IMG/VR virus record: IMGVR_UViG_3300033074_000984
Strand: one strand, 5' to 3'
Origin: a virus
Lineage: Duplodnaviria; Caudoviricetes
DNA length: 64,000 nucleotides
Positions within the stretch are counted from its first letter, which is position 1; every line of letters begins with the position of its first letter. Positions 1 through 64,000 of this stretch are shown piece after piece. The position numbers and the translations under genes were made by a program. The notes below the pieces were generated by a model. That model ran no database searches, was not told the origin of the DNA, and saw nothing but the letters and a program-made list of their open reading frames with translations.

Positions 1-546
1 GGCAAGACGTACGTCGGCAAGCACCAGACGCGAGACGTCAACGACGGCTACACTGGTTCTGGTAATCTTCTTAAGAGAGCAATAGCCAAGCACGGAGCCG
101 AGAACTTCGTCACTCGTGTCCTGTACGACTTCGACGTCGAGTGGAAGATGAACCTAGCCGAGAAGATCTTGGTCTGTACGGACCCAGAGGTCAGTTACAA
201 CCTCTGTCCAGGCGGCGAGGGCGGATGGGGATACGTGAACTCTAACGGACTTGGTGCCAAGCATGGCGCGTCTATTTTAAGAAGATTGAATCAAGATAGC
301 GATCGTCAACGTAAAAAGGCTAAGCTCGGCGCAGCTGTAACAAACGCTAGGTATGGTCCTTCTAATAAATTGCTCTCGTATTGGAAGGGTAAACATCATT
401 CTGAAATGACTAAAGAAAAAATGCGTGCAAACCATAGCACGAAGAGTCATCCGAGAGGTCCGAGAGGGCCATATAAGAAACGGCTCTGGTCTCAGCAGAC
501 AGCGATCTCTCATAAGGATCGCCGAGTCGGGGCAGCACCGACCTGA
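1..546 (+). CDS. GIY-YIG (Seg-like) homing endonuclease with NUMOD3 motif, 5'-truncated by the window
   Basis: Frame +1 is open from base 1: GKTYVGKHQT..DGYTGSG..LKRAIAKHGAENF..E..YNL..GG, then GKHHSEMTKEKMR (NUMOD3-like). The 3' half is AT-rich and the gene sits next to tRNA genes. Confidence 0.85.
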   Translation, partial: GKTYVGKHQTRDVNDGYTGSGNLLKRAIAKHGAENFVTRVLYDFDVEWKMNLAEKILVCTDPEVSYNLCPGGEGGWGYVNSNGLGAKHGASILRRLNQDSDRQRKKAKLGAAVTNARYGPSNKLLSYWKGKHHSEMTKEKMRANHSTKSHPRGPRGPYKKRLWSQQTAISHKDRRVGAAPT

Positions 547-553
547 GCTACCA
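482..553 (+). tRNA. Atypical tRNA with CAT anticodon (Met or Ile2) or tRNA-like RNA
   Basis: Acceptor GGCTCTG/CTGAGCT then ACCA; mini D arm GTCT-CAGC-AGAC; anticodon arm GCGATCT-CTCATAA-GGATCGC; T arm GTCGG-GGCAGCA-CCGAC. Confidence 0.7.
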
Positions 554-733
554 ATTAGGTAGACGCAGATGATATCACTTAAGAAGGTGAGCGTAGTAGG
601 GCCTGGCGTAGACGCGTTTGACGCTCGTAAGGAGAGCGACGACGCCTCGCCGATAACGGCTGCCGCTCTTAAGCGATCGATTGACAGTGTCTCGACTGCT
701 AACTTTGCAGCGATAAAGAGACTCACAGAGTCG

Positions 734-740
734 ATAAATA
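734..740 (+). promoter_or_regulatory. T4-type late promoter ATAAATA
   Basis: Resembles the T4 TATAAATA core and lies just upstream of the lysin-like gene at 768. Confidence 0.6.
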
Positions 741-767
741 GCTTCGAACACAATCAACGGAGCTATC

Positions 768-1826
768 ATGGCCTGGAGAGTAGCAAAGTCACTCCTGAAG
801 CTTAGAGAGCAAGTAGACGCAGCGGTTCCCGCTCGGTCGAAGTCCTCTGACGGCACAATCGGCGACGCGGCTCACGCGTCGCGAAGCAGCGACCATAACC
901 CGTGGGTGAAAGACGCTGGAACCGGCGTCGTCACTGCGATGGACATCACCCACGACCCCTCTCACGGCGTTGACAGCTACGCCCTTGCAGACCATCTTCG
1001 CGAGGTTGTCGACCCTCGAGTGAAGTACGTCATCTCGAACTATCGCATCTGGAACCCCTCGGTGTCGCCAGCTTGGCGGAGGTACACGGGCACAAACCCA
1101 CACAACCACCACGTTCACATCTCAGTGAAACCGACCAAGTCGTTGTACGACGACACCAGTGCGTGGGACATCGGTGCTCTTGGCGGCTCGAGCCCTACGT
1201 CTCCGCTGCATAGCGAGGATGAACGACCAGTCATTCGAAAGGGCGCTTCTGGCCAGTGGGTCAGGAACCTCCAGAAGATGCTTGGAGTCGCCATAGACGG
1301 CACCTTCGGTCCGCTAACAGAGCGAGCGGTGAAGGCGTTCCAGAAGAGCGTCAAGCTCGCAGCTGACGGAGTGGTTGGCGTCTACACGTGGGACGCTCTA
1401 GATCAAGAGACAAAGGACGCCGGCGTCATCAAGAAGCCGGACGTTACGGGTGCGAAGAACGTCGTAGCGACGGTCTTTGGCGGCTCTTCAGACGTCAACA
1501 AGAGCGCCTATGACGGACACGTCATCACAGACGGAGAGCTCGGAGTGTCGCTTCCGGCTCGACTGTCCTCTTCAAGAAGAGTTCGCGTCATCAACCGAGC
1601 GAACGGCAAGGAGGCTGTCGGACCGGTGGTTGATGTCGGTCCGTGGTACACAGACGACCCATACTGGGAGACGGGTAGCCGTCCGCTCGCTGAGGAGCGC
1701 GTAGTCACGCACGGACCAAACAAGGGACGACGAACCAACCTCGCAGGCATCGACCTGACGCCAGCTCTCGCAAAGCGGATAGGCGTTAACGGCATGGGTC
1801 ACGTTGACTGGGAGTTTGCAGACTGA
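768..1826 (+). CDS. Modular cell-wall hydrolase: Zn-peptidase-like N-domain, peptidoglycan-binding domain and RlpA/DPBB-like C-domain
   Basis: SDH..AMD..H..HVHIS metal-ligand pattern; PGBD signature LQKMLG..DGTFGPLTERAVKAFQ...DGVVG..TW; DPBB-like VVDVGPW...IDLTPALA; SD GGAG. Confidence 0.75.
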   Translation: MAWRVAKSLLKLREQVDAAVPARSKSSDGTIGDAAHASRSSDHNPWVKDAGTGVVTAMDITHDPSHGVDSYALADHLREVVDPRVKYVISNYRIWNPSVSPAWRRYTGTNPHNHHVHISVKPTKSLYDDTSAWDIGALGGSSPTSPLHSEDERPVIRKGASGQWVRNLQKMLGVAIDGTFGPLTERAVKAFQKSVKLAADGVVGVYTWDALDQETKDAGVIKKPDVTGAKNVVATVFGGSSDVNKSAYDGHVITDGELGVSLPARLSSSRRVRVINRANGKEAVGPVVDVGPWYTDDPYWETGSRPLAEERVVTHGPNKGRRTNLAGIDLTPALAKRIGVNGMGHVDWEFAD

Positions 1827-2212
1827 TGCTTCCTACCGGCGCTGCTGTAAACGGGCTGCTGTCTGAGCTCTATCGAGAGGGCGTGAGGATACACAGCTCA
1901 CGAGAAGACGTCGAGCGAAAACTCGACGCCTTGCTCGCTGAAGCTAGGCGAATGATCCTGTTGAGAATAGATCGTAACGTTGACGCTTATGAGGAGAACA
2001 AGGCAGAGCGTAGACGACGAAGCGCTGCCTCTTTAGCAGTTGCTCGCGAGCTCGCACCAGTCATAGCAGCCGTTGGACCCGTAGGAGATCGCAGCGAGAT
2101 GATCGCGTGCTTTATCGGCACGTCGAATAGGGGCGCCTTTGGAGGCGCCACGTTCACAGATGCTTCTATAGAAGCCGGACTTGGAGACGAGTTTCGTGCG
2201 TCGCCCGCGTAG
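1826..2212 (+). CDS. Hypothetical protein
   Basis: Start overlaps the lysin stop (TGATG); phage-typical codon usage. Confidence 0.5.
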   Translation: MLPTGAAVNGLLSELYREGVRIHSSREDVERKLDALLAEARRMILLRIDRNVDAYEENKAERRRRSAASLAVARELAPVIAAVGPVGDRSEMIACFIGTSNRGAFGGATFTDASIEAGLGDEFRASPA

Positions 2213-2277
2213 TATAGCGGTCATTACACGCCCTTGGTAAGGGTGGGACCGGGGTTCGACTCCCCGCGCGGGCTCCA
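2203..2277 (+). tRNA. tRNA-Thr(GGT)
   Basis: GCCCGCG/CGCGGGC acceptor, CGCCC-TTGGTAA-GGGTG anticodon arm, GGTTCGACTCC T arm, encoded CCA. Confidence 0.95.
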
Positions 2278-2299
2278 ATAAACAGAGCGTCTTTAGAGT

Positions 2300-2328
2300 A
2301 AAGGGGGCCCGTCGTGGCCCCTTTTTTA
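2300..2328 (+). terminator. Intrinsic terminator
   Basis: AAAGGGGGCC-CGTCGT-GGCCCCTTTTTT. Confidence 0.85.
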
Positions 2329-2357
2329 TTGCCTCCCGTTTGAAGACGTGATATAAT
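2329..2357 (+). promoter_or_regulatory. Sigma70-type early promoter, probably driving a leaderless mRNA
   Basis: TTGCCT-17-TATAAT with extended TG; ATG at 2364 lies 6 nt after the -10. Confidence 0.75.
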
Positions 2358-2363
2358 TGACTC

Positions 2364-2606
2364 ATGAGTCATTGGAGAAAGATTGTCGTAGACGACAAAG
2401 AGTATCGCTGGGTGGTCGGCTCGCATCATCTCGTCGTGCAAGACGCGGATGGCGTTAGGATCATAACATGCACCGCTGCAGAGGCAAAGGGCATCTCTTT
2501 GTACGAGTGGGAGCGCGGGCACCTGAAGGGCACACAAGACGGGATGCTTCGTCCAAGCGAGGTGTCGTCTCTTATAAAGAGGATCACGAATGTCTCATCG
2601 GTATGA
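2364..2606 (+). CDS. Hypothetical early protein
   Basis: ORF directly behind the promoter. Confidence 0.6.
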   Translation: MSHWRKIVVDDKEYRWVVGSHHLVVQDADGVRIITCTAAEAKGISLYEWERGHLKGTQDGMLRPSEVSSLIKRITNVSSV

Positions 2607-3258
2607 CCTGGTACGATTCCTGAACAGGTACTCCTCAAAGGACTGGGAGCGTCACAACGGTCTTCGCGTCACTCGTTTTCTTGACCTAGCGGCTAACGGC
2701 GGCTGGCTCGCCGGCGGCGCCGTTCGTCGACTCTTGCTTCTCGAAGACGACGCACCAGACTACGACTTGTTCTTTCCATCAGAGGAGTCGCTTCAGCGCT
2801 GTTTAGGCGTAGCGAAGGGTCGAGGCCGCGCGGAGATCATCAAAGAGGATGATCGCGTGATAACGCTTGACGTCTTCATGCCGTCAGCGCTTTCGAAGCG
2901 CGACCTCGTCTTGCCCCATGTGCGTGACAAGCTTCGTGTGCAACTCATTCGAGTTGATTACTACAAGCACGTCGAAGAGCTCATTAACTCTTTTGACTTC
3001 ACCGTCTGCCAGTTCGCGATCGCTCCGAACGGCGACGCTGACTACTCTCTGTGGGTCGGCGAGCACTCGCTCTGGGACCTTGCGCGTAAGCGTTTAGCAG
3101 TCAACCGCGTGACGTATCCCGTCTCCACCCTTCGCAGGCTGCTGAAGTACACCAGACAGGGCTTCACCGCGTGCAACGGCTGTCTACAGACCCTTGCGAC
3201 TGCAGTTGCGGACAATCCGGAGTTGCAAGAGAGGCTCGGCGTCTTCTACGTGGACTAA
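2590..3258 (+). CDS. Pol-beta-superfamily nucleotidyltransferase (CCA-adding/poly(A) polymerase head-like)
   Basis: WLAGGAVRR..DYDLFF and SFDFTVCQ motifs. Confidence 0.8.
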   Translation: MSHRYDLVRFLNRYSSKDWERHNGLRVTRFLDLAANGGWLAGGAVRRLLLLEDDAPDYDLFFPSEESLQRCLGVAKGRGRAEIIKEDDRVITLDVFMPSALSKRDLVLPHVRDKLRVQLIRVDYYKHVEELINSFDFTVCQFAIAPNGDADYSLWVGEHSLWDLARKRLAVNRVTYPVSTLRRLLKYTRQGFTACNGCLQTLATAVADNPELQERLGVFYVD

Positions 3259-3285
3259 GTGCTTGACACTCTTTGCTTAATTATT

Positions 3286-3372
3286 TTAGCCCAGACTCAA
3301 CTTTTTAGTTGACTTCTGGGCTAAGAGGGCGTACTATGTTTCCACGATGAACGAAACAAGGGACGACATCAT
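3286..3372 (+). promoter_or_regulatory. Early promoter cassette copy 1 (stem-loop plus TTGACT-17-TACTAT)
   Basis: TTAGCCCAGA/TCTGGGCTAA inverted repeat; near-identical to 4027-4110. Confidence 0.85.
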
Positions 3373-3703
3373 GAACGGCATGCGGACGAGTTCGGGATAC
3401 GTCACGACGTTTCACGCGGTTGACGGTCAGTTCGGTGTGATGCGTGACGATGACCTGAAGAAACTTCAGTCGTTTCGTGACGACGTCGCCGCGATGTCGC
3501 GCGATGCAGGATGCAAACTTCGCGTTTGTGTGAAACCGCGACTTGGTCGGAACAATCCGAACGCGTCAAAATATTCGCGCGTTCGTAGACAGGTCACCGA
3601 TCAGAACGGCGTGACTTCGTACACGCGGTCACCGCAATCTGTCTTGATGGCAGACGCTGCATATTTTGACGTGTATCTCTACCGCCGGTATCCCTGGCGG
3701 TAG
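3347..3703 (+). CDS. Hypothetical early protein (RLGxNNP/FDVY family), paralog of 4085-4627
   Basis: KPRLGRNNPNA...A..FDVYL. Confidence 0.7.
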   Translation: MNETRDDIMNGMRTSSGYVTTFHAVDGQFGVMRDDDLKKLQSFRDDVAAMSRDAGCKLRVCVKPRLGRNNPNASKYSRVRRQVTDQNGVTSYTRSPQSVLMADAAYFDVYLYRRYPWR

Positions 3704-3730
3704 GGGACACGGGTCAGACAGGAGCCGACC

Positions 3731-4030
3731 TTGAAACCGACAGCAGCATACGTCGAGGCCCACGAAGAAGCAGCTCGTGGGTCGCTTCGTAGTCTCCTTG
3801 AGTGCTTCGATGAAGACGCGAGCGTCGTATACTCGGAGCTCGTTCCGGACGCGCACCTTAACGGAATGCGTGTTCTGCGTGTAATCGTCCTCACTGACGA
3901 GGCGGTGCATGACTGTTACTGGAACGTCACCACCGGCGGCTCCTGGTACGAGCGTGAGCCTGGTGGCTGGTACGTCATGTTGACGCATGCTACGGACAAG
4001 AAGCACTTTCTTAGCTCTGAAGTACTTTAG
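3731..4030 (+). CDS. Hypothetical protein
   Basis: SD AGGAG, TTG start. Confidence 0.5.
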   Translation: MKPTAAYVEAHEEAARGSLRSLLECFDEDASVVYSELVPDAHLNGMRVLRVIVLTDEAVHDCYWNVTTGGSWYEREPGGWYVMLTHATDKKHFLSSEVL

Positions 4031-4111
4031 CCCAGACTCAACTTTTTAGTTGACTTCTCGACTAAGAGGGTGTACCATCTACCCATGATGAACGAAACGA
4101 GGAACGACATG
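4027..4111 (+). promoter_or_regulatory. Early promoter cassette copy 2 (TTGACT-17-TACCAT)
   Basis: Repeat of the 3286 cassette. Confidence 0.85.
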
Positions 4112-4627
4112 ACCCGCGCTGACTCTTATGTTGCAACTCTCACGTGCGAAGACTTCGGCGTCCTGGATGCTCCCTCCGAGATTCGTCTCGACGCCATTCG
4201 TCGCACCGTGCGTTCCTTGAACAAGAACTCTGACGGTCATCTCTATCGCATCTACCGTCGCGGTCGTCTCGGCAAGAACAACCCCTACGCGCCGATCTAT
4301 GCGTTACGCGACTCGACCATGATCTCTGTCAGGCACGCTTCGCGCTTCGACGTCTACATCGGTCGCGACACGGACGCCGAGCGCCGCCGCGCTGCTAAGC
4401 GCACCGGACTCAAGAAGGGTAACGACTCCCGAAAGTACCTCGAAGGTCTCTTTGCGCGCGCCGGCCATCCCAGCGCTATCAACCTCGTCTCTGCCACCGT
4501 CACACGAGGCGACAGCTACGGCTCCGTGACTCACGCGATCGTCTACATTGACGCGCTCGGCGCTCGCCACGAGACGTTCCTTCAGACGGACGAAAACTAT
4601 GCGACGTTCTACACCTTCGCCGGCTGA
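4085..4627 (+). CDS. Hypothetical early protein (RLGxNNP/FDVY family)
   Basis: RGRLGKNNPYA...ASRFDVYI; start ambiguous (4085, 4088 or 4109). Confidence 0.7.
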   Translation: MMNETRNDMTRADSYVATLTCEDFGVLDAPSEIRLDAIRRTVRSLNKNSDGHLYRIYRRGRLGKNNPYAPIYALRDSTMISVRHASRFDVYIGRDTDAERRRAAKRTGLKKGNDSRKYLEGLFARAGHPSAINLVSATVTRGDSYGSVTHAIVYIDALGARHETFLQTDENYATFYTFAG

Positions 4628-5205
4628 ACCTCGGTTTGATGACCGCGACATCCGGCTCGTAGCGTATACGCAGATGGTCGAAAACGTCGGCACGGATAAC
4701 GATCCGTGCTGGCGGCCGGTCGGAACGGAGGAGTACGTCGTCGCACGCCTGAGCGCCAATGAAGTGATCGCTCTTAGAACAGACGGCATCGCCCGTCTCG
4801 TTCTTACGAAACTAGGACAGCGACTCATAGGCGTCCAGATGGGTACGGAGTACGTCTTGGAGTGGGAGGTGCTTGAGTCTTTTGAGCACACCCCGTATGA
4901 ACAAGCTCAGCTTGACTGTGACGGCGAGATCAGATACCCGCCAAAAGACATCACGGAGTAGCGACCATGAATGACGAAGCCAAACGAACCGGTGACCTCT
5001 TGGACGTGTTGTTCGCTTGCAAGAACGCCATTGACGAGATGCGCATGCACGGCGTCAATGACGCCGTCGCTCTTCGGTGGGTCCTTCACGTTCGAGACCA
5101 AGTCGTTCTTATTGAACGCTTACGCTCTGAGAGGGTCTTTCGAGACAACCCTCCAAACTTCTACTCTCTCAGCGAGACGCTGAAAACAGTTAAGGCGCAT
5201 TCGAT

Positions 5206-5577
5206 ATGAACGGGCAGAACGCAGCCATGGTCGCCGACATGCTACGCATGATTGCAGGGCTCATCGAGGGTCGCGGGTACACACCACCTCCTCCTCCGCC
5301 ACCGGCGCCCTACTACGCCCCTGCGCCTCGACACTACGTTCCCCGAGCCGCTCCCAAGAGACAGACGCCTGTCGCGCGTGACACTCCTCTGCCCAGGCCG
5401 TTGCCGGCTCCTAAACCGGCAACACCGGTCGAGCCGGAGCTACAGCTTGACGGCGCGTCCCCTCCAAGTCCCAAGCTTCCGCGAGAGGGACACGGTGAGG
5501 AGGTCCGTGAGTGGGACCTCCGTACAGGAAAGATGATACTCGAAAACGGCAAGATGCACATGCAGAGGGAGCAGTGA
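5206..5577 (+). CDS. Proline-rich hypothetical protein
   Basis: PPPPPPP tract; ATGA overlap with the upstream ORF. Confidence 0.5.
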   Translation: MNGQNAAMVADMLRMIAGLIEGRGYTPPPPPPPAPYYAPAPRHYVPRAAPKRQTPVARDTPLPRPLPAPKPATPVEPELQLDGASPPSPKLPREGHGEEVREWDLRTGKMILENGKMHMQREQ

Positions 5578-5651
5578 CTGTGGACGCTATTGTCAAACAT
5601 GCTCGGCGTAGCGCTGATGCTAGCCAGAGCGAAGCTTGAAAGGAGCAAGTC

Positions 5652-5876
5652 ATGACTGTTTCAGAGCTGATCGAGCTCTTGATGGACGCGCCACAGGACG
5701 CTGAGGTCCACTTCGCCTACAACTACGGCGATCATGCCAGGACGCAAGTCGCCCCAGTCGTTCACTCTGTTGAAGAGGGCTACGTGTTCTGGTCTGACTA
5801 TTTCAGCCAGCCCGTCGTTTCTGAAGACGAAGACGAGGTCGACGAAGACGCACAACCCGTTGTTATCATCACTTGA
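5652..5876 (+). CDS. Hypothetical protein (MTVxELIE family)
   Basis: SD AAGGAG; typical small phage protein N-terminus. Confidence 0.65.
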   Translation: MTVSELIELLMDAPQDAEVHFAYNYGDHARTQVAPVVHSVEEGYVFWSDYFSQPVVSEDEDEVDEDAQPVVIIT

Positions 5877-6227
5877 GAGCTGGAGAGAGACATGGACGTG
5901 TTACGCGCTGAGAAGCATGCCCAGGACATGATGGTCGAGGCTCGCGACGGTGAATGGGACATGAACTTCATTCTCATTCTTGATGAGAAGTCGCTTCCTC
6001 TTCTCTGTACCTGGGTCGACCCCTACTTCGGGGTGTTCACTGTTTACGGCAAGCCGGAGCTCGGCGTCTGCTTTACCAGCGGTTTGCCAGAAACCGCAAG
6101 CATCTTACCAGCGGGTGTCTGACATGCGTACTCTGAGAGAGCTATGGGCTGTCGTCGCGCTGTTCGTGATGACGTTTCCAGCGATCGGCTAGATGTTGCT
6201 ATAAAGCAACACTCGCACATAAAGAGC

Positions 6228-6274
6228 CACGAGCGCTCTGCTCCCTTGACATAGCAGAGCGCTCGTGATATAGT
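6228..6274 (+). promoter_or_regulatory. Early promoter TTGACA-17-TATAGT inside a perfect 15-bp inverted repeat
   Basis: CACGAGCGCTCTGCT-cccTTGACAt-AGCAGAGCGCTCGTG. Confidence 0.85.
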
Positions 6275-6299
6275 TCTCCTATCATGAGGGAGAGACTCT

Positions 6300-6512
6300 A
6301 TGCGAATGATTTTTGGAGCGCTTCTCGCCGTCGCTTTCGTCACCTCAGCCATGGCCGAGCCGGACGAGATCACTCGTCGCATCGGCTACGAGATGCTCGC
6401 CAAGAAGATGAGTGAGCAGCTGTTGCAAGAGAAGCTCAGCGAGCCGATGCCGCCCGTGCATGTTCAGGCGCCCGGCTACTTCTTGATCGGTCGCGACGTC
6501 CGTATCGGCTAG
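6300..6512 (+). CDS. Small secreted hypothetical protein
   Basis: Signal-peptide-like N-terminus ending AMA. Confidence 0.6.
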   Translation: MRMIFGALLAVAFVTSAMAEPDEITRRIGYEMLAKKMSEQLLQEKLSEPMPPVHVQAPGYFLIGRDVRIG

Positions 6513-6521
6513 GAGGAGACT

Positions 6522-6719
6522 ATGTTCGGGTTCTCTTGGAGAGACATAGAGAGCGACGGCGTCTCTATCGAGTACTGGAACGGCGTGTCGTGGGTGATGT
6601 ACTCTCAGTGCAACGACGTCGCTCAATTCGTTCGAACCCAGATGGAGGCGTGTCAACGCGCGCACCCCATTGCCAGCGTGCGCGCGATAGTCGATGGAAG
6701 AGTCGTTGATAGACTCTAG
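6522..6719 (+). CDS. Hypothetical protein
   Basis: SD AGGAGG. Confidence 0.55.
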   Translation: MFGFSWRDIESDGVSIEYWNGVSWVMYSQCNDVAQFVRTQMEACQRAHPIASVRAIVDGRVVDRL

Positions 6720-7207
6720 TCGGTAGCCGTGTTCGCTGCCGGCTCCTTCGTCGAGGTCGCGACGGTTCCGGAGCTGCTGAGACCCTTGAGGATCACAGTC
6801 ATCGCCGCCTGGGTAATCGTGCCGGCCACGCCGTCGACCTTCAGGTTGAACTGCGTCTGGAACGCCTCGATAGCTGCCTTGGTCTTTGCACCGTAGACGC
6901 CGTCTTCTACGAGTGGCGCGTCGATTGTCAGCTTGCCAGCTGCCGCGACTGTGTTGATGGTCTTCTGGATCCACTTGACGACGTTCGGGTCGAACGACGC
7001 GATGGCCGCGCCGACCAGCTGGATCTCCTCGCTTGCGCTAGGAAACAGCGAGGCGCCGATACTCGTAAGCATTCCGGTGACGGGGCCGGCGACGTTTTGG
7101 ATCTTCGTGACGATGTCGGCGTTGGTTAGCGCTTCGTCGAGAATGGTCTTGACGACGGGCCCGTACTGAAATGCCAGACGAATCGCGTCGAGCCAGTTGA
7201 AGCTCAT
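6716..7207 (-). CDS. Peptidoglycan-binding-domain protein (late)
   Basis: DGVYGAKTKAAIEAFQ..LKVDGVAGTIT; ATAAATA on the minus strand at 7244-7250. Confidence 0.75.
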   Translation of the reverse strand: MSFNWLDAIRLAFQYGPVVKTILDEALTNADIVTKIQNVAGPVTGMLTSIGASLFPSASEEIQLVGAAIASFDPNVVKWIQKTINTVAAAGKLTIDAPLVEDGVYGAKTKAAIEAFQTQFNLKVDGVAGTITQAAMTVILKGLSSSGTVATSTKEPAANTATD

Positions 7208-7243
7208 GGGTGATCTGTTCCCTGCTCTGTTGTGAACTCAACT

Positions 7244-7277
7244 TATTTATGTCGAAGATGGTCTCTCGACCTAAATA
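7244..7277. promoter_or_regulatory. Divergent late promoters
   Basis: TATTTAT at 7244-7250 (minus strand) and CTAAATA at 7271-7277 (plus strand). Confidence 0.6.
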
Positions 7278-7302
7278 ATAGCTACACTGAAGGGAGGCGT
7301 AG

Positions 7303-7497
7303 ATGGATCAGAGCTCTCTTATCGAGATAGACAGGCAGATAGTCGAGGCCCTTCGGTCACGTCTCGGAGATCGCGCTTCGAGACTCACGTGGCTTCTTGA
7401 CTACGCTAAGAAGCAAGAAGACGCCGGAAAGAAGTGCTCCTTCTTCATTGACAAGGACGTTACTCAAATCGTCGTGCGCCTCACTAAGAGTGGCTGA
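7303..7497 (+). CDS. Hypothetical protein
   Basis: SD GGAGG, behind a late promoter. Confidence 0.55.
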   Translation: MDQSSLIEIDRQIVEALRSRLGDRASRLTWLLDYAKKQEDAGKKCSFFIDKDVTQIVVRLTKSG

Positions 7498-7901
7498 CTC
7501 ATCATTTTCTTTCTATCGCGCGAAAAGCGTGCTTCTCGTAATACCTACGATCTGCACGGCGGCGCTTGGCCCGACGCCGCCATAGACGACTTGTCGGGCA
7601 ATGGAGAAACATCTTGACAAAGAAGATCTTTGAACACGTTCCCGTGATCGACGTGGAGAACGCGATTGCACAGGCGCGAAGAGATCGGTCTCTGTACCTC
7701 GCTTCTCTATTAAAGCGAGGCTTTGGACGCATTCGTGACTGGTTCGTGGGGCAAGACCCTGTCGAGGCTTATATGGCTCGCTCTACGAGCCACGCCGACT
7801 GCTCTCGACGAGCAAAAGACGTCGTTAGAAAGGAACACACGTTTTTGTAAGACCGGCGTTTCGTGATAGAATTACACCTCTCGTAACGAGACGCCGGAGG
7901 G

Positions 7902-10415
7902 TTGATGTCATTTTTCTACACAGACGTGCGTGAGTGGAGCGGAAGACTTCTCGTGCGAGGCCACTCACGCGCCGGCAAGCGCGTTCACGAGCGAGTCAAC
8001 TTCGAGCCCTACTGCTTCGTTCGCACGTCCGTGCGCGAGCCCACCTCCTACACAGACATCCACGGCTCTCCGCTAAAGCGAATGGACTTTTCGTCCATTC
8101 GCGCTGCTCGGGACTTCATTCGATCTCGAGAGGGCGCTGCTGGTGGTGACGTGTACGGCATGACGAACTGGCCGTACCTGTACATCTATGAGGTGTCGGG
8201 CGGCGAGAGGATAGAGTACGAAGAGTCGCTCATCAGGATCGGCTTCATTGACATCGAGGTGATGGCCAAGAACGAGTTCCCTGACCCTCGAGACGCCAAC
8301 GCGCCCGTGGTGTCTCTCGTGCTGCGTCACGCTGGCATCTCTCACGCGTTCGGACTAAAGCAGTACAACGGCGCTGCCAGTGACGTTCGCTACTACGAGT
8401 GCGACTCAGAGGCAGAGCTCCTCTCAAAGTTCCTCATGCTCTGGCGCGACCTGGACCTCGACGTAGTGTCCGGGTGGCACATCGAGCTCTTCGACATGCC
8501 CTACCTCTATAACCGGATATCTCGCGTTCTCGGACAAGACCTCGCTGACAAGCTGAGCCCGTGGGGCATAGTGCGAGAGAAGCTGCACTCTGACGGTGGT
8601 CAGTACTTTGACTTCTTCGGGCTGTTCGTGGCTGACTTCCTTCCAATCTACAAGAAGTTCTCGTTCAGCAACCTGGACTCCTACAAGCTACAGAACGTAG
8701 CAGAGGAGGAGCTCAAGGACTCGAAGCTCTCGTTTGGTGAGCACAAGAGCTTTCGAGCGTTGTACGACAACGACTTCACCAAGTTCATAGACTACAACGA
8801 CCAAGACGCTCGGCTCGTAGAGCGTCTTGAGGACACTCTTGGCTTTATCAGTCTCATCTTGGCGAGAGCGTACCTCTCCAAGGTCAACTACCCAGACACT
8901 CTCGGAACCGTACGGCCGTGGGACGCGCTGATCCATGACTACCTCGCTAGTCGAGGCGTAGTCATACCTCCGCAGACGGAGCACGAGCTCACGAAGAAGC
9001 TCATCGGCGGGCACGTCAAGGAGGCGTCTCGTGGCTTGCACGAGTGGGTCGTCGGCTTCGACCTTCGATCACAGTACCCACACGTCATACGACAGTGGAA
9101 CGTGTCTCCAGAGACCAAAGCTGGTCGGGAGTCGCCGATACTTCGAGTAGAGGACAGCATAGCGCGTTACGTCTCTGGCGCTGTGCCAGAGGACCCAGGG
9201 CCGAACACGTGCACCGCAGCTAACGGCACGCGTTACCGTACAGACGTCGAGGGCTTCTTGGCAGCACTGATGCGACAGCTCTACGAGTCGCGTCAAGAGT
9301 TTCAAGGCAAGCTGAAGCTCGTCAAGCGTGAGATCGAGGACCTGGGTGACTCACAGGAGCGAAATCGCCAGAGGAGCAGGTACCACAACCTGCAACGAGC
9401 TCTCAAGGACACGCTCAACAGCGGTTACGGCGCGTTGGCTAACATCTATAACCGCTGGTTCGACTTCGACATGGCAGAGTCTATCACGTCGACTGGCCAG
9501 CTCGTCATTCGTACAGCTATCGCGACGGTGAACCGACTGATGAACCGCACCCTCGAGACAGAGGGCGTGGACTACGTGGTGGCTGCTGACACAGACTCCG
9601 TTTACGTCAACATGGGAGACGTACATAAGCGGTTCTTGTCCCACCTCTCTCGTGACGAGCAGGTGGCTGGCGTTCGCGGCTTCGCTAGAGACGTCGTGGC
9701 GAAGGCTTTCAAGAACGCGCTCGACGAGCTCGCAAAGCGAATGCGTTGTCAGAAGAACCTGATGGTCATGAACATGGAGACGCTCTCAGATCGTGCCATC
9801 TGGAAGGCCACGAAGCACTACATCCTCAACCTCGTCGAGGACGACGGCATCCTGCTTCACGAGCCGAAGCTGAAGATGAAGGGCATCGAGGCCATCAAGA
9901 GCTCGACACCAAAGATCGTTCGTGAGGCTATCAAGAGCGCGCTCAAGATCGTCATGCGAGGCACGCAAGACCAGCTGCAGACGTTCACTGACGAGTTCTG
10001 GACCAAGTTCTCGACGTCGCCGTTCGAAGAGGTGGCGTTTCCACGATCCGTGTCTGGCATGAGGAAGTACGGCACGGAGAGCACGGTGTACAAGAAGGGC
10101 ACGCCGATCCAAGTGAAGGGCGCCTTGCTGTACAACTACCTGCTTAAGAAGCACGGCATCGACGGAGAGTACCCGCTCGTTCACGACTCTGACAAGATCA
10201 GGTTCTGCTATCTCAAGACGCCGAACCCGATACAGAGCAACGTGCTAGCCTGCACTCACAACCTTCCAGCCGAGTTCGGCATGGATGAGTACCTCGACCG
10301 CGAGACGCAGTTCGACAAGGCCTATCTCGAGCCGTTGAGAACCGTCACAGAGAGCATCGGTTGGAGACTTCAGTCTAGCGACGAGATCGACGTCGAGAGC
10401 GCCTTGTTTGGATAG
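7902..10415 (+). CDS. 43: Family B DNA polymerase (T4 gp43-like)
   Basis: ExoI FIDIE, ExoIII YNDQD, motif A FDLRSQYP, motif B KDTLNSGYG, motif C ADTDS, KMKGIEAIKSSTP, C-terminal clamp-binding-like SALFG. Confidence 0.97.
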   Translation: MMSFFYTDVREWSGRLLVRGHSRAGKRVHERVNFEPYCFVRTSVREPTSYTDIHGSPLKRMDFSSIRAARDFIRSREGAAGGDVYGMTNWPYLYIYEVSGGERIEYEESLIRIGFIDIEVMAKNEFPDPRDANAPVVSLVLRHAGISHAFGLKQYNGAASDVRYYECDSEAELLSKFLMLWRDLDLDVVSGWHIELFDMPYLYNRISRVLGQDLADKLSPWGIVREKLHSDGGQYFDFFGLFVADFLPIYKKFSFSNLDSYKLQNVAEEELKDSKLSFGEHKSFRALYDNDFTKFIDYNDQDARLVERLEDTLGFISLILARAYLSKVNYPDTLGTVRPWDALIHDYLASRGVVIPPQTEHELTKKLIGGHVKEASRGLHEWVVGFDLRSQYPHVIRQWNVSPETKAGRESPILRVEDSIARYVSGAVPEDPGPNTCTAANGTRYRTDVEGFLAALMRQLYESRQEFQGKLKLVKREIEDLGDSQERNRQRSRYHNLQRALKDTLNSGYGALANIYNRWFDFDMAESITSTGQLVIRTAIATVNRLMNRTLETEGVDYVVAADTDSVYVNMGDVHKRFLSHLSRDEQVAGVRGFARDVVAKAFKNALDELAKRMRCQKNLMVMNMETLSDRAIWKATKHYILNLVEDDGILLHEPKLKMKGIEAIKSSTPKIVREAIKSALKIVMRGTQDQLQTFTDEFWTKFSTSPFEEVAFPRSVSGMRKYGTESTVYKKGTPIQVKGALLYNYLLKKHGIDGEYPLVHDSDKIRFCYLKTPNPIQSNVLACTHNLPAEFGMDEYLDRETQFDKAYLEPLRTVTESIGWRLQSSDEIDVESALFG

Positions 10416-10423
10416 GAGAAGAC

Positions 10424-10705
10424 ATGCGATTCATCAAGCCGCCGATAGAGACGGTGCGTATGGGCAGTGGACACGTGGAGAAGTCATGGCCGATTAACCT
10501 TGACCTCTGCCTCTTCATCAAGAAGTCCCATGTCACTCACTATCCACAGATAGTCTTCTACACAATAAAGTTCGAGTTTGAGGAGAAGACCCTCGAGTGG
10601 TTCTTCGTCTCTGAGTGCGACAGAGACCAGACATTCAGTGACTTGTGTGACATTATGGAGAGAGTAAGTGACGAGAACCTATGCCCTAAGGGTCTTCATT
10701 CGTGA
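10424..10705 (+). CDS. Hypothetical protein
   Basis: SD AGGAG. Confidence 0.5.
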   Translation: MRFIKPPIETVRMGSGHVEKSWPINLDLCLFIKKSHVTHYPQIVFYTIKFEFEEKTLEWFFVSECDRDQTFSDLCDIMERVSDENLCPKGLHS

Positions 10706-10994
10706 AGGCAGCGACGAGTTCTGGGACAAGATCAGGGAAGAGGGCAAGACGGGTTGCGACGACGTCCTCAAAGAGGTCCGCGAAACGCTCGCGGACCGAG
10801 GCTTCATGCCCGAGCTTGGAACAGAGGTCGAACTCGTCGGCTTCAGAGAAGAGTAAGCGAGTCTGGAGATCTGACGAGATGGACTGGCGCGAGGTGCCTA
10901 GCAACGCTCGCGCTGGTGACGTCTTCCCTGACCCTGTAACAGGTGACCAGATCAAGCTCACTAGCGAGACGCACTACACTATAAAGAGGAAGAG

Positions 10995-11495
10995 ATGAGG
11001 TTTTGGATAGACACTGAGTTTATCGAAGACGGTAGAACCATCGACCTGTTGTCTATCGGGGTCGTCGCTGAGGACAATCGAGAGTACTACGCAGAGCTCG
11101 AGGAGTGTGATCGGTCTCGGGCTAGTCCCTGGGTTGTCGAGAACGTCTTTCCACAGCTCAACGGAGCTCTAAAGCCACGGGTCATCGTGCGCGAAGAGCT
11201 CTTCGAGTTCTTCGGAGGGTCTCCTAAGATCTGGGGCTACAACTCTGCATACGACTGGGTCGCTCTCTGCCAGCTCTGGGGTCGCATGGTAGACCTTCCC
11301 TACGGCTACCCTTGGCACTGTAGAGACATTCGGCAGCTAGCAGCCTCACTAGGAGTGGGCGTCAAGGGGCACGTGCCGCGTAACGACAAGGTCCACAACG
11401 CTCTAGACGACGCTCGCTGGGTAAGAGACACCTGGAATGCGCTGTCCCTACTCGAGAAATCTAGCGTCTCAGCGAGAACAGCGGCGTTGCGTTGA
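10995..11495 (+). CDS. DEDDh 3'-5' exonuclease (RNase AS/DexA-like)
   Basis: WIDTEFIEDG..AYDW..HNALDDA. Confidence 0.85.
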   Translation: MRFWIDTEFIEDGRTIDLLSIGVVAEDNREYYAELEECDRSRASPWVVENVFPQLNGALKPRVIVREELFEFFGGSPKIWGYNSAYDWVALCQLWGRMVDLPYGYPWHCRDIRQLAASLGVGVKGHVPRNDKVHNALDDARWVRDTWNALSLLEKSSVSARTAALR

Positions 11496-11541
11496 GTCGC
11501 TGCCGGTGATACTATATCTGTCCTAGAAACAAGGAGACCTG

Positions 11542-12684
11542 ATGGCCGACCATCCCTTCAAGTCGCTGACCAAAGCGGTCGGCGGCTCTGTCGTCTCTGC
11601 CGGCAAGTCGTCGGCAGAGTTCTCGAGCTACATCGATACCGGAAGCTACATACTGAACGGCTTGTTCAGCGGCAAGCTTCGTGGTGGGGGCTGGCCGGAC
11701 AACAAGGTGCTCGCCCTGGCCGGAGAGAGCACTACCGGCAAGACCTTCTTCATGTTCGGCGTAGCGAAGTGCTTTCAAGACAAGGACCCCACCGCCGGAT
11801 TCATGCTCTTCGACACCGAGGCAGCTACTACTAGCGCTATGATGCGCGATCGCGGCATGGACGCTGATCGAGTGATCATCAAGGAGCCGCTAACTGTACA
11901 AGACTTCCGTACAGACGCCATGCGATTCCTCGACGCGTACCTGGCCATTCCGCCAGCCAAGCGCCCGCCGTTCATGATGGGCCTCGACTCTCTCGGTGCC
12001 CTGTCCACCGCTAAAGAGGTGGCTGACATCGGCGAGGGCAACGACGTCCGCGACATGACTAGGCAGCAGCTCCTGCGAGGGGCGTTTAGGACGCTCAGGC
12101 TGAAGCTCTCTGCAGCCCATGTCCCGATGATCGTCACCAACCACACCTACGCAGGCATCGGCCCATACGCTGGCCAGGAGATGTCTGGCGGCGGCGGGCT
12201 CAAGTTTGCGGCAGACGCCATCGCGTTCCTCTCCAAGAAAAAGTACAAGGAGGGGGAGGAGGTCGTCGGCAACGTCATCCACGTCACCATGAAGAAGTCT
12301 CGCGTGTCTCAGGAGAACCGTCGAGTCGACGTGCTCCTCACGTATCGCGACGGCCTTGACCGGTACTACGGGCTGTTTGATCTCGGCAAGAAGTACGGCG
12401 TCTTCACGAAGGCTCTGGACGAGAACGGAAAGTCGTTGACCAAGAACCGAGCTCCCCTGTGGCTCGTCGCTGGAACCGACGAGCGCTATACGGAGCGAGA
12501 GATCTACAAACGACCCGTAGAGGTGTTCAAGGACGCGGTCATGGACCTTCTGGAGGTCGCAGCCGACAACGAGTTCACGTACGGCGCCGGCGAGATCGAC
12601 GCGATGACGGCTGATCTCGAGTCAGAGGTCGAAGACGTGCATGGAGAGTTAGAGCTCTTACAGGAGGGAGGGGACGGGGAATGA
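11542..12684 (+). CDS. uvsX: UvsX RecA-like recombinase
   Basis: IDTGSYILN, Walker A GESTTGKT, DSLGAL, DMTR, VTNH, SGGGG; promoter TTGCGT-17-TACTAT upstream. Confidence 0.95.
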   Translation: MADHPFKSLTKAVGGSVVSAGKSSAEFSSYIDTGSYILNGLFSGKLRGGGWPDNKVLALAGESTTGKTFFMFGVAKCFQDKDPTAGFMLFDTEAATTSAMMRDRGMDADRVIIKEPLTVQDFRTDAMRFLDAYLAIPPAKRPPFMMGLDSLGALSTAKEVADIGEGNDVRDMTRQQLLRGAFRTLRLKLSAAHVPMIVTNHTYAGIGPYAGQEMSGGGGLKFAADAIAFLSKKKYKEGEEVVGNVIHVTMKKSRVSQENRRVDVLLTYRDGLDRYYGLFDLGKKYGVFTKALDENGKSLTKNRAPLWLVAGTDERYTEREIYKRPVEVFKDAVMDLLEVAADNEFTYGAGEIDAMTADLESEVEDVHGELELLQEGGDGE

Positions 12685-13148
12685 GCGACGACGATGTAAG
12701 GCTCTCCAATCTGGGCACGTTCGCTCTTTCCCATGGCGCTACGGTACATGACCTCCCCGAGCCGTTCACACTGCCCGCGACGATGTCTGGGAGCTTTCAA
12801 CAGAGATGCATGGCTTGGGGTCGAGCGAGCTTTAACGACACAACGGCGTTTGACAGGACCGAGCGAGCGGAGCGCTTCATCGAAGAGGCGATAGAGCTCG
12901 TTCAAGCTATGGGGCTGACGCGGGAGGCGGTGGCGGCAGCAGTCAAGTACGTCTACGGGCGCCCGGTGGGCCAGCTTCATCAGGAGCTGGGCGGCGTGAT
13001 GGTCTGTCTCGGCCTCCTCTCAGAGTCTCAGGGACTCGACATGCTGACAGAGGCGGAGAGAGAGCTAGGCAGGTGTGTTCAGATGGTCGAGAAGATTCGA
13101 GTGAAGCACCGTATGAAGCCAAGGTTCAGCGACGCTGATGAGGTCTGA
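12681..13148 (+). CDS. MazG-like all-alpha NTP pyrophosphohydrolase
   Basis: ERAERFIEEAIEL...QELGGV EExxE pattern; lies between uvsX and the helicase. Confidence 0.6.
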   Translation: MSDDDVRLSNLGTFALSHGATVHDLPEPFTLPATMSGSFQQRCMAWGRASFNDTTAFDRTERAERFIEEAIELVQAMGLTREAVAAAVKYVYGRPVGQLHQELGGVMVCLGLLSESQGLDMLTEAERELGRCVQMVEKIRVKHRMKPRFSDADEV

Positions 13149-14517
13149 AACTGCTATCCTCGAGGCGGTAGTCAAGAACGAGGAGCTCGCCCGCAAGATA
13201 CTCCCATACTTGAAGCCGGAGTACTTCAGCGACCGAGCTGACGAGCTCGTTTTTAGGCTGGTATCCGCCTTTCATGCGAAGTACCATCGTGCGCCAACGC
13301 TCGCAGCCTCGCTCGTAAACCTCGGCAACCTGCGAGAGGTGCCGAGCGAGGACGTTTACAAGCGCGCTCATGACCTCGTTCAAGAGATCTTTGAAGACAG
13401 AGAGCCGAACGACTCGGACTGGGTCGTAGAGGAGGCCGAGAGGTTCTGCCAAGACAGAGCCCTACGAAACGCAATCATAGCCAGCGCGCGTATCCTGGAG
13501 GAGGGGCCGCGCTCCAAGACGCCTAAGACGGCTATACCGCAGCTGGTAAGAGACGCGCTCGGCGTCAACTTCGACGCGCGGGTCGGACACGACTATCTCG
13601 AGGACTCTGACGACCGATGGGGCTGGTACACCAGCCCACAGAACAAGATACCGTTCAGACTGTCGTACTTCAACAAGATCACTAACGGCGGTGTTCGGCG
13701 TAAGAGCTTCAACGTGCTCATGGGAGGCACCGGTGTCGGTAAGAGCCTCGCTCTGTGCTCTCTGGCAGCAGACTACGCGCTCGACGGCCTCAACGTGCTC
13801 TACATCACCCTAGAGCTCTCTGAGGAGCAGGTGGCGGAGAGGATCGACGCCAACCTCCTAGACGTCTCTGTCGAGCACGTACGAGAGATGCGGGAGGCCG
13901 ACTTTCGACGTAAGATCGGCGCGCTCCGAGAGCGTACCGGAATGGGACGAATACTCATTCACGAGTACCCAACTGCTGGAGCTGGCGCCGGTCAGTTTCG
14001 GTACCTGTACGACGAGCTTGCAGAGAAGAAGGGATTCGTCCCGACAGTCACCATCGTTGACCAGCTAACGAATTGCCAGTCGAGTCGCATCGGCTTGAGC
14101 GCCGGCAGCTACTCGTACGTCAAGGCCGTCGGCGAGGAGCTTCGCGGCCTAGCTTTCGAGCGGAACCAGGCAATGTGGAGCGTGACGCAGCTCAACAGAG
14201 AGGGCCTTAAAGACTCAGACCCCAACATGGGGCAGACGTCAGAGTCCATCGCGACGGCGTTCACGGCTGACCTGATGCTCATCATGAGTGCGTCTGAGGA
14301 GATGATCAAGCTCAACCAGGCGATGATCAAGCAGACCACGAAGAACCGATACGGAAGCACCACTCGCATCCCTAGGTTCGTCGTGGGCTGTGACCGAGAT
14401 CGTCAGCGCCTCTTTAACGTCGAGGAGACGGCCCAGACGCTGATAGACACCTCCTCTCCAGGAACAGAGCATGGCAAGCCTGTGTTAAACAAGAAGTCTT
14501 TTGACGACTTCTTCTAA
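13138..14517 (+). CDS. 41: Replicative DNA helicase (gp41)
   Basis: VGHDY, GGTGVGKS, YITLE, RIDANL, EYPT, EELRGLA, TQLNR, KNRYG. Confidence 0.95.
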   Translation: MRSETAILEAVVKNEELARKILPYLKPEYFSDRADELVFRLVSAFHAKYHRAPTLAASLVNLGNLREVPSEDVYKRAHDLVQEIFEDREPNDSDWVVEEAERFCQDRALRNAIIASARILEEGPRSKTPKTAIPQLVRDALGVNFDARVGHDYLEDSDDRWGWYTSPQNKIPFRLSYFNKITNGGVRRKSFNVLMGGTGVGKSLALCSLAADYALDGLNVLYITLELSEEQVAERIDANLLDVSVEHVREMREADFRRKIGALRERTGMGRILIHEYPTAGAGAGQFRYLYDELAEKKGFVPTVTIVDQLTNCQSSRIGLSAGSYSYVKAVGEELRGLAFERNQAMWSVTQLNREGLKDSDPNMGQTSESIATAFTADLMLIMSASEEMIKLNQAMIKQTTKNRYGSTTRIPRFVVGCDRDRQRLFNVEETAQTLIDTSSPGTEHGKPVLNKKSFDDFF

Positions 14518-14573
14518 AGAGGGTTGATCCTTCTCCTCCTCTGTGATATCATTCTCTCACAAGAGGATTGCAC

Positions 14574-14738
14574 ATGGCTAAAAGAGTAATTACTCGATTC
14601 ATCTACCCTCCGATCCCAATACGAACGATGGACTGGATAGCCTACTATGACGGCGAAGAAGAGACCCAAAACAACGGCTACGGCCGTACGGAGGAAGACG
14701 CCGTTCGCGACCTCGTCGAGAGCTTCCCGGACGACTAA
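14574..14738 (+). CDS. Small hypothetical protein (54 aa, missing from the ORF track)
   Basis: MAKRVITRFIYPPIPIRTMDWIAYYDGEE...GYGRTEEDAVRDL; SD GAGGA; promoter TTGATC-17-TATCAT. Confidence 0.7.
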   Translation: MAKRVITRFIYPPIPIRTMDWIAYYDGEEETQNNGYGRTEEDAVRDLVESFPDD

Positions 14739-15312
14739 GACGCTTCACGCCTTCGACCTCGATCACACGCTCGTCGACCACGACGAGAACAAGCCGCTCA
14801 TGGTAAACGTTCTCAACATGAGCGGTGAGGTGGTGGCTCGAATGACCTTCTTCGAACTCACACAAAGAGAGGAGTTCAGGCGACTACACACCTTCGACTG
14901 GAGCGAGTGGACCAGCGCTGCGAAGTTCGCCGACAGCGCTCTCCCTAACGGGAGGGTCCTACGACGCTTCAGGTCAGCCTTACAAGACGGCCATGACACG
15001 GTCATCGTCACTGCTAGAAGTGACATGGACTGCAGGCTCACGTTTGCTAGAGCTCTCAGGCGCTTCGGCATCGACTTCATAAAGACGCACGTGTATCGAG
15101 TCGGCTCGATTCGCAGCTCCGGCACGACAAGCGCAGCTCGCAAGGCGATCGTGATGACTCGTCTGATTCGTGAGAAGGGCTACTCTGTGGTGCACTTTTA
15201 TGACGACGACAAGCGAAACCTTGAAGCGATCCGGCGTCTGAGGTTTCGATTCCCTCGAGTGCGCTTTCACCTCTTCCTTGTCGAGGAGGGCAGGCTACGT
15301 AAGTACTCCTAA
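14647..15312 (+). CDS. HAD-family phosphatase (PNK/RNA-repair-like); start uncertain
   Basis: FDLDHTL, VTAR, K, FYDDD HAD motifs I-IV. Confidence 0.75.
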   Translation: MTAKKRPKTTATAVRRKTPFATSSRASRTTKTLHAFDLDHTLVDHDENKPLMVNVLNMSGEVVARMTFFELTQREEFRRLHTFDWSEWTSAAKFADSALPNGRVLRRFRSALQDGHDTVIVTARSDMDCRLTFARALRRFGIDFIKTHVYRVGSIRSSGTTSAARKAIVMTRLIREKGYSVVHFYDDDKRNLEAIRRLRFRFPRVRFHLFLVEEGRLRKYS

Positions 15313-15318
15313 TAAATA
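15312..15318 (+). promoter_or_regulatory. Late promoter ATAAATA
   Basis: Precedes the late gene cluster. Confidence 0.65.
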
Positions 15319-15385
15319 AGAGCCGAGAGGTTCTCGAGACGGGCGTCGCGCACCTCAGTGCCGGCGCCCTCACTGTTTCTGGCAC

Positions 15386-16447
15386 ATGGAAAAGCACGCC
15401 GTCATCACGTTTGGAAGGTTCTCACCGGTACACAGCGGACACGCTCGAGCTGTGGGCGAGATCGGTAGAGTCGCTAAGTCCGTCGGCGGCACGCCCATGC
15501 TGTTCGCCAGCCACACTAGAGACAAGAAGAAGAACCCTCTAGACTATGACGACAAGGTAGGGTACCTTCAGAAGGCTTTTGGTGGCGTAGTGAAGCGTCT
15601 TCCTAAAGAGGAGAGCACCCTCATTGGGGTGCTCAAGCACGTCAACAAGACACACGACCATCTACACGTCGTCGCAGGCACTGACCGACACCAAAGGTAC
15701 AAAGACCTCATAGACAAGTATAACGGCAAAGACTTTCACTTCAAGTCGGTGACCATGCACGAGGTTCCGCGATCTGAGAGCGCCATGAGCGCTACAAAGA
15801 TGCGCGCTCACGCTGCGTCTGGAGACATAGCGTCTTTCAAGAAGGGTCTTCCGAGTAAGCTTCGTGGTGACGCTGAAGAGATCTTTAATAAGACCAGACA
15901 CGGCATGGGCCTGCACGAGTCGTTCGACTCGACTGTTCTTCGAGCCACGAACAACATGGACCTGCTCCTCATATCTGGGCTAGCTGACAAGAACGAGCTC
16001 TCTATGTACCGAGCCGTCCTGAGAGACCCGAACCTGGCCAGCTACGACACGCAGTACAGACCGATGCTCATGCGCATGTTCGTCGCTTTTAGAGACGCGG
16101 TGTTCTTGTCTCGTGACATCTACGACCGAGTCAGGTATGACCTGATTCATGATCCGGTGCGATACAGCGGCTGGAAGGCAGACCAACTCGTTCCCGTAAC
16201 TGAGGGCATCTCGGACTCCTCGATAGACTACCTCCTCAAGCTCGGACTCGGTGAGCCGCAGTTCTTGACGATAGACCGACGAGTGATATCTGCACCGTCT
16301 GGAGCTCTTCGTGACGTGCTTCTTAGGCGACGCTTGATAAGCATCTTTAAGAAGCTCCGTAACCTGATCGTCCGGGACGACTACATCTTTCATCGAGTAA
16401 GAGCCAGGCTCTCTGGGCGCGGTAATATAGCAGAAGAGAATCGATAA
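15386..16447 (+). CDS. HxGH cytidylyltransferase-like protein with C-terminal extension
   Basis: TFGRFSPVHSGH, KNPL, VAGTDR, MSATKMR; this family is conserved in T4-like phages. Confidence 0.85.
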   Translation: MEKHAVITFGRFSPVHSGHARAVGEIGRVAKSVGGTPMLFASHTRDKKKNPLDYDDKVGYLQKAFGGVVKRLPKEESTLIGVLKHVNKTHDHLHVVAGTDRHQRYKDLIDKYNGKDFHFKSVTMHEVPRSESAMSATKMRAHAASGDIASFKKGLPSKLRGDAEEIFNKTRHGMGLHESFDSTVLRATNNMDLLLISGLADKNELSMYRAVLRDPNLASYDTQYRPMLMRMFVAFRDAVFLSRDIYDRVRYDLIHDPVRYSGWKADQLVPVTEGISDSSIDYLLKLGLGEPQFLTIDRRVISAPSGALRDVLLRRRLISIFKKLRNLIVRDDYIFHRVRARLSGRGNIAEENR

Positions 16448-16457
16448 ATAGGAACAA

Positions 16458-17063
16458 ATGAGCACGCATCGATACGAAACGCCCGGAGAGACGGCTAGAA
16501 GGCTTCTCGCTCGGCACTCTCACAGCGAAGTCGCACTAAGCGAGTCCGCACCGCCGGTCGTCGACCCACAAGACATGGAGTCTGTGGAGAAGTCGATCTC
16601 GCACCACAGAGCGTTGCACGCGTCACACTTTGAGCACGCTCGTCAGGCAGAGCAGACGGCTCTTCAGAACCTCAAGGACGGCAACACTGAGGCGGCTGAG
16701 TACTGGATACGTGAGCACAAGAAGCACTCGGAGCTGTCTACCCATCACGGAAACATAGCAGACGCTGGCAGTCGAGCGGTTGAAGCGACCACTGCTCCCA
16801 TAGTTCCGGACCAGCCCATCGTGACTCATGAAGAGGCCGCTCCAGAACCCTCTTCAGAGCCTGTAATTGAAGAGCGCTCGCGTGCCACGAAGTCGGTCGT
16901 TGGCAGAGCCATGATAGCGAGCTCTAAGAAGAGAGCTACGTGCGAGGGGGCGGATCCACGTGCGGCTCGCAGGCAAAAGATCGTAGAAGACGCGGTGAAC
17001 GCCTGGCTACGCAGGTGCAGCCCCGTAACTCATGCGAAGCTTAACGGAGGCAAGAATGCGTAA
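16458..17063 (+). CDS. His-rich hypothetical late protein
   Basis: ATAAATA at 16444-16450 upstream. Confidence 0.6.
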   Translation: MSTHRYETPGETARRLLARHSHSEVALSESAPPVVDPQDMESVEKSISHHRALHASHFEHARQAEQTALQNLKDGNTEAAEYWIREHKKHSELSTHHGNIADAGSRAVEATTAPIVPDQPIVTHEEAAPEPSSEPVIEERSRATKSVVGRAMIASSKKRATCEGADPRAARRQKIVEDAVNAWLRRCSPVTHAKLNGGKNA

Positions 17064-17814
17064 GCTGCGAGAGGGCATCGACGACGCGGTCATGCACCTC
17101 GGTAACGAGGTCGCTAAGAAGGTGATCGATGACATCAAGAACGTGCTCATTGCGGCGTCAGAGGATGACGCTCCAGAAGACATACTCACCGCTATAGAGA
17201 ACATCATCAGCGGTGGAGAGGACGGCTCTGAAGACGGTGGCGACTTCGGCTCTGACGATGGCTCTGAAGACGACGAAGGCGCCGACGAAGACCAGGATCA
17301 TGAGGAGCCTGACGGAGACGAAGACGGAGAGGCTCCGTCCGACGGCGACGAGGACGATGAAGACGGAGACGACCAAGACGATGAATACGGCGACTCCGAG
17401 GACGATGAAGACGGAGACGATGAAGACTCTGAGGACGACGGCTCCGAGGACGATGAAGACGAGATAGACGACGAAGGCGACAACGTCAAGAAGAAGAAAA
17501 AGAAGAAGAAGAGCGATAACGGCGAGATCAACCTCTCGCCGTCTATCTCGAACTCGCGATTCCAAGAGAACGTCAACGCCTTGTTGGCGAGAGCTAGAGG
17601 CGTGATCCGCCTCTCTGAGGGAGACATTGACGGAGACAACAAGAGCCTCGTCAAGCCAAAGAACCCCGGTAAGTCGGTTCAGAAGCGAGGCGGGTCTCTC
17701 TCAAACAGGTCAAGGATCAACTCGAGTCGAGTCGCGGGGTCTGGAGGATCAAGCGGACTCAGTGAGTCTGTAGCGGCTATCAAGAAGAACATACTCAAGG
17801 CCAGGAGGGACTAA
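17056..17814 (+). CDS. Highly acidic low-complexity protein with poly-Lys tract (possible head core/scaffold)
   Basis: Long D/E tract with GAGGACGATGAAGAC repeats followed by K8; SD GGAGG. Confidence 0.65.
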   Translation: MRKLREGIDDAVMHLGNEVAKKVIDDIKNVLIAASEDDAPEDILTAIENIISGGEDGSEDGGDFGSDDGSEDDEGADEDQDHEEPDGDEDGEAPSDGDEDDEDGDDQDDEYGDSEDDEDGDDEDSEDDGSEDDEDEIDDEGDNVKKKKKKKKSDNGEINLSPSISNSRFQENVNALLARARGVIRLSEGDIDGDNKSLVKPKNPGKSVQKRGGSLSNRSRINSSRVAGSGGSSGLSESVAAIKKNILKARRD

Positions 17815-17815
17815 C

Positions 17816-18169
17816 ATGGCGCAATGGGGAACTAAGGATCAGGCCAACAACTCTCCTCTTTGGGGAGTCCAGCAGTACAACAAGCCAGCAAACACCACTA
17901 CGCGTGCGGCTCTGTACGGCAACACCACCGCTAACGGGTTCGTCACCGGAGCAACTATAGGCGTCTACGCTATTGACAAGACGGAGATGGGGCTGCAGCA
18001 CACCGGCGCGAACACCGAGGCCGGAAAGGTGGCGCATACGGGATGGTCAGTGAGAAGGGTTGGTTCTGGCGGCAGAGCTGGACGGGTGATGTACGAGACG
18101 CTCGTTGCAGGCGGCGTCACGACGACCGCTAACACTGACGACGCGATCTTCCCTGACACCGGCGCCTGA
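17816..18169 (+). CDS. Putative virion structural protein (MxxWG family)
   Basis: MAQWG...HTGW..R..GSGGRAGRV.YETLVA. Confidence 0.65.
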   Translation: MAQWGTKDQANNSPLWGVQQYNKPANTTTRAALYGNTTANGFVTGATIGVYAIDKTEMGLQHTGANTEAGKVAHTGWSVRRVGSGGRAGRVMYETLVAGGVTTTANTDDAIFPDTGA

Positions 18170-18435
18170 TGCAAGACTATCGTAACGCCTCTAACCTCGC
18201 CTCTGTCTCAGTGTTGGTAGAGGACGACCGCGTCATGGTCGTCCTCGCTAACGGGGCCGTGCGAGCGGCTTATGCCGGCTCTGCGATGTCTGGGGTGCCC
18301 TTGATCTCAGCTAACTCTACGCCGGCTAACTCTGCGATAGATGTAAGCGCCGGGCGAATGTTCTGTGACGACTCTTACCTGTACGTGGCGACCTCTGCGA
18401 ACACCGTGAAGAGGGTAGCCCTGGAGTCGTTCTAG
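18169..18435 (+). CDS. Putative structural protein
   Basis: G...DDSYLYVATSANTVKRVAL tail-type motif. Confidence 0.55.
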   Translation: MQDYRNASNLASVSVLVEDDRVMVVLANGAVRAAYAGSAMSGVPLISANSTPANSAIDVSAGRMFCDDSYLYVATSANTVKRVALESF

Positions 18436-18443
18436 TCGGCAAA

Positions 18444-18875
18444 ATGACGATAAACGAGACTCTTGTACCAGACAACTTTTTGATCTATGCAGCCTCTTGT
18501 TACAACAACAAGTCGTGCCACAGCTCAGATGAGTTCTTCGAAGACCTACAGAGAATCAAGTACGTCAAGAAGCTCGTCACTCGGTATGTTCAGACGGGCG
18601 AGCTTCGGGAGAAGCTCATACTCAACCACCTCATAGTTCTAAAGAACGTCTTCGGCTCGATACACCTCTCTAGGATGCTCTACCTAAAGATGGGTGACCA
18701 CCTGCGCTTCGTAGCGCCCTTTTTAAGAGCGATGCACGCACTGCCAAGGTACATTCACAACGTCAAGACTAACGGCTCGTGCATAGACACGAACAGCCTT
18801 GACAGGGACGACGGCGTCGAGCTCGCTGTCTCTAACATGAACGACATGTGGAGAAGGATCAATGCTTCGGTTTAA
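18444..18875 (+). CDS. Conserved T4-like hypothetical protein
   Basis: NFLIYA..Y..EFFEDLQRIKYVKKL..Y..GELREKLILNHLIVL.NVFG. Confidence 0.75.
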   Translation: MTINETLVPDNFLIYAASCYNNKSCHSSDEFFEDLQRIKYVKKLVTRYVQTGELREKLILNHLIVLKNVFGSIHLSRMLYLKMGDHLRFVAPFLRAMHALPRYIHNVKTNGSCIDTNSLDRDDGVELAVSNMNDMWRRINASV

Positions 18876-19000
18876 GGAGTTCGTTCTCGAGACCGAGAGC
18901 GCCGTACCAGCGAACGCTATGGGCTCTTCTAGTACGGTAGCGGGATCAGGCGCCATCGACATGCCAGAGCCTGTCAAGCCCTCAAAAAAGAGGAGACGCT

Positions 19001-19486
19001 CTAACGTCGTCGCTCGGGCTCGTGCTTGCCAGGAAGAACGGTGACGATTGGGCCGCTGACGTTCGTAGATCGAGGGAACACCAGGTCGTACGGGTTACAG
19101 TTATAGATCTGCGTAGTCACGTACATGTACTTTCCAGGAGGCACAGAGCGCGGGACGTAGATGTTTCGTTGGACGCTCTCGATGCCGTCACTCCTGGTCA
19201 CACTGATGTCTACGAACTCTAAGATGTGACTCACGTTGCCCTGCGGCTTGCCGTTAACGTCTATCGGCACCAGCTTGCGAGTCGTCGATATGCTAGGGCA
19301 GCTTCGCGTGTATTCAATGTTATATGCAAACGAGAACGTGTCACCGGCCTCTACTGAGATGTAGTACGGCTCAACTGCGTGAATGATCGACAACGGGTAC
19401 AGGGACTGCACGGCCCAGTAAAGAAACATGGCTACGACGCCGTACAACGGCAGAAGCGCGAGGTCACCTAGGAACTTAAACTTCAC
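19001..19486 (-). CDS. Membrane-anchored periplasmic protein (possible lysis accessory)
   Basis: N-terminal TM helix followed by a beta-rich domain with 2 Cys. Confidence 0.55.
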   Translation of the reverse strand: MKFKFLGDLALLPLYGVVAMFLYWAVQSLYPLSIIHAVEPYYISVEAGDTFSFAYNIEYTRSCPSISTTRKLVPIDVNGKPQGNVSHILEFVDISVTRSDGIESVQRNIYVPRSVPPGKYMYVTTQIYNCNPYDLVFPRSTNVSGPIVTVLPGKHEPERRR

Positions 19487-19881
19487 TGCGGCTTTCCTAC
19501 ATTGTTGAGCTGCTGTTGCGACTGTTGCGTGGCGATCAGTCTCGGATTCACCCAGCTGATATCGATGCTCTTGTTTATGATAGATATGAATATTCCGCCA
19601 AACGCGATCAACGCAGCTCCTACCACGCCGTAGACGAGCCGTCTTATCGGATCAAACTCTGTCTTCTTGACGTAGTTCTTGTCCATGTCTTCCTTGCTTG
19701 ACTTGGAAGACTCTTTGATGTCGTTTCTCACCTCTTTGACAGAGTCCACTAGGCTCACGACAGCCGCGTCGAGCGACTTAGCGCGCTCGTCTATCCTTTC
19801 AAGGCGAAGAGAGATCTCGAAGAGTCTGTCTTGCGTACTCACTAGCGCGGGCTCGAAGTCGTGGTCGGTGCCCTGCGGCAT
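19483..19881 (-). CDS. Coiled-coil plus TM protein (XhlA/holin-like)
   Basis: Coiled coil then LVYGVVGAALIAFGGIFISII; late promoter at 19913-19919 on the minus strand. Confidence 0.55.
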   Translation of the reverse strand: MPQGTDHDFEPALVSTQDRLFEISLRLERIDERAKSLDAAVVSLVDSVKEVRNDIKESSKSSKEDMDKNYVKKTEFDPIRRLVYGVVGAALIAFGGIFISIINKSIDISWVNPRLIATQQSQQQLNNVGKPQ

Positions 19882-20040
19882 CTTACTTATATCTCCCTGT
19901 CACTGCGTTTGCTATTTATGGTCAAATGGTGTTGAACGAACTGATTGCTCATGATATGATGTACAGATCTGCGTCGTGATAAATACGAAGCGCATTCTAG
20001 CAGCACCCATTAAACCCAAACAACGGAGAACACCTCACCG

Positions 20041-23000
20041 ATGTGGTCCGACGCCGCAGCTGAACATCCCGTGCTTCCAGACATCAACTCAGCTCCGCGT
20101 CAGTTCTATCCCGGAATGGGCGAAGCCGTGGCCGCGCGTACCATCCTTCGCAAGCGCGCTGACGGCTCTCTAGAGACCTGGGACGACGTCGCATACCGCG
20201 TCGCTGTTGGTAACAGCGCGCTCGCGACGGATCCGAGCCATGCTGCAGTAGAGTTCTCTGACCTCTACAGCCATCTGCGCTCCGGCACGATTCTGATGAG
20301 CGGTCGTCACCTTCAACACGGTGACGAGACGCAGCCTCGCCGTAACCTAGAGGTCTTTACGAACTGCTCTACAGCTGCCACGAGCTTCATGCTGTTCTAT
20401 CTCCTGATGAACGGCTCCGGCGTCGGCAGGAGCTACGACGACTCCCTGATGCTGGTTGACTGGGACAACGCCCCGACCGTGCGCTGCGTTCTCTCTCACG
20501 AACACCCGGACTTCGACTGGAGCGCTCACGAGTCTACTCGAGACGCACTTCATAAGTACGGACCAGCGTCCAAGCGCGTAATGTGGTTCAAGGTTCCGGA
20601 CTCTCGAGAGGGGTGGGCTCAGGCTTTAGAGCTCCTCGAGACGCTCGCGTTCGAGAAGATCCACGTCGGCAAGATGCTCATCTTGGACTTCTCTGACGTG
20701 AGAGGCAAGGGCGCGCCGATTCACGGCATGCAGGGGCGCCCGGCTTCCGGTCCGGTGCCACTCATGAACGCTTTCATAAAGGCCGCTGCTCTGAAGGGCG
20801 CCGGTCTCGAGCGCTGGCGCCAAGCGATGTACGTTGACCACTACTTCGGAGAGTGCGTGCTCGTCGGCGGCGCGCGTCGAGCGGCTCGAATGTCTATGAA
20901 GTTCTGGAAAGACAAGAGCATCATCGACTTCATCCACGTCAAGCGGCCCGTGGAGTTCGACGGCCTGTCACTCGAAGCGGTCATAGAGCTGCGCAAGACG
21001 GAAGACCCCGCGCGCATCCCGTTCCTCTGGTCGTCTAACAACAGCGTTGGCGTAGATGCAGAGTTCTGGAGCCTGCTAGACCTCAAGCGGACCGACAAGG
21101 GGTACGACACCCCGAGCGCTGTTTGGGCGCGTCTTGTATGGCGAGCGCTCACCAAGTGCGCGTACGGAGACGGCACGGGCGAGCCAGGAGTCGTCAACGT
21201 CGACCTCATTGATGGTGACACATCTGGCATCGAGAAGCTCAACGGAGACCCGTGGCTCGGATCTGAGAAGTATCAGGTTCTTGAGGACACCGCCGTGTAC
21301 CTTTCACGGCTCGCCAAGCGCGCCCGAGCTCTCAAGTACCAGTTCATAACCAACCCCTGTTTAACTGGAGATACTTTGATCGCTGTAGCTGACGGTAGAA
21401 ACGCCGTCAGCATCAGACAACTTGCAGAAGAGGGACGAGACGTTCCTGTATACTCGACTAATCCTAGTGATGGACAGGTGCAAATCAAGACTGGACGAAA
21501 TCCCAGAAAAACCGGATATAAGAAAGAGATATGGAAACTTACTCTTGACGATGGGTCTATTCTTCGCGCTACACCGAACCATGAAGTTCTTATGAAAGAT
21601 TTAAGCTATCGAAGACTTCAAGACCTAATACCGGGAGACGCAATTCACCCCTTTAACAGCTTTAACTCAAACGGGTATCGTCAAGTCTGTGGTGTTGGAG
21701 AGCGTATGATGAGGGGCGCTAGACGTAACCGAAGACAGTATCGACTCATTTTTGAGCACTATCATCCAGACGTGTCTGTTGATCCCAAGAGCACGCATAT
21801 TCATCACATTGATCTGGACTCAAAAAATGACAATATAGAGAATCTTCAAATGATGCCCGTCGAAGAGCATAAAAAACTACACGCTAAAAGAATGATGGGA
21901 CACCGTAACCCGTATCACAGCTTTACTACTGAGGAAAAGAAAAGGTTCGCGTCTCATCCAGGATCTAGAAACGGCCGTTGGATAGACGTCTCTAATGAAG
22001 AACTTATCATGGAGGGAAAAAAGCTCTTTGAGCGTTATGGATATATCAACACTCATATATGGAAAAGACATGCAAAAAAGAACGGCCTGCCGCAGACTCT
22101 CGACAACACCGCTAGGTTTACTACGTTTCAAAACTTTGTTAATCAAGTAGCGGATAACCATAAAGTCGTTTCTGTAGAACCAGACGGCGTCGAAGATGTC
22201 TATAACATCACTGTAGACGATAACCATAACTATTACGTCATCACTAGTGCGGAGGATGCGCGTTATATTGTGAGTTCAGGAATCTGCGTAAAGAATTGTG
22301 GCGAGATTCGCATCCATCTGCTCGGTGGGTTCTGCATCATTGCAGACGTCGTTCCGTATCACGCAGCGAGCCTTGAAGACGCTGAGTCGGCTTTCCGTGC
22401 AGCGACGCGCGCTCTGATACGAGTCAACACTATGAAGAGCGTCTATGACAGAGAGGTCAAGAGGACCAATCGCATCGGCGTCGGCATCACCGGCATCCAT
22501 GAGTTTGCGTGGAGGTTCTTCGAGGTCGGCTTCAGAGACCTCATCGACCCAGACTTTGAGTCGCTAGAGCGCTTAGAGAGTGATGATAGCTGGTACGACG
22601 CTACCGGCAACAGAGACCCACGCGTCCGAGCGGCCATGTTCTGGAAGACGCTCGAGCGTTTCAGGCACACTGTGGAAGACGAAGCAGAGCGATACTCTAA
22701 AGCGCTCGGCCTCGTCACGCCGCACACGTCGCTCACCATAAAGCCGGCTGGCACGACCAGCAAGCTCTTTGGTCTCACGGAGGGCTGGCACCTCCCACCA
22801 ATGGCGTTTTATCTCCGTTGGGTTCAGTTCCGTGAAGGCGACCCGCTTGTCGAGCGGTATCGAGCGAGCGGGTACCCCGTGCGCTCGCTCGTGACGTACA
22901 AGAACACCGTCATCGTCGGCTTCCCTACAGCTCCTGCGATCTCAACTCTCGGGATGGGAGACAAGCTCGTATGCGCAGGCGACGCGACGCCCGAAGAGCA

Positions 23001-23343
23001 GTACGAGTGGCTCAGGCTCGGTGAGAAGTACTGGCTCGGTCCAGATCACGGAAACCAGATCTCGTACACGCTCCACTACGATCCCAAGCGAGTAGACTTC
23101 AAGGCGTTCAAGAGGGCTCTGCTCGATAACCAGCGCTCAGTGAGAGCCTGCTCTGTGATGCCTCGAGAGGAGAACGTGTCTCACGAGTACACGCCAGAGG
23201 AGATGATAACAAAGGCCAAGTATGAGGAGCTGTCGTTCGCCATATCGCAGACACTGAACGAAGACGTGGACCGCGCCCACGTCGACTGCTCGACCGGCGC
23301 GTGCCCCATTCACTTCGATAAAGAGGAGGTCGAGGCCGCTTAA
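20041..23343 (+). CDS. nrdJ: Class II (B12-dependent) ribonucleotide reductase, intein-containing
   Basis: NCS, GSGVG.S, DSREGW, ASGP, VGGARR, GEPG, NP[intein]CGE, RIGVG, TIKPAGT, C-terminal CSTGAC. Confidence 0.92.
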   Translation: MWSDAAAEHPVLPDINSAPRQFYPGMGEAVAARTILRKRADGSLETWDDVAYRVAVGNSALATDPSHAAVEFSDLYSHLRSGTILMSGRHLQHGDETQPRRNLEVFTNCSTAATSFMLFYLLMNGSGVGRSYDDSLMLVDWDNAPTVRCVLSHEHPDFDWSAHESTRDALHKYGPASKRVMWFKVPDSREGWAQALELLETLAFEKIHVGKMLILDFSDVRGKGAPIHGMQGRPASGPVPLMNAFIKAAALKGAGLERWRQAMYVDHYFGECVLVGGARRAARMSMKFWKDKSIIDFIHVKRPVEFDGLSLEAVIELRKTEDPARIPFLWSSNNSVGVDAEFWSLLDLKRTDKGYDTPSAVWARLVWRALTKCAYGDGTGEPGVVNVDLIDGDTSGIEKLNGDPWLGSEKYQVLEDTAVYLSRLAKRARALKYQFITNPCLTGDTLIAVADGRNAVSIRQLAEEGRDVPVYSTNPSDGQVQIKTGRNPRKTGYKKEIWKLTLDDGSILRATPNHEVLMKDLSYRRLQDLIPGDAIHPFNSFNSNGYRQVCGVGERMMRGARRNRRQYRLIFEHYHPDVSVDPKSTHIHHIDLDSKNDNIENLQMMPVEEHKKLHAKRMMGHRNPYHSFTTEEKKRFASHPGSRNGRWIDVSNEELIMEGKKLFERYGYINTHIWKRHAKKNGLPQTLDNTARFTTFQNFVNQVADNHKVVSVEPDGVEDVYNITVDDNHNYYVITSAEDARYIVSSGICVKNCGEIRIHLLGGFCIIADVVPYHAASLEDAESAFRAATRALIRVNTMKSVYDREVKRTNRIGVGITGIHEFAWRFFEVGFRDLIDPDFESLERLESDDSWYDATGNRDPRVRAAMFWKTLERFRHTVEDEAERYSKALGLVTPHTSLTIKPAGTTSKLFGLTEGWHLPPMAFYLRWVQFREGDPLVERYRASGYPVRSLVTYKNTVIVGFPTAPAISTLGMGDKLVCAGDATPEEQYEWLRLGEKYWLGPDHGNQISYTLHYDPKRVDFKAFKRALLDNQRSVRACSVMPREENVSHEYTPEEMITKAKYEELSFAISQTLNEDVDRAHVDCSTGACPIHFDKEEVEAA
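21358..22296 (+). mobile_element. Intein (313 aa) with HNH homing endonuclease
   Basis: Starts CLTGDT, block B ATPNH, HHIDLDSKNDNIENL..H (HNH), block F DVYNITV, ends VKN before Cys; AT-rich relative to the flanks. Confidence 0.93.
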
Positions 23344-23401
23344 ACGGCAATCGTTTATTGACCTTGACGCGTCTTTGTTGTAAGATTCTCCTTACAAAGG
23401 A

Positions 23402-23785
23402 GTGATTGCTATGAGATGGGGAGTGCCCAATGACGACTGGAGTCCGGCGTGGGCCTGGTTGCCCGTGGTTTTGACAGACGGCACTTGGTACTGGCGTGGC
23501 CCTGTAGAGAAGCTCAGCTACTGGAGTCGAAAGATCTCCAGCAGCACGCCGTCGATCTTTTGGACCTGTTACCGCTTGCCACAAGACGCTGACCCGAGTG
23601 TCGGCGTTCGATGGGGTCGAGACAAGCACCGCTGGTACAAGGTGTTCGCCTGGCTGCCAGTGCATCTTGAGGGTGGCGGCTGGGCCTGGCTCGAGCCGGT
23701 CTACAAGACCCACTGGCGCAACAGAGACACCATGAGCGTTGGAAGCGTCTTTGGTAACGTGTATCGAGCAGTCAATGAAGAATGA
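23402..23785 (+). CDS. Trp-rich hypothetical protein with internal duplication
   Basis: AWLPV.L..G.W.W..PV occurs twice; promoter TTGACC-17-TAAGAT. Confidence 0.6.
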   Translation: MIAMRWGVPNDDWSPAWAWLPVVLTDGTWYWRGPVEKLSYWSRKISSSTPSIFWTCYRLPQDADPSVGVRWGRDKHRWYKVFAWLPVHLEGGGWAWLEPVYKTHWRNRDTMSVGSVFGNVYRAVNEE

Positions 23786-24816
23786 GCGCGTGGGTAGACA
23801 AGAAGTACGCGATGCGTCTCGCGGGAAGGTTAGAGCTCTTTAAAGTAAAGAGCTCTGAGCCGTTTCTCGCCAACTTTCGTTGTCCCATCTGCGGCGACTC
23901 GCGCAAGAGCCGCTTCAAGGCGAGAGGCTACTTCTACACGAAGGGTGACGCTGTCAAGTTCTCCTGTAAGAACTGCGGCGAGAGCATGTCGATCAAGAGC
24001 TTCGTTCGTCAGATAGACCCAGGCCTCTATGACGAGCTGGTGCTCGAGACGCTCGTTAACGACAAGCAGCACGAGCCGTTGGTGTCAGAGCTGCCACGAC
24101 TCTCGACGCCGACTAGCAAGCTCGTGTCTGACCTAGACGCCACCCCTCTCAGTCGTCTTTCAAAAGACCACACCGCATGGCGGCTGGTGACGACTCGCAA
24201 GATACCAGAAGAGGTTGCAAGCGAGTGGTTACACACTGAGCACTTCTACGCAACGACTAACGCTCTGACACCTGACAAGTTCAACGAGGAGCAGTTGAAG
24301 AGGGATCACCCGAGGCTAATAATCCCCTTCACACGTGACGGCGCGTTGGTTGCGTTTCAAGGTAGGTCATACTCGTCTGACAATCGAGCCAGGTACATCA
24401 TGATAGTGCTCGACAAGTCTCGGTCGATAGCTTATAACATCGATCACGTTCGTTGGGACTTGCCGGTAATCGTGCTCGAGGGGCCGATCGACGCGAGCTT
24501 CTTGAGCAACGCCGTGGCCGCTGCTGGCTCAGAGCTGGTCGCCTGCGAGCGCAGGCTTCGCCTCGAGGTGCTAGGAGCGCGAAGCGCTCGAATCGTTCTC
24601 GCCTTCGACAACCAGCCGAGACACAAAGAGGTTATGAAGAAGGTGCGAGCGGCGGTGAACTCTGGCCACGAGGTGTGCTTCTGGCCGAAACATATAGAAG
24701 AGAAAGACGTCAACGACATGATCCTGGCCGGCATGACCGCCGCAGAGGTAGAGTCGATTGTACTTGACAACGCAAAGAGCGGCCTCGCTGCTCAGGTGGA
24801 GTTGATGGTAGCATGA
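23782..24816 (+). CDS. 61: DNA primase (gp61)
   Basis: NFRCPICGDS..CKNC Zn finger, IIPF, QGR, EGPIDA, FDNQP, KDVNDM. Confidence 0.95.
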   Translation: MSAWVDKKYAMRLAGRLELFKVKSSEPFLANFRCPICGDSRKSRFKARGYFYTKGDAVKFSCKNCGESMSIKSFVRQIDPGLYDELVLETLVNDKQHEPLVSELPRLSTPTSKLVSDLDATPLSRLSKDHTAWRLVTTRKIPEEVASEWLHTEHFYATTNALTPDKFNEEQLKRDHPRLIIPFTRDGALVAFQGRSYSSDNRARYIMIVLDKSRSIAYNIDHVRWDLPVIVLEGPIDASFLSNAVAAAGSELVACERRLRLEVLGARSARIVLAFDNQPRHKEVMKKVRAAVNSGHEVCFWPKHIEEKDVNDMILAGMTAAEVESIVLDNAKSGLAAQVELMVA

Positions 24817-25448
24817 TTGACGCCTGCATAAGCGGCGGAGCTGTAGGTGCAGACGCCACGTTTGACGAGTTCGCTTTCAAGGCGAATCACACGGTGATTC
24901 ATTGTTCGTTCAGGGGACACAGACACGCTCCCGGCTTACGTGGCGTAGTTCGCGCATATGACCCGCGCGACCTCTCTGCAGCCGACCCATACCTTCACGA
25001 CATCGCCAAGAAGATCGGAAGACGCTTCTCGACAAGGAAGGCGTATGTAGCCTCTCTGCTCAGGCGCAACTACTTCATCGTCTCTCCCGTATCCACGGTG
25101 TACGCTGTTGGTTGGCTAGACGAAGAGGGTGGTGTCGAGGGCGGAACGGCCTGGGGAGTAGCTCAGGCTGTTGGACAGGTGCCTGTGTTCTTTTACTGTC
25201 AGCATCGGGACAGGTGGTTCTCGGCAGACGTGAACTACGGTGACTGGGTGTACATGGACGCTCGAGACGTTTACGAGCCATCTGGCATCTATGCAGGCAT
25301 CGGCTCTCGAAGACTCACTGAGTCTGGTCGTGCAGCGATCGAGACCCTGTACACTACACCGGTCATGACGGCAGAGGATCACGAGAGAGCTTTTAGGGAG
25401 ATGCTTGAGCGTGCAAGAAGAGCGTCAGAAGAGCGACCCAATCAGTGA
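24813..25448 (+). CDS. SLOG/DprA-like nucleotide-binding protein
   Basis: SGGAVGAD, RRN, GGTAW, YAGIGSR. Confidence 0.55.
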   Translation: MIDACISGGAVGADATFDEFAFKANHTVIHCSFRGHRHAPGLRGVVRAYDPRDLSAADPYLHDIAKKIGRRFSTRKAYVASLLRRNYFIVSPVSTVYAVGWLDEEGGVEGGTAWGVAQAVGQVPVFFYCQHRDRWFSADVNYGDWVYMDARDVYEPSGIYAGIGSRRLTESGRAAIETLYTTPVMTAEDHERAFREMLERARRASEERPNQ

Positions 25449-25645
25449 GTACTGGGACGAGCTCGGGCCTATAGAACGAGACGAGTTCTTGTGGCGCGCT
25501 CGATACCTCGTAGAGCGCGGCTACGTGTTCGTAGAGTCTTACGAGACCCTAGCCAGGGTGATTGCGTGGCGATACAAGGGTAAAACGCTTCCCAAGCCGG
25601 GAACGGGCGTCTCTTACGACTAAATAGTCGCAGGAGAACCCTGCG

Positions 25646-26059
25646 ATGGACTGGACATATCACGGCGCAGCCGTGACAGACGAAGAGGCTGAGAGTCACC
25701 TTGGCTTCGTGTACCTTATAACCAACGTCGTCACCGGCAGGATGTACGTCGGAAAGAAGCTCTTTACTAGAGCCAAGACGTTGAAGCCTCTCAAGGGAAA
25801 GACGCGTAAGAGGCGCTCAAGAGTAGCGAGCGACTGGCGCGACTACTGGGGATCTTCAAAAGAGCTTCAACAAGACGTAGAACGAGTCGGGCCTGATCAG
25901 TTCACTCGCGAAGTGTTGCACTTCTGTGAGACGAGAGGTGAGCTCTCTTACATGGAGCTTACAGAGCAGGTGATCCGAGACGTTCTCAGAAAGCCTGAGA
26001 AGTACTACAACGCGTACGTCGGCGCGCGAATCAGCCGAAAACACCTTCAACAGAAGTAG
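25646..26059 (+). CDS. Small GIY-YIG endonuclease
   Basis: GFVYLITN..GRMYVGKK..YWGSS..E..YYN; CTAAATA at 25620. Confidence 0.85.
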   Translation: MDWTYHGAAVTDEEAESHLGFVYLITNVVTGRMYVGKKLFTRAKTLKPLKGKTRKRRSRVASDWRDYWGSSKELQQDVERVGPDQFTREVLHFCETRGELSYMELTEQVIRDVLRKPEKYYNAYVGARISRKHLQQK

Positions 26060-26069
26060 GAGACAGGAC

Positions 26070-26345
26070 TTGGTCCACACAAGAGAGCAGCTCATCAGCG
26101 ACCTTCGATCAGGCGTGCTTGAGATACGCTACAGGAAGCCGGATAATCAGGTCGCGACAATCAAGGGAACTCTCAATCCCACAATCGTACCCGAGGGCGC
26201 CAAGGCCATCATCGCCCGTGAGCAGGCGACTAACGAGTCGATTCGAGACGTCGCAAACGTTCTCATCTTCGACATCATCGCGCGTGACTTCAAGACGCTC
26301 ACCGTAGCTCGCGTAGAAGACGCTCAGTTCGTGCAGACGTTCTGA
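26070..26345 (+). CDS. Hypothetical SH3/WYL-like protein
   Basis: L..GV.EI.Y.K.D.....GTL..FD....FK pattern. Confidence 0.55.
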   Translation: MVHTREQLISDLRSGVLEIRYRKPDNQVATIKGTLNPTIVPEGAKAIIAREQATNESIRDVANVLIFDIIARDFKTLTVARVEDAQFVQTF

Positions 26346-26821
26346 TGCGTGAAGAAGCGGGTTTCGGCTCTGGCCTCGTTGCTGGCACGTTTGACCTGGC
26401 ACATCCTGGACACGTGCTTCTTATACAGCACTGCGCTCGGATGTGCAGCACGCTCTTTGTTGCGCTCCAGACAGACCCGACCATCGACAGACCGGAGAAG
26501 AACAAGCCAGTAGAGACGACGTTTGAGCGATACACTCGTCTGTCTGCTATGACAGGCGTGTTCACGGTCATACCGTACGACACCGAGAGAGACCTCGATA
26601 ACATGCTGAGGTCTCGGCTCTTTGACGTTCGGTTCGTCGGCGACGATCACCAGGAGAAGCTCTCTCACGTCGAGGCCTGTTCAGTTGCTGGCGTCGAAAC
26701 CGTAATCGTGCCGAGACTTCACGACTGGAGCTCGAGCGCTCTCAGGTGCAGGGTGCTTGACGCGTTCGAGTCAGAGGTCAGCTCCAAAGTAACTGCAAAG
26801 ATGTCAGGGGTAAGCGATTGA
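26345..26821 (+). CDS. HxGH nucleotidyltransferase (TagD/HldC-like)
   Basis: AGTFDLAHPGH, LQTDP..RPEKNKP..ER, GDD, RLHDWSSS. Confidence 0.85.
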   Translation: MREEAGFGSGLVAGTFDLAHPGHVLLIQHCARMCSTLFVALQTDPTIDRPEKNKPVETTFERYTRLSAMTGVFTVIPYDTERDLDNMLRSRLFDVRFVGDDHQEKLSHVEACSVAGVETVIVPRLHDWSSSALRCRVLDAFESEVSSKVTAKMSGVSD

Positions 26822-27444
26822 CTTGGGACACTAACACGTTTGACACCAAAGACAGTCACGCTGCGCGCTTCATGCGCGGCGCGGCTGAGATAGCGACTAT
26901 GCTTGCCGGCGCTCCCGCCATGATAAACGTCATCACCGACGTCCTGCATTGCTGTCGGCAGCGCGGGGCTCGCGTGTTCGTGATCGGCGTGGGCGGGAGC
27001 GCGGCCAACGCAAGTCATCTCGTCAACGACCTACGAAAGCTGTGTGGCATAGAGGCGTACTCGCCAACCGATAACGTGTCGGAGCTCACAGCGCGCATAA
27101 ACGACGACGGGTTCAACGACGCGTTCGTGTCATGGCTAACGACCAGTCGATTCAGCGCAGCTGACGTGCTGTTCGTTCTCTCTGTAGGAGGCGGCAGTCG
27201 TACAGCGAAGGTGTCCGAGTGCATCAGCAACGCAGTGCTATATGCGTGGCGGATAGGCGCTGTAGTGACCGGCATCGTCGGCAAGTATGACGGAGACGCT
27301 GTGAAGTACGGCGACGGAAAGGTCGTCGTGGTGCCGGAGATCGAGAAGTCGCTCGTCACTCCGTACTCTGAAGCGTTTCAGGCGCTGATATGGCACTGCG
27401 TCGTCAGTGACCCCAGCCTTCAAAGGACCTCAACGAAATGGTGA
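26818..27444 (+). CDS. gmhA: SIS-domain phosphoheptose isomerase
   Basis: IGVGGSAANASH..ND, ELTARINDDG, LSVGGGS, EAFQ..WH. Confidence 0.85.
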   Translation: MTWDTNTFDTKDSHAARFMRGAAEIATMLAGAPAMINVITDVLHCCRQRGARVFVIGVGGSAANASHLVNDLRKLCGIEAYSPTDNVSELTARINDDGFNDAFVSWLTTSRFSAADVLFVLSVGGGSRTAKVSECISNAVLYAWRIGAVVTGIVGKYDGDAVKYGDGKVVVVPEIEKSLVTPYSEAFQALIWHCVVSDPSLQRTSTKW

Positions 27445-27968
27445 GGGCGGTGTTCTGGGACAGAGACGGCGTGCTTAACGCTCCTGTTCTTCGAGCTGAC
27501 GGTAAGTTCACCGCGCCATGGAAGAGAGACGAGTTTCAAGTTCTGCCAGGGGCGATCAGTGCGTTGCACCTCACGGCTGAGAACGGCTTCTTGAACTTCG
27601 TAGTCACTAACCAGCCAGACCTTCATGACACTCTCGCTCTCGACACCCTGATGCACTTCCACACTCTGCTTCAGGGTCTCGCGCCTATAACCGATATCAA
27701 GTACGCGAGTCAGCGCGGGTCTCCGTTCTACAAGCCCAACCCGGGCATGATACTGGAGATCGTTAAGCGGTACTACGTCAACGTCAGCGAGTCATTCATG
27801 GTGGGTGACAGCTGGCGAGACATGGAGGCTGGCGACAGGGCTGGGCTTACGACCATCTTCATTGACTCGGGAAGAGAAGATGCGGCGCTTGTCAAGTTCG
27901 CCATACGAGCAGAGAGCGCATTTTACGCAGCTAACAAGCTGTTACGCAGAGCAGGAGTACCCGCATGA
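27438..27968 (+). CDS. gmhB: Heptose-1,7-bisphosphate phosphatase (HAD IIIA)
   Basis: DRDGVLN, VVTNQ, KPNPGM, MVGDSWRD. Confidence 0.88.
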   Translation: MVRAVFWDRDGVLNAPVLRADGKFTAPWKRDEFQVLPGAISALHLTAENGFLNFVVTNQPDLHDTLALDTLMHFHTLLQGLAPITDIKYASQRGSPFYKPNPGMILEIVKRYYVNVSESFMVGDSWRDMEAGDRAGLTTIFIDSGREDAALVKFAIRAESAFYAANKLLRRAGVPA

Positions 27969-28738
27969 AACTGTTTATAGACAGCGCAGACCCAGAAGAC
28001 GTCATAGCTGCCACAAAGGACGGCGACAGCATAAAGGAGGCTCTCAACAACCACATCTCTGGCGTGACGACCAACCCCACACTCATTAAGCAGTACCTCG
28101 ACTCTCGAAAAGAGTCCTATAACGCTGATGGGGTGTATATGGACTATGTCACGGCGTTTACTAGAGCGCTTAGGTCTGTCTTGCCAGAGGGTTGCGTCTC
28201 GTTCGAGGTGACGTCTCGAGACAAGATTCGCGCCTTCGGCGAGGCCATAGCTCTTCGAGACGTCGGGCGTGAGACGAACTATCAAGTGTACGTCAAAGTT
28301 CCGTTCTATGCCGGCTTCGACCCCGAAGACAACGTCAAGCTGATCGGCGAGCTGAGTCGTAGAGGGGTCTTTGTCAACGTCACCGCCGTGACTAACGCCG
28401 AGCAGGTGCGCCGCGTCTTCGACGTGCTAGACACTGGCACGCCGTCAATAGTGTCCATCTTTGCTGGAAGGATAGCTGACGCCAGCTTGCCACCAGCACC
28501 ACTTTTCAGGTGTGAAGCTGCTCCTTCCTTGTGTGAAACTCTATGGGCCAGCTCGCGTCAGCCGTACTCGTACTTCGAGGCCCTTTCGGCTGGAGCAAAC
28601 ATCGTCACGATGACGCCGAGCATGCTCTCCAAACTCGTCAACACAACCATTCAATTCGCTGATGACATGAACAAGTTCGCAGCAGTCACTGCGGAGATGT
28701 TCTACACAGATGCAGGAAAAGCCGGACTCTATCTATGA
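27965..28738 (+). CDS. tal: Transaldolase
   Basis: LFIDSA, GVTTNP, VKVP (Schiff-base Lys), VNVT, SIFAGRI, LWASSR. Confidence 0.88.
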   Translation: MKLFIDSADPEDVIAATKDGDSIKEALNNHISGVTTNPTLIKQYLDSRKESYNADGVYMDYVTAFTRALRSVLPEGCVSFEVTSRDKIRAFGEAIALRDVGRETNYQVYVKVPFYAGFDPEDNVKLIGELSRRGVFVNVTAVTNAEQVRRVFDVLDTGTPSIVSIFAGRIADASLPPAPLFRCEAAPSLCETLWASSRQPYSYFEALSAGANIVTMTPSMLSKLVNTTIQFADDMNKFAAVTAEMFYTDAGKAGLYL

Positions 28739-29763
28739 CCGCTTTTGAAGAGAACGAGGTGTCTGTCACAGCAGCTGGTGGCACGGAGATCGCTAAGAGG
28801 ATGCTTGAGAAGCGCCTCGACCCCGAGCTTCTCAAGCACTTTCAGATCGTGAGCTCTCGAGTGCGAGACCTCGACGAGTCAAAGATCCGCATCTACTGGG
28901 CTCACGACCTCCCTGGTGACCCGGAGTGCGCGTTCCTCTCTGATCACAACTTGCGATCTAGGTTCCACAAGCTCGTGTTTGTGAGCGACTGGCAGTACCA
29001 AGCGTTTCGAGTGGTGCACAAGCTGCCGTGGTCGAGGACGTCTACAGTCATCGTTTCTGGCGTTGACACGATAGACGCTCGTCTCGACCAGAAGAGCCGC
29101 GAGGAGATTCATCTCTACTACGCCTCCACGCCCAATCGAGGGCTAGAGATACTCCTCGCGGTCTTCGAGCGTCTTGCACAGAAGTGGCCGCAAGCGAGAC
29201 TGCACGTGCACTCGAGCTTCAAGATCTACGGCTGGGAGGACCATGACAAGTCGTTCGAGCCGCTCTATGACCGCGCCCGAGCGCACCCGCAAGTGACGTA
29301 TCACGGACTCACGTCGCACGACGACCTCGCTGAGGCGATTAAGGGGTACCACATTCTCGCTTACCCCTGCACGTGGCAAGAGACCAGCTGTCGCGTACTG
29401 ATCGAGGCCATGTCTGGGCTGTGCATGCCGGTTCACCCGAACCTCGGGGCGCTGCCAGAGACGTCGGGCGGACTGACCCTCATGTACGACGGTGACTCTG
29501 ACCCTAACACCCACGCTCAAGAGTTCCACTCAGCGCTTGACGCAGCTGTCTCTCACGTCGCTGCTTGGCAGAAGGGCGACGCTCACGGCCTAGACTCTAG
29601 GCTGGCTCTTGTCAAGGCGTACTCTGACACCAAGCACTCGTCTGACCTCGTGACAAAGCAGTGGGACGTCTTGTTACGCAACCTGCTTGCTGCGTATCCG
29701 ACAGAGGAGAGTCGCAGGTCTCCGAAAGCCATGTTCTATTACGACACGTCGGAGGCTCAATGA
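28735..29763 (+). CDS. GT-B (GT4-like) glycosyltransferase
   Basis: GGTE, WAHD, FVSDWQ, STPNRGL, YP..ETSC..IEAM..GALPE. Confidence 0.88.
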   Translation: MTAFEENEVSVTAAGGTEIAKRMLEKRLDPELLKHFQIVSSRVRDLDESKIRIYWAHDLPGDPECAFLSDHNLRSRFHKLVFVSDWQYQAFRVVHKLPWSRTSTVIVSGVDTIDARLDQKSREEIHLYYASTPNRGLEILLAVFERLAQKWPQARLHVHSSFKIYGWEDHDKSFEPLYDRARAHPQVTYHGLTSHDDLAEAIKGYHILAYPCTWQETSCRVLIEAMSGLCMPVHPNLGALPETSGGLTLMYDGDSDPNTHAQEFHSALDAAVSHVAAWQKGDAHGLDSRLALVKAYSDTKHSSDLVTKQWDVLLRNLLAAYPTEESRRSPKAMFYYDTSEAQ

Positions 29764-30746
29764 TCGTTTCTAAGACGCCCTTGCGTGTGTCGCTGTTCTG
29801 TGGAGGCAGCGACATGCCGTGGTACTACTCAAAGTTCGGCGGAAACGCCCTCTCAATGGCCATTGACAAGTACGTCTATGTCAGCATCAATCGCACTCCG
29901 TACACCGGCGTGCGTACGATGTACGACCAGACGGAGGACGCGGTAGACGCTGAGGGTCTCAAGAACGTCATCGTTCGAGAGACCCTCAAGAAGTACGAGA
30001 TGCCTCGAGAGGTGACTGTAGCAAGCGTTACAGACGTACGAGCGCATGGAGCGGGACTCGGGTCGTCAAGCACGTTTACTGTAGGCCTCGTAGCTGCGGT
30101 GAAGCGCGCACTCATCCCAGACCTCGACTACTTCAACCCGTTCTATCTCGCTGAGAGCGCTGTAGACATCGAGATCAACCGGTGCGGATACGCCATCGGT
30201 AAGCAGGACCAGTACGCTGCAGCGTTTGGCGGCGTCAACTTCTTCCGCTTCAAAGAAGACGGAGAGGTCACTATTCGATCTCCAGGTGCGCTGATAGACG
30301 GCGCGATGGAGCTTCAAAAGAACCTCATGCTCGTGTACTCAGGCAGCTCTCGATCTGCAGACGACATACTGAGGCGACAGGCGGCTGAGGCGCTGTCTGA
30401 CCCCGACAAGCTGTCTCGCATCAAGCGAAACGCTGAGCGCGCTCTTGAAGCGACTTACTCTCTCGAACACGGGGACGTGCTCGTAGTCGGTCAGCTCTTG
30501 AACGACGCCTGGAGAGACAAGAAGCTGTCGGTGTCCGGCATGACCGACGATCGGTTTGACGCGATCTATGACCGAGCCATGGAAGCGGGCGCTGTTGGCG
30601 GCAAGCTTCTTGGCGCAGGGGGCGGCGGGTTCTTTCTGTTCTATGTAGAGCCTGACAAGCAAGCCTCAGTAGCTCGAGCGGTGTCTCCGTGTCTTGTCTA
30701 TCCGTTCTCGATCTCTCTTCAGGGCTGTCAGTGCTATGAGATATGA
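29760..30746 (+). CDS. hddA: GHMP-family D-glycero-alpha-D-manno-heptose-7-phosphate kinase
   Basis: KTPLRVS..GGSD, GAGLGSSS, GKQDQYAAAFGG, GGKLLGAGGGG. Confidence 0.88.
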   Translation: MIVSKTPLRVSLFCGGSDMPWYYSKFGGNALSMAIDKYVYVSINRTPYTGVRTMYDQTEDAVDAEGLKNVIVRETLKKYEMPREVTVASVTDVRAHGAGLGSSSTFTVGLVAAVKRALIPDLDYFNPFYLAESAVDIEINRCGYAIGKQDQYAAAFGGVNFFRFKEDGEVTIRSPGALIDGAMELQKNLMLVYSGSSRSADDILRRQAAEALSDPDKLSRIKRNAERALEATYSLEHGDVLVVGQLLNDAWRDKKLSVSGMTDDRFDAIYDRAMEAGAVGGKLLGAGGGGFFLFYVEPDKQASVARAVSPCLVYPFSISLQGCQCYEI

Positions 30747-30885
30747 GAACAACGGAGACGTTACGTTCTCTCGCTTAGCCAAAGACTGGGTCGTGCCATG
30801 GATGAACGGCGTCCTAGCGATGCCGGCGAGCTTAATAAAGTAAGTCTCGATTGACCTTGTTTAGCTCTTGTTGTATAAAGTTGCT

Positions 30886-31074
30886 ATGAAACCGTTGATC
30901 CAGCACCCTGACACCGCCCTGGGCATCCTCAATGACATCGCTTGCTACGTAGACGACGCTAGGACGGCGATCGCTAAGGACGACCTCTATGACCTCCACC
31001 TAGCGTTGTGGAGCGCCATAGAGCGCGCGAGAGAGACCATTCTACTAACCGGTCCGGTAGGAGTGATTCGTTGA
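30886..31074 (+). CDS. Hypothetical protein, probably leaderless
   Basis: TTGACC-17-TATAAA at 30851-30879, ATG 6 nt later. Confidence 0.55.
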   Translation: MKPLIQHPDTALGILNDIACYVDDARTAIAKDDLYDLHLALWSAIERARETILLTGPVGVIR

Positions 31075-31928
31075 TAATCCTGGACTATAACCAGACGTTC
31101 ATCTCTGCCGCCGTCGCTCATTCAAGGATCACCGGCGCTACTGGAACAGATGAGTCTCTGTTACGTCACATGGCTCTCAACACGATAAGAGCTGTAAACG
31201 TGCGGTTTCGTGGCTCAGACGGTCGTCTCGTTATCGCAGCTGACCACAACAAGTCATGGCGATCAGGCGTCTTTCCGTACTACAAGGCTAATCGGAAGAG
31301 CCGCTCCGCGTACAAAGACGGTCTCGGCATCGACTGGACCGTCCTGTTCTCCGTGATGGACGAGGTGCGCGAGGGCCTCGAGCAGTACTTCGCTTATCCT
31401 GTCATCCGTGTCGAGGGCGCTGAGGCCGATGACGTAATCGCCACTCTCGTAGAGGCCATAGACGGCACCGAGAGCGTCATGATAGTCTCGGGCGACCATG
31501 ACTTTTACCAGCTTCAAGCGTTTCCTAGGGTCTCACAGTACGACTGGGTGCACAAGAAGAGCGTCGCGTATGACGTCGACCCATTCACCTACCTACACGA
31601 CCACGTCATTCGCGGCGACCCTGGCGACGGCGTGCCAAACGTCTTCTCCGAAGACGACGTGTTCGTGAACCCTTCAGCGAAGAAGACGAGGGTCACGCCA
31701 CGAAAACTGGCTCTCGTGTCGCCAGCACTGTCAAGCACCGACCCGACGATTGAGAGTCGACTTCGTAGGAACGAGACGCTCATCGACTTGAACTTCACGC
31801 CTGCACGAATAAAGGACTCGATTCTCTCATGTCTTGCGGCGCAGGCTAACAAAGACGGCGCTGAGGCGTATAGGTATCTTACGCGCCACAATCTCAGACG
31901 GCTCTACGAGAGCCTGTCTGACTTCTGA
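31071..31928 (+). CDS. rnh: T4-type RNase H (5' nuclease)
   Basis: ILDYNQ, SWR..PYYKANR, EADDVIA, SGDHDF.QL, GDPGDGVPN. Confidence 0.92.
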   Translation: MIILDYNQTFISAAVAHSRITGATGTDESLLRHMALNTIRAVNVRFRGSDGRLVIAADHNKSWRSGVFPYYKANRKSRSAYKDGLGIDWTVLFSVMDEVREGLEQYFAYPVIRVEGAEADDVIATLVEAIDGTESVMIVSGDHDFYQLQAFPRVSQYDWVHKKSVAYDVDPFTYLHDHVIRGDPGDGVPNVFSEDDVFVNPSAKKTRVTPRKLALVSPALSSTDPTIESRLRRNETLIDLNFTPARIKDSILSCLAAQANKDGAEAYRYLTRHNLRRLYESLSDF

Positions 31929-31977
31929 GCCTCGCGAGCAGGCTAGAGCCCGTTTAACGAAGAGTGAGAACTTAAAG

Positions 31978-32250
31978 ATGAACTCCAACAAACTGTTGCT
32001 CGGCTTGGCTGTCGCGCTCGCCGCTGTCTCTCTCGCCGCGTGTGGCGAGCACTCCCTCACCTCAGCCGAAATTGCTCAGGCGGAGCTCGGCGCACGCGAC
32101 TTCGCGGCTCGCGGCGGCTACAACTTCCTCGGCTGCAGCGCCCTGGACTCGGACGGCGATCGTTACACGACCTGCAACCTGACCGACAAGAACGACAAGC
32201 GCGTGGACATCGTCTGCGCCTACTCCGATCGCGGCTGCAAGATGAAGTGA
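31978..32250 (+). CDS. Lipoprotein
   Basis: Lipobox LAAC; four additional Cys. Confidence 0.75.
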   Translation: MNSNKLLLGLAVALAAVSLAACGEHSLTSAEIAQAELGARDFAARGGYNFLGCSALDSDGDRYTTCNLTDKNDKRVDIVCAYSDRGCKMK

Positions 32251-32255
32251 CGACT

Positions 32256-32282
32256 CGGGGCGGGCCGCGCAGGCCCGCCCCG
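32256..32282 (+). repeat. Perfect 11-bp GC hairpin
   Basis: CGGGGCGGGCC-GCGCA-GGCCCGCCCCG with no U-tract. Confidence 0.7.
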
Positions 32283-32299
32283 CTCAACAAGGATAACAG

Positions 32300-32758
32300 A
32301 TGCCCCGAAAGTCAGTGAGCGCTACTCTAGCAGAGATATCTGCTGAGCCCGACGTAAACAGACGCATCGCCGCGCTCAGAGCTGTTCCAGCACTGACGCC
32401 GCTCTTGCAAGGAGCGATGCATCCCGGTATCAAGTGGTTGATACCGGAAGGATCTCCGCCGTTTAGGCCAAATATGTTTCCGGACCAAGACAGCGCTCTT
32501 TGGCAAGAGCTGAGGCGTCTGTACTTGTTCGTTGAGGGTGGTCACAAGACGCTCAGTCAGGCTCGACGAGAGTCGCTCTTCATTGACATCCTCGAAGCGG
32601 TGAACACGGAAGACGCTGCCCTGATGATCGCCGCTAAAGACAAGAAGCTTCCATATCCAGGAATCACTCCCGAAGTGGTGCGAGCGGCCTTTCCTGGCCT
32701 CCTTGGGCAGGACGAGCCCGCACCAAAACGAAGACGAAGAGGACAGAAGAGTGTCTAA
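32300..32758 (+). CDS. Conserved T4-like hypothetical protein
   Basis: W.IPEG.PP, ELRRLYLF, RRESLFI..LE, KDKKLPY. Confidence 0.75.
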   Translation: MPRKSVSATLAEISAEPDVNRRIAALRAVPALTPLLQGAMHPGIKWLIPEGSPPFRPNMFPDQDSALWQELRRLYLFVEGGHKTLSQARRESLFIDILEAVNTEDAALMIAAKDKKLPYPGITPEVVRAAFPGLLGQDEPAPKRRRRGQKSV

Positions 32759-33445
32759 CGACCTTCTTGACTGGGCAGTCGTGCAATGGAAGCGCGAGGT
32801 CGCTAACAGGCCGCTTCAGAACATTCACCGTCGTACGCTAGACGGCACGTGGAGGCAGATGGTGCGTAAGCTCGGCGGCGACGACCTCGAGCTTCTCGGT
32901 CCCTGTCATGACGACCTGCTTGACGCGCAGGTGCGAGCTTGAGATGGGCAGGTGGCTGCCACCAACGGATCATGCAGAGTGGACCGAACGCAGGTGTCCA
33001 CGCTGCGGCTCGAGAGTAGTCGTAACCGGCTTCAGCGGTGCAGTCGCTGAGTGGTGCGAGAATCATCGAGGCTGGGTAGACGGGCTCGACAACGTGCAAG
33101 AGCCAGACACCGGACAGAGCTGTAACTACGTGCTGTTTGCAGGATAGTGACATGAGCAAGCACAGGTTCGAAGAAGACCACGAAGCTGAAGAGGACAAGA
33201 GAAGGACGCGCCGTGAGGACAGGATTCGCAGAGAAGCAAGAAGAAAAAGAGTCGTCCGAGAAGAAGACGCTGACTCTCGAGATTAGAGAGTCATTCATTC
33301 GCGCGATGGACGACGTCGCTGACATCTCTCTCATGAAGCTGATCGACGTCGCGGTCGCCGGCTCTATTCTTGCTGGAAGAGAGCCGGTCAAGCGCGTGGT
33401 TCTCACCATAGACATGGACGTTCCTAACGGAAGCGACTACCTCTA

Positions 33446-33676
33446 ATGGGAACCTTCACGTTTCGAGACAAGAGCACCGGAGAGGACGTCGTCATGACGA
33501 TGTCTATATCTGACGCTGAGGCCTTCGTCAAAGCCAACCCTCACATGGACTGGCTCTGCGGTGCACCGCTGCTTCACAGCGGTCGCGGCATGAAGAAGCC
33601 GGAAGACGGGTTCCGAGACGTCCTTCGTGACATAAAGAAGCGAAACGCCGGCGCCGACGGCATAAACACGTTTTGA
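33446..33676 (+). CDS. Conserved small protein (FmdB-like N-terminus)
   Basis: TFTFRDKSTGE..NPH..DGFRDVL..IKK. Confidence 0.65.
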   Translation: MGTFTFRDKSTGEDVVMTMSISDAEAFVKANPHMDWLCGAPLLHSGRGMKKPEDGFRDVLRDIKKRNAGADGINTF

Positions 33677-34105
33677 GGTGGAATGAGCACCGCTAACTGC
33701 GTATCTACAGACACCACCGCTTACTCTAGAATCGGTGAGTGGCAGACGTCTAGTCCCACGTGTCACCTGAGGTGGGTACCGAAGCTGATTCCTGGCGACA
33801 GTCGCCCGCGGTACGTGTTAGAGCAGCTGTGGGAGACGACGAACGTTTTTGGACACGTCGTCGCTGAGACCTGGCGAGACGTGCCGATAGAGCACCCTCA
33901 GCCGTTAGAGGGAGGTGCGGGAGTTGACTGATGGTGAAATCGAGGCTCTCGAAACTCGTATGGACACGGTGCTATCAATAGCACCGAAAGATGCGCTTGC
34001 TACGATCAACTTCAGCGCTGACGGGTTCAAATGCACCGCTGTGTTCAGCGTAAAAGAGCTTAGAAAGATCATGAGCGGCTACCAAGCTTACAAGGACCTC
34101 TGCAT

Positions 34106-34786
34106 ATGACCGGGCCAAAGTTCAGCCCAAGAGACAGGTTCATACTCGAGCTCCTACCGAAGCTCGACGGCGTGACTCGAGAGGACACGCCTGACGGCAG
34201 GTTCTATCGAGTTCCAAAGGATGACGGGACGAGCGGTCTCTATCCCAGCGTCACGACGGTGCTCGGGAGAACTGCAGACAAGAGGTGGCTCGATCGCTGG
34301 CGATCTCGAGTCGGCGATGTAGAAGCTGACAGGGTCTCGCACGTGGCTCGATCGAGGGGCAAGGCGCTTCACGAGGCGCTCGAGGCGTACGTCCTCAATC
34401 GCGACCTGCCGAGCATGATGCCTGACATAGCGGTAGACGTTGGCGCCGCTCGAAGAGCGCTTGACGTAGGGTTGACGCGAGTTTACGGCTCGGAGCACTT
34501 CCTCTACTCACACGAGCTCCGAGCAGCTGGCACGGCTGACCTGATAGGCCTCTGGGACGCCATGCCCGCCGTCATTGACTTCAAGACGGCTAAGGACGTC
34601 AAGCGAGAGGACGACATTCTTGACTACTTCATCCAAGCCACCGCTTACGCGTGGATGGTGGAGGAGCGGTACCAGATGCCGATCGTTAACGTCGTGATCT
34701 TGCTCATGAACGGATGTGCATGGCCACAGAAGATCGTTCGGCCAGTTAAGGACTACGTCAGTCTTGTACGGGATCGCTTCTCATGA
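34106..34786 (+). CDS. PD-(D/E)XK exonuclease
   Basis: YPSVTTVL, RG..H..E, E..AGTAD..IDFKT..Q..AY. Confidence 0.88.
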   Translation: MTGPKFSPRDRFILELLPKLDGVTREDTPDGRFYRVPKDDGTSGLYPSVTTVLGRTADKRWLDRWRSRVGDVEADRVSHVARSRGKALHEALEAYVLNRDLPSMMPDIAVDVGAARRALDVGLTRVYGSEHFLYSHELRAAGTADLIGLWDAMPAVIDFKTAKDVKREDDILDYFIQATAYAWMVEERYQMPIVNVVILLMNGCAWPQKIVRPVKDYVSLVRDRFS

Positions 34787-35119
34787 ACATGGACCTCTCG
34801 ACTCTCTCTCCACGAGTCGCTCGGGCGGCGAAGTCAGCAGCGGCGCTGCTGTTGGGCGACAGAGCCAAGCGTATCGAGCTCAAGGCGCGAGCTCGTGGCA
34901 AGTCGCCAAAACTGTCCTATGACAGCACAGGACCCGCTCCGCCGGACAAGTTCCTGCTAGAGGTGCCCGCGCTCTTTACGGAGCAAGAGCAGGTGACGCA
35001 TCTCGTGTGCCACCTGGCGGACATAGCTCGCATACTCAATCAGTATAAAAAGGACTGGCTCGTGCCAGGAGTTGACATGTGGAGCCATGTCGTCGTAGAC
35101 GAGACCGAGGAGGAGTAGC

Positions 35120-35884
35120 TTGCCACCAAAACTGCCGCTACTAGAACCGATAGCGACGAAGGACTTGTCCGCGCTTCGTGAAGCGGCCGCTCTTGCGAAG
35201 CAGCTCAGGACAGAGCTGCTTTACGCGACGCAAGAGGGAGTGACTCCTAAAGAGCTGGACTCTCTCGCGTCAGACTTCTGTAAGCGATCTGGCGCCAGGG
35301 CCGTCCTAAAGGGCTACAACGGGTATCCTGCAGCGATATGCGTTTCAGTGAATGACGCCGTGCTGCATGGGGTCCCCAGCGCGCGGCCGTTCAGCAGGGG
35401 CGACGTCGTAACGGTGGACCTCGCACTCAAACTCGGAAGGATGCACGCCGACTGTGCAGCCACGAAGGTGATAGGAGCCGGCTCTAGAGACGTCGAGAAG
35501 CTCGTGCAAGTCGCGCGTGGCGCAACTGACGCTGGAATAGCAGCGTGTAAAGCGGGGTCTCGAGTGGGTGACATCAGCGCAGCTATAGAGTCATACGCCA
35601 GGTTCCATGAACACTTGTTCATTAGAGAGTTTGGCGGACACGGCATCGGCCGGCGGCTGCACGCAGAGCCGACAGTGCTGTCGTTTGGCAGAGCAGGTAC
35701 AGGCGAGGTGCTCGTAGAGGGTCTGACGCTCACTATCGAGCCCGCTCTAGTAACCGGCGGCTCGACGTGGCGACTCGACGATGACGGCTGGACCATAAGG
35801 ACGGTCGACGGAGGCTTCGGAGCCCAGTTCGAGGAGATGGTATACATAGGCCCGAACGGACCAGAAGTTCTTACGGGAGACTGA
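35120..35884 (+). CDS. map: Methionine aminopeptidase type I
   Basis: Y.GYP..C.SVND...HGVP, VD..D, GHGIG..LH, IEP, D.WT..T.DG..AQFE. Confidence 0.92.
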   Translation: MPPKLPLLEPIATKDLSALREAAALAKQLRTELLYATQEGVTPKELDSLASDFCKRSGARAVLKGYNGYPAAICVSVNDAVLHGVPSARPFSRGDVVTVDLALKLGRMHADCAATKVIGAGSRDVEKLVQVARGATDAGIAACKAGSRVGDISAAIESYARFHEHLFIREFGGHGIGRRLHAEPTVLSFGRAGTGEVLVEGLTLTIEPALVTGGSTWRLDDDGWTIRTVDGGFGAQFEEMVYIGPNGPEVLTGD

Positions 35885-35887
35885 CAC

Positions 35888-36391
35888 ATGCACGTGTACG
35901 TGCTTTATGGACAAGGCGGCGTCATAACGAGCTACGGCATGAAGCTCCTTGCAGAGGACGTCGCTCGACAGAACCCTCGAGCCGTAGTTGAGACGCGAAA
36001 CTGGGAAGACTATGAACGAGTACGCGACGAGATCAACAAGCAAGTCGGCACCACCGAGAGCTTCGTCGTCATCGGTTACTCTCTTGGCGCTAACGCTCTG
36101 GGCGCTATAGCTCAGGGCCTTAAGCGCGACGTCGCTCTCATGGTCGGGTACGACCCCTCCGTTTGGTCTCCCAGCTACCCGCTCACGTCTCGAGTGAAGC
36201 GCGCTATTCATTTCAAGAACCTCGGTTTCGACTTCTTTGGAAGGGCGGACATGCTCTCGGAAGAGGACGGGCCAAAGATCGAGGTGCACGGCGTGTATGA
36301 CGCTCACCTGGCGATATGTTGGGACAAGTCGCTGCACGCGATCACGCTCGAGGCCGTATCAGAGGTTGCTAAGAATGAGAGACGAAGTTAG
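35888..36391 (+). CDS. Small alpha/beta hydrolase
   Basis: GYSLG nucleophile elbow, DP, distal H. Confidence 0.65.
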   Translation: MHVYVLYGQGGVITSYGMKLLAEDVARQNPRAVVETRNWEDYERVRDEINKQVGTTESFVVIGYSLGANALGAIAQGLKRDVALMVGYDPSVWSPSYPLTSRVKRAIHFKNLGFDFFGRADMLSEEDGPKIEVHGVYDAHLAICWDKSLHAITLEAVSEVAKNERRS

Positions 36392-36660
36392 TGCGGCTGT
36401 CGCCGTACCAAGCGAGCGCGGCTACTACTTTTCAAGACTCGTCGACTCTGACGCTGAGGAGCATCATCGTGCGGTCTACTGGACCGGCGATCACTTCAGA
36501 GTGAACTTTAGCGCCAAGAACGCAGAAGTTGTGGGATGGCTAGCTTGCTCTTTTAAGAGCCAGCCCCTCTGCCAGAACTTCGGCCTCTACAGCCTCAAAA
36601 AAGACGGCTAGTCGAGCTTTTGAGGGTTTACTTCTGCCTCAGCTGTGATATAATGCTGCC

Positions 36661-36825
36661 ATGATCGACGCCACTCCCGATGAACTCTGGTGGGCCATTC
36701 GCCGCGCTAGTTGCAGCGACCCAGCCAAAGCGGTGCGCGTCGTGTTGTTCTCACGAGCTGACCTAGACAAGGCGCTCAAGCTTCTTAACTATGTGAAGGA
36801 AAAATCTAATGGCTCATGCGATTGA
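36661..36825 (+). CDS. Small leaderless ORF (54 aa)
   Basis: TG-TATAAT at 36649-36654, ATG 6 nt later; overlaps the start of the next gene. Confidence 0.45.
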   Translation: MIDATPDELWWAIRRASCSDPAKAVRVVLFSRADLDKALKLLNYVKEKSNGSCD

Positions 36826-37783
36826 ACGGCTCGCTGACGGCACCTACTCCATGGCCTGGGCTGGCGACGTTCCCTGGCACGGTCTCGGTAAGAAGGTTCC
36901 GAGCGACCTCACGCCCGAACAGATGCTTCAGGCGGCCGGTCTCGACTGGGAGGTCGTAAAGGCTCCCGGCTTCGCTGACCTTAACGGCGAGCGCGTTGAC
37001 ATTGGTCGGTCGGCCCTCATTCGCACGAGCGACAACTCCGTGCTCGACGTCGTCTCGTCCGACTGGCACCCGCTCCAGAACGCAGAGGCGTTCGGCTTCT
37101 TCCATGACTGGGTCATGGCCGGTGACATGGAGATGCACACTGCCGGCAGCTTGCGTGACGGCAAGATCGTCTGGGCTCTCGCCAAGATGAAGTCGTCCGC
37201 GATCGAGCTCTTCAAGGGTCGTGACGTTATCGAGCCCTACATGCTCTTCACCAACCCGCACCAGTACGGCTGGAGCGTTGACGTCCGCCTGACCCCGATC
37301 CGCGTGGTCTGCAACAACACCATCACCGTCGCTCTCTCGAAGGGCACCGGCGCTGACAAGGTCGTTCGCGTCTCCCACCGCAACCAGTTCAACGCGGAGG
37401 AGGTCAAGGAGACCATGGGCATCGCTCACGACAAGCTGAATCGCTACGCAGAGGCTGCTGCGTTCCTCGGCTCCAAGCGCTACAAGGACGAGACGATGGT
37501 CGACTACTTCCGGGAGATGTTTCCCGGTGGCAGCTTCAACGAGGACGGCTCGCGCGAGCTGTCACGCACCGCGCGCGTCGCGACCGACATCGTCGAGACA
37601 CAGCCCGGCGCTGACGTCGCTCCCGGCTCCTTCTGGAACCTCTTTAACGGCGTCACGTTCCTCGTTGACCATCACGTCGGTCGCTCGACCGACACCCGCG
37701 TCGCCAACGCCTGGTACGGCGGCGCTCGGACGCTGAAGCAGAAGGCGCTGCGGCGCGCAGTTGAACTCGCGGAGGCGGCCTAA
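36809..37783 (+). CDS. DUF932 family phage/plasmid protein
   Basis: PWHGLG..AGLDWEV, PLQNAEAF.FF, TAGSL.DG..VW.LA, TPIRVVCNNT. Confidence 0.88.
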   Translation: MAHAIERLADGTYSMAWAGDVPWHGLGKKVPSDLTPEQMLQAAGLDWEVVKAPGFADLNGERVDIGRSALIRTSDNSVLDVVSSDWHPLQNAEAFGFFHDWVMAGDMEMHTAGSLRDGKIVWALAKMKSSAIELFKGRDVIEPYMLFTNPHQYGWSVDVRLTPIRVVCNNTITVALSKGTGADKVVRVSHRNQFNAEEVKETMGIAHDKLNRYAEAAAFLGSKRYKDETMVDYFREMFPGGSFNEDGSRELSRTARVATDIVETQPGADVAPGSFWNLFNGVTFLVDHHVGRSTDTRVANAWYGGARTLKQKALRRAVELAEAA

Positions 37784-38565
37784 CGGCCGCTCCCATGGAG
37801 GCGAACATGGACCCCATTCAAGCGATCATCGAAGCGATCAACGAGAGCGTTCCAGACTTTGTCGATCGCTTCGTGATCTATGTCGCCCTAGCTGGCAAGC
37901 TGGGCGACGAGAACGAGCTGCTCGCCGCAGCTGCTAGCGACAACGCCGAGCTCGCCGCTGCAATCGTCGAGGCTCAGCGCATTCGTGCAGCGGGCAGCGT
38001 CGTGGTCGCTCTCGGAGCAGAGAGCCTCGTTGTCGAACAGCCGGAGTAAAGCCGTGACCCCCTTCGCAGAGCTCTGTCAGAGCGTCGAGCGTCTCGTGAA
38101 CGACTTCACCGCCACCTTGAAAGAGGTCGAGCCTCAAGATCTCGGTCTCGACGAGCGTTGCGGCAAGCTCTACGTCTCGGACGAGACGATTGCTACGCGA
38201 AAGATTCGCGACAAGTCGCTGCGATACTACGGCGGCTTCGAGTACGTTGACGACTCTTATCGGATCGAGGTCAGTGACTGGGTCTTCTACCTCGCCATCT
38301 GCCCACGCGTCGGCGACCACCTCGAGCGCCTCCAAGTCAAGGAGGCTGCGTGACAGAGGACCGCTGCTGTCGCACGTGCCTGTGGATCGAGCATCCACCC
38401 AAGGGACATAAAGAGCACAGGTTCTACAACTGCACGTACCCAATAGAGAGCATAAGCGTTCCAGACTCGCTTAAAGCGAGTCTCAGGGTGCCCTACGCTC
38501 GAGACTGGGTGCGCCTTTCAGACGGTGCAACTTGTAAGACGTGGGCACCGATGGTGCTAAGTTAT

Positions 38566-38609
38566 TGAGTCCGCGTAACTATCTTTTTTAGTCGCGGACT
38601 CATTTTTTT
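38566..38609 (+). terminator. Probable intrinsic terminator abutting an early promoter
   Basis: TGAGTCCGCG...CGCGGACTCA followed by T7. Confidence 0.55.
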
Positions 38610-38610
38610 A

Positions 38611-38670
38611 TTGACAGAAGAGTCAAAAAGGCGTACCATCTACCCACGATGAACGAGGGAAACTGACATG
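38611..38670 (+). promoter_or_regulatory. Early promoter cassette copy 3 (TTGACA-17-TACCAT)
   Basis: Shares GTACCATCTACCCA.GATGAACGA with copy 2. Confidence 0.8.
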
Positions 38671-38829
38671 CTGTACCACATCAAGACCCGTTCTCTTCGA
38701 CGCCTTGCTCTTGTGACCGTCGGTCCGTTCTTGGTCGTTGGACAGGTCGCCATCGACCTCAGCGTCGCTCTGGCGCAGTCAGTTAAAGACGTCGCACATG
38801 ACGTCGCTAACATCTGGACCATGGAGTAG
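38668..38829 (+). CDS. Small membrane protein (53 aa)
   Basis: MLYHIKTRSLRRLALVTVGPFLVVG...IW. Confidence 0.6.
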   Translation: MLYHIKTRSLRRLALVTVGPFLVVGQVAIDLSVALAQSVKDVAHDVANIWTME

Positions 38830-39173
38830 CTTCGTGACCTCCCAGACACACGACATCCACCAGCACGACTACGTGCTCTTTGACTCCTCCAAGATCGACG
38901 TTGAAAAGACGAGCCTTCGCGGTCCGTGCGGCGTCCTTCTTGTCACCGACGACGCTGTCTGGATCTACGGCGACTACTGTGACCTCGTGTTCGAGTTCGT
39001 TGAGCCCGTAACGCGCAACGGCGAGCCGGCTCTTGACGTCGAGGGCAACTGCATCATCGCCGTTCCACGCAAGTACGTGAAGGCGTGGCTCACCGAAGAC
39101 GAAGCGGTCACTGTGTGGCGCTGCATGGACGAGTCTGACCGACTTCTCTCTTACGCCCACTAAGGAGGCGAAC

Positions 39174-39335
39174 ATGAAGACCAAGATCAGCCCGCTGCGT
39201 CGCACCGTCATCGCCGTCGCTTACGTCGCCGCCACCCCCGTCGTACTGACGATGGTGTTGACCGCGATCTTGCTCGGATTGAAAAACGAAGCTGTCGAGT
39301 GCTGGAAGCTCTCTCAGCGCAACCGCCGAGCCTAA
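39174..39335 (+). CDS. Small membrane protein (53 aa)
   Basis: SD AAGGAGG; MKTKISPLRRTVIAVAYVAATPVVL...CWK. Confidence 0.65.
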   Translation: MKTKISPLRRTVIAVAYVAATPVVLTMVLTAILLGLKNEAVECWKLSQRNRRA

Positions 39336-39348
39336 CGAGGATCGAGTC

Positions 39349-39513
39349 ATGAAGCTTCGCATCTGCAATATCAAGAGCCGAGGCTTGCGCCGGCTCGCTG
39401 TTGTGGCTTACGCAGTGTTTCTCCTGCCACTCGTTCTGTTACTCGCAGCTCTTCTCGCTATGCAAGAACAGATCGAGTGGTTCTATGACGCCTCCAAGAG
39501 CTACTGGAAGTGA
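39349..39513 (+). CDS. Small membrane protein (54 aa)
   Basis: SD GAGGA; MKLRICNIKSRGLRRLAVVAYAVFLLPLVLL...YWK. Confidence 0.65.
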   Translation: MKLRICNIKSRGLRRLAVVAYAVFLLPLVLLLAALLAMQEQIEWFYDASKSYWK

Positions 39514-39517
39514 CGCC

Positions 39518-40054
39518 ATGAGAGAAGAGTTCAAAACGTTCGCCGACCTGCCTCTCATCGAGAGAGCTCTCGAGGTGGCTAAGATCGCCCATGGCGATCA
39601 AAAGCGAAAGTACACCGACGAGCCCTACGTCACGCACTGCGTTCGTGTCGCGTTCACTGTGTTCGCGGTCGGCGCTCGTGACGAGCTGATCTCTGCGGCG
39701 CTGCTCCACGACGTCGTGGAGGACACGGACGTCACGCTTGAAGAGCTCGAGGAGCTGTTCGGCGCTGAGGTCGCCTCGCTGGTCGAGCAAGTGACTGACG
39801 TATCTCGTCCAGAAGACGGCAATCGCGCGGTTCGAAAGAAGCTCGACCGCGAACACCTGGCGCTGGCGAGCGCTGAGGGGGCGACGTTGAAGCTGGCTGA
39901 CCTGCTCGACAATCACAGCGACATCAGCAGGCGCGACCCAGACTTCGCTCGCGTCTATCGCTCAGAGGCTCGTCTCACCCTCAAGCTGCTACAGCACGGT
40001 GACAAGCGGCTGCTGTTCCATCTGTCATCGGTGCTGATGGGAGGCGAGAAGTGA
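39518..40054 (+). CDS. HD-domain (p)ppGpp hydrolase (Mesh1/SAH-like)
   Basis: AHGDQKRK..EPYVTH, AALLHDVVEDT, FG.EVA.LV..VTD, KLAD..DN. Confidence 0.85.
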   Translation: MREEFKTFADLPLIERALEVAKIAHGDQKRKYTDEPYVTHCVRVAFTVFAVGARDELISAALLHDVVEDTDVTLEELEELFGAEVASLVEQVTDVSRPEDGNRAVRKKLDREHLALASAEGATLKLADLLDNHSDISRRDPDFARVYRSEARLTLKLLQHGDKRLLFHLSSVLMGGEK

Positions 40055-41136
40055 TCGCTCGTAGGGCGCGGCGGGCTCCGCAGAAGCGAGGGTCCGCCCG
40101 CTCTCGAGCAGAGAGCGTAGCGCTGAACGCGAAGTTCTACGGCAAGGAGCCGTCTGTAGAGGCGACGATGTCCGAGTCACACATCGGCGCCGCACTGAAC
40201 TGGTACTCTATGACGTGCGACGTCGAGCACGCTCGCGCGTTCCTCGACTCCGCTTTGGATAAAGCTCGAGCAGAGCGGATGCGCGCTGTCCCTGACGACT
40301 GGGTGCCTCGAACGGCTGCCTGGCTCCTTCGGTTACGCGACAGAGGCGTCTTGCTTCCGTCTCGAATGCTCGATCGGGCTGCCGGCTGGGTCGAGGAGGC
40401 CCTCTCAAAAGAGAGGCGGGCGGCAGTCGCGCGTCGGCCTCTCCAAGCAGGAAAGCCGTCAAGCGCAGCCAGAGAGGCTGCGGCCATGATCGAAGGCCGG
40501 CTTGACGACTGTGAGGAGACCCGAGCCTCGGAGCTTATCGGGACTTCACGCGCGACTGCTCAGTACCTCCTTGAGAAGTACTCTCCTCAGCTCGACGAGC
40601 TCGAAAGAGCGCTGACGAGCTCTGACGAGGAGGACGTGTTCCAGTTTCGGGGCTACTCTGCAGATGACATCGTGGGTCACCTCGAGAAGCTACGCTCTGT
40701 CGTGGAGGCGGCGAAGACCGCTCTCGCTGCGCCGAGGGAGCGTCCACCGGAGAGCATCGAGCGACGCGCGAAGCGCCTTCGGTGGTCGAGGAGGGACGAG
40801 GAGTCTGGCGTTGACGGAGCCAGCTCTATGGCTCTGCTCGGATCAGTCGAAGCGTGGGTGTACGACCCACGACGCAACGTCGTGTCAGTGTTTCGTGCTG
40901 CAAAGCCGAGCGGCCTTGACTCTCGCGGAACGAGCATCTTTGAGTTCGACGTCGAGACCAGCAAGGCCTACTCTTTAGGCAGAAAGAAGACGCGAGCCGA
41001 CACGGTCCGCGCAATATCAACGGCCCCGAAAGGGACGCTTAAGAAGATCGCTGCCGGCTTGAAGGAGACCAGACTGTCTCCAAGAACCAACAGCGAGTCT
41101 GTGTTCATTCGTGTTATCAAGAGAACAAGGAGCTGA
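40051..41136 (+). CDS. Conserved hypothetical protein
   Basis: 361-aa ORF; EP..ALNWY N-terminus resembles ORFs of T4-like phages. Confidence 0.65.
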   Translation: MIARRARRAPQKRGSARSRAESVALNAKFYGKEPSVEATMSESHIGAALNWYSMTCDVEHARAFLDSALDKARAERMRAVPDDWVPRTAAWLLRLRDRGVLLPSRMLDRAAGWVEEALSKERRAAVARRPLQAGKPSSAAREAAAMIEGRLDDCEETRASELIGTSRATAQYLLEKYSPQLDELERALTSSDEEDVFQFRGYSADDIVGHLEKLRSVVEAAKTALAAPRERPPESIERRAKRLRWSRRDEESGVDGASSMALLGSVEAWVYDPRRNVVSVFRAAKPSGLDSRGTSIFEFDVETSKAYSLGRKKTRADTVRAISTAPKGTLKKIAAGLKETRLSPRTNSESVFIRVIKRTRS

Positions 41137-41138
41137 GA

Positions 41139-41888
41139 ATGCTACTCCAGAAGGGACGATTCTACCTCACCCGTGACGGACATCGAGCCGAGGTGCTCAA
41201 GACCGGCATCGGGAGTCGAGAGTACTACAAGGTCGTCGGGCTCGTTGACGACGGCGATGGAGAGTTCTTTACGTGCGAGTGGGGAGATGACGGACGGTAC
41301 TACGTCTCACAGAGCGACCGAGACCTGATCACCCAGGTCCGCTCTCGAGACCTCAAGTGCAAGATCGTCATCGACTCCTCGTTCGCCGGCACCAGGCTCT
41401 TCACGCGGCCGGCGAACGAGGACTTCTGGGATACCGGCTACAAGGTCATCGACGTCTACGTCGAAAAGAACACGGAAATTAACGAGCCGTTCGTCGTTAG
41501 AGGCAACGCCACGAAGATCGAGGTCAATGAGACCTATGCGGTCACGGTGAACCTGCTTGGCTACAAGCAGGCCAAGATACTTTACGAGGGAATGGAGGAG
41601 CCGTACACCTACCTCGGCGTGATGACTGTAACCATGGAGCCGCTAACGTGTCGGTGGGACCGGCACGGCAAGGCAGAGACCGCTGGCGGCCCGGCTCTTG
41701 TGCTGCCATACACCTCGCCGGAGCAGACGCTGTGGTTCCTGTTTTATGAGAGCGGCGAGGTCGTCTTCCGTGACAACAGGGAGGAGGCGGAGGAGGTCGC
41801 TCTTAACGTACTGCGGTCCAGCGGCGAGGTGGTCGAGATCCTTGAGGTTCACCTCGAGGCTGGCTGGGACAAGAGGGTTGCACGATGA
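41139..41888 (+). CDS. Y.TRDG-repeat protein A
   Basis: Two copies of a Y.TRDG...V.G...WxxDG module. Confidence 0.7.
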   Translation: MLLQKGRFYLTRDGHRAEVLKTGIGSREYYKVVGLVDDGDGEFFTCEWGDDGRYYVSQSDRDLITQVRSRDLKCKIVIDSSFAGTRLFTRPANEDFWDTGYKVIDVYVEKNTEINEPFVVRGNATKIEVNETYAVTVNLLGYKQAKILYEGMEEPYTYLGVMTVTMEPLTCRWDRHGKAETAGGPALVLPYTSPEQTLWFLFYESGEVVFRDNREEAEEVALNVLRSSGEVVEILEVHLEAGWDKRVAR

Positions 41889-42637
41889 AGCTCGAGTCAG
41901 GAAAAAAGTACCTCTTGAAGAACGAGAGGGTCTGCACGGTTGACGTCGTCGGTAGCGGCGTTGCCAGCGGCGTCGTCTACGTTCCAGAAAAGAACGATGC
42001 TCAGTTCGACCTTATGCGTTGGACTGAAGACGGAAGGGCGTACTCAGCCGACCCCGGCTTCGACGTCGATCGAGAGCGCTCCAACGAGGAGCAAGAGCTG
42101 CACGTCGCGATCGACGTGGGCTACACCTCACTCGGCGTCACGTACTCGGCTCGACTCGAAGGCGCGCCGGTGTTGCCGATGGCTACGCGCGTGGCGTACT
42201 TCACTCTCAAGAGGGGACTTGGCACCGACGCCACCATCTACGTCCCCTCCGAGCACGAGCCGATGAGAGAGACCCTCAAAGAGGGCAACTATCGCACTCG
42301 CGACGGCCGGCTGGTAACGGTGTGGCGCACAGACGTCAACGGCCGGCTTCCGGTTCTCGGGGTCGTCTACGGCGCTGAGGGTGTCGAAGCGAGGCTGTGG
42401 CGCGACGACGGCAGGCTTCTACAGATGAACGAGTCGCCTGACGACATCATGCTTGGCGTAGAGCCGGCTCGCTCGATCTACTTCAACCTCTACGAGATTG
42501 ACGGAAAGCTCTCGTTCACTGCTCATAACGAGCGCGTCAACGCGAGCCGCAATCAAAGAGACGGCTATGTCAACACCATTCGAGTCGTTCTTGACTCTGG
42601 CTGGTCAGCAGCGGCTAAAGCAGATGTCGCCGGGTGA
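41885..42637 (+). CDS. Y.TRDG-repeat protein B
   Basis: Paralog of protein A; both end in (A/S)GW. Confidence 0.7.
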   Translation: MKLESGKKYLLKNERVCTVDVVGSGVASGVVYVPEKNDAQFDLMRWTEDGRAYSADPGFDVDRERSNEEQELHVAIDVGYTSLGVTYSARLEGAPVLPMATRVAYFTLKRGLGTDATIYVPSEHEPMRETLKEGNYRTRDGRLVTVWRTDVNGRLPVLGVVYGAEGVEARLWRDDGRLLQMNESPDDIMLGVEPARSIYFNLYEIDGKLSFTAHNERVNASRNQRDGYVNTIRVVLDSGWSAAAKADVAG

Positions 42638-42845
42638 CTCGTTCAAGTTGAAGAGGGGCGACGACGTAACGGTCATCACCGCCTCGCTCAAGAGTCGCTA
42701 TCCCGTGGCTGGAGTCGCTAGACGGCTCCTTCCATGCGGAGCTGTTGACGAGTGGGTGGGTCAGTGGATGCTCAACGGCACCTATCGAACCTACTCAGGC
42801 AGCGTTGCTGGCCTGGACATGATCTTGGAGAAGGAGCAGGCGTGA
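42624..42845 (+). CDS. Single-module paralog C
   Basis: VTV....YPVAGV...WMLNG. Confidence 0.5.
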   Translation: MSPGDSFKLKRGDDVTVITASLKSRYPVAGVARRLLPCGAVDEWVGQWMLNGTYRTYSGSVAGLDMILEKEQA

Positions 42846-43558
42846 AACTAGCACTCATATCAGACACTCACGGTCACCACTGGGGTGGAAGCCGGTTCGA
42901 GCAGGAGCTGATCAACGGCGTCGTCCGCGCTTGCGAGCGAGAGCGCCCAGACGTTCTCATTGACGCCGGCGACTACGAGACGAAGAAGATACACGACGCG
43001 GTCGAGGCTCTCAAGATCCCAGTCATCTCGATCACCGGAAACCACGACTATTACGGGTCAGCGTGGGTTGACAGGGACGAGAGCCTTGAGACGTGCGACG
43101 TGACGATTGGCGGCAAGCGGATCGTCGGCGCCACGCTATGGAGCAACTTCCGTAACGCTGACCCGCTGCTTCTACTTCAAGCAGAGAGCATGCTCAACGA
43201 CTTTCGGTACATCGTTGGCTTCACTCCGTACACAGCGCTTGACTTGCACTACAAGCACCTCGCGTTCTTGCGAAGTCGAGCCGGCGAGGCAGACGTCGTA
43301 GTCACCCACAACGGCCCGACCATGCGCTCTGTTCACGAGCGCTACGGCGACGTGCCAATGAACTACCTCTTCTCCTCACCTCTCGACAACCTCGTTGTTG
43401 AGATGGGAGCGAAGCTGTGGCTTCACGGGCACACCCATGACGATCACGACTACATGGCCGGAGACACTCGCGTGCTGTGTCACCCGTGCGGCTATCCCTA
43501 CGAGCGTCGTCAAAGGGGATTCGTCGGCTACGAGCCGTTGTTCTTGGAGATCGACTAA
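42842..43558 (+). CDS. Calcineurin-like metallophosphoesterase
   Basis: SDTH, AGD, GNHD, GATLW, VTH, HGHTH. Confidence 0.9.
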   Translation: MKLALISDTHGHHWGGSRFEQELINGVVRACERERPDVLIDAGDYETKKIHDAVEALKIPVISITGNHDYYGSAWVDRDESLETCDVTIGGKRIVGATLWSNFRNADPLLLLQAESMLNDFRYIVGFTPYTALDLHYKHLAFLRSRAGEADVVVTHNGPTMRSVHERYGDVPMNYLFSSPLDNLVVEMGAKLWLHGHTHDDHDYMAGDTRVLCHPCGYPYERRQRGFVGYEPLFLEID

Positions 43559-43573
43559 TAAGGCCAATTTCGG

Positions 43574-43602
43574 TTGACTCTCAAACTCGTTTTTGATATA
43601 AG
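43574..43602 (+). promoter_or_regulatory. tmRNA promoter
   Basis: TTGACT-17-TATAAG. Confidence 0.65.
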
Positions 43603-43608
43603 TAGGCG

Positions 43609-44010
43609 TGACGATCGGTGAGGCCGATACGCAATCTCAGAGGACCCGGGGGCAGTACCCGGCGCCTCCACCAAAGCCGTCGATAGAGGAGTAGTCGTCC
43701 TGCCAGGGACGTTACGCCTCGACAAGAGACACCGCGAGTCCGCTGGCACGGACGAACTGCACGTCCTCTCGCATAGAGAGAAGGAGCCGATCGATCGCGG
43801 GTCGGTCCCGGTTAAGCCCGGGTTGGTGTAAAGTGTCTTCGACGACTTTGGCGGGGGCGATGTAGGATCGACTCGAGATGAGGTAGAGGAAGAGGTCGTC
43901 GGGTGACTCCCTGATAGTCCGTAAACTAAGCGCCAACGACAACGACGCACCCGTGATGGCCCTTGCGGCCTGACGCAGCTCGGGGGAGCTGGGCAACAGA
44001 ATCCCCCACC
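43609..44010 (+). ncRNA. ssrA: Circularly permuted (two-piece) tmRNA, tag ANDNDAPVMALAA; ends approximate
   Basis: Acceptor piece ends CCGGG-GGCAGTA-CCCGG-CGCCTCC-ACCA (43673); coding piece starts GGGGGCGATGTAGGATCGAC (43853) giving G3:U70; tag at 43932-43973. Confidence 0.95.
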
Positions 44011-44785
44011 TATTTCTCTAGTGGAGCACATCATGGCTACCGACTTCGTCGTTTGCGGCCGCATCGTAGGCCACTTCTACGCTTGGGACCAGATCGACGC
44101 AGACGTGATCGTCATCATCGGTCTCCAGCCGGTGCAAGAGCTCGGGCTCCCGCCAGGAGACACGTTCTTCGACTTCTATCACGGCACGATCACACAGCGC
44201 GTGATCGGCTCAAGGGATAACAGGGTCCTCGACCTAGTCGACGCTCTTTCTAAGCTGCCACGCGCCTTTCCGACGGACGAGTCGCCGCGCGATCAGAGCT
44301 GACGCTCCTAATGCAGAACACTCCAACCTTTTATGAGATACAGGACGCGCTGTCTTGGGGTCGCGAGCATGCACAACAAGTTGCTCGCCTAATCGCCACT
44401 GCTAACGAAGCTTATCCTCCGACAGGCTTCGATTGCAGCCGTCCTGAGGCGTGGAAGAGTGAGCACTGGAACTGGCTCAGGCTGTGGGGCTACCTTTGAC
44501 AGAGCTCCGTAACAGGAAGATGCAAGATGACTATGAACAACCAAAGTGAGCTCTTATCAGCCGTCGAAGACGGTCGCGCTCTAGTGTGGGAGCCAGCTGA
44601 CTCTGTCGTGATCGACGAGTACGACGGCGCGGACTGGCTCGTCAAGACTAACGGTGACGAGTGGAGAGACGTCTCGTTACGCGTGATGAGATCTTGGCAG
44701 CTTAGACACGAGCTAAGACCAGAAGTCGTTCGCGGTAGACCCATCTGGGTCGCTCGAATCAAAACCCCAAAATAGGAACATCGTC

Positions 44786-44986
44786 ATGGGTAGCTCTACC
44801 TCAAAGAAGGGCCGCAAGTGCGGTCGCATGAAGATCTGGTGTCAGGCCTACAGGGCTCGCAACCAGCGCGGCAAGAACAAGGTGCGGCGGCTCGAGCGAC
44901 GCGTCGCTCGTCATCCCAACGACGCGCGGGCGAAGCTCGACCTCAAGCGCTACACCGCAGCCGTCTACGGTCGTACTGTCGCGTAG
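44786..44986 (+). CDS. Small basic protein
   Basis: YRA...KNK.RRL....HPND motif; SD AGGA. Confidence 0.6.
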   Translation: MGSSTSKKGRKCGRMKIWCQAYRARNQRGKNKVRRLERRVARHPNDARAKLDLKRYTAAVYGRTVA

Positions 44987-45084
44987 AATGATCACAAGGG
45001 CGTCTAGTGTTCATCTTATGATGCATTAGACGTCCTTGTTGCCTTGAGAGCACACTAAGCGCGTTAGCGTCACTTTGAGAGCAC

Positions 45085-45312
45085 ATGGCCGTAGCATCCG
45101 TAGATCCCCAGTCTGTCTTTGTGTCAGAGATCGAACGTCTAGTCACTGTAGACGGACTCGGTCTCGTTGAGGCCGTGCTGCACTGGTGCGAGACTCGCAG
45201 TCTAGAAGTAGACTACGCGGCCGGGCTCGTAAAGAAGAACAAGACGCTCAAGCGACTGCTTCGTGAAGAGGCGTTAAGACTTCACATGCTCAAACAAGAG
45301 GTCAAGTGTTGA
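45085..45312 (+). CDS. 33: Late transcription coactivator (gp33)
   Basis: F..EIE.LV......EAVL.WCE...L..EA..L.ML; near gp59 and gp32 as in T4. Confidence 0.8.
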   Translation: MAVASVDPQSVFVSEIERLVTVDGLGLVEAVLHWCETRSLEVDYAAGLVKKNKTLKRLLREEALRLHMLKQEVKC

Positions 45313-45355
45313 CAGCCGCGAGCATGAGTGATATCGTGTCATCCTGGAGGATTGT

Positions 45356-46006
45356 ATGAAAGAAGAGGTGCTTAACAGCGTTAGCGAGTGCGCGGAGACG
45401 CGTCTCGACATCGAAAACTTACAACTCGAGTTCCGCGACCTAGGCGAGGCGTTCAAAGGACTCACGGCTCATACGCGTCGAGCGTTCAAGAACGCCAGCA
45501 ACGTGATATACTACCAAGGTGGCTGGCCGTCAGCGGACACCCCTCCACGATATCAGACGCTCGCGCATGGTCTTGTAGAGACGCTCGCTGTTCTCCGGCT
45601 TGTTGGAGCCAGTCAGTTCGAGCGCTACTTGAACGATCTTGGCGTCACGTTCGAGCCGAAGTCGCCCGTCGGCGTTCGCGTTACGAAGTCTCTCGAAGAG
45701 TCGCTCGCAAACTCACGGGTGTCTTACACCGACGCTCCCGAAGACGCAGAGGAGGGCTGCCGATGGCTCATGGCCAGGGCGCAGGGCGTACAGAAGAGAG
45801 TGTGCGAGCTCTCTGACAAGGTGAAGGACGAGGCTGCGACTGTGGAGGAGGCGCACGGCGTCTCGCGTACAGCGTTCATGCGGGCTGTCGGAGCGAAGAA
45901 GCTCGAGCTCTCGAAGGGCAGGAGCGACATGGTCGTCAAGATCGACGAGGTGCTCGAGCAGATCGAGGCCACCGACGAGCTCCTCCGTAGCGTTCGAGAT
46001 CGATGA
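45356..46006 (+). CDS. Hypothetical protein, C-terminus weakly DsbA-like
   Basis: Promoter TTGACA-17-TATCGT; KVKDEA..EE.HGVS...F. Confidence 0.5.
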   Translation: MKEEVLNSVSECAETRLDIENLQLEFRDLGEAFKGLTAHTRRAFKNASNVIYYQGGWPSADTPPRYQTLAHGLVETLAVLRLVGASQFERYLNDLGVTFEPKSPVGVRVTKSLEESLANSRVSYTDAPEDAEEGCRWLMARAQGVQKRVCELSDKVKDEAATVEEAHGVSRTAFMRAVGAKKLELSKGRSDMVVKIDEVLEQIEATDELLRSVRDR

Positions 46007-46036
46007 GTCAGCGACTTACTAACTGGAGACTATGAG

Positions 46037-46444
46037 ATGAGTGAAACTGGTTTTGGCTTCGGTGCAGGCTCTGCAGTGAGCATGTTCCTTATCATCCTCT
46101 TGTGTGGCAGCTTGTACGGCTGCCCGCAGTACAACGTCTATACCAAGAGGCTTGACGGCGAGGCAGAGCTCGCCAAGGCTGAGTACGAGAGGCAGGTCCA
46201 GGTCAAGGACGCTCAGGGCAAGCTCGACGCTGCAAGCATGCTTGCACAGGTCGAGATTCGCCGCGCCGAGGGCGTGGCTCAGGCCAACAAGATCATCGGT
46301 GACAGCCTCAAGGACAACGAGGCGTATCTTCGGTGGCTCTGGATCAACGAGCTGACGCAGTCCGGCAAGCACGCGCCGTCAGTGATCTACGTGCCGACTG
46401 AGGCCGGTCTGCCGATCCTCGAGGCTGGAAAGCGCCCGCAATGA
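46037..46444 (+). CDS. SPFH/band-7-like membrane protein
   Basis: TM helix, GEAELA, AEGVAQANKIIGDSL, YVPTEAGLPILEA. Confidence 0.75.
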   Translation: MSETGFGFGAGSAVSMFLIILLCGSLYGCPQYNVYTKRLDGEAELAKAEYERQVQVKDAQGKLDAASMLAQVEIRRAEGVAQANKIIGDSLKDNEAYLRWLWINELTQSGKHAPSVIYVPTEAGLPILEAGKRPQ

Positions 46445-46923
46445 ACGCACGAGCAGGAACGACTCGCTTCTCAGTGTCGAGCGACCTCAATCACGAAGAC
46501 GACTCAGTCGATCAAGTGAAGCTTCGTGTAGAGGTCATCAATGCAGACAAGACAGTCACTCGTGACGAGACGTGGTACCTCAGTCCAGCTCAAGCTCGAG
46601 GCGTGCGTGACTCACTCGTGGACGTGTTCGAGGGCGACAGCTCTCGACGTCTCGCGATCATCACGGCCATGTATCGAACCGTTACTGAGTGCGCAATCGT
46701 CGCGCTTGATCCAACGCTTGGACCGGCGACGCTAAAAGACCTCGAGACTAATGACGAGGTAGACACACTGTCTTACATTTTCGGCATGTGCGCGCGTCTC
46801 ACCTCCGACATGTCTGAAGACAAGCTTAACAGGTGGCTCGGCTACGTTCAAGGAGTGGCCGTAGCGAGGGGCTGGCTGTCTTTGGAGGACTGTAAGTGCA
46901 TCAACAGAAAAACTCTTGGCTAG
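46441..46923 (+). CDS. Hypothetical protein
   Basis: DKLNRWLGYVQG motif common in phages. Confidence 0.6.
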   Translation: MNARAGTTRFSVSSDLNHEDDSVDQVKLRVEVINADKTVTRDETWYLSPAQARGVRDSLVDVFEGDSSRRLAIITAMYRTVTECAIVALDPTLGPATLKDLETNDEVDTLSYIFGMCARLTSDMSEDKLNRWLGYVQGVAVARGWLSLEDCKCINRKTLG

Positions 46924-47119
46924 AGCGAGTTCGCTCTATGTGGAACGAGCTGCTGGAAGAGCTTTCAAGGCGCATGACTGTACAGTGTCCGTCTTGCGGC
47001 AGCGAGCTCTTTTACGTAGAGCGATCGGAGGCCCTGTTCGCAGACGTCAGGTGCGCACACCCTGACTGCGAGAAGCGCTTTCGATGGGTGCCTATCGTCA
47101 ACTCTCTCGTGGAGCACTG

Positions 47120-47719
47120 ATGACGCCGTTTGAGTGCTACGTCAGGCTCCTAGCTCTAAAGGCGCACTTCGCAGGCAAGTTTGACTTCTTCAAGTACAAC
47201 GGCAAGGTGCGCGCGAGCGTAGCGAAGTTTGAGAAGAGCGCTGACGCTCGATTCTATGAAAAGATAGCTGCTAACCCGGACCCCGAGGAGCTCATGCTCT
47301 CTGGGGTCCTAGTCAACTCTAGGATTTACGTGCGTGACGTCGTGCGAGACCCTCTCGTAGCCGCTTATCACGACGCTCGGCTCGGCAGGGTTCAGTCGCT
47401 GAGCTACCTCGTAGACAAAGAGCTAGACGCTCTTGGAACGAGCCTGACCGACGCTCTCGTTCCTGTCTCGGGTCGACACCCACTCATCCTTCGCGAGTAC
47501 CTAGCAGAGCGCTTGTCGCTTGAAACGATGGCCGCGGTCGCAACGACCGTTGACGCGACGCGAGCGTGGAAGAGGTCTCTAGACCCACACGACCCAGTCC
47601 TAGCCGCTGCGATCCTCTTAACTCGTCGATACGAGCCGTTCATCAGGTACGACAGGAGCGCTATGCGAGACAAGATCATGAGGAGGCTGAGAGCGAGCGT
47701 GCCAGACAACGATACATAG
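47120..47719 (+). CDS. 59: Helicase loader (gp59)
   Basis: FECY..LKAHF..FDFFKYNGK, LSLET, RYEPF. Confidence 0.85.
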   Translation: MTPFECYVRLLALKAHFAGKFDFFKYNGKVRASVAKFEKSADARFYEKIAANPDPEELMLSGVLVNSRIYVRDVVRDPLVAAYHDARLGRVQSLSYLVDKELDALGTSLTDALVPVSGRHPLILREYLAERLSLETMAAVATTVDATRAWKRSLDPHDPVLAAAILLTRRYEPFIRYDRSAMRDKIMRRLRASVPDNDT

Positions 47720-47775
47720 CTGACATCCAACTACAGATGCACAGCGAGAAATAGATGCAAAAGCAAGGAAATCAG

Positions 47776-48753
47776 ATGGCATATTCGTTCGCAGAGATGA
47801 AGGCGGCTAGAGACGCCGACAAAGAGAAGCTGCTCAAGCAGCTCGACAACATGGACAAGCGTCGTCGCGAAGACGACGGGACCTGGTGGGTCCCTACCGT
47901 AGACAAGGCCGGAAACGGCGTCGCGGTGTTTCGATGGCTCCCCGCTCCTCTAGGCGAGACCGACACCCACGTGAAGTGGATGGACCACGGCTTCAAGGGT
48001 CCAGGCGGCTGGTACATCGAGAACAACCTACAGAGCATCGGCCTCGACGACCCGGTCTCGGAGATGAACTCCATGCTCTGGGCTCAGGGCGAGGGCTCTG
48101 AGGGACGCAAGCGAGTGTCGGGCGGAGGACCGAAGGGCTCGCTTAACGAGTTCGGCACGAAGCGTCGCCAGCACCTGGCGAGCAACATCTACATCATCTC
48201 TGATCCCGCGAAGCGAGAGAACGAGGGAAGGGTGTTCCGCTTCAAGTACGGGCCGAGGATCTTCTCGAAGATCAACGACCTCATGCACCCCGTACTCCCT
48301 GACGACCCGATCATTAACCCGTTTGACCTGTGGGACGGCTGCAACTTCAAGCTCGTGATTCGTCGCGAGGACGGACAGCGCAACTACAACTCATCCGAGT
48401 GGATCAAGCCGCCACAGCCGTTGTTCAAAGACGACGCGAAGATGGAGGCCGTTTGGAGCCAGTGCCACTCACTCGCGGCGCTGATCGATCCCAAGAACTA
48501 CAAGTCGTACGACGAGCTCAAGAAGAAGCTCGAGCGCGTCATGGGTGGGAAGCCTGCTCCAGGTTACGAACGTGACGACAACGACCCGCCAGCTCGCGAG
48601 CCAGCACCGCGGCGATCTTCCCCTGCCCCGGCAGCGCCCGCAACTGGCGCTAGGAGCTCTGTCTCAGAAGAGGTAGAGCCCTGGGAAGAGAGGTCAACTG
48701 AGGACGAGGACCCCGCGTCCTACTTCGCGAAGCTCGTTGACAAGGACGTCTAG
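47776..48753 (+). CDS. 32: Single-stranded DNA-binding protein (gp32)
   Basis: DKAGNG.A..R.LP, HGF.GPGGWYIEN, NEG.VF.FKYG, NPFDLW.G.NFKL, YF.KL. Confidence 0.95.
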   Translation: MAYSFAEMKAARDADKEKLLKQLDNMDKRRREDDGTWWVPTVDKAGNGVAVFRWLPAPLGETDTHVKWMDHGFKGPGGWYIENNLQSIGLDDPVSEMNSMLWAQGEGSEGRKRVSGGGPKGSLNEFGTKRRQHLASNIYIISDPAKRENEGRVFRFKYGPRIFSKINDLMHPVLPDDPIINPFDLWDGCNFKLVIRREDGQRNYNSSEWIKPPQPLFKDDAKMEAVWSQCHSLAALIDPKNYKSYDELKKKLERVMGGKPAPGYERDDNDPPAREPAPRRSSPAPAAPATGARSSVSEEVEPWEERSTEDEDPASYFAKLVDKDV

Positions 48754-51700
48754 TCCGTATCCTTGTTGATCTTCTCTTGACCCTTAGCATGGGGGGGAGG
48801 CACGTCTGGCTTCCCTCCCTTTTCTTCTTTGTCTTCCCCGCCACCGCTCTTTTCAGAGCGCACGTGCTCTACCGTGCTCTCGCTCTTCTCCTCGCCACCG
48901 CCCTTAGACGCTTCTGGCGCCTCTCTCGGCTCGTCCTTCTGACGCGGCGCCTGATCCGCCTTCTCTGAGAGCTCGTCTGACGTCGTCGAGTCCTCTGTGC
49001 CCTTTCCAACTCTTCCTGGACTAGAGTCTGCGTCTGGTGCCGGCGGACCCATAGAGCTGAGATCTGCTCCTGTAGCCCTGCCGTCTGAGTCTCTAGCGTC
49101 TCTTACGAGGTCGCCGAGCGGCTTCGGCCTCTTACTTGATTCCGGCTCGGGCGCGTGAGACAGTGGAGAGTCTGGCTCTGCACCAGTGGGCTTGGCGCTT
49201 GGGTCTGCCCAGCGCTGCTCTATCAACGCTCTCTCTCTAATGCGCTGGTCTATTCCCGAGCTGAGCTGGTCAGTGGGTATTCCCCACGCGTTTGCGTATC
49301 GCTTGTCAAGACCGTTCTTCCAGCTCCCCACGATGCCACGAGAGCCGTAGAAGTCGTTGTGCATCATGTCGCCCGCGCCGTAGCCTCGAACAGCTCCACC
49401 GCTGCCCGGAAAGTACATTCCGGGACTCTGCTGACGAGCCAGTGCAGGGTTGTTCTTTCGCAGCCAGAGCTGAACGTCCTGATTGAAGCGCTCGTACATT
49501 CCCCAGTTGCTGCGGCTGCCGGCGTACTTCGCGTGCGCGCCCTCGTGCTCGCCCTGGATGTAGTTCCCGAGTATGTTGTGATGCTCGTCGCGAATGCGAT
49601 AGTCCACAGCGGCGTACTTCGAGTGGCCCGTGCTGCCTGGCCTATAACCAGAGTACGCCTCGGCGCTGTATCCAGGAGGAAGGTACCGACTGGCGTCTCG
49701 ATACGCGTCTAGCATCACCGCTCGTCGCGGGTCTCCTCCAGAGCTGTACTGCGGCGTGGTGGAGAACCTTACGTCTCCACCCGCACCCGTAAAGCGCTGT
49801 CCCCCGGCTCCCCACACAGGGCCTGGACCAGTCATTGCAGGAGCCATGACCGGCTGAGACGTTGACGGCTGAGACGGCATGGGGTGTAGCGACGCGAGCT
49901 GCTGCTGTATCTGCATGTGCCTGGCGTCTAAGAATCGACCGTCACCGCTCGGCGTGCCAGCAAGCGTGCCTGTTCCAGAGCTCTTGTCTGGGTAGTTGTT
50001 CCACCTCACGCCACTAGACTGTATGTTCTCTAGGTTCGCCGACCTAAACGCGCCGAGCGTCGTGACGTCCTTGACCCCCTTGAACGCGTCGTCGCCGAGA
50101 GCACGATTTATCGACTGGGCTCCAAGAGAGAAGCCGTACATCGCGCTCGGTCCAGCGCCACCGGCCGCGCGCTTCTTAGCCTCTTCAACAGCTGCAGCTG
50201 GAGAGGACGCGCCGATCGTTACTGGGTCATAGCCCCTTGCACGAGCGTAGCTCTCAAACGCCTCTTGGTTCCAAGCGCCGTTGAGGCCCTTGAAGCCGTA
50301 CATATCACCGTTTGAGAGACGCGTAGCTCCTGCCCCCGTGTCTCCGACACTCGCAGTGGCGCCCTTCGGCGCACCAGCGCTAGCAGGCACCGGCTGCTTG
50401 AGGGTCGGGCTAGGGCCGGTCTGTACGAACTGACTGGTCTCGTCTCCAGTAGACAGTCGTGGGAGTCGCTTTACTCCCTCTACGTCAGCGGCGTGCGTCC
50501 CGAACGTCTCGGAGCTGTTTATGCTGTCACCCGCAGTTTTACCAACCGCGAAGTCGCCGAATGGGCTACCAGTCCTTCGCGCCAACGCGTTCCTAGCGAC
50601 GCTGCCACTGGCCTGACCGGTAGACGGCATCCCAGTAAACTCTTCTGTCATGTGCGAGCCCTTCATGACCTTTTGGTCAAGAAGCTCGTTAGTCTGCTTC
50701 ACCCACCAAGCTGGCGGGTTGCGTTGGACGTTAAGGCCCTCGTAGTAGCCGCCCTTCACCGTTGACGGCTTGAGGTCTGTCCACAGCCCTTCCCGGTCAT
50801 ACCGCTTCGCGTAGCTCTTACCTGACAGCGCTCGAGCCTGAGCGCGATCGAAGTGCTGCTCAAGCCACATCTGATGGTTCTTTATGCCCTGTCCCCTAAC
50901 CTCGCCCCAGCTCGCCTGAGCGAGCTTCATGCGAAGGTTAGGGTCTTTGATCTGCTCTTCGTATCGACTACGGTCTATGCCACCCTTGAAACCAACGGGC
51001 TCGAATCGTCCCTGGTTCCTCGGGTCCATCGGCGTCTTGGAGAAGTCTGCGGGTGACAGGGTCGCACCGTACCTCTCAAAGCCGCCCTTTCCAGACATCT
51101 TGGGATCGAGCATCGCGCCCGACTTAGAGAAGAAGCCGGTGCCCTGCTCTAGGCCAGACGTGTTCTTCTCGCCGGCTCTCGTTATCGGCGGAGTGAGTTG
51201 CGCCGGCGGAGAGAACGAACCGGACCTGTAGTCGCTCGTCTGTCCGCTAGAAGAGAAGGTCGACGGGCCCGAGCCCATCTTCACTGCATACGGCGTATCA
51301 CTCCACGCGCGCGCTCGCTGCTCTGGGGAGCCCGTGTCGCCGTATCCGGGACCGACCGCACCAGACCCACTAGACGGCCCTGAGCCGTACGAGCCCCTGC
51401 CGCTAGATCCGGGGCCATACGTGTCTGAACCTCCCCCGGGGCCGTATGACGGCGCCCCCTGAGAGTATCCCGGGCCCCAGTCACCGCCGTAACCCTGACC
51501 TCCCCAGCTTGACCCGCCACCAGACGGACCAGGCAGCGCGTTGCTGAGCCGACCAGACCACGACGGAGCTCCAGAGCCGAACGACGACCCGCCACTAAAA
51601 GCTGGTCCTCCACCTATGCCGGATCGTGACGTGAAGCCGCCGCTCGATCCGCCACCTGAGTACGAGGCGTTCTGAAACCCGCCTGACCCGGTGCTAGACC

Positions 51701-52451
51701 CAGCAGAGAACTCACCAACGTCAAAGATGATCTTCTGCGCACGGAACCGTATCTTGTCCGCCTTTATTGTCAGCTTTCTTGACTGCTGCCCACCAAAGCT
51801 GGCTTGTCTGAAGCCCTCGTTGGATCCGAACGACGAAGAGGCGTAGTCGTCGCCGAGTGGCGTTTCAGAGCCGTCTCTCTCGATCCTTCGAAAGGATCCA
51901 GGCACCATTTGAAAGCTCGTAGGGTCAGGCTTCGGTGTCCAGCCGCCAGAGTCGGGAGCAGACGGGCCAGGTATCGGCGCAGGCGGCTCGGCCTCTTGCG
52001 GCTGAGACGACTCTCTAGACTGTGCTGGGGCGAGGCTGCTGGCTTCGTCCTCCTTCTCGTTAGCGCTTGACGCGCCTGCCATGCTGGCGGCGCCGGCAGC
52101 TACAGACGCCAGAGCCGCGCCCTTAAGAAGCGAAGCGAGCACGCCTGACTCTTTCTTTCGAGAGTCTTCTGCCTCAACGCTCTCACGTCGCATGTCCGTG
52201 AGGGTGGCGTTGATCCTTCCAAGGTGCTCGCTTATGTTCTGAGTCGAGAGGCTGATGTCTTGAAGGACGCTTGGCACGTCACCCGGCTCAGTCGACCCAG
52301 CTCGAGAGCTCTGTCCCTGAAGCGCTGCCGGCGCCTCTCTGCGCCTTGATCCGCCACTTGAAGAGATGCCGAGCGCTTGTCTTCCTACGTACTTACCCAC
52401 GGTGCCAAGGGCGCCGACCACTCTCGTTGCTACCGCTGCAAACGCTGCCAT
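48750..52451 (-). CDS. Large Gly/Ser-rich tape-measure/hub-like protein with putative hydrolase and M15-like peptidase domains
   Basis: Lies next to gp51/gp26; GFSLG; SGYR....H....VD...H. Confidence 0.6.
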   Translation of the reverse strand: MAAFAAVATRVVGALGTVGKYVGRQALGISSSGGSRRREAPAALQGQSSRAGSTEPGDVPSVLQDISLSTQNISEHLGRINATLTDMRRESVEAEDSRKKESGVLASLLKGAALASVAAGAASMAGASSANEKEDEASSLAPAQSRESSQPQEAEPPAPIPGPSAPDSGGWTPKPDPTSFQMVPGSFRRIERDGSETPLGDDYASSSFGSNEGFRQASFGGQQSRKLTIKADKIRFRAQKIIFDVGEFSAGSSTGSGGFQNASYSGGGSSGGFTSRSGIGGGPAFSGGSSFGSGAPSWSGRLSNALPGPSGGGSSWGGQGYGGDWGPGYSQGAPSYGPGGGSDTYGPGSSGRGSYGSGPSSGSGAVGPGYGDTGSPEQRARAWSDTPYAVKMGSGPSTFSSSGQTSDYRSGSFSPPAQLTPPITRAGEKNTSGLEQGTGFFSKSGAMLDPKMSGKGGFERYGATLSPADFSKTPMDPRNQGRFEPVGFKGGIDRSRYEEQIKDPNLRMKLAQASWGEVRGQGIKNHQMWLEQHFDRAQARALSGKSYAKRYDREGLWTDLKPSTVKGGYYEGLNVQRNPPAWWVKQTNELLDQKVMKGSHMTEEFTGMPSTGQASGSVARNALARRTGSPFGDFAVGKTAGDSINSSETFGTHAADVEGVKRLPRLSTGDETSQFVQTGPSPTLKQPVPASAGAPKGATASVGDTGAGATRLSNGDMYGFKGLNGAWNQEAFESYARARGYDPVTIGASSPAAAVEEAKKRAAGGAGPSAMYGFSLGAQSINRALGDDAFKGVKDVTTLGAFRSANLENIQSSGVRWNNYPDKSSGTGTLAGTPSGDGRFLDARHMQIQQQLASLHPMPSQPSTSQPVMAPAMTGPGPVWGAGGQRFTGAGGDVRFSTTPQYSSGGDPRRAVMLDAYRDASRYLPPGYSAEAYSGYRPGSTGHSKYAAVDYRIRDEHHNILGNYIQGEHEGAHAKYAGSRSNWGMYERFNQDVQLWLRKNNPALARQQSPGMYFPGSGGAVRGYGAGDMMHNDFYGSRGIVGSWKNGLDKRYANAWGIPTDQLSSGIDQRIRERALIEQRWADPSAKPTGAEPDSPLSHAPEPESSKRPKPLGDLVRDARDSDGRATGADLSSMGPPAPDADSSPGRVGKGTEDSTTSDELSEKADQAPRQKDEPREAPEASKGGGEEKSESTVEHVRSEKSGGGEDKEEKGGKPDVPPPHAKGQEKINKDTD

Positions 52452-52452
52452 G

Positions 52453-55128
52453 CTACCTACTCGTTATGCTCGCTGAAGAGCCGATGTCTGCTGCGGACGA
52501 CAGCTCGTCCGCCGTACTTGAATCGCTTCCTGGTGACCTGCGAGCTCTTGGAGTCGTTGGAACGCCGCGCTGTGGCTGAGAGCTGCTCGAGTCTATCACG
52601 ACTGTTCTGGTCACAGTTCGAAGGCTCGTCTCGTTAGCAGCGCTCGTCGCTGCGCTAGACGCGGCGAGCGAAGCCTCTGCAGCGGACCTTGACGTCGTGA
52701 CACCGCTCAGGAAGGCCTCAGAGCTGACACCAGAGCCCCCCGATCGGTCTGCACGCGGCGACCCAGGAGGTTGAGGCGCAGACGGCTGTGCCGGTGATCC
52801 CTGAGGCTGTATAGGAGCCTGGCCAGCCGTGTCCGTGACAGGCTTTCCGTAGTTCGCGTGGTACTTGTCCATGTCATCGGGAGAGACGACAGGCGACGCG
52901 AGCTGCTCACTCGAGAAGTTACGAGCGCTTACGCCGCCCGACTGAAAGTGCATCCTGTCATACGGCACTCCCGAGTTAAAGTGTCCACCCCAGACGAACT
53001 TCTCCTTTGGGTAGTACTTCTCCTGGTACTGACGAGCTGCCAGCGCCATTCGCTCGTAGACGCCGTAGCCCGGAACGCCAGGGCTGCCTATGTACGGCAC
53101 CCTCTTGTTGTTAGAGTCGTATATCTGAAAGTCAATGGCTCTGCCTGACGGGTGCCAGGGCGTGCCTGTCGATCGCGCGTCTACGGTGCTGATGACTCGA
53201 GCGTGATACCCCTCTGGAAGGCCCTTCTCCGCGGCGAACCGAGACGCCTCTACCAGCCAAGGTCGAACGTGTACGTCTCCTCGCTGGTAGCCGTGCGCGC
53301 CTGACTCGTCGAGTGCAGAGCTCTTGCCGAGAGGCGGGGGCCGTTCAGAGCCGCCGGTTGTCGGCCCAGAGTCATAGCCAGAGCTGCCAGAGCTTGGCGA
53401 GCCGCTCAGTTGAGACGAGCCTATGCTCGGCGACGAGAAAGACGGGGCGGCGACGTCGCCTCCCCCTATCTCACCAGCAGACCCGCCAGCAATCGAAGGC
53501 ATCTCCATAGACGGAGCAGAGCCACCGGCATCTCTTGGCGGGGGAGCGTAGTAGTCACGGCCAGGGCTGGATCCGCCGTACGGAGTCGCACCGACCGCCG
53601 CTCTCGGACCAGAGCCGCCGTAAGACGCTGCCACGAAACCGTTCGACGAGCCGTAGGACCCTGAGCCAGTCGCGAGGCCGTTAGGCGCTCTGCGCTCCAA
53701 CTCTTTAGCCTCGAACACGATCTCGTTAGCGTCAAACACGAGCTCGTCGAGTCGTATCTCGTCAGAGCTTCCAGACATGCTGGTCGGTGTAGCCCTAGGC
53801 TTCGCCTCAGACCGCTTGTCCGACTGCTCTCTCAGACCCTTGTCTGTCTTCTTCTTCTTGGCGCCGTTTAGATAGCCGCCGATCGTCTGCTTGCCAGTTA
53901 GTACGTCTAGAAGAGTTGACGGCTCGTAGTCCTCTGGAGACGCCTCTTCAGTCCTCTTTCGCTCTTCAGCTCGCTTTCCTATCTCTTCAAGGAACTTTCG
54001 TCGTCTCCACTCAGTCACGCCCGCGAGTATAGCAGCGGGACCGAACCTTAGCGCGTACGGCGTGGCCCACCGCAGAGCTGCAAGGCCACCTCTTCCCGCC
54101 CAACGCGCTCCCTTAAGACCGGCTGTGCCGGCTATTCGTAGCCCCTTTAGCGCTACGCGAGCTCCAGTCCGTACGCCGCGACCGAGCGCTCCGAGGCCCA
54201 ACTTTGCTCCTCGTAGCATGCGCTTAAACGTGCCAAGACCCAACAGTCCGCCCAGCAGCTTCTTTAGCCAGCCACCGTCTGACGACCCAGAAGGGTCTGA
54301 TGAGCCGTGCATGGCTGATCCGGCAGCAGCCCCTCTCTTGATACCACTCAGGCCGTCGGCCATCGTCTTCACGAGACCCTCTATGCCTGCCACGCTCACC
54401 CTGATGGCTTCTACCTGTTGAGGCTCTACGGAGCTCGACGACTGCTGATCACTCTGAACAGAGCGAGGACGTCGAGCTTGTGGCGGCCTTCGCGTAACCT
54501 CTGATATGCTGGGCTTGAGTCCGACGGCGTTAAGCGCTGAGTACTTCACGACGCCGCTGATCATGCCGGACGGCGTACGCCCAGACATTGAGAGACTCTT
54601 CGCCAGGCTCTTGCCACCAACGCCGAGAGCGAGACGTGTCAGAGCCCCGAACGTAGAGCCTACTACGCCACTCTTTCTCTTACGTCGTCTTGTCTTTAGC
54701 CGCGCTCTCGGCCTCTTCTCCGTCTTTGTCTCGTCAGCCTCTTCTGGCTCAGACTCGTCTTCAGCGTCACTCGGCTCCTCTGGAAACGAGAGGCCCATGC
54801 GCTCCATCTGAGCGTCAACGTCTTTCTTAGAGCCGCCAAACTGCTGCTTGACGAGCGAGTACACGTCTTCACGAGACAAGCCCTGATCAACGAGCTTCTT
54901 GAGGAACGCTGCGTTCTGCTTAGACCACGGACCGACGTCGTCTCCTCGATAGCCGCTCGAGGAGAACGTCAAGCCCATGCGCTTCATCTGCTCATCGACG
55001 TCCTCCGCCGACCCGCCAAAGTATCGCTTTATGATGGAGTAGACGTCGTCGCGAGACGTTCCCCGCTCTACGAGCTTCTTTAGGAACGCTGCGTTCTCTG
55101 CCGTCCAGGGGCCTGAGCCGGTGCTCAT
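52453..55128 (-). CDS. Large tape-measure/hub-like protein with tandem N-terminal HTH repeats and an M15-like peptidase domain
   Basis: Two 50-aa repeats; R....WHPSGRAIDF..WGG..DRMHFQ. Confidence 0.65.
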   Translation of the reverse strand: MSTGSGPWTAENAAFLKKLVERGTSRDDVYSIIKRYFGGSAEDVDEQMKRMGLTFSSSGYRGDDVGPWSKQNAAFLKKLVDQGLSREDVYSLVKQQFGGSKKDVDAQMERMGLSFPEEPSDAEDESEPEEADETKTEKRPRARLKTRRRKRKSGVVGSTFGALTRLALGVGGKSLAKSLSMSGRTPSGMISGVVKYSALNAVGLKPSISEVTRRPPQARRPRSVQSDQQSSSSVEPQQVEAIRVSVAGIEGLVKTMADGLSGIKRGAAAGSAMHGSSDPSGSSDGGWLKKLLGGLLGLGTFKRMLRGAKLGLGALGRGVRTGARVALKGLRIAGTAGLKGARWAGRGGLAALRWATPYALRFGPAAILAGVTEWRRRKFLEEIGKRAEERKRTEEASPEDYEPSTLLDVLTGKQTIGGYLNGAKKKKTDKGLREQSDKRSEAKPRATPTSMSGSSDEIRLDELVFDANEIVFEAKELERRAPNGLATGSGSYGSSNGFVAASYGGSGPRAAVGATPYGGSSPGRDYYAPPPRDAGGSAPSMEMPSIAGGSAGEIGGGDVAAPSFSSPSIGSSQLSGSPSSGSSGYDSGPTTGGSERPPPLGKSSALDESGAHGYQRGDVHVRPWLVEASRFAAEKGLPEGYHARVISTVDARSTGTPWHPSGRAIDFQIYDSNNKRVPYIGSPGVPGYGVYERMALAARQYQEKYYPKEKFVWGGHFNSGVPYDRMHFQSGGVSARNFSSEQLASPVVSPDDMDKYHANYGKPVTDTAGQAPIQPQGSPAQPSAPQPPGSPRADRSGGSGVSSEAFLSGVTTSRSAAEASLAASSAATSAANETSLRTVTRTVVIDSSSSQPQRGVPTTPRARRSPGSDSSTADELSSAADIGSSASITSR

Positions 55129-55439
55129 CAGTCTCCCTTAGCAGCTCGCGCTATGATGTCTCGCTTCTCTCGACCGCGAGACCAGGCGTAGACGCCGAGT
55201 ATCGCTCCGAAAGAGAGGTGAAAGAGCCCCGCGCCTTGAAGGGTTATTGGGGTCCAGACAATAACCGGTACGCCCAGAAAAAAGCACCACCAAGGCATAA
55301 AGATGGGCGCGACCATGAAGTCGAACGCGCATATGGTCAGATAGACCCAAGCCGCTGCGGGCCTCCACCAGCGCTTGAACGCGCTGTTCTCTGTGATCTC
55401 GATGTCGTCAGCCGCTCGACTTATCTCGCTCTCTGTCAC
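55128..55439 (-). CDS. Holin-like membrane protein (3TM holin family)
   Basis: WRPAAAWVY...DF..P..W.P.TLQGAGLFH..GAILG..AWSR..EK; CTAAATA at 55473-55479 on the minus strand. Confidence 0.75.
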   Translation of the reverse strand: MTESEISRAADDIEITENSAFKRWWRPAAAWVYLTICAFDFMVAPIFMPWWCFFLGVPVIVWTPITLQGAGLFHLSFGAILGVYAWSRGREKRDIIARAAKGD

Positions 55440-55716
55440 CCTCGCCCCCTCGCGCTTCTATCATCCTACGCTTATTTAGGGCAGCTACGCGCATGAGGTC
55501 AGCCATGTCGTCGTTGGACACTGCTTTCATGTCGAGAGAGGTTGGGTGCTGCTCTTGAGACCCCCCGTCTGTCGCCCCACGACGAGCGTTGAGCATATCG
55601 ACATACAAGTCGCGCTCGAACGGTACGAGATCGTTGATGTCGGCTATGCTCCAGCCGTGATCTTCTACTAGAGCGAGTACGGTCTTGTAATACGAGGAGA
55701 GGGTCGAGTTACTCAA
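55408..55716 (-). CDS. 51: Baseplate hub assembly protein (gp51-like)
   Basis: YYKT..L...H.WS..DI..L.PFERD.Y. Confidence 0.75.
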   Translation of the reverse strand: MSNSTLSSYYKTVLALVEDHGWSIADINDLVPFERDLYVDMLNARRGATDGGSQEQHPTSLDMKAVSNDDMADLMRVAALNKRRMIEARGGEGDRERDKSSG

Positions 55717-56426
55717 CCCAAGTCGAAAAAATCCGCTAACGTGTTCAGCGTCACGCGCCGATCCCTACCGAGAGAGTTCTTGTAAGCTACGACGTACTCG
55801 AGCCTGGGTGCAGAGTCAAGGTACTCGCGCATCTTAAGCAGGCTACGCATGTCAAGGCCGTCGATGAACTCCTCTATGTCCGCGTCTGTCATGCTCGATC
55901 GATCGTAGACGGTCTCGCCGTCCCAGACGCTCTTCACGCAGCTCTTGAGCACCTCATAGACGGCGTTCTCCTCGTCCAGCTCCGAGAGCCTCTCGTCACC
56001 GTACACGCCAGCCGGTGGGTATCGCAGCTCTACGCCGACGGTGTCTGTCACGCGAACGCGTGAGTCTATCGTCGTCTCCGGCCTCTTGACCTTGATGTCA
56101 GATATCTGGATATCAAACGGGTACGTCTGTTGGTCCTCGGGATCGAGGTATCGCACGGTTATGACGCCGTCTACAGAGATCGCGCGAAGCTGCAAAAAGA
56201 GCCACTCTACGTCGAGCACCGTAAGGTCGTCTACGTCAAAGCCCTCACGCAAAGCGCACAGGTTCACCACCTGCTTAATCGCCCTGATCATGTCAGAGCG
56301 AGACCCTGAAGTCTTGGCCATGAGGAAGAGCTTCTCCTCTCGAACGGTGTACGGCCGAAACTTCTCCTTCTTGCCGAGAGAGGGCACGAGTATGTCATGA
56401 ATCGGGAGAACGATCTTTGGTAGCAT
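55713..56426 (-). CDS. 26: Baseplate hub subunit (gp26)
   Basis: MLPKI..P..PS....RPYTVREEK..L, DVEWLFLQLRA.S, LRYP, DFF. Confidence 0.88.
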   Translation of the reverse strand: MLPKIVLPIHDILVPSLGKKEKFRPYTVREEKLFLMAKTSGSRSDMIRAIKQVVNLCALREGFDVDDLTVLDVEWLFLQLRAISVDGVITVRYLDPEDQQTYPFDIQISDIKVKRPETTIDSRVRVTDTVGVELRYPPAGVYGDERLSELDEENAVYEVLKSCVKSVWDGETVYDRSSMTDADIEEFIDGLDMRSLLKMREYLDSAPRLEYVVAYKNSLGRDRRVTLNTLADFFDLG

Positions 56427-56441
56427 TCACTTGTCCTGCTG

Positions 56442-57104
56442 TTAAACTACTGCCTGCTGCGCTCCGAGCACCATGTTCCACTCCTGGAACGTGAAGCTCA
56501 CGACGAGTCTCTGTACAGAGTTGATCATGCCCCACCCAACTGGTCTGTCTGCCACCATGGTCGGAAACGCGTGAGTGAGGTCTATCTGCTCTATCTGACG
56601 GCCCGTGGGGTCGTACTGTCTAATATTTATGGGCGCCGTGTATTGGTCTGGATAGTCGATCTCATAAGACGGCAACCTTCCTCCAGCAGAGGCCACAGAG
56701 CCGATGCCCAGCGACTGCCCAAAGTTGACTATGGAGTTCAACCACGAGTAAAAGAAGCTCTGCACGAGTCCGCTCTGATCGACTATGAAGCTCACGGCGA
56801 TGTCAGAGAACACAGCGTTTATAGCCTGCTTCCTTATCGGCCCGAAGCCGTACCTCTGCACCATCTGCGTACCGACAAGCGTGCCTGGCAGGCGACAAGT
56901 GTCGGCTCGAAGCAGGAGCATTCGCGACACGTCAGTCGAGAGCATCTCCCTTCCAGAGTAAGAGCCGATAGAGCTCGGAGCGCCGAACGCGTTCCCTGGA
57001 CCAGAAAGCGCTGGCGGCACTGTTATCTGCACCTCGAACGAGTGCTGCTTAAGGTAGCCGCGCTCAGCCAGCTCTCCCCGCATATCCGATAGCTTGAAAG
57101 GCAC
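56442..57104 (-). CDS. 54: Tail tube initiator (gp54-like)
   Basis: LPG, F..W...I, Y..P..I.QYD, AFP, L.V.F.F. Confidence 0.7.
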   Translation of the reverse strand: MPFKLSDMRGELAERGYLKQHSFEVQITVPPALSGPGNAFGAPSSIGSYSGREMLSTDVSRMLLLRADTCRLPGTLVGTQMVQRYGFGPIRKQAINAVFSDIAVSFIVDQSGLVQSFFYSWLNSIVNFGQSLGIGSVASAGGRLPSYEIDYPDQYTAPINIRQYDPTGRQIEQIDLTHAFPTMVADRPVGWGMINSVQRLVVSFTFQEWNMVLGAQQAVV

Positions 57105-57670
57105 TACATCCTCCCTCTAGAGTCTGCCCAGACCCTCTCGGAGTCGGCTCCCTTGAAACGTTGCGTCGGCAGCATCACGACCCTGTTCCAGTCTAGCGGC
57201 GACACGAGCCTGATCTCAGACGTCACGTGTCGCGACAGGTACTGCTTCACGCACGGCCGAAACCAACGACTAGCTGCTGCTCCCTTAAGGGCTCTGTAAG
57301 ACAGCGCCAGTCTTGTTCGCTCGGTTATCTTTGAGTTGTCGGGGGCCAGCTCCCAGAGGGCGTCCATCAGCCTCGACCGCAGCTCCGGTGGCAGGTAATG
57401 CACGTTAAGGCCAAGGAAACCGTCGCGCCTCATGTCTGTAACGAACACGAGTGGGTACCTGTCGTAGTACGGAAGTCGCGCCTTGAGCTTCGGGTCGTAG
57501 CCGAACATGACGAGTGACCCGATAACTCGCGACGTAACGAGCGAGATCTTGCCAGTATCCGGCCTAGCAACGAACGTTGATATCTTCTTGAGCTCGCGCC
57601 TCAGCCAGGCTACAGAGTCTCTAGTCAGCGACTCGCGAGTGCCCGTCGGCGGTTTTGGTAGCTTTGCCAT
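57104..57670 (-). CDS. 2: DNA end protector (gp2)
   Basis: YDPK.K..LPYYD.YPL, GLN.HYLPP, PC.K.YL..HV, VW.DS; late promoter at 57698-57704 on the minus strand. Confidence 0.9.
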   Translation of the reverse strand: MAKLPKPPTGTRESLTRDSVAWLRRELKKISTFVARPDTGKISLVTSRVIGSLVMFGYDPKLKARLPYYDRYPLVFVTDMRRDGFLGLNVHYLPPELRSRLMDALWELAPDNSKITERTRLALSYRALKGAAASRWFRPCVKQYLSRHVTSEIRLVSPLDWNRVVMLPTQRFKGADSERVWADSRGRM

Positions 57671-57724
57671 CTTCCTCGAGAATACATAGGAGTGAGCTAT
57701 TTATGCTCTCTTCTAGGAGTTAAG

Positions 57725-58213
57725 ATGAAGGGGCTGTTCAAGCCTACACGACCAGAAAGGTACTCGGGCGACGCGCGGCAGATAGTGTACCGCTCCTCCT
57801 ACGAGCTTAAGTACATGCGCTTTCTCGACTCGTCCCCAGAGATAGAGCGCTGGTCCTCAGAGGAGGTCGTGGTGCCGTACGTGTCCCCAAAAGACGGTCG
57901 GGTGCACCGATACTTCGTCGACTTCTGGGTGCTTCGCAAGGACGGACAAGAGGCGATCATCGAGATCAAGCCGATGGTGGAGTGTCGACCGCCAAAACAG
58001 CCCAAGTCGCCTCGCGGAAAGAACAAGTACGTCGCCGAGGTCATGACGTACGCCGTCAATCAAAAGAAGTGGGAGGCCGCTAGCGCGTACGCGCGCGAGC
58101 GTGGCATAGAGTTTCTGGTTCTCACCGAGCGAGAGCTCGACATACCGATAAGGAGGACGAGACGTGCGAGGAAGAGCGCTTCGAAGGCACCACGCAGAGA
58201 GGTGCTCGTCTAG
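57725..58213 (+). CDS. 4: Head completion nuclease (gp4)
   Basis: YRSSYE, WSSEE..PY.SP.D...HRYF.DF, EIKP, N..KW.AA, LTE. Confidence 0.92.
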   Translation: MKGLFKPTRPERYSGDARQIVYRSSYELKYMRFLDSSPEIERWSSEEVVVPYVSPKDGRVHRYFVDFWVLRKDGQEAIIEIKPMVECRPPKQPKSPRGKNKYVAEVMTYAVNQKKWEAASAYARERGIEFLVLTERELDIPIRRTRRARKSASKAPRREVLV

Positions 58214-58416
58214 AAGGACTAGCGAGTACCGTAACCAGCACCAGCTGATCTGGGACACGTACGATGATCAGGGTCAGCGGGCTCGCAGTTTTAGAGAGCA
58301 GCCAAAAGGGTGCTCGTGCTTCATGTGTGGAAACCCGAGGCGCTGGTTCGGCGCCTCGACGATTCAAGAGCGCAGGTACGAGACGACCTCTTGGGAAGAA
58401 GAATAAATAACGAGAC

Positions 58417-59382
58417 ATGGCAAACTACGCACCCAACAGCAGAGCTCCACTCGCTAACTTTCCTGGAGGACCAAACTCTCCCGAAGAGCTCACGTTTCCG
58501 CTCGACCTGCCGAGCTACAAGTACCACATCACGTTCGACTTTCGCAAGTTCGTCCGTAGGTCGTTGTACGACCGGGCGTTCTACGCCGCTCTCGGCGGCG
58601 TGAGGCTACCGATACCTGCTAACCTCGTAGACGCTGAAGCGGAGAAGTGGGGCACGATGGAGGCTGGCCCGGTGATCGGCTCTGTCATGGAGGCAGCGAT
58701 GCAAGCCAAGGCTGGGCTGCCGGCCTTCGACGTCAACCAACTAGCTGCACAGGTTCAAGACCTGTTCTCGTCCGGCAAGAGCATGACAGAGTCTCTCAGC
58801 TCTGTGCTCGGCGTGACGGGTGACGTCGCCAAGTCCATAGCAGCTACCATCCCTGGAGCGGCGACTAACTTTGCGATCGCCAACGCCATCCAGGCGTCGC
58901 AAGAGATAACTCGAGGGGGCTCGAGCGCCTACCTGGGCCTCTTTGGAAAGTCTATCAACCCGTTTCAAGTAGTCCTCTATCAGTGCCCCGTCTACAAGAG
59001 GCACAGCTTCACGTGGGTGCTCTCACCGCGAAACGAGCAAGAGAGCACCATCATCAAGAACATCGTAGCTAAGTTCCGGTATCACATGAAGTCTGACTTT
59101 ACCGGAGGGGTAGCTGGTGGTCTCATATTCGACTATCCAGACATGTGCTACGTCACCCTCTATCCCAAAGACGAGTACCTGTACAAGTTCAAGCCGTGCG
59201 TGGTCGAGGGTTTTCAGGCTAACTACGCCCGCCAGGCTCCCATGGGACCGAGCTTCTATCGTGGCACCGGCGCGCCGAGCGAGGTCGAGATAACGGTGAA
59301 CCTGCTTGAGATCGAGTACTGGGTCAAGGAGGACGTCCAGAACTCTTGGAGCTGGTCAAGTTCGGAGCCCGTCAGTGTCTGA
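58417..59382 (+). CDS. 48: Baseplate tail-tube cap (gp48)
   Basis: LPIP, INP....Y.....R.F.W.L.PRN..ES..I, YP, L.E.E; ATAAATA at 58403. Confidence 0.8.
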   Translation: MANYAPNSRAPLANFPGGPNSPEELTFPLDLPSYKYHITFDFRKFVRRSLYDRAFYAALGGVRLPIPANLVDAEAEKWGTMEAGPVIGSVMEAAMQAKAGLPAFDVNQLAAQVQDLFSSGKSMTESLSSVLGVTGDVAKSIAATIPGAATNFAIANAIQASQEITRGGSSAYLGLFGKSINPFQVVLYQCPVYKRHSFTWVLSPRNEQESTIIKNIVAKFRYHMKSDFTGGVAGGLIFDYPDMCYVTLYPKDEYLYKFKPCVVEGFQANYARQAPMGPSFYRGTGAPSEVEITVNLLEIEYWVKEDVQNSWSWSSSEPVSV

Positions 59383-60259
59383 GCAGTTCTTTAGAAAGTT
59401 CCCGGTAGTACGATACGGCGACTTCAACGCAGTAGACATCACGCGCGGCGTGGCTCTCCTGGACACGATTGACAAGAACCCGTTCGTGTTCTATCCGTAC
59501 GAGATAGCTTACGGCGAGCGACCCGACCAGCTGTCTGATCGCTACTACGACGACCCCTACCTCTCCTGGCTCGTGTACCTGAGCGCGGGCGTCTATGACC
59601 CCTACTATGACTGGTACATGCCAGATGACGAGTTCATGGAGTACGTCACAGAGCGCTACGGCACGCTCGCTGAGGCGGCCCGTGAGGTTCGCGGCTACAG
59701 GTGTAACTGGTACGAGGATGACAGCGTCATCACTCCAGGAAGGTTCTCGTCTCTAGACGTCGAGGAGATAAAGTACTGGGAGCCCGTTCGTGACGAGCGA
59801 GGAGCCGTCACGTCTTATCGACGCGCTCGGCGAGACTGGAGAAGGCACACCAACAGGATAGTCTCCTATCCGGTTAGCGGCGCTGGCTTCGTGCGAGGGG
59901 AGGCCGTGTCGATCGTCATCTCTGCACCCAGCCGCACAGGAAAGGGCTTCGTAGCGAGAGCTGCGTCTGACCAGCTGGTGCTCCAGCACCTGTCTGGCTA
60001 CTACGTCGACTCTGTCGAGACGCCGCTCTCGAGCGCCACGATAACTGGCTACTCGTCAGGAGCCGTCGTGGCTCTAGAGTCCTCCCCAACCGTTCTTGTA
60101 GAGCTCATAAAGCCGGAGGAGCAGGCTTATTGGTCAGAGGTGACCGCTCTAGACGAGGAGCAGGAGAGAAACGCCTCTAAGAAGAGCGTGCGTGTCATGG
60201 ACAAGAGACTGGCGGTGCAAGCCAGCCTAGACCTCTCTAAGGCGCTGAGCGACGACTGA
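59375..60259 (+). CDS. 53: Baseplate wedge protein (gp53)
   Basis: FF..FP, GERPDQLS..YY.D..WL....DPYYDW, E...N..K. Confidence 0.85.
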   Translation: MSEQFFRKFPVVRYGDFNAVDITRGVALLDTIDKNPFVFYPYEIAYGERPDQLSDRYYDDPYLSWLVYLSAGVYDPYYDWYMPDDEFMEYVTERYGTLAEAAREVRGYRCNWYEDDSVITPGRFSSLDVEEIKYWEPVRDERGAVTSYRRARRDWRRHTNRIVSYPVSGAGFVRGEAVSIVISAPSRTGKGFVARAASDQLVLQHLSGYYVDSVETPLSSATITGYSSGAVVALESSPTVLVELIKPEEQAYWSEVTALDEEQERNASKKSVRVMDKRLAVQASLDLSKALSDD

Positions 60260-61452
60260 TGGCCAATGATGTGAGACCAGGCGAGGTGGAGATCCTCGCC
60301 CTTACCCTTACCAGCTCTCACGGCTACTTTGACATGGCCGTCTACGCACAGCGCTGCTCTGTGTTCGAGAGCATCTTCAAGAACGGCAACTACGCAGAGT
60401 TCGAGGTGCTCGACATAGACGACGCGCTCGGAGACCTGCGCATGAACGGCACAGAGAGGGTGCACTTCTCGTTCCGTGTACCGACAAGGGACGAGATAGC
60501 CACCTACGAGTTCGCTGTCAACTCCATACGACTCTCCGAGTCACAGGCTGGTCGCGCCAGGACCTACACGATAGAGTGCGTCTCGATCGAGGTGCAGAAC
60601 TCTCGAATGGGTCTCATCTCTAAGAAGTGGAAGTCAACAGTCACCGCCGCGACCAGCGACATCTTTAGAAACTTCCTAGGCAGTGCTAAGTCGCTCCAAG
60701 CCGATCAGACGAGAGGCGTCCAGGAGCTGAGAATAAGCAACAAGAAGGCGTTCACTGCTATCAACGAGTTCGCGCAGCGAGCGAACGGAGCTGACGGCAA
60801 CCAGTGGCTGTTCTTTGAGAACCGTGACGGGTACCACTTCTCGCCCATCGAGAAGATGCAGCAGCAGGGATCTGTGAGGTCCCTCACCCAGCACCTCCAG
60901 CCAGGACGTGACGGCGTCGCCACCTTCGGCCCAGACGACCCGTTAGGCCTCTACAGACACATCCTCCACTACGAGATACTCTCTAAGCTCAACGTGGAGA
61001 AGACGATCAAGATGGGCGCGTTGAAGACTAACGTGAGCACGTGGAACTTCGACACGCGTGAGTTCAACACAAAAGACATCGTGCCGAAAGTGGCCAGCGC
61101 CGCGCTTCAGGGCATGGTGTCTGTCTTCGGCAAGGCTGGTCGGTCTGTGTCCGTGCCTGTGAACGGCCGCATGCCTACCAGTCACATACCGACGAGCGCT
61201 CCAGAGGCTGCTGGAGCAGCGGCTGCTATAATGCAGCTCGTCGTCATCGTTCAGACGTACGGAGACACGATCTACAGAGCGGGCTGGGTGATAGACGTCA
61301 ACATACCGAGGCCGGTGGCGCTAACCGGCCCACAACAGCCAGACCAGGTCGTGTCTGGCAACTTTCTCATCTCTAAGCTTCGTCACGAGATACTACACTT
61401 CGGTCACGAGCCGAGGTACACCTGTGTGGTCGAAGCGCTTCAGAACTACTAG
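60259..61452 (+). CDS. Baseplate hub protein (gp27-like)
   Basis: FESIF, LFFENRDGYHF, SGNFLISKLRH; lies between gp53 and gp5. Confidence 0.65.
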   Translation: MANDVRPGEVEILALTLTSSHGYFDMAVYAQRCSVFESIFKNGNYAEFEVLDIDDALGDLRMNGTERVHFSFRVPTRDEIATYEFAVNSIRLSESQAGRARTYTIECVSIEVQNSRMGLISKKWKSTVTAATSDIFRNFLGSAKSLQADQTRGVQELRISNKKAFTAINEFAQRANGADGNQWLFFENRDGYHFSPIEKMQQQGSVRSLTQHLQPGRDGVATFGPDDPLGLYRHILHYEILSKLNVEKTIKMGALKTNVSTWNFDTREFNTKDIVPKVASAALQGMVSVFGKAGRSVSVPVNGRMPTSHIPTSAPEAAGAAAAIMQLVVIVQTYGDTIYRAGWVIDVNIPRPVALTGPQQPDQVVSGNFLISKLRHEILHFGHEPRYTCVVEALQNY

Positions 61453-61460
61453 GAGGAGCC

Positions 61461-61946
61461 GTGGGTAATCAGACAGAGTTCGGCATGTCGCCGCGCATGT
61501 TCTACGCGGTGGTAGAGCAAGACGACAGGAAGGCGAACGGCGGGCGCGAGGCCGGCTGCTATCGCATGAGGATACCAGACATCCATCACGGGATGGAGAC
61601 CGAGGACCTGCCGTGGTTTCGGCAGATGACGCACTCTCAGTCTCATCAGAAGCTCGGCAAGTCGCCGACTCGACTGGCCAAGGGAAGCTGCTGTCTCGTC
61701 ATGTACAACGACTCGGGCGAGAACCCACTCGTCATCGGTTCGGTAGACACGTCTGGCCTCACCAAGGGAGGAAAGACGCTAGACGGCGCCCCAGAGGTGG
61801 ACCAGAAGTACAACTCGTTGCCGCCAGCGTGCCACGGCTCTGAAGAGACCGACGTCCAGCACTACTTCGTTGGCAGGCAGCCAGACAGCGTCAAGCACGA
61901 CGACCCAGAGGTCCTTCTCGAAACGCCGGGGCTGAGCGATGGCTAA
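61461..61946 (+). CDS. gp5 N-terminal OB-fold as a standalone ORF
   Basis: AVVE..D, R.RI..IH..EDLPW, GS..D...P.VIGS. Confidence 0.7.
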   Translation: MGNQTEFGMSPRMFYAVVEQDDRKANGGREAGCYRMRIPDIHHGMETEDLPWFRQMTHSQSHQKLGKSPTRLAKGSCCLVMYNDSGENPLVIGSVDTSGLTKGGKTLDGAPEVDQKYNSLPPACHGSEETDVQHYFVGRQPDSVKHDDPEVLLETPGLSDG

Positions 61947-63156
61947 GGTAGAGCCGGTACACGTCTTTCAGAAGCTGTCTGAGAAGATGCACGGTCGCGA
62001 CCTCAAGACGGTCGGCAACCCGACAAACGCCGCACGCGACGCGAGCGACCTTCTTAAGCAGATTCAGAAGCTTGACGGCAACAAGTCTGGCGTCTTCAAG
62101 AACGGCGCGTCGCTCGTAAAGCAGATGCGTGACATCATCTCTAAGGCGCAGACGAGTGGCGCCGGCGGCGCGAGCTCGGGCTCTGGCGTCGGCGCCGGGC
62201 TCGCTGGTGGTGCTAGCTCCGGAGCGAGCTCCACAGTGGCCGAGGCGATGCGACGAGTGGCCGATGACCAGACAGACGGAGAGTACTACGACGCAGCCTC
62301 TGAGGCGGCTGAGGCAGCTGAGGACGTCGCCCACGTCGAGAGCGTAATAGCCACCGTAGCGACCGGCGTCACCGCGCTCATCAACACAGAGTCTGCGTCA
62401 GAGGCTCAGGCCGCGGTGATCTCTGTCTGGGACGCTCTCGGCACGCTGACCGGCATCAACCCTACGAACCTGCCATGGAGAGTCGTGGGTGACGTGATGC
62501 GCTCCATGCGCGACCTCCTCCTCGCTCTAAACTTCGCCTGGAGCCTGATACCTGTCGGCTTCGGAACGTCGCGACTCACCCTGGCCTACATAACCCTGTT
62601 CGACTCTGTAGACCTGCAGGGCGCGGCTGTCTTGATACCGGTAGCTGACGAGTTGGCAGCTGTCATGGTAGCCTTCTCACACGACGAGGCAGAGGTCCTC
62701 GTAGACGCGGCGGCTAGACTTCAAGCGGCCGTTCGTGCTCCTGCGGAGACAGACGAGGAGGACGGATGCACCAAGCGAATGATGATCGAGTACGTCGAGA
62801 ACTGGCTCGTCACGAATCAGAAGAAAGCAGAGGAACTCACAGACACAGAGCTCTCCTCCCTCACCAGGTACCTCGTAGACAGCTGCAAGGCTAAGAAGAA
62901 CAAGAACCTGTTCCCGACACAACCTAGCTCTGACAACGCCGGCTCTTTCATACCAGACGTCGGCAGCATGGTCGAGCAGACCATGAAGAGCTTTGTCAAG
63001 AGGTCTGACGTCGACCAGGGCAAGATAAAGAGCGCTCTAGACAAGTTCAGCTACAACCAGGCAGTCGCTGAGAAGCTCAGACAAGTCGTCAAGCAGAAGC
63101 TACAACCGAACCAGACACCCAAGCCGCCTGGGGCGAGTGACGGAGCGACAAGCTGA
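61939..63156 (+). CDS. Hypothetical protein between the gp5 parts
   Basis: 405-aa helical ORF with overlapping start and stop codons on both sides. Confidence 0.65.
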   Translation: MAKVEPVHVFQKLSEKMHGRDLKTVGNPTNAARDASDLLKQIQKLDGNKSGVFKNGASLVKQMRDIISKAQTSGAGGASSGSGVGAGLAGGASSGASSTVAEAMRRVADDQTDGEYYDAASEAAEAAEDVAHVESVIATVATGVTALINTESASEAQAAVISVWDALGTLTGINPTNLPWRVVGDVMRSMRDLLLALNFAWSLIPVGFGTSRLTLAYITLFDSVDLQGAAVLIPVADELAAVMVAFSHDEAEVLVDAAARLQAAVRAPAETDEEDGCTKRMMIEYVENWLVTNQKKAEELTDTELSSLTRYLVDSCKAKKNKNLFPTQPSSDNAGSFIPDVGSMVEQTMKSFVKRSDVDQGKIKSALDKFSYNQAVAEKLRQVVKQKLQPNQTPKPPGASDGATS

Positions 63157-64000
63157 TGGCTAGAAGCAGAAGCAACATTCAAGACACGGACGAGCGTCGT
63201 AGCCGCATGGACAAGAAGGCCATGTTCTACGGCACCTACCCTTGGGTAGACGCAGAGCAGTACCCCTCTGGTCACCAGACGGTGCACGGCAACGAGGAGG
63301 GAGCGGAGTATCATCGAACCGAGAGCCGGTCACACGTTCATGAGAGGCTGGCCAGCTCTAACAATCGCGAGACGATATTCAACCTTGGCCCGAGTCACAC
63401 AGGCTCGCCACAAGGAACTACTAGCACTATCGGTAAGAGCAGAGACAGCATGACCGTCGAGAACGAGCGGTCGGGGGTCTTCGGCTCTGGACACGGCGAG
63501 ACGAAGAAGTGGCAGACGAGCGCTACCGGGAAGGGAACGGTGTCTAAGCGGGACGGTCCAGCCGCTGCGGGCAGTCTCGGATCGACGTGGAGCGTCTCGG
63601 CGTCTTCTAGCGCTGGCGGTGACAGCACGGGCATGGTGGACGGCGACCAGCACAGCTCGACGCGTGGAGACAAGGTCGCTTACCACGTAGGGACGCACGT
63701 CACAGTCAACAAGGGCGAGCGTTACGAAGACATCCAGAACGGCAACAAGGGAACAGTCGTCGAGGGCAAGTACAGCACCAACGCTTCGAAGACGTCAAAC
63801 CACAAGTCAGGTAGCGACTACACCATAGAGTCTAGCACCATGATTCGACTGAAGGTCGGGTCCTGCTACGTCGAGATAAAGCCTAACTACATCATGTGCT
63901 ACTACAACGACCCGACTACGAGCATGCTCGTGACTCAAGAGCACGTTCACATTCGTAAGAACGACAATCGCATCTTCGTAGACGACCAGGGCTGCTGGTC
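63156..64000 (+). CDS. gp5 C-terminal beta-helix spike-like protein, 3'-truncated by the window
   Basis: Open frame MARSRSN...YPW..YPSGH followed by V.GD/xG beta-helix-like repeats. Confidence 0.65.
   Translation, partial: MARSRSNIQDTDERRSRMDKKAMFYGTYPWVDAEQYPSGHQTVHGNEEGAEYHRTESRSHVHERLASSNNRETIFNLGPSHTGSPQGTTSTIGKSRDSMTVENERSGVFGSGHGETKKWQTSATGKGTVSKRDGPAAAGSLGSTWSVSASSSAGGDSTGMVDGDQHSSTRGDKVAYHVGTHVTVNKGERYEDIQNGNKGTVVEGKYSTNASKTSNHKSGSDYTIESSTMIRLKVGSCYVEIKPNYIMCYYNDPTTSMLVTQEHVHIRKNDNRIFVDDQGCW

Follow-up and report, generated by a model that had tools for sequence, protein, structure and literature searches.

A predicted heptose activation and transfer operon in a T4-like phage and its possible acceptors

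The DNA analysed here (hereafter the window) is a stretch of 64,000 nucleotides from a virus of the Caudoviricetes (IMG/VR record IMGVR_UViG_3300033074_000984). A group of six sugar-related genes within it raises the question of what activated sugar they would make and which acceptor would receive it. A sequence-only reading of the window had described these genes as overlapping and located between the primase and RNase H genes. This is borne out, as all six are present in the sequence on the + strand at 26345-30746, in the order and families proposed, with a revision only to the start of the kinase gene. The primase (23782-24816; phrog_47 at 6e-60) was confirmed on their 5' side and the RNase H (31008-31928) on the 3' side. 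Three genes separate the primase from the operon: one DprA-like, one for a SegE homing endonuclease, and the first ORF listed below.

26070-26345, + strand: 91-aa ORF, its stop codon overlapping the start of the next gene; phrog_1086 (unknown function) at 4.6e-8
26345-26821, + strand: sugar-1-phosphate nucleotidyltransferase (NTase) of the cytidylyltransferase (HxGH) fold, predicted last activation step (PF01467, TIGR02199, phrog_7878)
26818-27444, + strand: GmhA-like SIS isomerase, its TTG start overlapping the NTase stop codon (weak NCBIfam and PDB matches to GmhA)
27438-27968, + strand: GmhB-like HAD-IIIA phosphatase (TIGR01656, 76 bits; NF006506 GmhB, 68 bits)
27965-28738, + strand: small-type transaldolase (PF00923 TAL_FSA, 90 bits; TIGR02134, 107.7 bits; phrog_440)
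28735-29763, + strand: phage-specific retaining GT-B glycosyltransferase of the GT4 type, predicted heptosyltransferase and anchor gene (PF13692, PF00534, phrog_2170)
29760-30746, + strand: HddA-type GHMP kinase, start revised within ORF 29661-30746 to ATG 29760 (NF049969 HddA, 141 bits)

Organization and spread of the operon

Every junction within the operon is an overlap of 4 nt (ATGA/TTGA) or 7 nt, and the six genes are predicted to form one translationally coupled unit that would both produce and use an activated heptose. The order NTase-SIS-HAD-transaldolase-GT-kinase recurs in most of 80 T4-like contigs from IMG/VR, and its conservation across dozens of contigs that are independent of one another means that it did not arise by chance. 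The heptose operon is thus not peculiar to the source phage but common among T4-like phages that are uncultured. Reduced forms, viz. NTase-GT-kinase, HAD-GT and GT alone, are also observed, and a dispersed version, parts of which are already annotated, is found in the Caulobacter phage Cr30, where it comprises the NTase, GmhA, HddA and GT-B, together with a GT-A (see below). The GT-only variants are nested among clades with the full operon and HddA was not found in phage DLP6; the glycosyltransferase can therefore use another donor. In the closest relative (L008) a 90-aa gene occupies the place equivalent to that of the 91-aa ORF, whose membership in the heptose system is uncertain.

A predicted six-step pathway to a transferred heptose

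The best relatives of every enzyme in the operon are enzymes of heptose pathways, and homology and gene order make it probable that the six genes specify a six-step pathway of NDP-heptose synthesis and transfer. The logic earlier proposed, in which the transaldolase feeds GmhA, the kinase, GmhB and the NTase, and these the glycosyltransferase, fits both these relatives and the translational coupling. The transaldolase, which in comparison with PDB 1wx0 and 1vpx retains TTNPT, the Glu of S.EV and the Schiff-base Lys of VKVP, is predicted to supply sedoheptulose-7-P from fructose-6-P and erythrose-4-P. The GmhA-like isomerase would then convert this into D-glycero-D-manno-heptose-7-P. The sole NCBIfam matches of this SIS protein are GmhA models (35.7 bits, far under their cut-offs), its sole PDB matches are phosphoheptose isomerases (top 1tk9, 2.3e-5), and its alignment shows the GmhA-type TD..S.LTA..ND.GF and GGS motifs. 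In the third step, phosphorylation at C1 (alpha anomer) by the kinase would yield D-glycero-alpha-D-manno-heptose-1,7-bisphosphate. This protein contains all three GHMP motifs and its PDB matches are of the HddA type (4usm, 3.1e-39; 3k85, 1.8e-38; 4n3o, 6.6e-35), with fucokinase next at 2e-11. As only residues from 34 onwards are aligned, the gene probably starts not at 29661 but at ATG 29760, which overlaps the GT-B stop codon (ATGA). Removal of the 7-phosphate to give heptose-1-P is predicted for the GmhB-like phosphatase, whose top PDB matches are all GmhB structures (3l8h, 4pnh, 3l8e, and 2gmw) and which contains the motifs DRDG, TNQ, KPNPGM, and GDS.RD; it lacks the Cys loop with which E. 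coli GmhB binds Zn.

In the fifth step, the NTase would activate heptose-1-P with an NTP to an NDP-heptose, CTP or UTP being as plausible as ATP. It matches PF01467 (CTP_transf_like, 37 bits), TIGR02199 (rfaE_dom_II, 47.6 bits) and phrog_7878 (4e-25), its score being far under equivalog cut-offs, and its AF2 model (pLDDT 91.5) has a fold like that of TagD/Fom1/HldC, which fails to discriminate between ECT, TagD, and HldC. Its motif is HPGH (H20-P-G-H23), and R124 lies five residues ahead of S129-S-S; an Arg so placed ahead of an STT-like motif is tied to CDP-/UDP-heptose synthesis by Tang et al. (Science 2024), as related in PMC11461863. The sequence-only reading had also called this enzyme set a hybrid, and this holds genome-wide: a search that included the rest of the genome for HddC detected neither an HddC-type/NTP_transferase (PF00483) family member nor a PfkB kinase in the whole 161 kb, and the pairing of kinase and NTase is therefore a hybrid one. 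Both the nucleotide and the anomer of the donor sugar are what we infer.

The last step, transfer of the heptose by the GT4-type retaining GT-B, is predicted to form an alpha-heptoside. This protein matches PF13692 (Glyco_trans_1_4) and PF00534 (Glycos_transf_1) above cut-off and phrog_2170 at 3.8e-36, and it contains the motifs GGTE and EX7E (E216-x7-E224). The top Foldseek matches of its AF2 model (pLDDT 86) are TarM, SdgB, BA1558 (2jjm), HepE, PimA, and BshA. More than 1100 proteins belong to its family, the Atlas clusters of which are 94–99% viral.

Partner genes and candidate acceptors

Two partner genes of the GT-B were identified outside the window. The first, a phage GT-A (phrog_1574), lies directly upstream of the sliding-clamp gene, to which it is translationally coupled, and 4-nt overlaps join it to DUF3310 and a C5-methylase-like gene of the gp42 cluster, as is also seen in a relative (G003). 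It is fused to GT-B in one genome (P0258; E 6e-40), adjoins it in HTVC027P, HTVC023P, and AG-345-L05, and is present in all cultured phages holding GT-B; judged by this fusion, adjacency and co-distribution, the two proteins are functionally tied. The second, a methyltransferase-fold protein, is the first gene of the operon in relatives. The three proteins may jointly build a short heptose-containing glycan. The sequence-only reading saw no hydroxymethylating enzyme, which is correct for the window, but a search of the rest of the genome for hydroxylase-type genes revealed a T4 gp42-type dCMP hydroxymethylase (E 2e-77 to PDB 1b49), accompanied by a MazG-like protein, DUF1599, a dCMP deaminase and a TAGT/phrog_842 DNA glycosyltransferase.

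The likeliest single acceptor is the phage's own hydroxymethylcytosine DNA (5hmC or a sugar already on it), and to this explanation as a whole we assign, tentatively, a probability of about 0.35. It is favored by the presence of the gp42 cluster with TAGT in the same genome, in which the T4 alpha-GT and beta-GT families have no match, by the overlaps that chain GT-A, tied to GT-B, into this cluster, and by the location of both GT genes in the replication module. The NTase of the Agathobaculum phage AB434P2, 43% identical to ours, is flanked by an APH-like kinase and a TS-like hydroxymethylase, and the almost exclusively viral GT-B family has an acceptor-side N-domain that is conserved (about 40% identity) between phages of gamma- and alphaproteobacteria. 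Mono- and di-heptosyl-5hmC are formed by a HAD/kinase, a CTP-transferase and a GT4 GT-B (Pyle et al., 10.1101/2023.12.21.572611). However, in phiM12, RHph_I1_18, and OspM_OC, which are complete and carry the GT-B/GT-A pair, no gp42, Tet_JBP or divergent TS-like enzyme was found, and HTVC027P, which also has the pair and was checked for Tet_JBP alone, lacks that family. The hydroxymethyl-base loci have transferases of their own (in TET-type relatives a set of amino-acid:DNA transferases, in this genome TAGT), and there is no vacant role that would require GT-B. The operon is unchanged whether it accompanies a cytosine-type or a thymine-type modification cluster, the GT-B family is acidic (pI about 6), and its top fold matches include neither the alpha-GT nor the beta-GT of T4. 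The GT-only variants and the lack of HddA in DLP6 also count against this explanation, as do, for the pathway itself, the weak scores, far under equivalog cut-offs, behind the GmhA and NTase assignments.

It is possible, though doubtful, that the same pathway serves a protein, most plausibly of the virion, on which GT-A, GT-B and the methyltransferase-like protein would build a short, possibly methylated, heptose O-glycan; this would resemble the capsid/tail glycosylation of mycobacteriophages or the capsid glycan enzymes of chloroviruses. The GT pair is kept in phages without a detectable hydroxymethyl-pyrimidine route, so that an acceptor common to all of them could be something other than a modified base. 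Fusions to GT41 (OGT-like) domains, to DXD GT domains or to GT25 recur among true members of the GT-B family (profile E 1e-64 to 1e-88), and the Atlas structure search with GT-B retrieved a 970-aa GT41 fusion, although one GT41 fusion sits in a eukaryote- or giant-virus-like context. The acidic pI, the protein O-glycosyltransferases SdgB and GtfA among the top fold matches, and the methyltransferase-fold partner of the two GTs are also consistent with a protein acceptor, and glycosylated mycobacteriophages possess gene sets of two GTs plus a methyltransferase. In contrast, both GT genes are part of the early/replication module and do not lie by structural genes, GT-A is translationally coupled with the sliding clamp, neither a repeat motif nor a protein that might be the acceptor was identified, and T4-like myoviruses and HTVC027P-type podoviruses have few structural proteins in common.

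An envelope glycoconjugate of the host (LPS core, O-unit, capsule/EPS precursor) is an unlikely acceptor for the same pathway; in this reading the phage would remodel the surface during infection, and thereby block superinfection or keep its progeny from sticking to debris. The rfaE and GT genes of pelagimyophages have been read in this manner (PMC7029224), and GT4 enzymes with lipid-linked or envelope acceptors (PimA, PglA/PglH, HepE) are among the fold matches. The cultured hosts of phages with the GT pair are mostly Alphaproteobacteria, plus Stenotrophomonas. Many rhizobial and xanthomonad LPS cores are not known to contain heptose; the phage would supply its own because many alphaproteobacterial and xanthomonad hosts would have no heptose supply, and a self-contained pathway from central metabolism would suit such hosts. 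However, the GT-B family is virus-exclusive and not host-derived, its acceptor domain is conserved across very different hosts whereas the surface glycans of hosts differ from strain to strain, and the genes lie within the replication module. Furthermore, this is a lytic, T4-like phage, and neither a membrane-anchoring segment nor a flippase partner was seen.

It is very improbable that the true substrate of the NTase is glycerol-3-P or ethanolamine-P, in which case no NDP-heptose would be made, the GT would draw on a nucleotide sugar of the host, and the remaining genes would be unrelated metabolic helpers. In favor of this reading, the family profile of the NTase is nearer to ECT (2.5e-26) and TagD (1.4e-16) than to HldC (5x9q, 2.8e-12), its fold is non-discriminating, and GT-only variants occur. 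However, the donors of GT4 enzymes with the EX7E motif are NDP-sugars and not CDP-glycerol. Furthermore, the NTase, GT and HddA-type kinase stay linked in reduced operons, a member of the same NTase family adjoins NDP-sugar dehydratases and epimerases in the cyanophage S-B43, and heptosylation by contig 53 of Pyle et al. needed its CTP-transferase.

Comparison with known systems

The preferred reading, a heptose pathway acting upon 5hmC DNA, resembles contig 53, a phage 5hmC heptosylation cluster (Pyle, Lund, O'Toole, and Saleh, 10.1101/2023.12.21.572611; Cell Rep 43:114631, 2024, according to PMC13229309), all three genes of which are required for 5-heptosyl- and di-heptosyl-methylcytosine. 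The enzyme classes that both contain are the HAD phosphatase, the sugar kinase, the NTase of the cytidylyltransferase fold and the retaining GT-B of the GT4 class, and the GT-B of contig 53 (GT53) is alike in its fold neighbours, BshA (3MBO) and 2jjm. However, contig 53 has an APH-like kinase in fusion with its HAD domain, whereas the kinase of the operon is separate and of the HddA-type GHMP family; contig 53 drew heptose-7-P from E. coli, whereas the operon adds its own GmhA and transaldolase. The GT53 gene (429 aa, compared with 342 aa for the operon GT-B) adjoins genes for a TET enzyme and a C5-methyltransferase, which points to post-replicative 5hmC, whereas here 5hmC would come from gp42, whose gene is far from that of GT-B. 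Because Pyle et al. (2024) have already described heptosyl-5hmC made by enzymes of similar classes, the earlier description of a candidate new glycosylation system is too strong.

In the bacterial GDP-D-glycero-alpha-D-manno-heptose pathway (GmhA, HddA, GmhB, HddC; capsules and S-layer glycans), the isomerase, GHMP kinase and HAD steps match, the operon kinase matches solved HddA/WcbL-type structures (E about 1e-39), and a retaining GT4 transferase suits the alpha-linked donor. The operon differs in its added transaldolase, in the replacement of HddC (NTP_transferase fold), which is nowhere in the genome, by a cytidylyltransferase-fold enzyme, and in scores that are all far under equivalog cut-offs. 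With the ADP-L-glycero-beta-D-manno-heptose pathway (GmhA, HldE or HldA+HldC, GmhB, HldD) and the cross-kingdom HENase NTases it has in common the HxGH fold and, as far as PMC11461863 relates Tang et al., the Arg noted above. It is without a PfkB kinase and its predicted anomer is alpha, not beta. The same account reports virus-encoded NDP-heptose enzymes and describes the phosphatase as absent from viruses, whereas this operon has a GmhB-like gene.

The arabinosyl-cytosine pathways of RB69, DLP3, and HY126 (AfhE/AfhF; PMC13326640, PMC6024577) are likewise NDP-sugar syntheses of T4-like phages, which proceed from a pentose-phosphate intermediate through isomerase, kinase, HAD phosphatase and NTase steps to a sugar placed on modified cytosine. 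Their sugar is, however, a pentose, a single bifunctional protein with different folds serves as both kinase and NTase, and their isomerase is KdsD/API-type and not GmhA-type. Lastly, the T4 alpha-/beta-glucosyltransferases and the T2/T6 beta-glucosyl-HMC-alpha-glucosyltransferase are similar in the location of their genes in the replication module of a phage that produces 5hmC via gp42, and the T2/T6 family (phrog_842/TAGT) is itself represented beside gp42 in the source genome. The operon GT-B matches neither PF11440 nor PF09198, and, unlike the operon, these glucosyltransferases use UDP-glucose of the host and need no genes for sugar synthesis.

The predicted heptose operon and its enzymes

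The window corresponds, in reverse complement, to the final 64 kb of the 161,065-bp virus record (CheckV completeness 95%), and its + strand encodes a family B DNA polymerase, a gp41-type helicase, an intein-bearing class II ribonucleotide reductase, a primase, RNase H and gp32. The heptose operon therefore belongs to a replication module of T4-like type. The region 26345-30746 is occupied by six + strand ORFs, which are joined by 4-nt overlaps (ATGA or TTGA) and one overlap of 7 nt, and the six-gene operon described in the sequence-only reading was thus confirmed. The kinase ORF as listed has a GTG start at 29661; its start was taken as 29760 because every alignment starts only at residue 34 and an ATG at 29760 overlaps the stop codon of the glycosyltransferase gene.

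Genes of the heptose operon (window coordinates, strand, assignment)
26345-26821, +, nucleotidyltransferase (NTase) with an HPGH motif and a cytidylyltransferase fold
26818-27444, +, GmhA-like SIS isomerase, matching phosphoheptose isomerases only, and weakly (35.7 bits, far under the cut-off)
27438-27968, +, GmhB-like HAD phosphatase, closest solved relatives GmhB phosphatases (GmhB 68 bits, far under the cut-off)
27965-28738, +, transaldolase, Schiff-base lysine and catalytic glutamate both kept
28735-29763, +, GT4-type retaining glycosyltransferase (GT-B) with GGTE and EX7E motifs and GT4 fold matches
29760-30746, +, HddA-type GHMP kinase (PDB 4usm, 3k85 and 4n3o, E 3e-39 to 7e-35)

The scores of these enzymes are far under the NCBIfam equivalog cut-offs throughout, and the assignments are based upon homology together with gene order. 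The solved relatives of the kinase are HddA/WcbL-type heptose-7-phosphate kinases, the runner-up family, fucokinase, reaching only 2e-11, and its best NCBIfam family is NF049969 (HddA; 141 bits, under the equivalog cut-off of 600). The SIS and HAD proteins matched no relatives other than GmhA and GmhB, respectively, with low scores and with the characteristic motifs kept. The best NCBIfam match of the NTase is rfaE_dom_II (47.6 bits versus a cut-off of 181.5), and a profile built from 25 of its orthologs ranks ECT and TagD above HldC. This protein has an arginine five residues ahead of the S-S-S motif; heptose nucleotidyltransferases with such an arginine can use CTP and UTP, as a commentary (PMC11461863) relates of the work of Tang et al. 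(2024).

The predicted structure of GT-B (AF2 model, pLDDT 86) has the two-Rossmann GT-B fold, and its best Foldseek matches are the GT4 enzymes TarM, SdgB, 2jjm, PimA and BshA (E ~1e-11, TM ~0.6); the alpha- and beta-glucosyltransferases of T4 were not among the top fold matches. Its Pfam scores are 30.2 bits for PF00534 (cut-off 26.4) and 31.4 bits for PF13692 (cut-off 27). In the C-terminal EX7E motif, 28 sequences show no change at either glutamate (E216 and E224), and both are also kept in phages DLP6, Cr30, phiM12 and HTVC027P.

Within the 161-kb genome no match was found to the NTP_transferase fold of HddC (PF00483) or to PfkB kinases (PF00294), the search controls for both being positive in 14/14 genomes. 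Hence, the hybrid enzyme set that the sequence-only reading had proposed, with an HddA-type kinase beside a cytidylyltransferase-fold NTase, is real. The pathway proposed in that reading is well supported. The operon contains no epimerase (no HldD-type gene among its genes). The hybrid set would yield an NDP-D-glycero-alpha-D-manno-heptose, and this sequence-based prediction places the product outside the two textbook donors, whatever the acceptor.

A SegE-type GIY-YIG homing endonuclease (window:25646-26059; PF19835, 1.1e-35) is located just upstream of the operon, where relatives have a methyltransferase-like gene adjoining the NTase. Between primase and SegE is a 211-aa gene (window:24813-25448) with a match to the DprA-like recombination-mediator PHROG phrog_768 (8.9e-13). 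The class II (B12-dependent) ribonucleotide reductase (window:20041-23343) is split by an intein that contains an HNH endonuclease, and the phrog_1574 gene elsewhere in the genome likewise bears an intein, with a LAGLIDADG endonuclease. Promoter and terminator scans gave chance-level results, and TATAAATA was not found anywhere in the window. The motif ATAAATA precedes the starts of several genes by 14-75 nt (window:734, 15312, 16444, 19979 and 58403 on the + strand and 57698 on the - strand) and has a strong strand bias in the genome (5 versus 23 sites). This motif may represent the core of the clade's late promoters, and none lies ahead of the heptose operon.

Distribution of the operon and its partner genes

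At E <= 1e-10 the GT-B family numbers over 1100 members; in the Atlas, its clusters are 94-99% viral. A comparison of 80 IMG/VR loci and two assemblies against the proteins of the window indicated that the order NTase-SIS-HAD-transaldolase-GT-kinase, followed by RNase H, is found in most of them. Reduced forms were also observed (NTase-GT-kinase, NTase-HAD-GT-kinase, HAD-GT and GT alone), and in a quick tree of the glycosyltransferase these are nested within clades possessing the full operon. In one reduced case the kinase is elsewhere on the contig, and the complete genome of DLP6 contains no HddA-like kinase. In Caulobacter phage Cr30 the glycosyltransferase gene is grouped with genes for an HddA-like kinase and a GmhA-like protein, with an epimerase adjoining and the NTase a few kb off. 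In the operon of the closest relative, the GT of which is 67% identical, an inserted Tad3-family gene (PF25185; L008:11062-11406) separates the GT gene from the kinase gene. A scan of viral contigs with a single kinase protein found nothing, but an alignment-based scan did find loci. The HddA-like genes on human-faecal 'Bacteriophage sp.' contigs were set aside as uninformative, their surroundings resembling bacterial polysaccharide loci.

A profile search identified natural fusions of the GT-B family with other GT domains; a word search for longer fused forms retrieved one intein-bearing copy only. In one fusion, P0258, the context of which is limited to a 2-kb contig, GT-B is joined to a domain that shares 32% identity (E 6e-40) with a phrog_1574 protein encoded outside the window. 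This GT-A-like protein (hereafter GT-A) has a DXD-type motif, FIDSD. It adjoins GT-B in the pelagiphages HTVC027P and HTVC023P and the marine virus AG-345-L05, it was found in every cultured phage with GT-B (DLP6, Cr30, OspM_OC, RHph_I1_18 and phiM12/M7/M19/N3), and it is always directly upstream of the sliding-clamp gene, being in phiM12 the sole gene between gp46 and gp45. Based upon this adjacency, co-presence and constant site, GT-A is considered to be tied to GT-B. A second partner is a 274-aa protein, for which a class I methyltransferase-like fold is predicted (a lead only) and homologs of which directly precede the NTase in the operons of many relatives. These two partners therefore extend the functional unit beyond six genes. 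A link through a GT-A-type gene and a methyltransferase gene neighbouring the system in DLP6 was dropped, as neither has a homolog in the present genome.

Base-modification clusters and the acceptor

The interval between gp46 and gp45 (G000:C1:about 31.9-41 kb of the whole genome; L007:2910-12359), outside the window, is a packed cytosine hypermodification cluster.

Genes of the gp46-gp45 cluster of the 161-kb genome
NDT-like gene
peptide deformylase
MazG-like pyrophosphatase
DUF1599
gp42-type dCMP hydroxymethylase, about G000:C1:38.2-38.9 kb (E 2e-77 to 1b49, T4 gp42)
dCMP deaminase
UDG-like gene
TAGT-family DNA glycosyltransferase, also matching the T2/T6 beta-glucosyl-HMC-alpha-glucosyltransferase PHROG (phrog_842)
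C5-methylase-like gene, 400 aa
DUF3310
phrog_1574 protein (GT-A), intein-split
274-aa protein, methyltransferase fold predicted

The genome thus encodes a hydroxymethylase but no HddC. A C5-methylase-like enzyme is encoded in the cluster although the phage has a 5hmC route already. The genome lacks Tet_JBP; gp42, in turn, is missing from the near-complete relatives that have the full heptose operon, and the same locus there encodes a Tet_JBP dioxygenase, a GATase, a GNAT, a ParB-like protein and an amino-acid:DNA transferase. Phages with either base-modification cluster have thus kept the heptose operon. Together with an amidoligase-like gene, these genes constitute a thymidine hypermodification set of a composition that has been described (PMC13229309), in relative G004 (L095, G004:C1:57000-75000) and at the same locus in G001, G002, DLP6 and Cr30. 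The dioxygenases are 440-470 aa long, those of Cr30 and DLP6 being annotated as 'SNF2 DNA repair protein'. A different locus, preceding Pol III alpha in Agathobaculum phage AB434P2 (L102, 1-8835), encodes in a row dUTPase-like, dNMP-kinase-like and APH/choline-kinase-like proteins, a cytidylyltransferase, two unknowns of 328 and 361 aa and a TS-like hydroxymethylase; it has the appearance of a pyrimidine hypermodification cluster of sugar type, as yet uncharacterised.

DNA is a tentative choice of acceptor, to which we assign a probability of roughly one in three. The phage makes 5hmC through gp42, its genome has no match at E <= 0.01 to the T4 alpha- and beta-GT families (PF11440 and PF09198; these searches had no positive control), both GT genes are in the replication module, and GT-A is translationally chained into the cytosine-modification cluster. 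In addition, heptosyl-5hmC is the product of a published phage cluster with these classes of enzyme (Pyle et al., 2024), and an NTase 43% identical to that of the operon lies beside a hydroxymethylase in an unrelated phage. However, the GT pair is also present in phiM12, RHph_I1_18 and OspM_OC, where no gp42, Tet_JBP or divergent thymidylate-synthase-like enzyme was found, and in HTVC027P, which lacks Tet_JBP, the only one of these enzymes searched for there. The base-modification clusters also possess transferases of their own, the isoelectric point of the acidic GT-B counts weakly against DNA binding, and no DpdA was found in any genome searched. A 7-deazaguanine DNA as the shared acceptor was rejected, TGT/DpdA being found in 0/10 genomes and FolE in RHph_I1_18 only.

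Either gp42 or Tet_JBP is present in all genomes that have a close GT homolog and are sufficiently complete. Co-occurrence with these enzymes as a functional link to GT-B was nonetheless rejected: the Tet_JBP cluster of G004 is self-sufficient and remoter phages with the GT pair have neither enzyme. Inheritance within the clade at a gp46-gp45 hot spot is the best reading of this pattern.

A protein-linked glycan is slightly less probable than a DNA acceptor; in its favour are the methyltransferase partner and the fusions of the GT-B family to domains of GT41 type. Transfer to the envelope is unlikely, and some other acceptor more so. We regard as more doubtful again, and as a speculative proposal, that a single conserved system for building glycans, situated in the replication module, unites the heptose module with the virus-exclusive GT-B, the clamp-linked GT-A and the methyltransferase-like protein. 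This system would act on the same nucleic-acid or replisome-associated target, and on no known hydroxymethyl base, in phages with 5hmC, TET-made 5hmU or neither, and would represent a type of phage glycosylation that has yet to be described.

Should DNA receive the product, a T4-like phage using the gp42 pathway would for the first time be seen to have a complete route leading from central metabolism to a heptosylated base; this route would not depend on sugar nucleotides of the host and would bear on the evasion of restriction, CRISPR and type IV defence and on the sequencing and cloning of such DNA. If it goes elsewhere, the conserved GT-B/GT-A pair would represent an unexplored glycosylation function common to rhizobial, Caulobacter, Stenotrophomonas and SAR11 phages. 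As cultured phages hold the system (Cr30; DLP6 and phiM12 for the GT pair), its acceptor is a directly testable question.

Comparison with known systems

The GDP-D-glycero-alpha-D-manno-heptose pathway (GmhA-HddA-GmhB-HddC) shares with this operon the HddA-type kinase but not HddC, whereas the ADP-L-glycero-beta-D-manno-heptose pathway shares the HxGH fold of the NTase but not the PfkB-family heptose-7-phosphate kinase. As in the 5hmC sugar-hypermodification clusters of the type described by Burke (2021) and Pyle et al. (2024), a 5hmC route is present in the same genome; however, in those clusters the glycosyltransferase adjoins a C5-methyltransferase and TET, whereas GT-B here is not adjacent to base-modifying genes, being ~90 kb from gp42 on the contig, and within the gp42 cluster the only glycosyltransferases are its partner GT-A and the TAGT-family enzyme. 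The sequence-only reading had proposed a candidate new glycosylation system, and this holds only in part: the system is a previously unassembled variant, but it is widespread and belongs to known phage sugar-nucleotide and glycosylation modules rather than being categorically new.

Follow-up and report, generated by a model that had tools for sequence, protein, structure and literature searches.

What does a phage keep between the two pieces of a circularly permuted tmRNA gene, in a spacer that is usually treated as discarded, when that spacer is 179 nucleotides (nt) long and appears able to fold into an elaborate structure of its own? The question is raised by a stretch of 64,000 nt of viral DNA ('the window', to which all coordinates refer unless another locus is named), which is taken from the minus strand of an IMG/VR virus record of 161 kb whose completeness is rated at 95%. 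The phage genome (approximately 58% G+C) displays a T4-like gene content, including a family B DNA polymerase, a DnaB-like helicase, a RecA/UvsX-like protein and a class II ribonucleotide reductase with an intein, to which synteny with annotated relatives adds gp59- and gp32-like genes in the window. (The ribonucleotide reductase gene, at 20041-23343, is split by an intein that carries an HNH endonuclease domain.)

Two-piece, circularly permuted tmRNA genes were reportedly described by Keiler, Shapiro and Williams in 2000. In the transcripts of such genes, tRNA-processing enzymes remove the intervening segment (IVS), with RNase P cutting before the first nucleotide (G1) of the coding piece and 3'-end processing occurring after the CCA of the acceptor piece (PMC11915505). 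An earlier inspection of the letters of the window alone (the 'sequence-only reading') had proposed that the IVS at this locus harbours a selected tertiary fold, built around a pair of kissing loops, and that it is excised as a passenger RNA with a role of its own.

The tmRNA gene and the borders of its spacer

A circularly permuted, alpha-type tmRNA gene is identified at 43570-44010 on the plus strand by ARAGORN and by Rfam, with scores that exceed the cut-offs of two Rfam models (99.2 bits against a cut-off of 50 for RF01849, and 90 bits against 47 for RF04321). It displays the features of the two-piece alpha-type class: the acceptor piece, which ends in CCA, precedes the coding piece, and both a G3.U70 pair and a tag reading frame are present. 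The acceptor piece (43610-43673; delimited by RF04321 and RF01849 alignments and by regular-expression extraction) comprises the 3' strand of the tmRNA's own P2 helix, the T arm, the 3' strand of the acceptor stem, the discriminator A and the CCA at 43671-43673. The coding piece (43853-44010; read from ARAGORN, Rfam and the sequence) begins with the acceptor 5' strand, G1-G7 (GGGGGCG at 43853), which pairs with CGCCUCC of the acceptor piece and includes G3 of the G3.U70 pair; it also contains the tag frame ANDNDAPVMALAA with its stop codon (43932-43973; the tag ends in ALAA) and a terminal hairpin (43983-44007). Since the CCA lies at 43671-43673 and the coding piece starts at 43853, the segment from 43674 to 43852 is exactly the IVS, 179 nt in length, with the same borders that the sequence-only reading had drawn.

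A candidate sigma-70-like promoter of the tmRNA precursor (TTGACT-17 nt-TATAAG, 43574-43602, plus strand) can be read from the sequence, and similar promoters are found upstream of the homologous tmRNA genes of two related phage contigs, L142 (TTGACT-17-TATAGA) and L147. A consensus promoter scan of 43300-44300 returned none, TATAAG being unlisted because the second hexamer ends in G. No intrinsic terminator-like site is found inside the spacer. Other contents of the spacer were considered and rejected: a tRNA is ruled out by ARAGORN, there is no ATG on the plus strand from which the spacer could be translated, and an antisense open reading frame (ORF) of 169 amino acids (43555-44064) matches no Pfam family and is not conserved in L142.

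In three of three related phages, the gene immediately upstream of the tmRNA encodes a calcineurin-like metallophosphoesterase (42752-43558 in the window; 5001-5717 in L142; 2176-2880 in L147). In a further contig (L143), a related phosphoesterase adjoins an RNA ligase gene, near a class II aminoacyl-tRNA synthetase-like gene (Pfam tRNA-synt_His). This neighbourhood may reflect a link to the healing of RNA ends, or it may merely be a conserved gene order.

Architecture of the spacer RNA

The spacer (43674-43852, plus strand) can be described, from its helices and from covariance models and alignments, as a conserved structured RNA with helices P1-P8 and a kissing interaction between loops L2 and L3. 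Its helices are organized around nested junctions: P1 opens into a three-way junction (P1/P2/P4), P4 leads to a second three-way junction (P4/P3/P5), and P5 leads to a four-way junction (P5/P6/P7/P8). The hairpins and helices quoted in the sequence-only reading are all located where it had put them, and so is the closing helix by which it had the acceptor stem continue into the spacer.

That closing helix (43671-43683/43839-43851) forms 12 of its 13 pairs, with a single C.A mismatch. Within it, the 5' strand of P1 (43674-43683) forms 10 pairs with 43839-43848 and prolongs the acceptor stem through pairing of CCA with UGG; the 3' strand of P1 is followed by UGGC, opposite ACCA (43839-43852 in all), and the expected RNase P site would fall after 43852, by comparison with other permuted tmRNAs (PMC11915505). 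The next stretch (43684-43726) consists of the joining nucleotides UA (J1/2), the P2 hairpin and a conserved junction sequence, GACAAG (43721-43726). P2 is built from three stacked segments: P2a (43686-43689/43717-43720), a middle stem GUA/UAC (43691-43693/43713-43715) and P2b (CGTCC/GGACG, 43696-43700/43707-43711; the stem of 'hairpin A' in the sequence-only reading), capped by L2, UGCCAG ('loop A', 43701-43706). P4 (AGACAC/GUGUCU) pairs 43727-43732 with 43833-43838. The P3 hairpin (GUCCG/CGGAC, 43738-43753) presents L3, CUGGCA ('loop B', 43743-43748), an exact reverse complement of L2. P5 (UGCAC/GUGUA) pairs 43758-43762 with 43826-43830 and encloses the three hairpins of the four-way junction (43766-43822): P6 (CTCTC/GAGAG, 43766-43770/43776-43780), with a GNRNA-type loop GCAUA; then, after the joining sequence AAGGAG (J6/7, 43781-43786), P7 (CCGATC/GGTCGG, 43787-43792/43800-43805); and finally P8 (CCCGG/CCGGG, 43807-43811/43818-43822).

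Considered as a single sequence, the case for this fold is only modestly above chance. The minimum free energy (MFE) of the spacer is -74.4 kcal/mol, with a z-score of -2.4 to -2.5; the interior without the closing stem reaches a z-score of only -1.9 to -2.5, and the minus strand of the spacer one of -3.2. Moreover, the MFE fold of the window turns the complementarity of loop A and loop B into an ordinary nested helix, and the window sequence alone does not distinguish the kissing contact from this alternative nested fold.

A diverged homologue and a blind test of the fold

A phosphoesterase relative (45% identical) of the gene at 42752-43558 led to L142, a 94.7-kb Logan contig that is syntenic with the window over the stretch that runs from the phosphoesterase up to gp59 and gp32, the proteins being 38-59% identical. 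At the corresponding position L142 has its own permuted tmRNA, with the tag ANDNGVPALALAA and an IVS of 180 nt. The two spacers align over their full length and are 58% identical in a structure-guided manual alignment, with conserved blocks at GAUAG, CGACAAG, AGUCnGCU, GACnAACUGCAC, GCAYA, GGAG, GGUGUAA and CUUUGG. Many of these nucleotides are unpaired (GAUAG, GACAAG, AACUGCAC, the loop GCAYA, GGAG and GGUGUAA), and conservation between the window and L142 is 67% at unpaired junction positions versus 54% at paired positions.

Because the helices had been proposed from the window alone, L142 could be used to test them blind. When a covariance model (R1) is built from nothing but the window sequence and the proposed helices, it matches L142 at 6343-6522, which is the whole IVS from end to end, with 51.5 bits and an E-value of 2.6e-11 (filters off), whereas a sequence-only model (R2) gives no match at the IVS of L142. 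Of the pair cells in the model-based alignment, which was fitted to the structure and covers a single pair of sequences, 94.1% hold standard pairs, and both sides differ in 21 of the 51 pairs; none of 500 shuffles reached these values, the shuffles keeping 77% of pairs, and a control in which the 3' partners were slid by one to three columns left 35-46% of positions paired, with zero to four compensatory changes. Since that alignment had been fitted to the structure, a structure-blind MAFFT alignment was folded as well, for which RNAalifold recovers P1, P2 and P3 together with versions of P6-P8, and 15 compensatory pairs.

The compensatory changes are distributed over most of the helices. P1 displays three double changes relative to L142. 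In P2a, two of four pairs are compensatory and lie in register between the invariant GAUA and GACAAG, and the middle stem of P2 covaries in the RNAalifold result on the structure-blind alignment. The counterpart of the P3 stem in L142 is AGUCGGC/GCUGACU. Double changes affect five of the six pairs of P4 in the model-fitted alignment, and three of six in the manual one. P6 contains four compensatory pairs out of five, arranged around the conserved loop GCAYA; P7 contains two and P8 contains four. P5, including a G.U pair, is invariant between the window and L142, and conserved AAC and GG..AA nucleotides flank it. The counts of G.U pairs (two in the window and five in L142) fit an RNA of the plus strand.

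Taken together, these comparisons support the conclusion that the spacer fold is under selection and has probably been kept across deeply diverged T4-like phages, as the sequence-only reading had surmised. The identity of the spacer to its counterpart in L142 (58%) is not above that of the tmRNA body (61%), which indicates that the module is old and fits vertical descent.

The kissing loop

The loop-loop contact, for which the sequence-only reading had asked that covariation be sought in homologues, covaries in the one homologue at hand: TGCCAG/CTGGCA in the window becomes TAGCAGAA/TTCTGCTA in L142. The loops of L142 are larger and different in sequence (UCGUAGCAGAAGU and UUCUGCUAG), and they share a perfect complement of 8 nt (UAGCAGAA/UUCUGCUA), compared with the 6 nt of exact complementarity in the window. 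When the two sets of loops are placed in register, four pairs are kept, two are double changes (G-C to A-U, and C-G to G-C) and two A-U pairs are added. Every other pair of loops, in either RNA, displays at most 3 nt of complementarity, and random loops as large as these would match equally well with a probability of approximately 3e-4 for the window and 2e-4 for L142.

The homologue also bears on the ambiguity left by the window alone. The P2 and P3 stems of L142 are not mutually complementary, and its MFE fold consists of separate hairpins; thus the extended nested duplex that the window can form is not conserved, and the loop-loop pairing is. In the modelled architecture, P2 (approximately 12 stacked pairs) is as long as P4 and P3 combined, from which we infer that L2 and L3 would be set side by side.

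Relatives that carry the same tmRNA without the fold

Two further relatives, L147/L148 and L149, harbour the same tmRNA at the same place with spacers of another kind. In L147 and L148 the spacer (L147:3356-3432) is only 77 nt long and comprises a single A-rich hairpin besides a CCA-anchored closing stem of 12 bp; in L149 it is approximately 95 nt long (L149:2267-2361), with a 12-bp, CCA-anchored closing stem around an unrelated interior. By protein identity, these phages are as distant from the window as L142 is: their gp32 proteins are 53-55% identical to that of the window (L147/L148 and L149), the phosphoesterase of L147/L148 is 47% identical, and the identity of the window tmRNA body is 69.5% to L147 and 61% to L142. 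Since equally close relatives have the same tmRNA without the fold, the fold is not needed for tmRNA maturation, and the idea, raised in the sequence-only reading, of a ribozyme that aids maturation is weakened accordingly. Among the sequences compared, some lineages have lost or replaced the 179/180-nt module, and the spacer interior is exchanged from one lineage to another.

tmRNA spacers as a slot for cargo

To what extent is such exchange a general property of these spacers? An exact T-arm/acceptor pattern is found in more than 119 viral contigs, and that pattern, together with later scans, yielded a sample of 99 distinct spacers from phage and metagenome contigs. Their lengths range from 8 to 264 nt (median 80), 12 of the 99 are at least 179 nt long, and many contain small ORFs, which does not agree with the premise of the sequence-only reading that the intervening loop is normally short. 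A closing helix of at least 8 bp, at or beside the CCA, is present in 71% of the 92 spacers of at least 25 nt. The window spacer follows this CCA-anchored closing-stem pattern (P1 of 10 bp plus CCA/UGG), which is a pattern drawn from the sample itself and corresponds to no published family; it likewise follows the rule that the interior is unrelated between related phages, given the different interiors of L147/L148 and L149.

The majority of AT-rich spacers of approximately 108-264 nt are filled by one small ORF of 26-77 codons that starts 7-20 nt past the CCA (loci L007, L018, L028, L033, L038, L042, L044, L061, L065, L066, L069, L079, L087, L090, L095, L098, L099, L103, L106, L116, L153, L156, L159 and L166). 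Several of these ORFs form families at the protein level, including membrane peptides of the form MDRxxWIxYL..LPFLVRVQYL and basic peptides of the form MRIKLKT..KWRAGQRKKIKRxYNKRLRR. In the MDRxxWIxYL family, substitutions avoid codon position 2 (eight, one and nine at positions 1, 2 and 3, counted in one pair). Microprotein genes nested within a tmRNA gene appear to be undescribed. Judged from these sequences, the spacer behaves, in all likelihood, as a slot for both RNA and microprotein-gene cargo.

Other structured spacers were encountered in the same survey. Rhodobacter phage RcRudolph (L002; OP009285.1, region 49133-49468) harbours an unannotated permuted tmRNA, with a GC-rich spacer of 98 nt, underneath a CDS annotated as a hypothetical protein, and a covarying homologue of that spacer (99 nt) is present in L120. 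Four loci (L154, L157, L169 and L184) share one and the same permuted alpha-type tmRNA, the spacer of which is GC-rich, structured and approximately 106 nt long; one of them, L184, is filed as a contig of a Candidatus Kaiserbacteria metagenome-assembled genome (CPR), which suggests misbinning or a shared mobile element.

Searches for known families and further members

The spacers of the window and of L142 were each compared with Rfam 15, and neither matches a family, the best hits being noise at E-values of at least 0.07 that lie far below gathering scores; the failure of the sequence-only reading to recognise a known family is thus borne out by the scan it had called for. Among the small self-cleaving ribozymes (hammerhead, twister, twister-sister, pistol, hatchet, HDV-like and hairpin) there is no Rfam match at E-values up to 10, and riboswitch models, including RF00167 and RF00168, do not match the spacer. 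Two resemblances noted along the way were also set aside: a hammerhead-like P1/P2/P4 junction, which has no Rfam match and whose CUGA/UCGA bases beside the junction covary as P1 pairs, and a partial likeness to a cobalamin B12 box in L142, seen by eye, which has no Rfam support. The spacer family has no description that we could find in Rfam 15 or in searchable papers. The spacer is single copy in a repeat search of its own 161-kb genome.

The search for further members left the count at two (the window and L142). A blastn/megablast search of GenBank phages returned a single match, to the T arm of RcRudolph, a phage with an unrelated 98-nt spacer. Viral, metagenome and genome collections yielded no further member when scanned, with exact and with gapped patterns, for the spacer or the tmRNA body. 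An anchored pattern (T arm, CCA, 8-12 nt, GATAG) found 35 loci, none of which contains GACAAG, AACTGCAC or GGTGTAA, and model R3, run over 185 loci and 151 sampled Alphaproteobacteria, found no other member. The gene neighbours were followed as well: the phosphoesterase relatives in L143-L146, L186 and L187 have no adjoining tmRNA, the 17 IMG/VR contigs with a related DNA polymerase are fragments that contain no tmRNA, and a neighbouring protein of 66 amino acids has no relatives on record.

Possible roles of the spacer RNA

The explanation that we prefer, with a confidence that falls somewhat short of even, is that the spacer is a conserved, independently folding RNA domain, carried as cargo in the two-piece tmRNA precursor, and that the released RNA is a functional product that acts on a protein or small ligand by means of its junction nucleotides and kissing-loop scaffold. 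The precursor would be transcribed from the sigma-70-like promoter; RNase P would then cut before G1 and 3'-end processing would cut after the CCA, as in other permuted tmRNAs; and the freed piece, of approximately 175-180 nt, would have both of its ends locked in P1. It would act alone, most likely binding its protein or ligand partner through the conserved junction nucleotides, and would take no part in tmRNA maturation. By analogy with other permuted tmRNAs, an excised passenger RNA is plausible. Against this reading, a heavily structured spacer could equally slow the 3' trimming of the acceptor piece, which would point to a role in cis. A cis-acting element, whose fold works only within the precursor, where it guides the folding or pairing of the tmRNA pieces or times or gates their release, is somewhat unlikely. 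A protein- or ligand-dependent stabilization of P1 could, for example, decide when RNase P and the 3' enzymes cut. In favour of this reading, P1 stacks coaxially on the acceptor stem and reaches into pairing with the CCA, the layout of two loop-paired hairpins on a junction closed by P1 resembles several aptamer domains, and the conserved junction nucleotides suggest a binding pocket. However, equally distant relatives mature this tmRNA from precursors whose spacers are short and fold-free, and the spacer neither matches a riboswitch family nor displays an evident expression platform. It must be considered a long shot that the module is a functional RNA of a new class and governs trans-translation while still inside the precursor (either as a ligand- or protein-sensing switch or as a self-processing RNA, with P1 and the kissing-loop junction timing the release of the tmRNA pieces during infection).

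A more sceptical explanation is that the interior is neutral or near-neutral filler, in which only P1 matters, for processing, and the GC-rich interior hairpins persist by descent and under pressure for compactness or nuclease resistance. We regard this as improbable. The swapping of the interior for unrelated sequence in relatives, and the z-score of only -1.9 to -2.5 for the interior alone, speak for it; yet 42% of aligned positions have changed with 94% of pairs kept (versus 77% in shuffles and at most 46% when partners are slid), the loop-loop pairing covaries, and the unpaired junction motifs are the most conserved part of the RNA. It is very unlikely that the spacer is a self-cleaving ribozyme of an undescribed class, cutting at one or both borders and thereby releasing the CCA end, G1 or both independently of host enzymes, given that no Rfam ribozyme family matches at E-values up to 10, that the CUGA-like bases by the junction covary as P1 (and hence do not form a hammerhead core), that relatives do without the fold, and that a 2',3'-cyclic phosphate at the CCA would block aminoacylation. 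Such a ribozyme would nevertheless sit exactly where two cuts are needed, and it would account for a complex conserved fold with invariant junction nucleotides; the calcineurin-like phosphoesterase upstream (in the window, L142 and L147) might even be imagined, speculatively, as the healer of its cyclic-phosphate ends. The patchy distribution of the module among relatives could also suggest a small mobile RNA or DNA element (intron-like or MITE-like), either a remnant or active, inserted in the spacer, as the sequence-only reading had entertained. The chances of this appear slimmest of all: the module is present as a single copy in the 161-kb genome, it displays neither a target-site duplication nor a group I or group II core, it is absent from the 185 other loci and the 151 sampled Alphaproteobacteria, and its identity to L142 (58%, versus 61% for the tmRNA body) fits vertical descent.

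Significance and comparison with known systems

The spacer of a two-piece tmRNA is usually treated as discarded, and here a complex fold appears to have been kept in it by selection. The use of the same slot for unrelated RNAs and for small protein genes would turn the tmRNA precursor, strongly expressed and precisely processed, into a delivery vehicle for phage accessory genes. The spacer adds a new structured RNA family, whose tertiary contact can be tested, to the few non-coding RNAs described from phages; and if that RNA binds a host or defence factor, or gates the release of the tmRNA, it could represent a new layer of phage control over the quality control of host translation.

The spacer is like other alpha-type IVS (RF01849/RF04321) in that it lies between the CCA and G1 and its first stem extends the acceptor stem, and alpha-type IVS are absent from the mature tmRNA. 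It is unlike them in its content, since the spacer of the Rfam alpha model covers approximately 30 positions with no modelled structure, compared with 179 nt, nine helices, a kissing loop and conserved junctions in the present case. Purine and lysine riboswitches are organized around a P1 helix, a multi-helix junction and side-by-side hairpins joined by Watson-Crick L2-L3 pairing, with conserved junction nucleotides. The spacer shares with them a closing P1, a multi-helix junction, a hairpin pair joined loop to loop and conserved junction nucleotides; it differs in that it has no Rfam match, contains nested three-, three- and four-way junctions, and has neither an expression platform nor a downstream gene to control.

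Inserts of other kinds have been described in tmRNA genes. An intact tRNA-Ala gene or a repetitive element can occupy the spacer, and these two are the only spacer contents mentioned in the literature that could be reached (PMC11915505). They demonstrate that a second RNA can be accommodated in the spacer and delivered from it; the present insert differs from both in being no tRNA, no repeat and no member of an Rfam family. Group I introns occur in the T-loop of tmRNA genes (PMC11915505), and they, too, are structured RNAs that are inserted in a tmRNA gene and removed from its transcript, as would be the case here. The insertion site is nevertheless the spacer and not the T-loop, the flanks are not ligated, and no group I core is detected.

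The tRNA region of bacteriophage T4 itself gives rise to two small RNAs of unknown role, RNAC and RNAD (PMC3014915). In their case, as in ours, a T4-like phage harbours a small non-coding RNA that is co-transcribed with tRNA-like genes and is presumably released by the same enzymes, a likeness of setting alone; the RNA studied here differs in residing inside a tmRNA gene instead of a tRNA cluster. By that analogy, RNAC and RNAD would be the nearest precedent within this group of phages.
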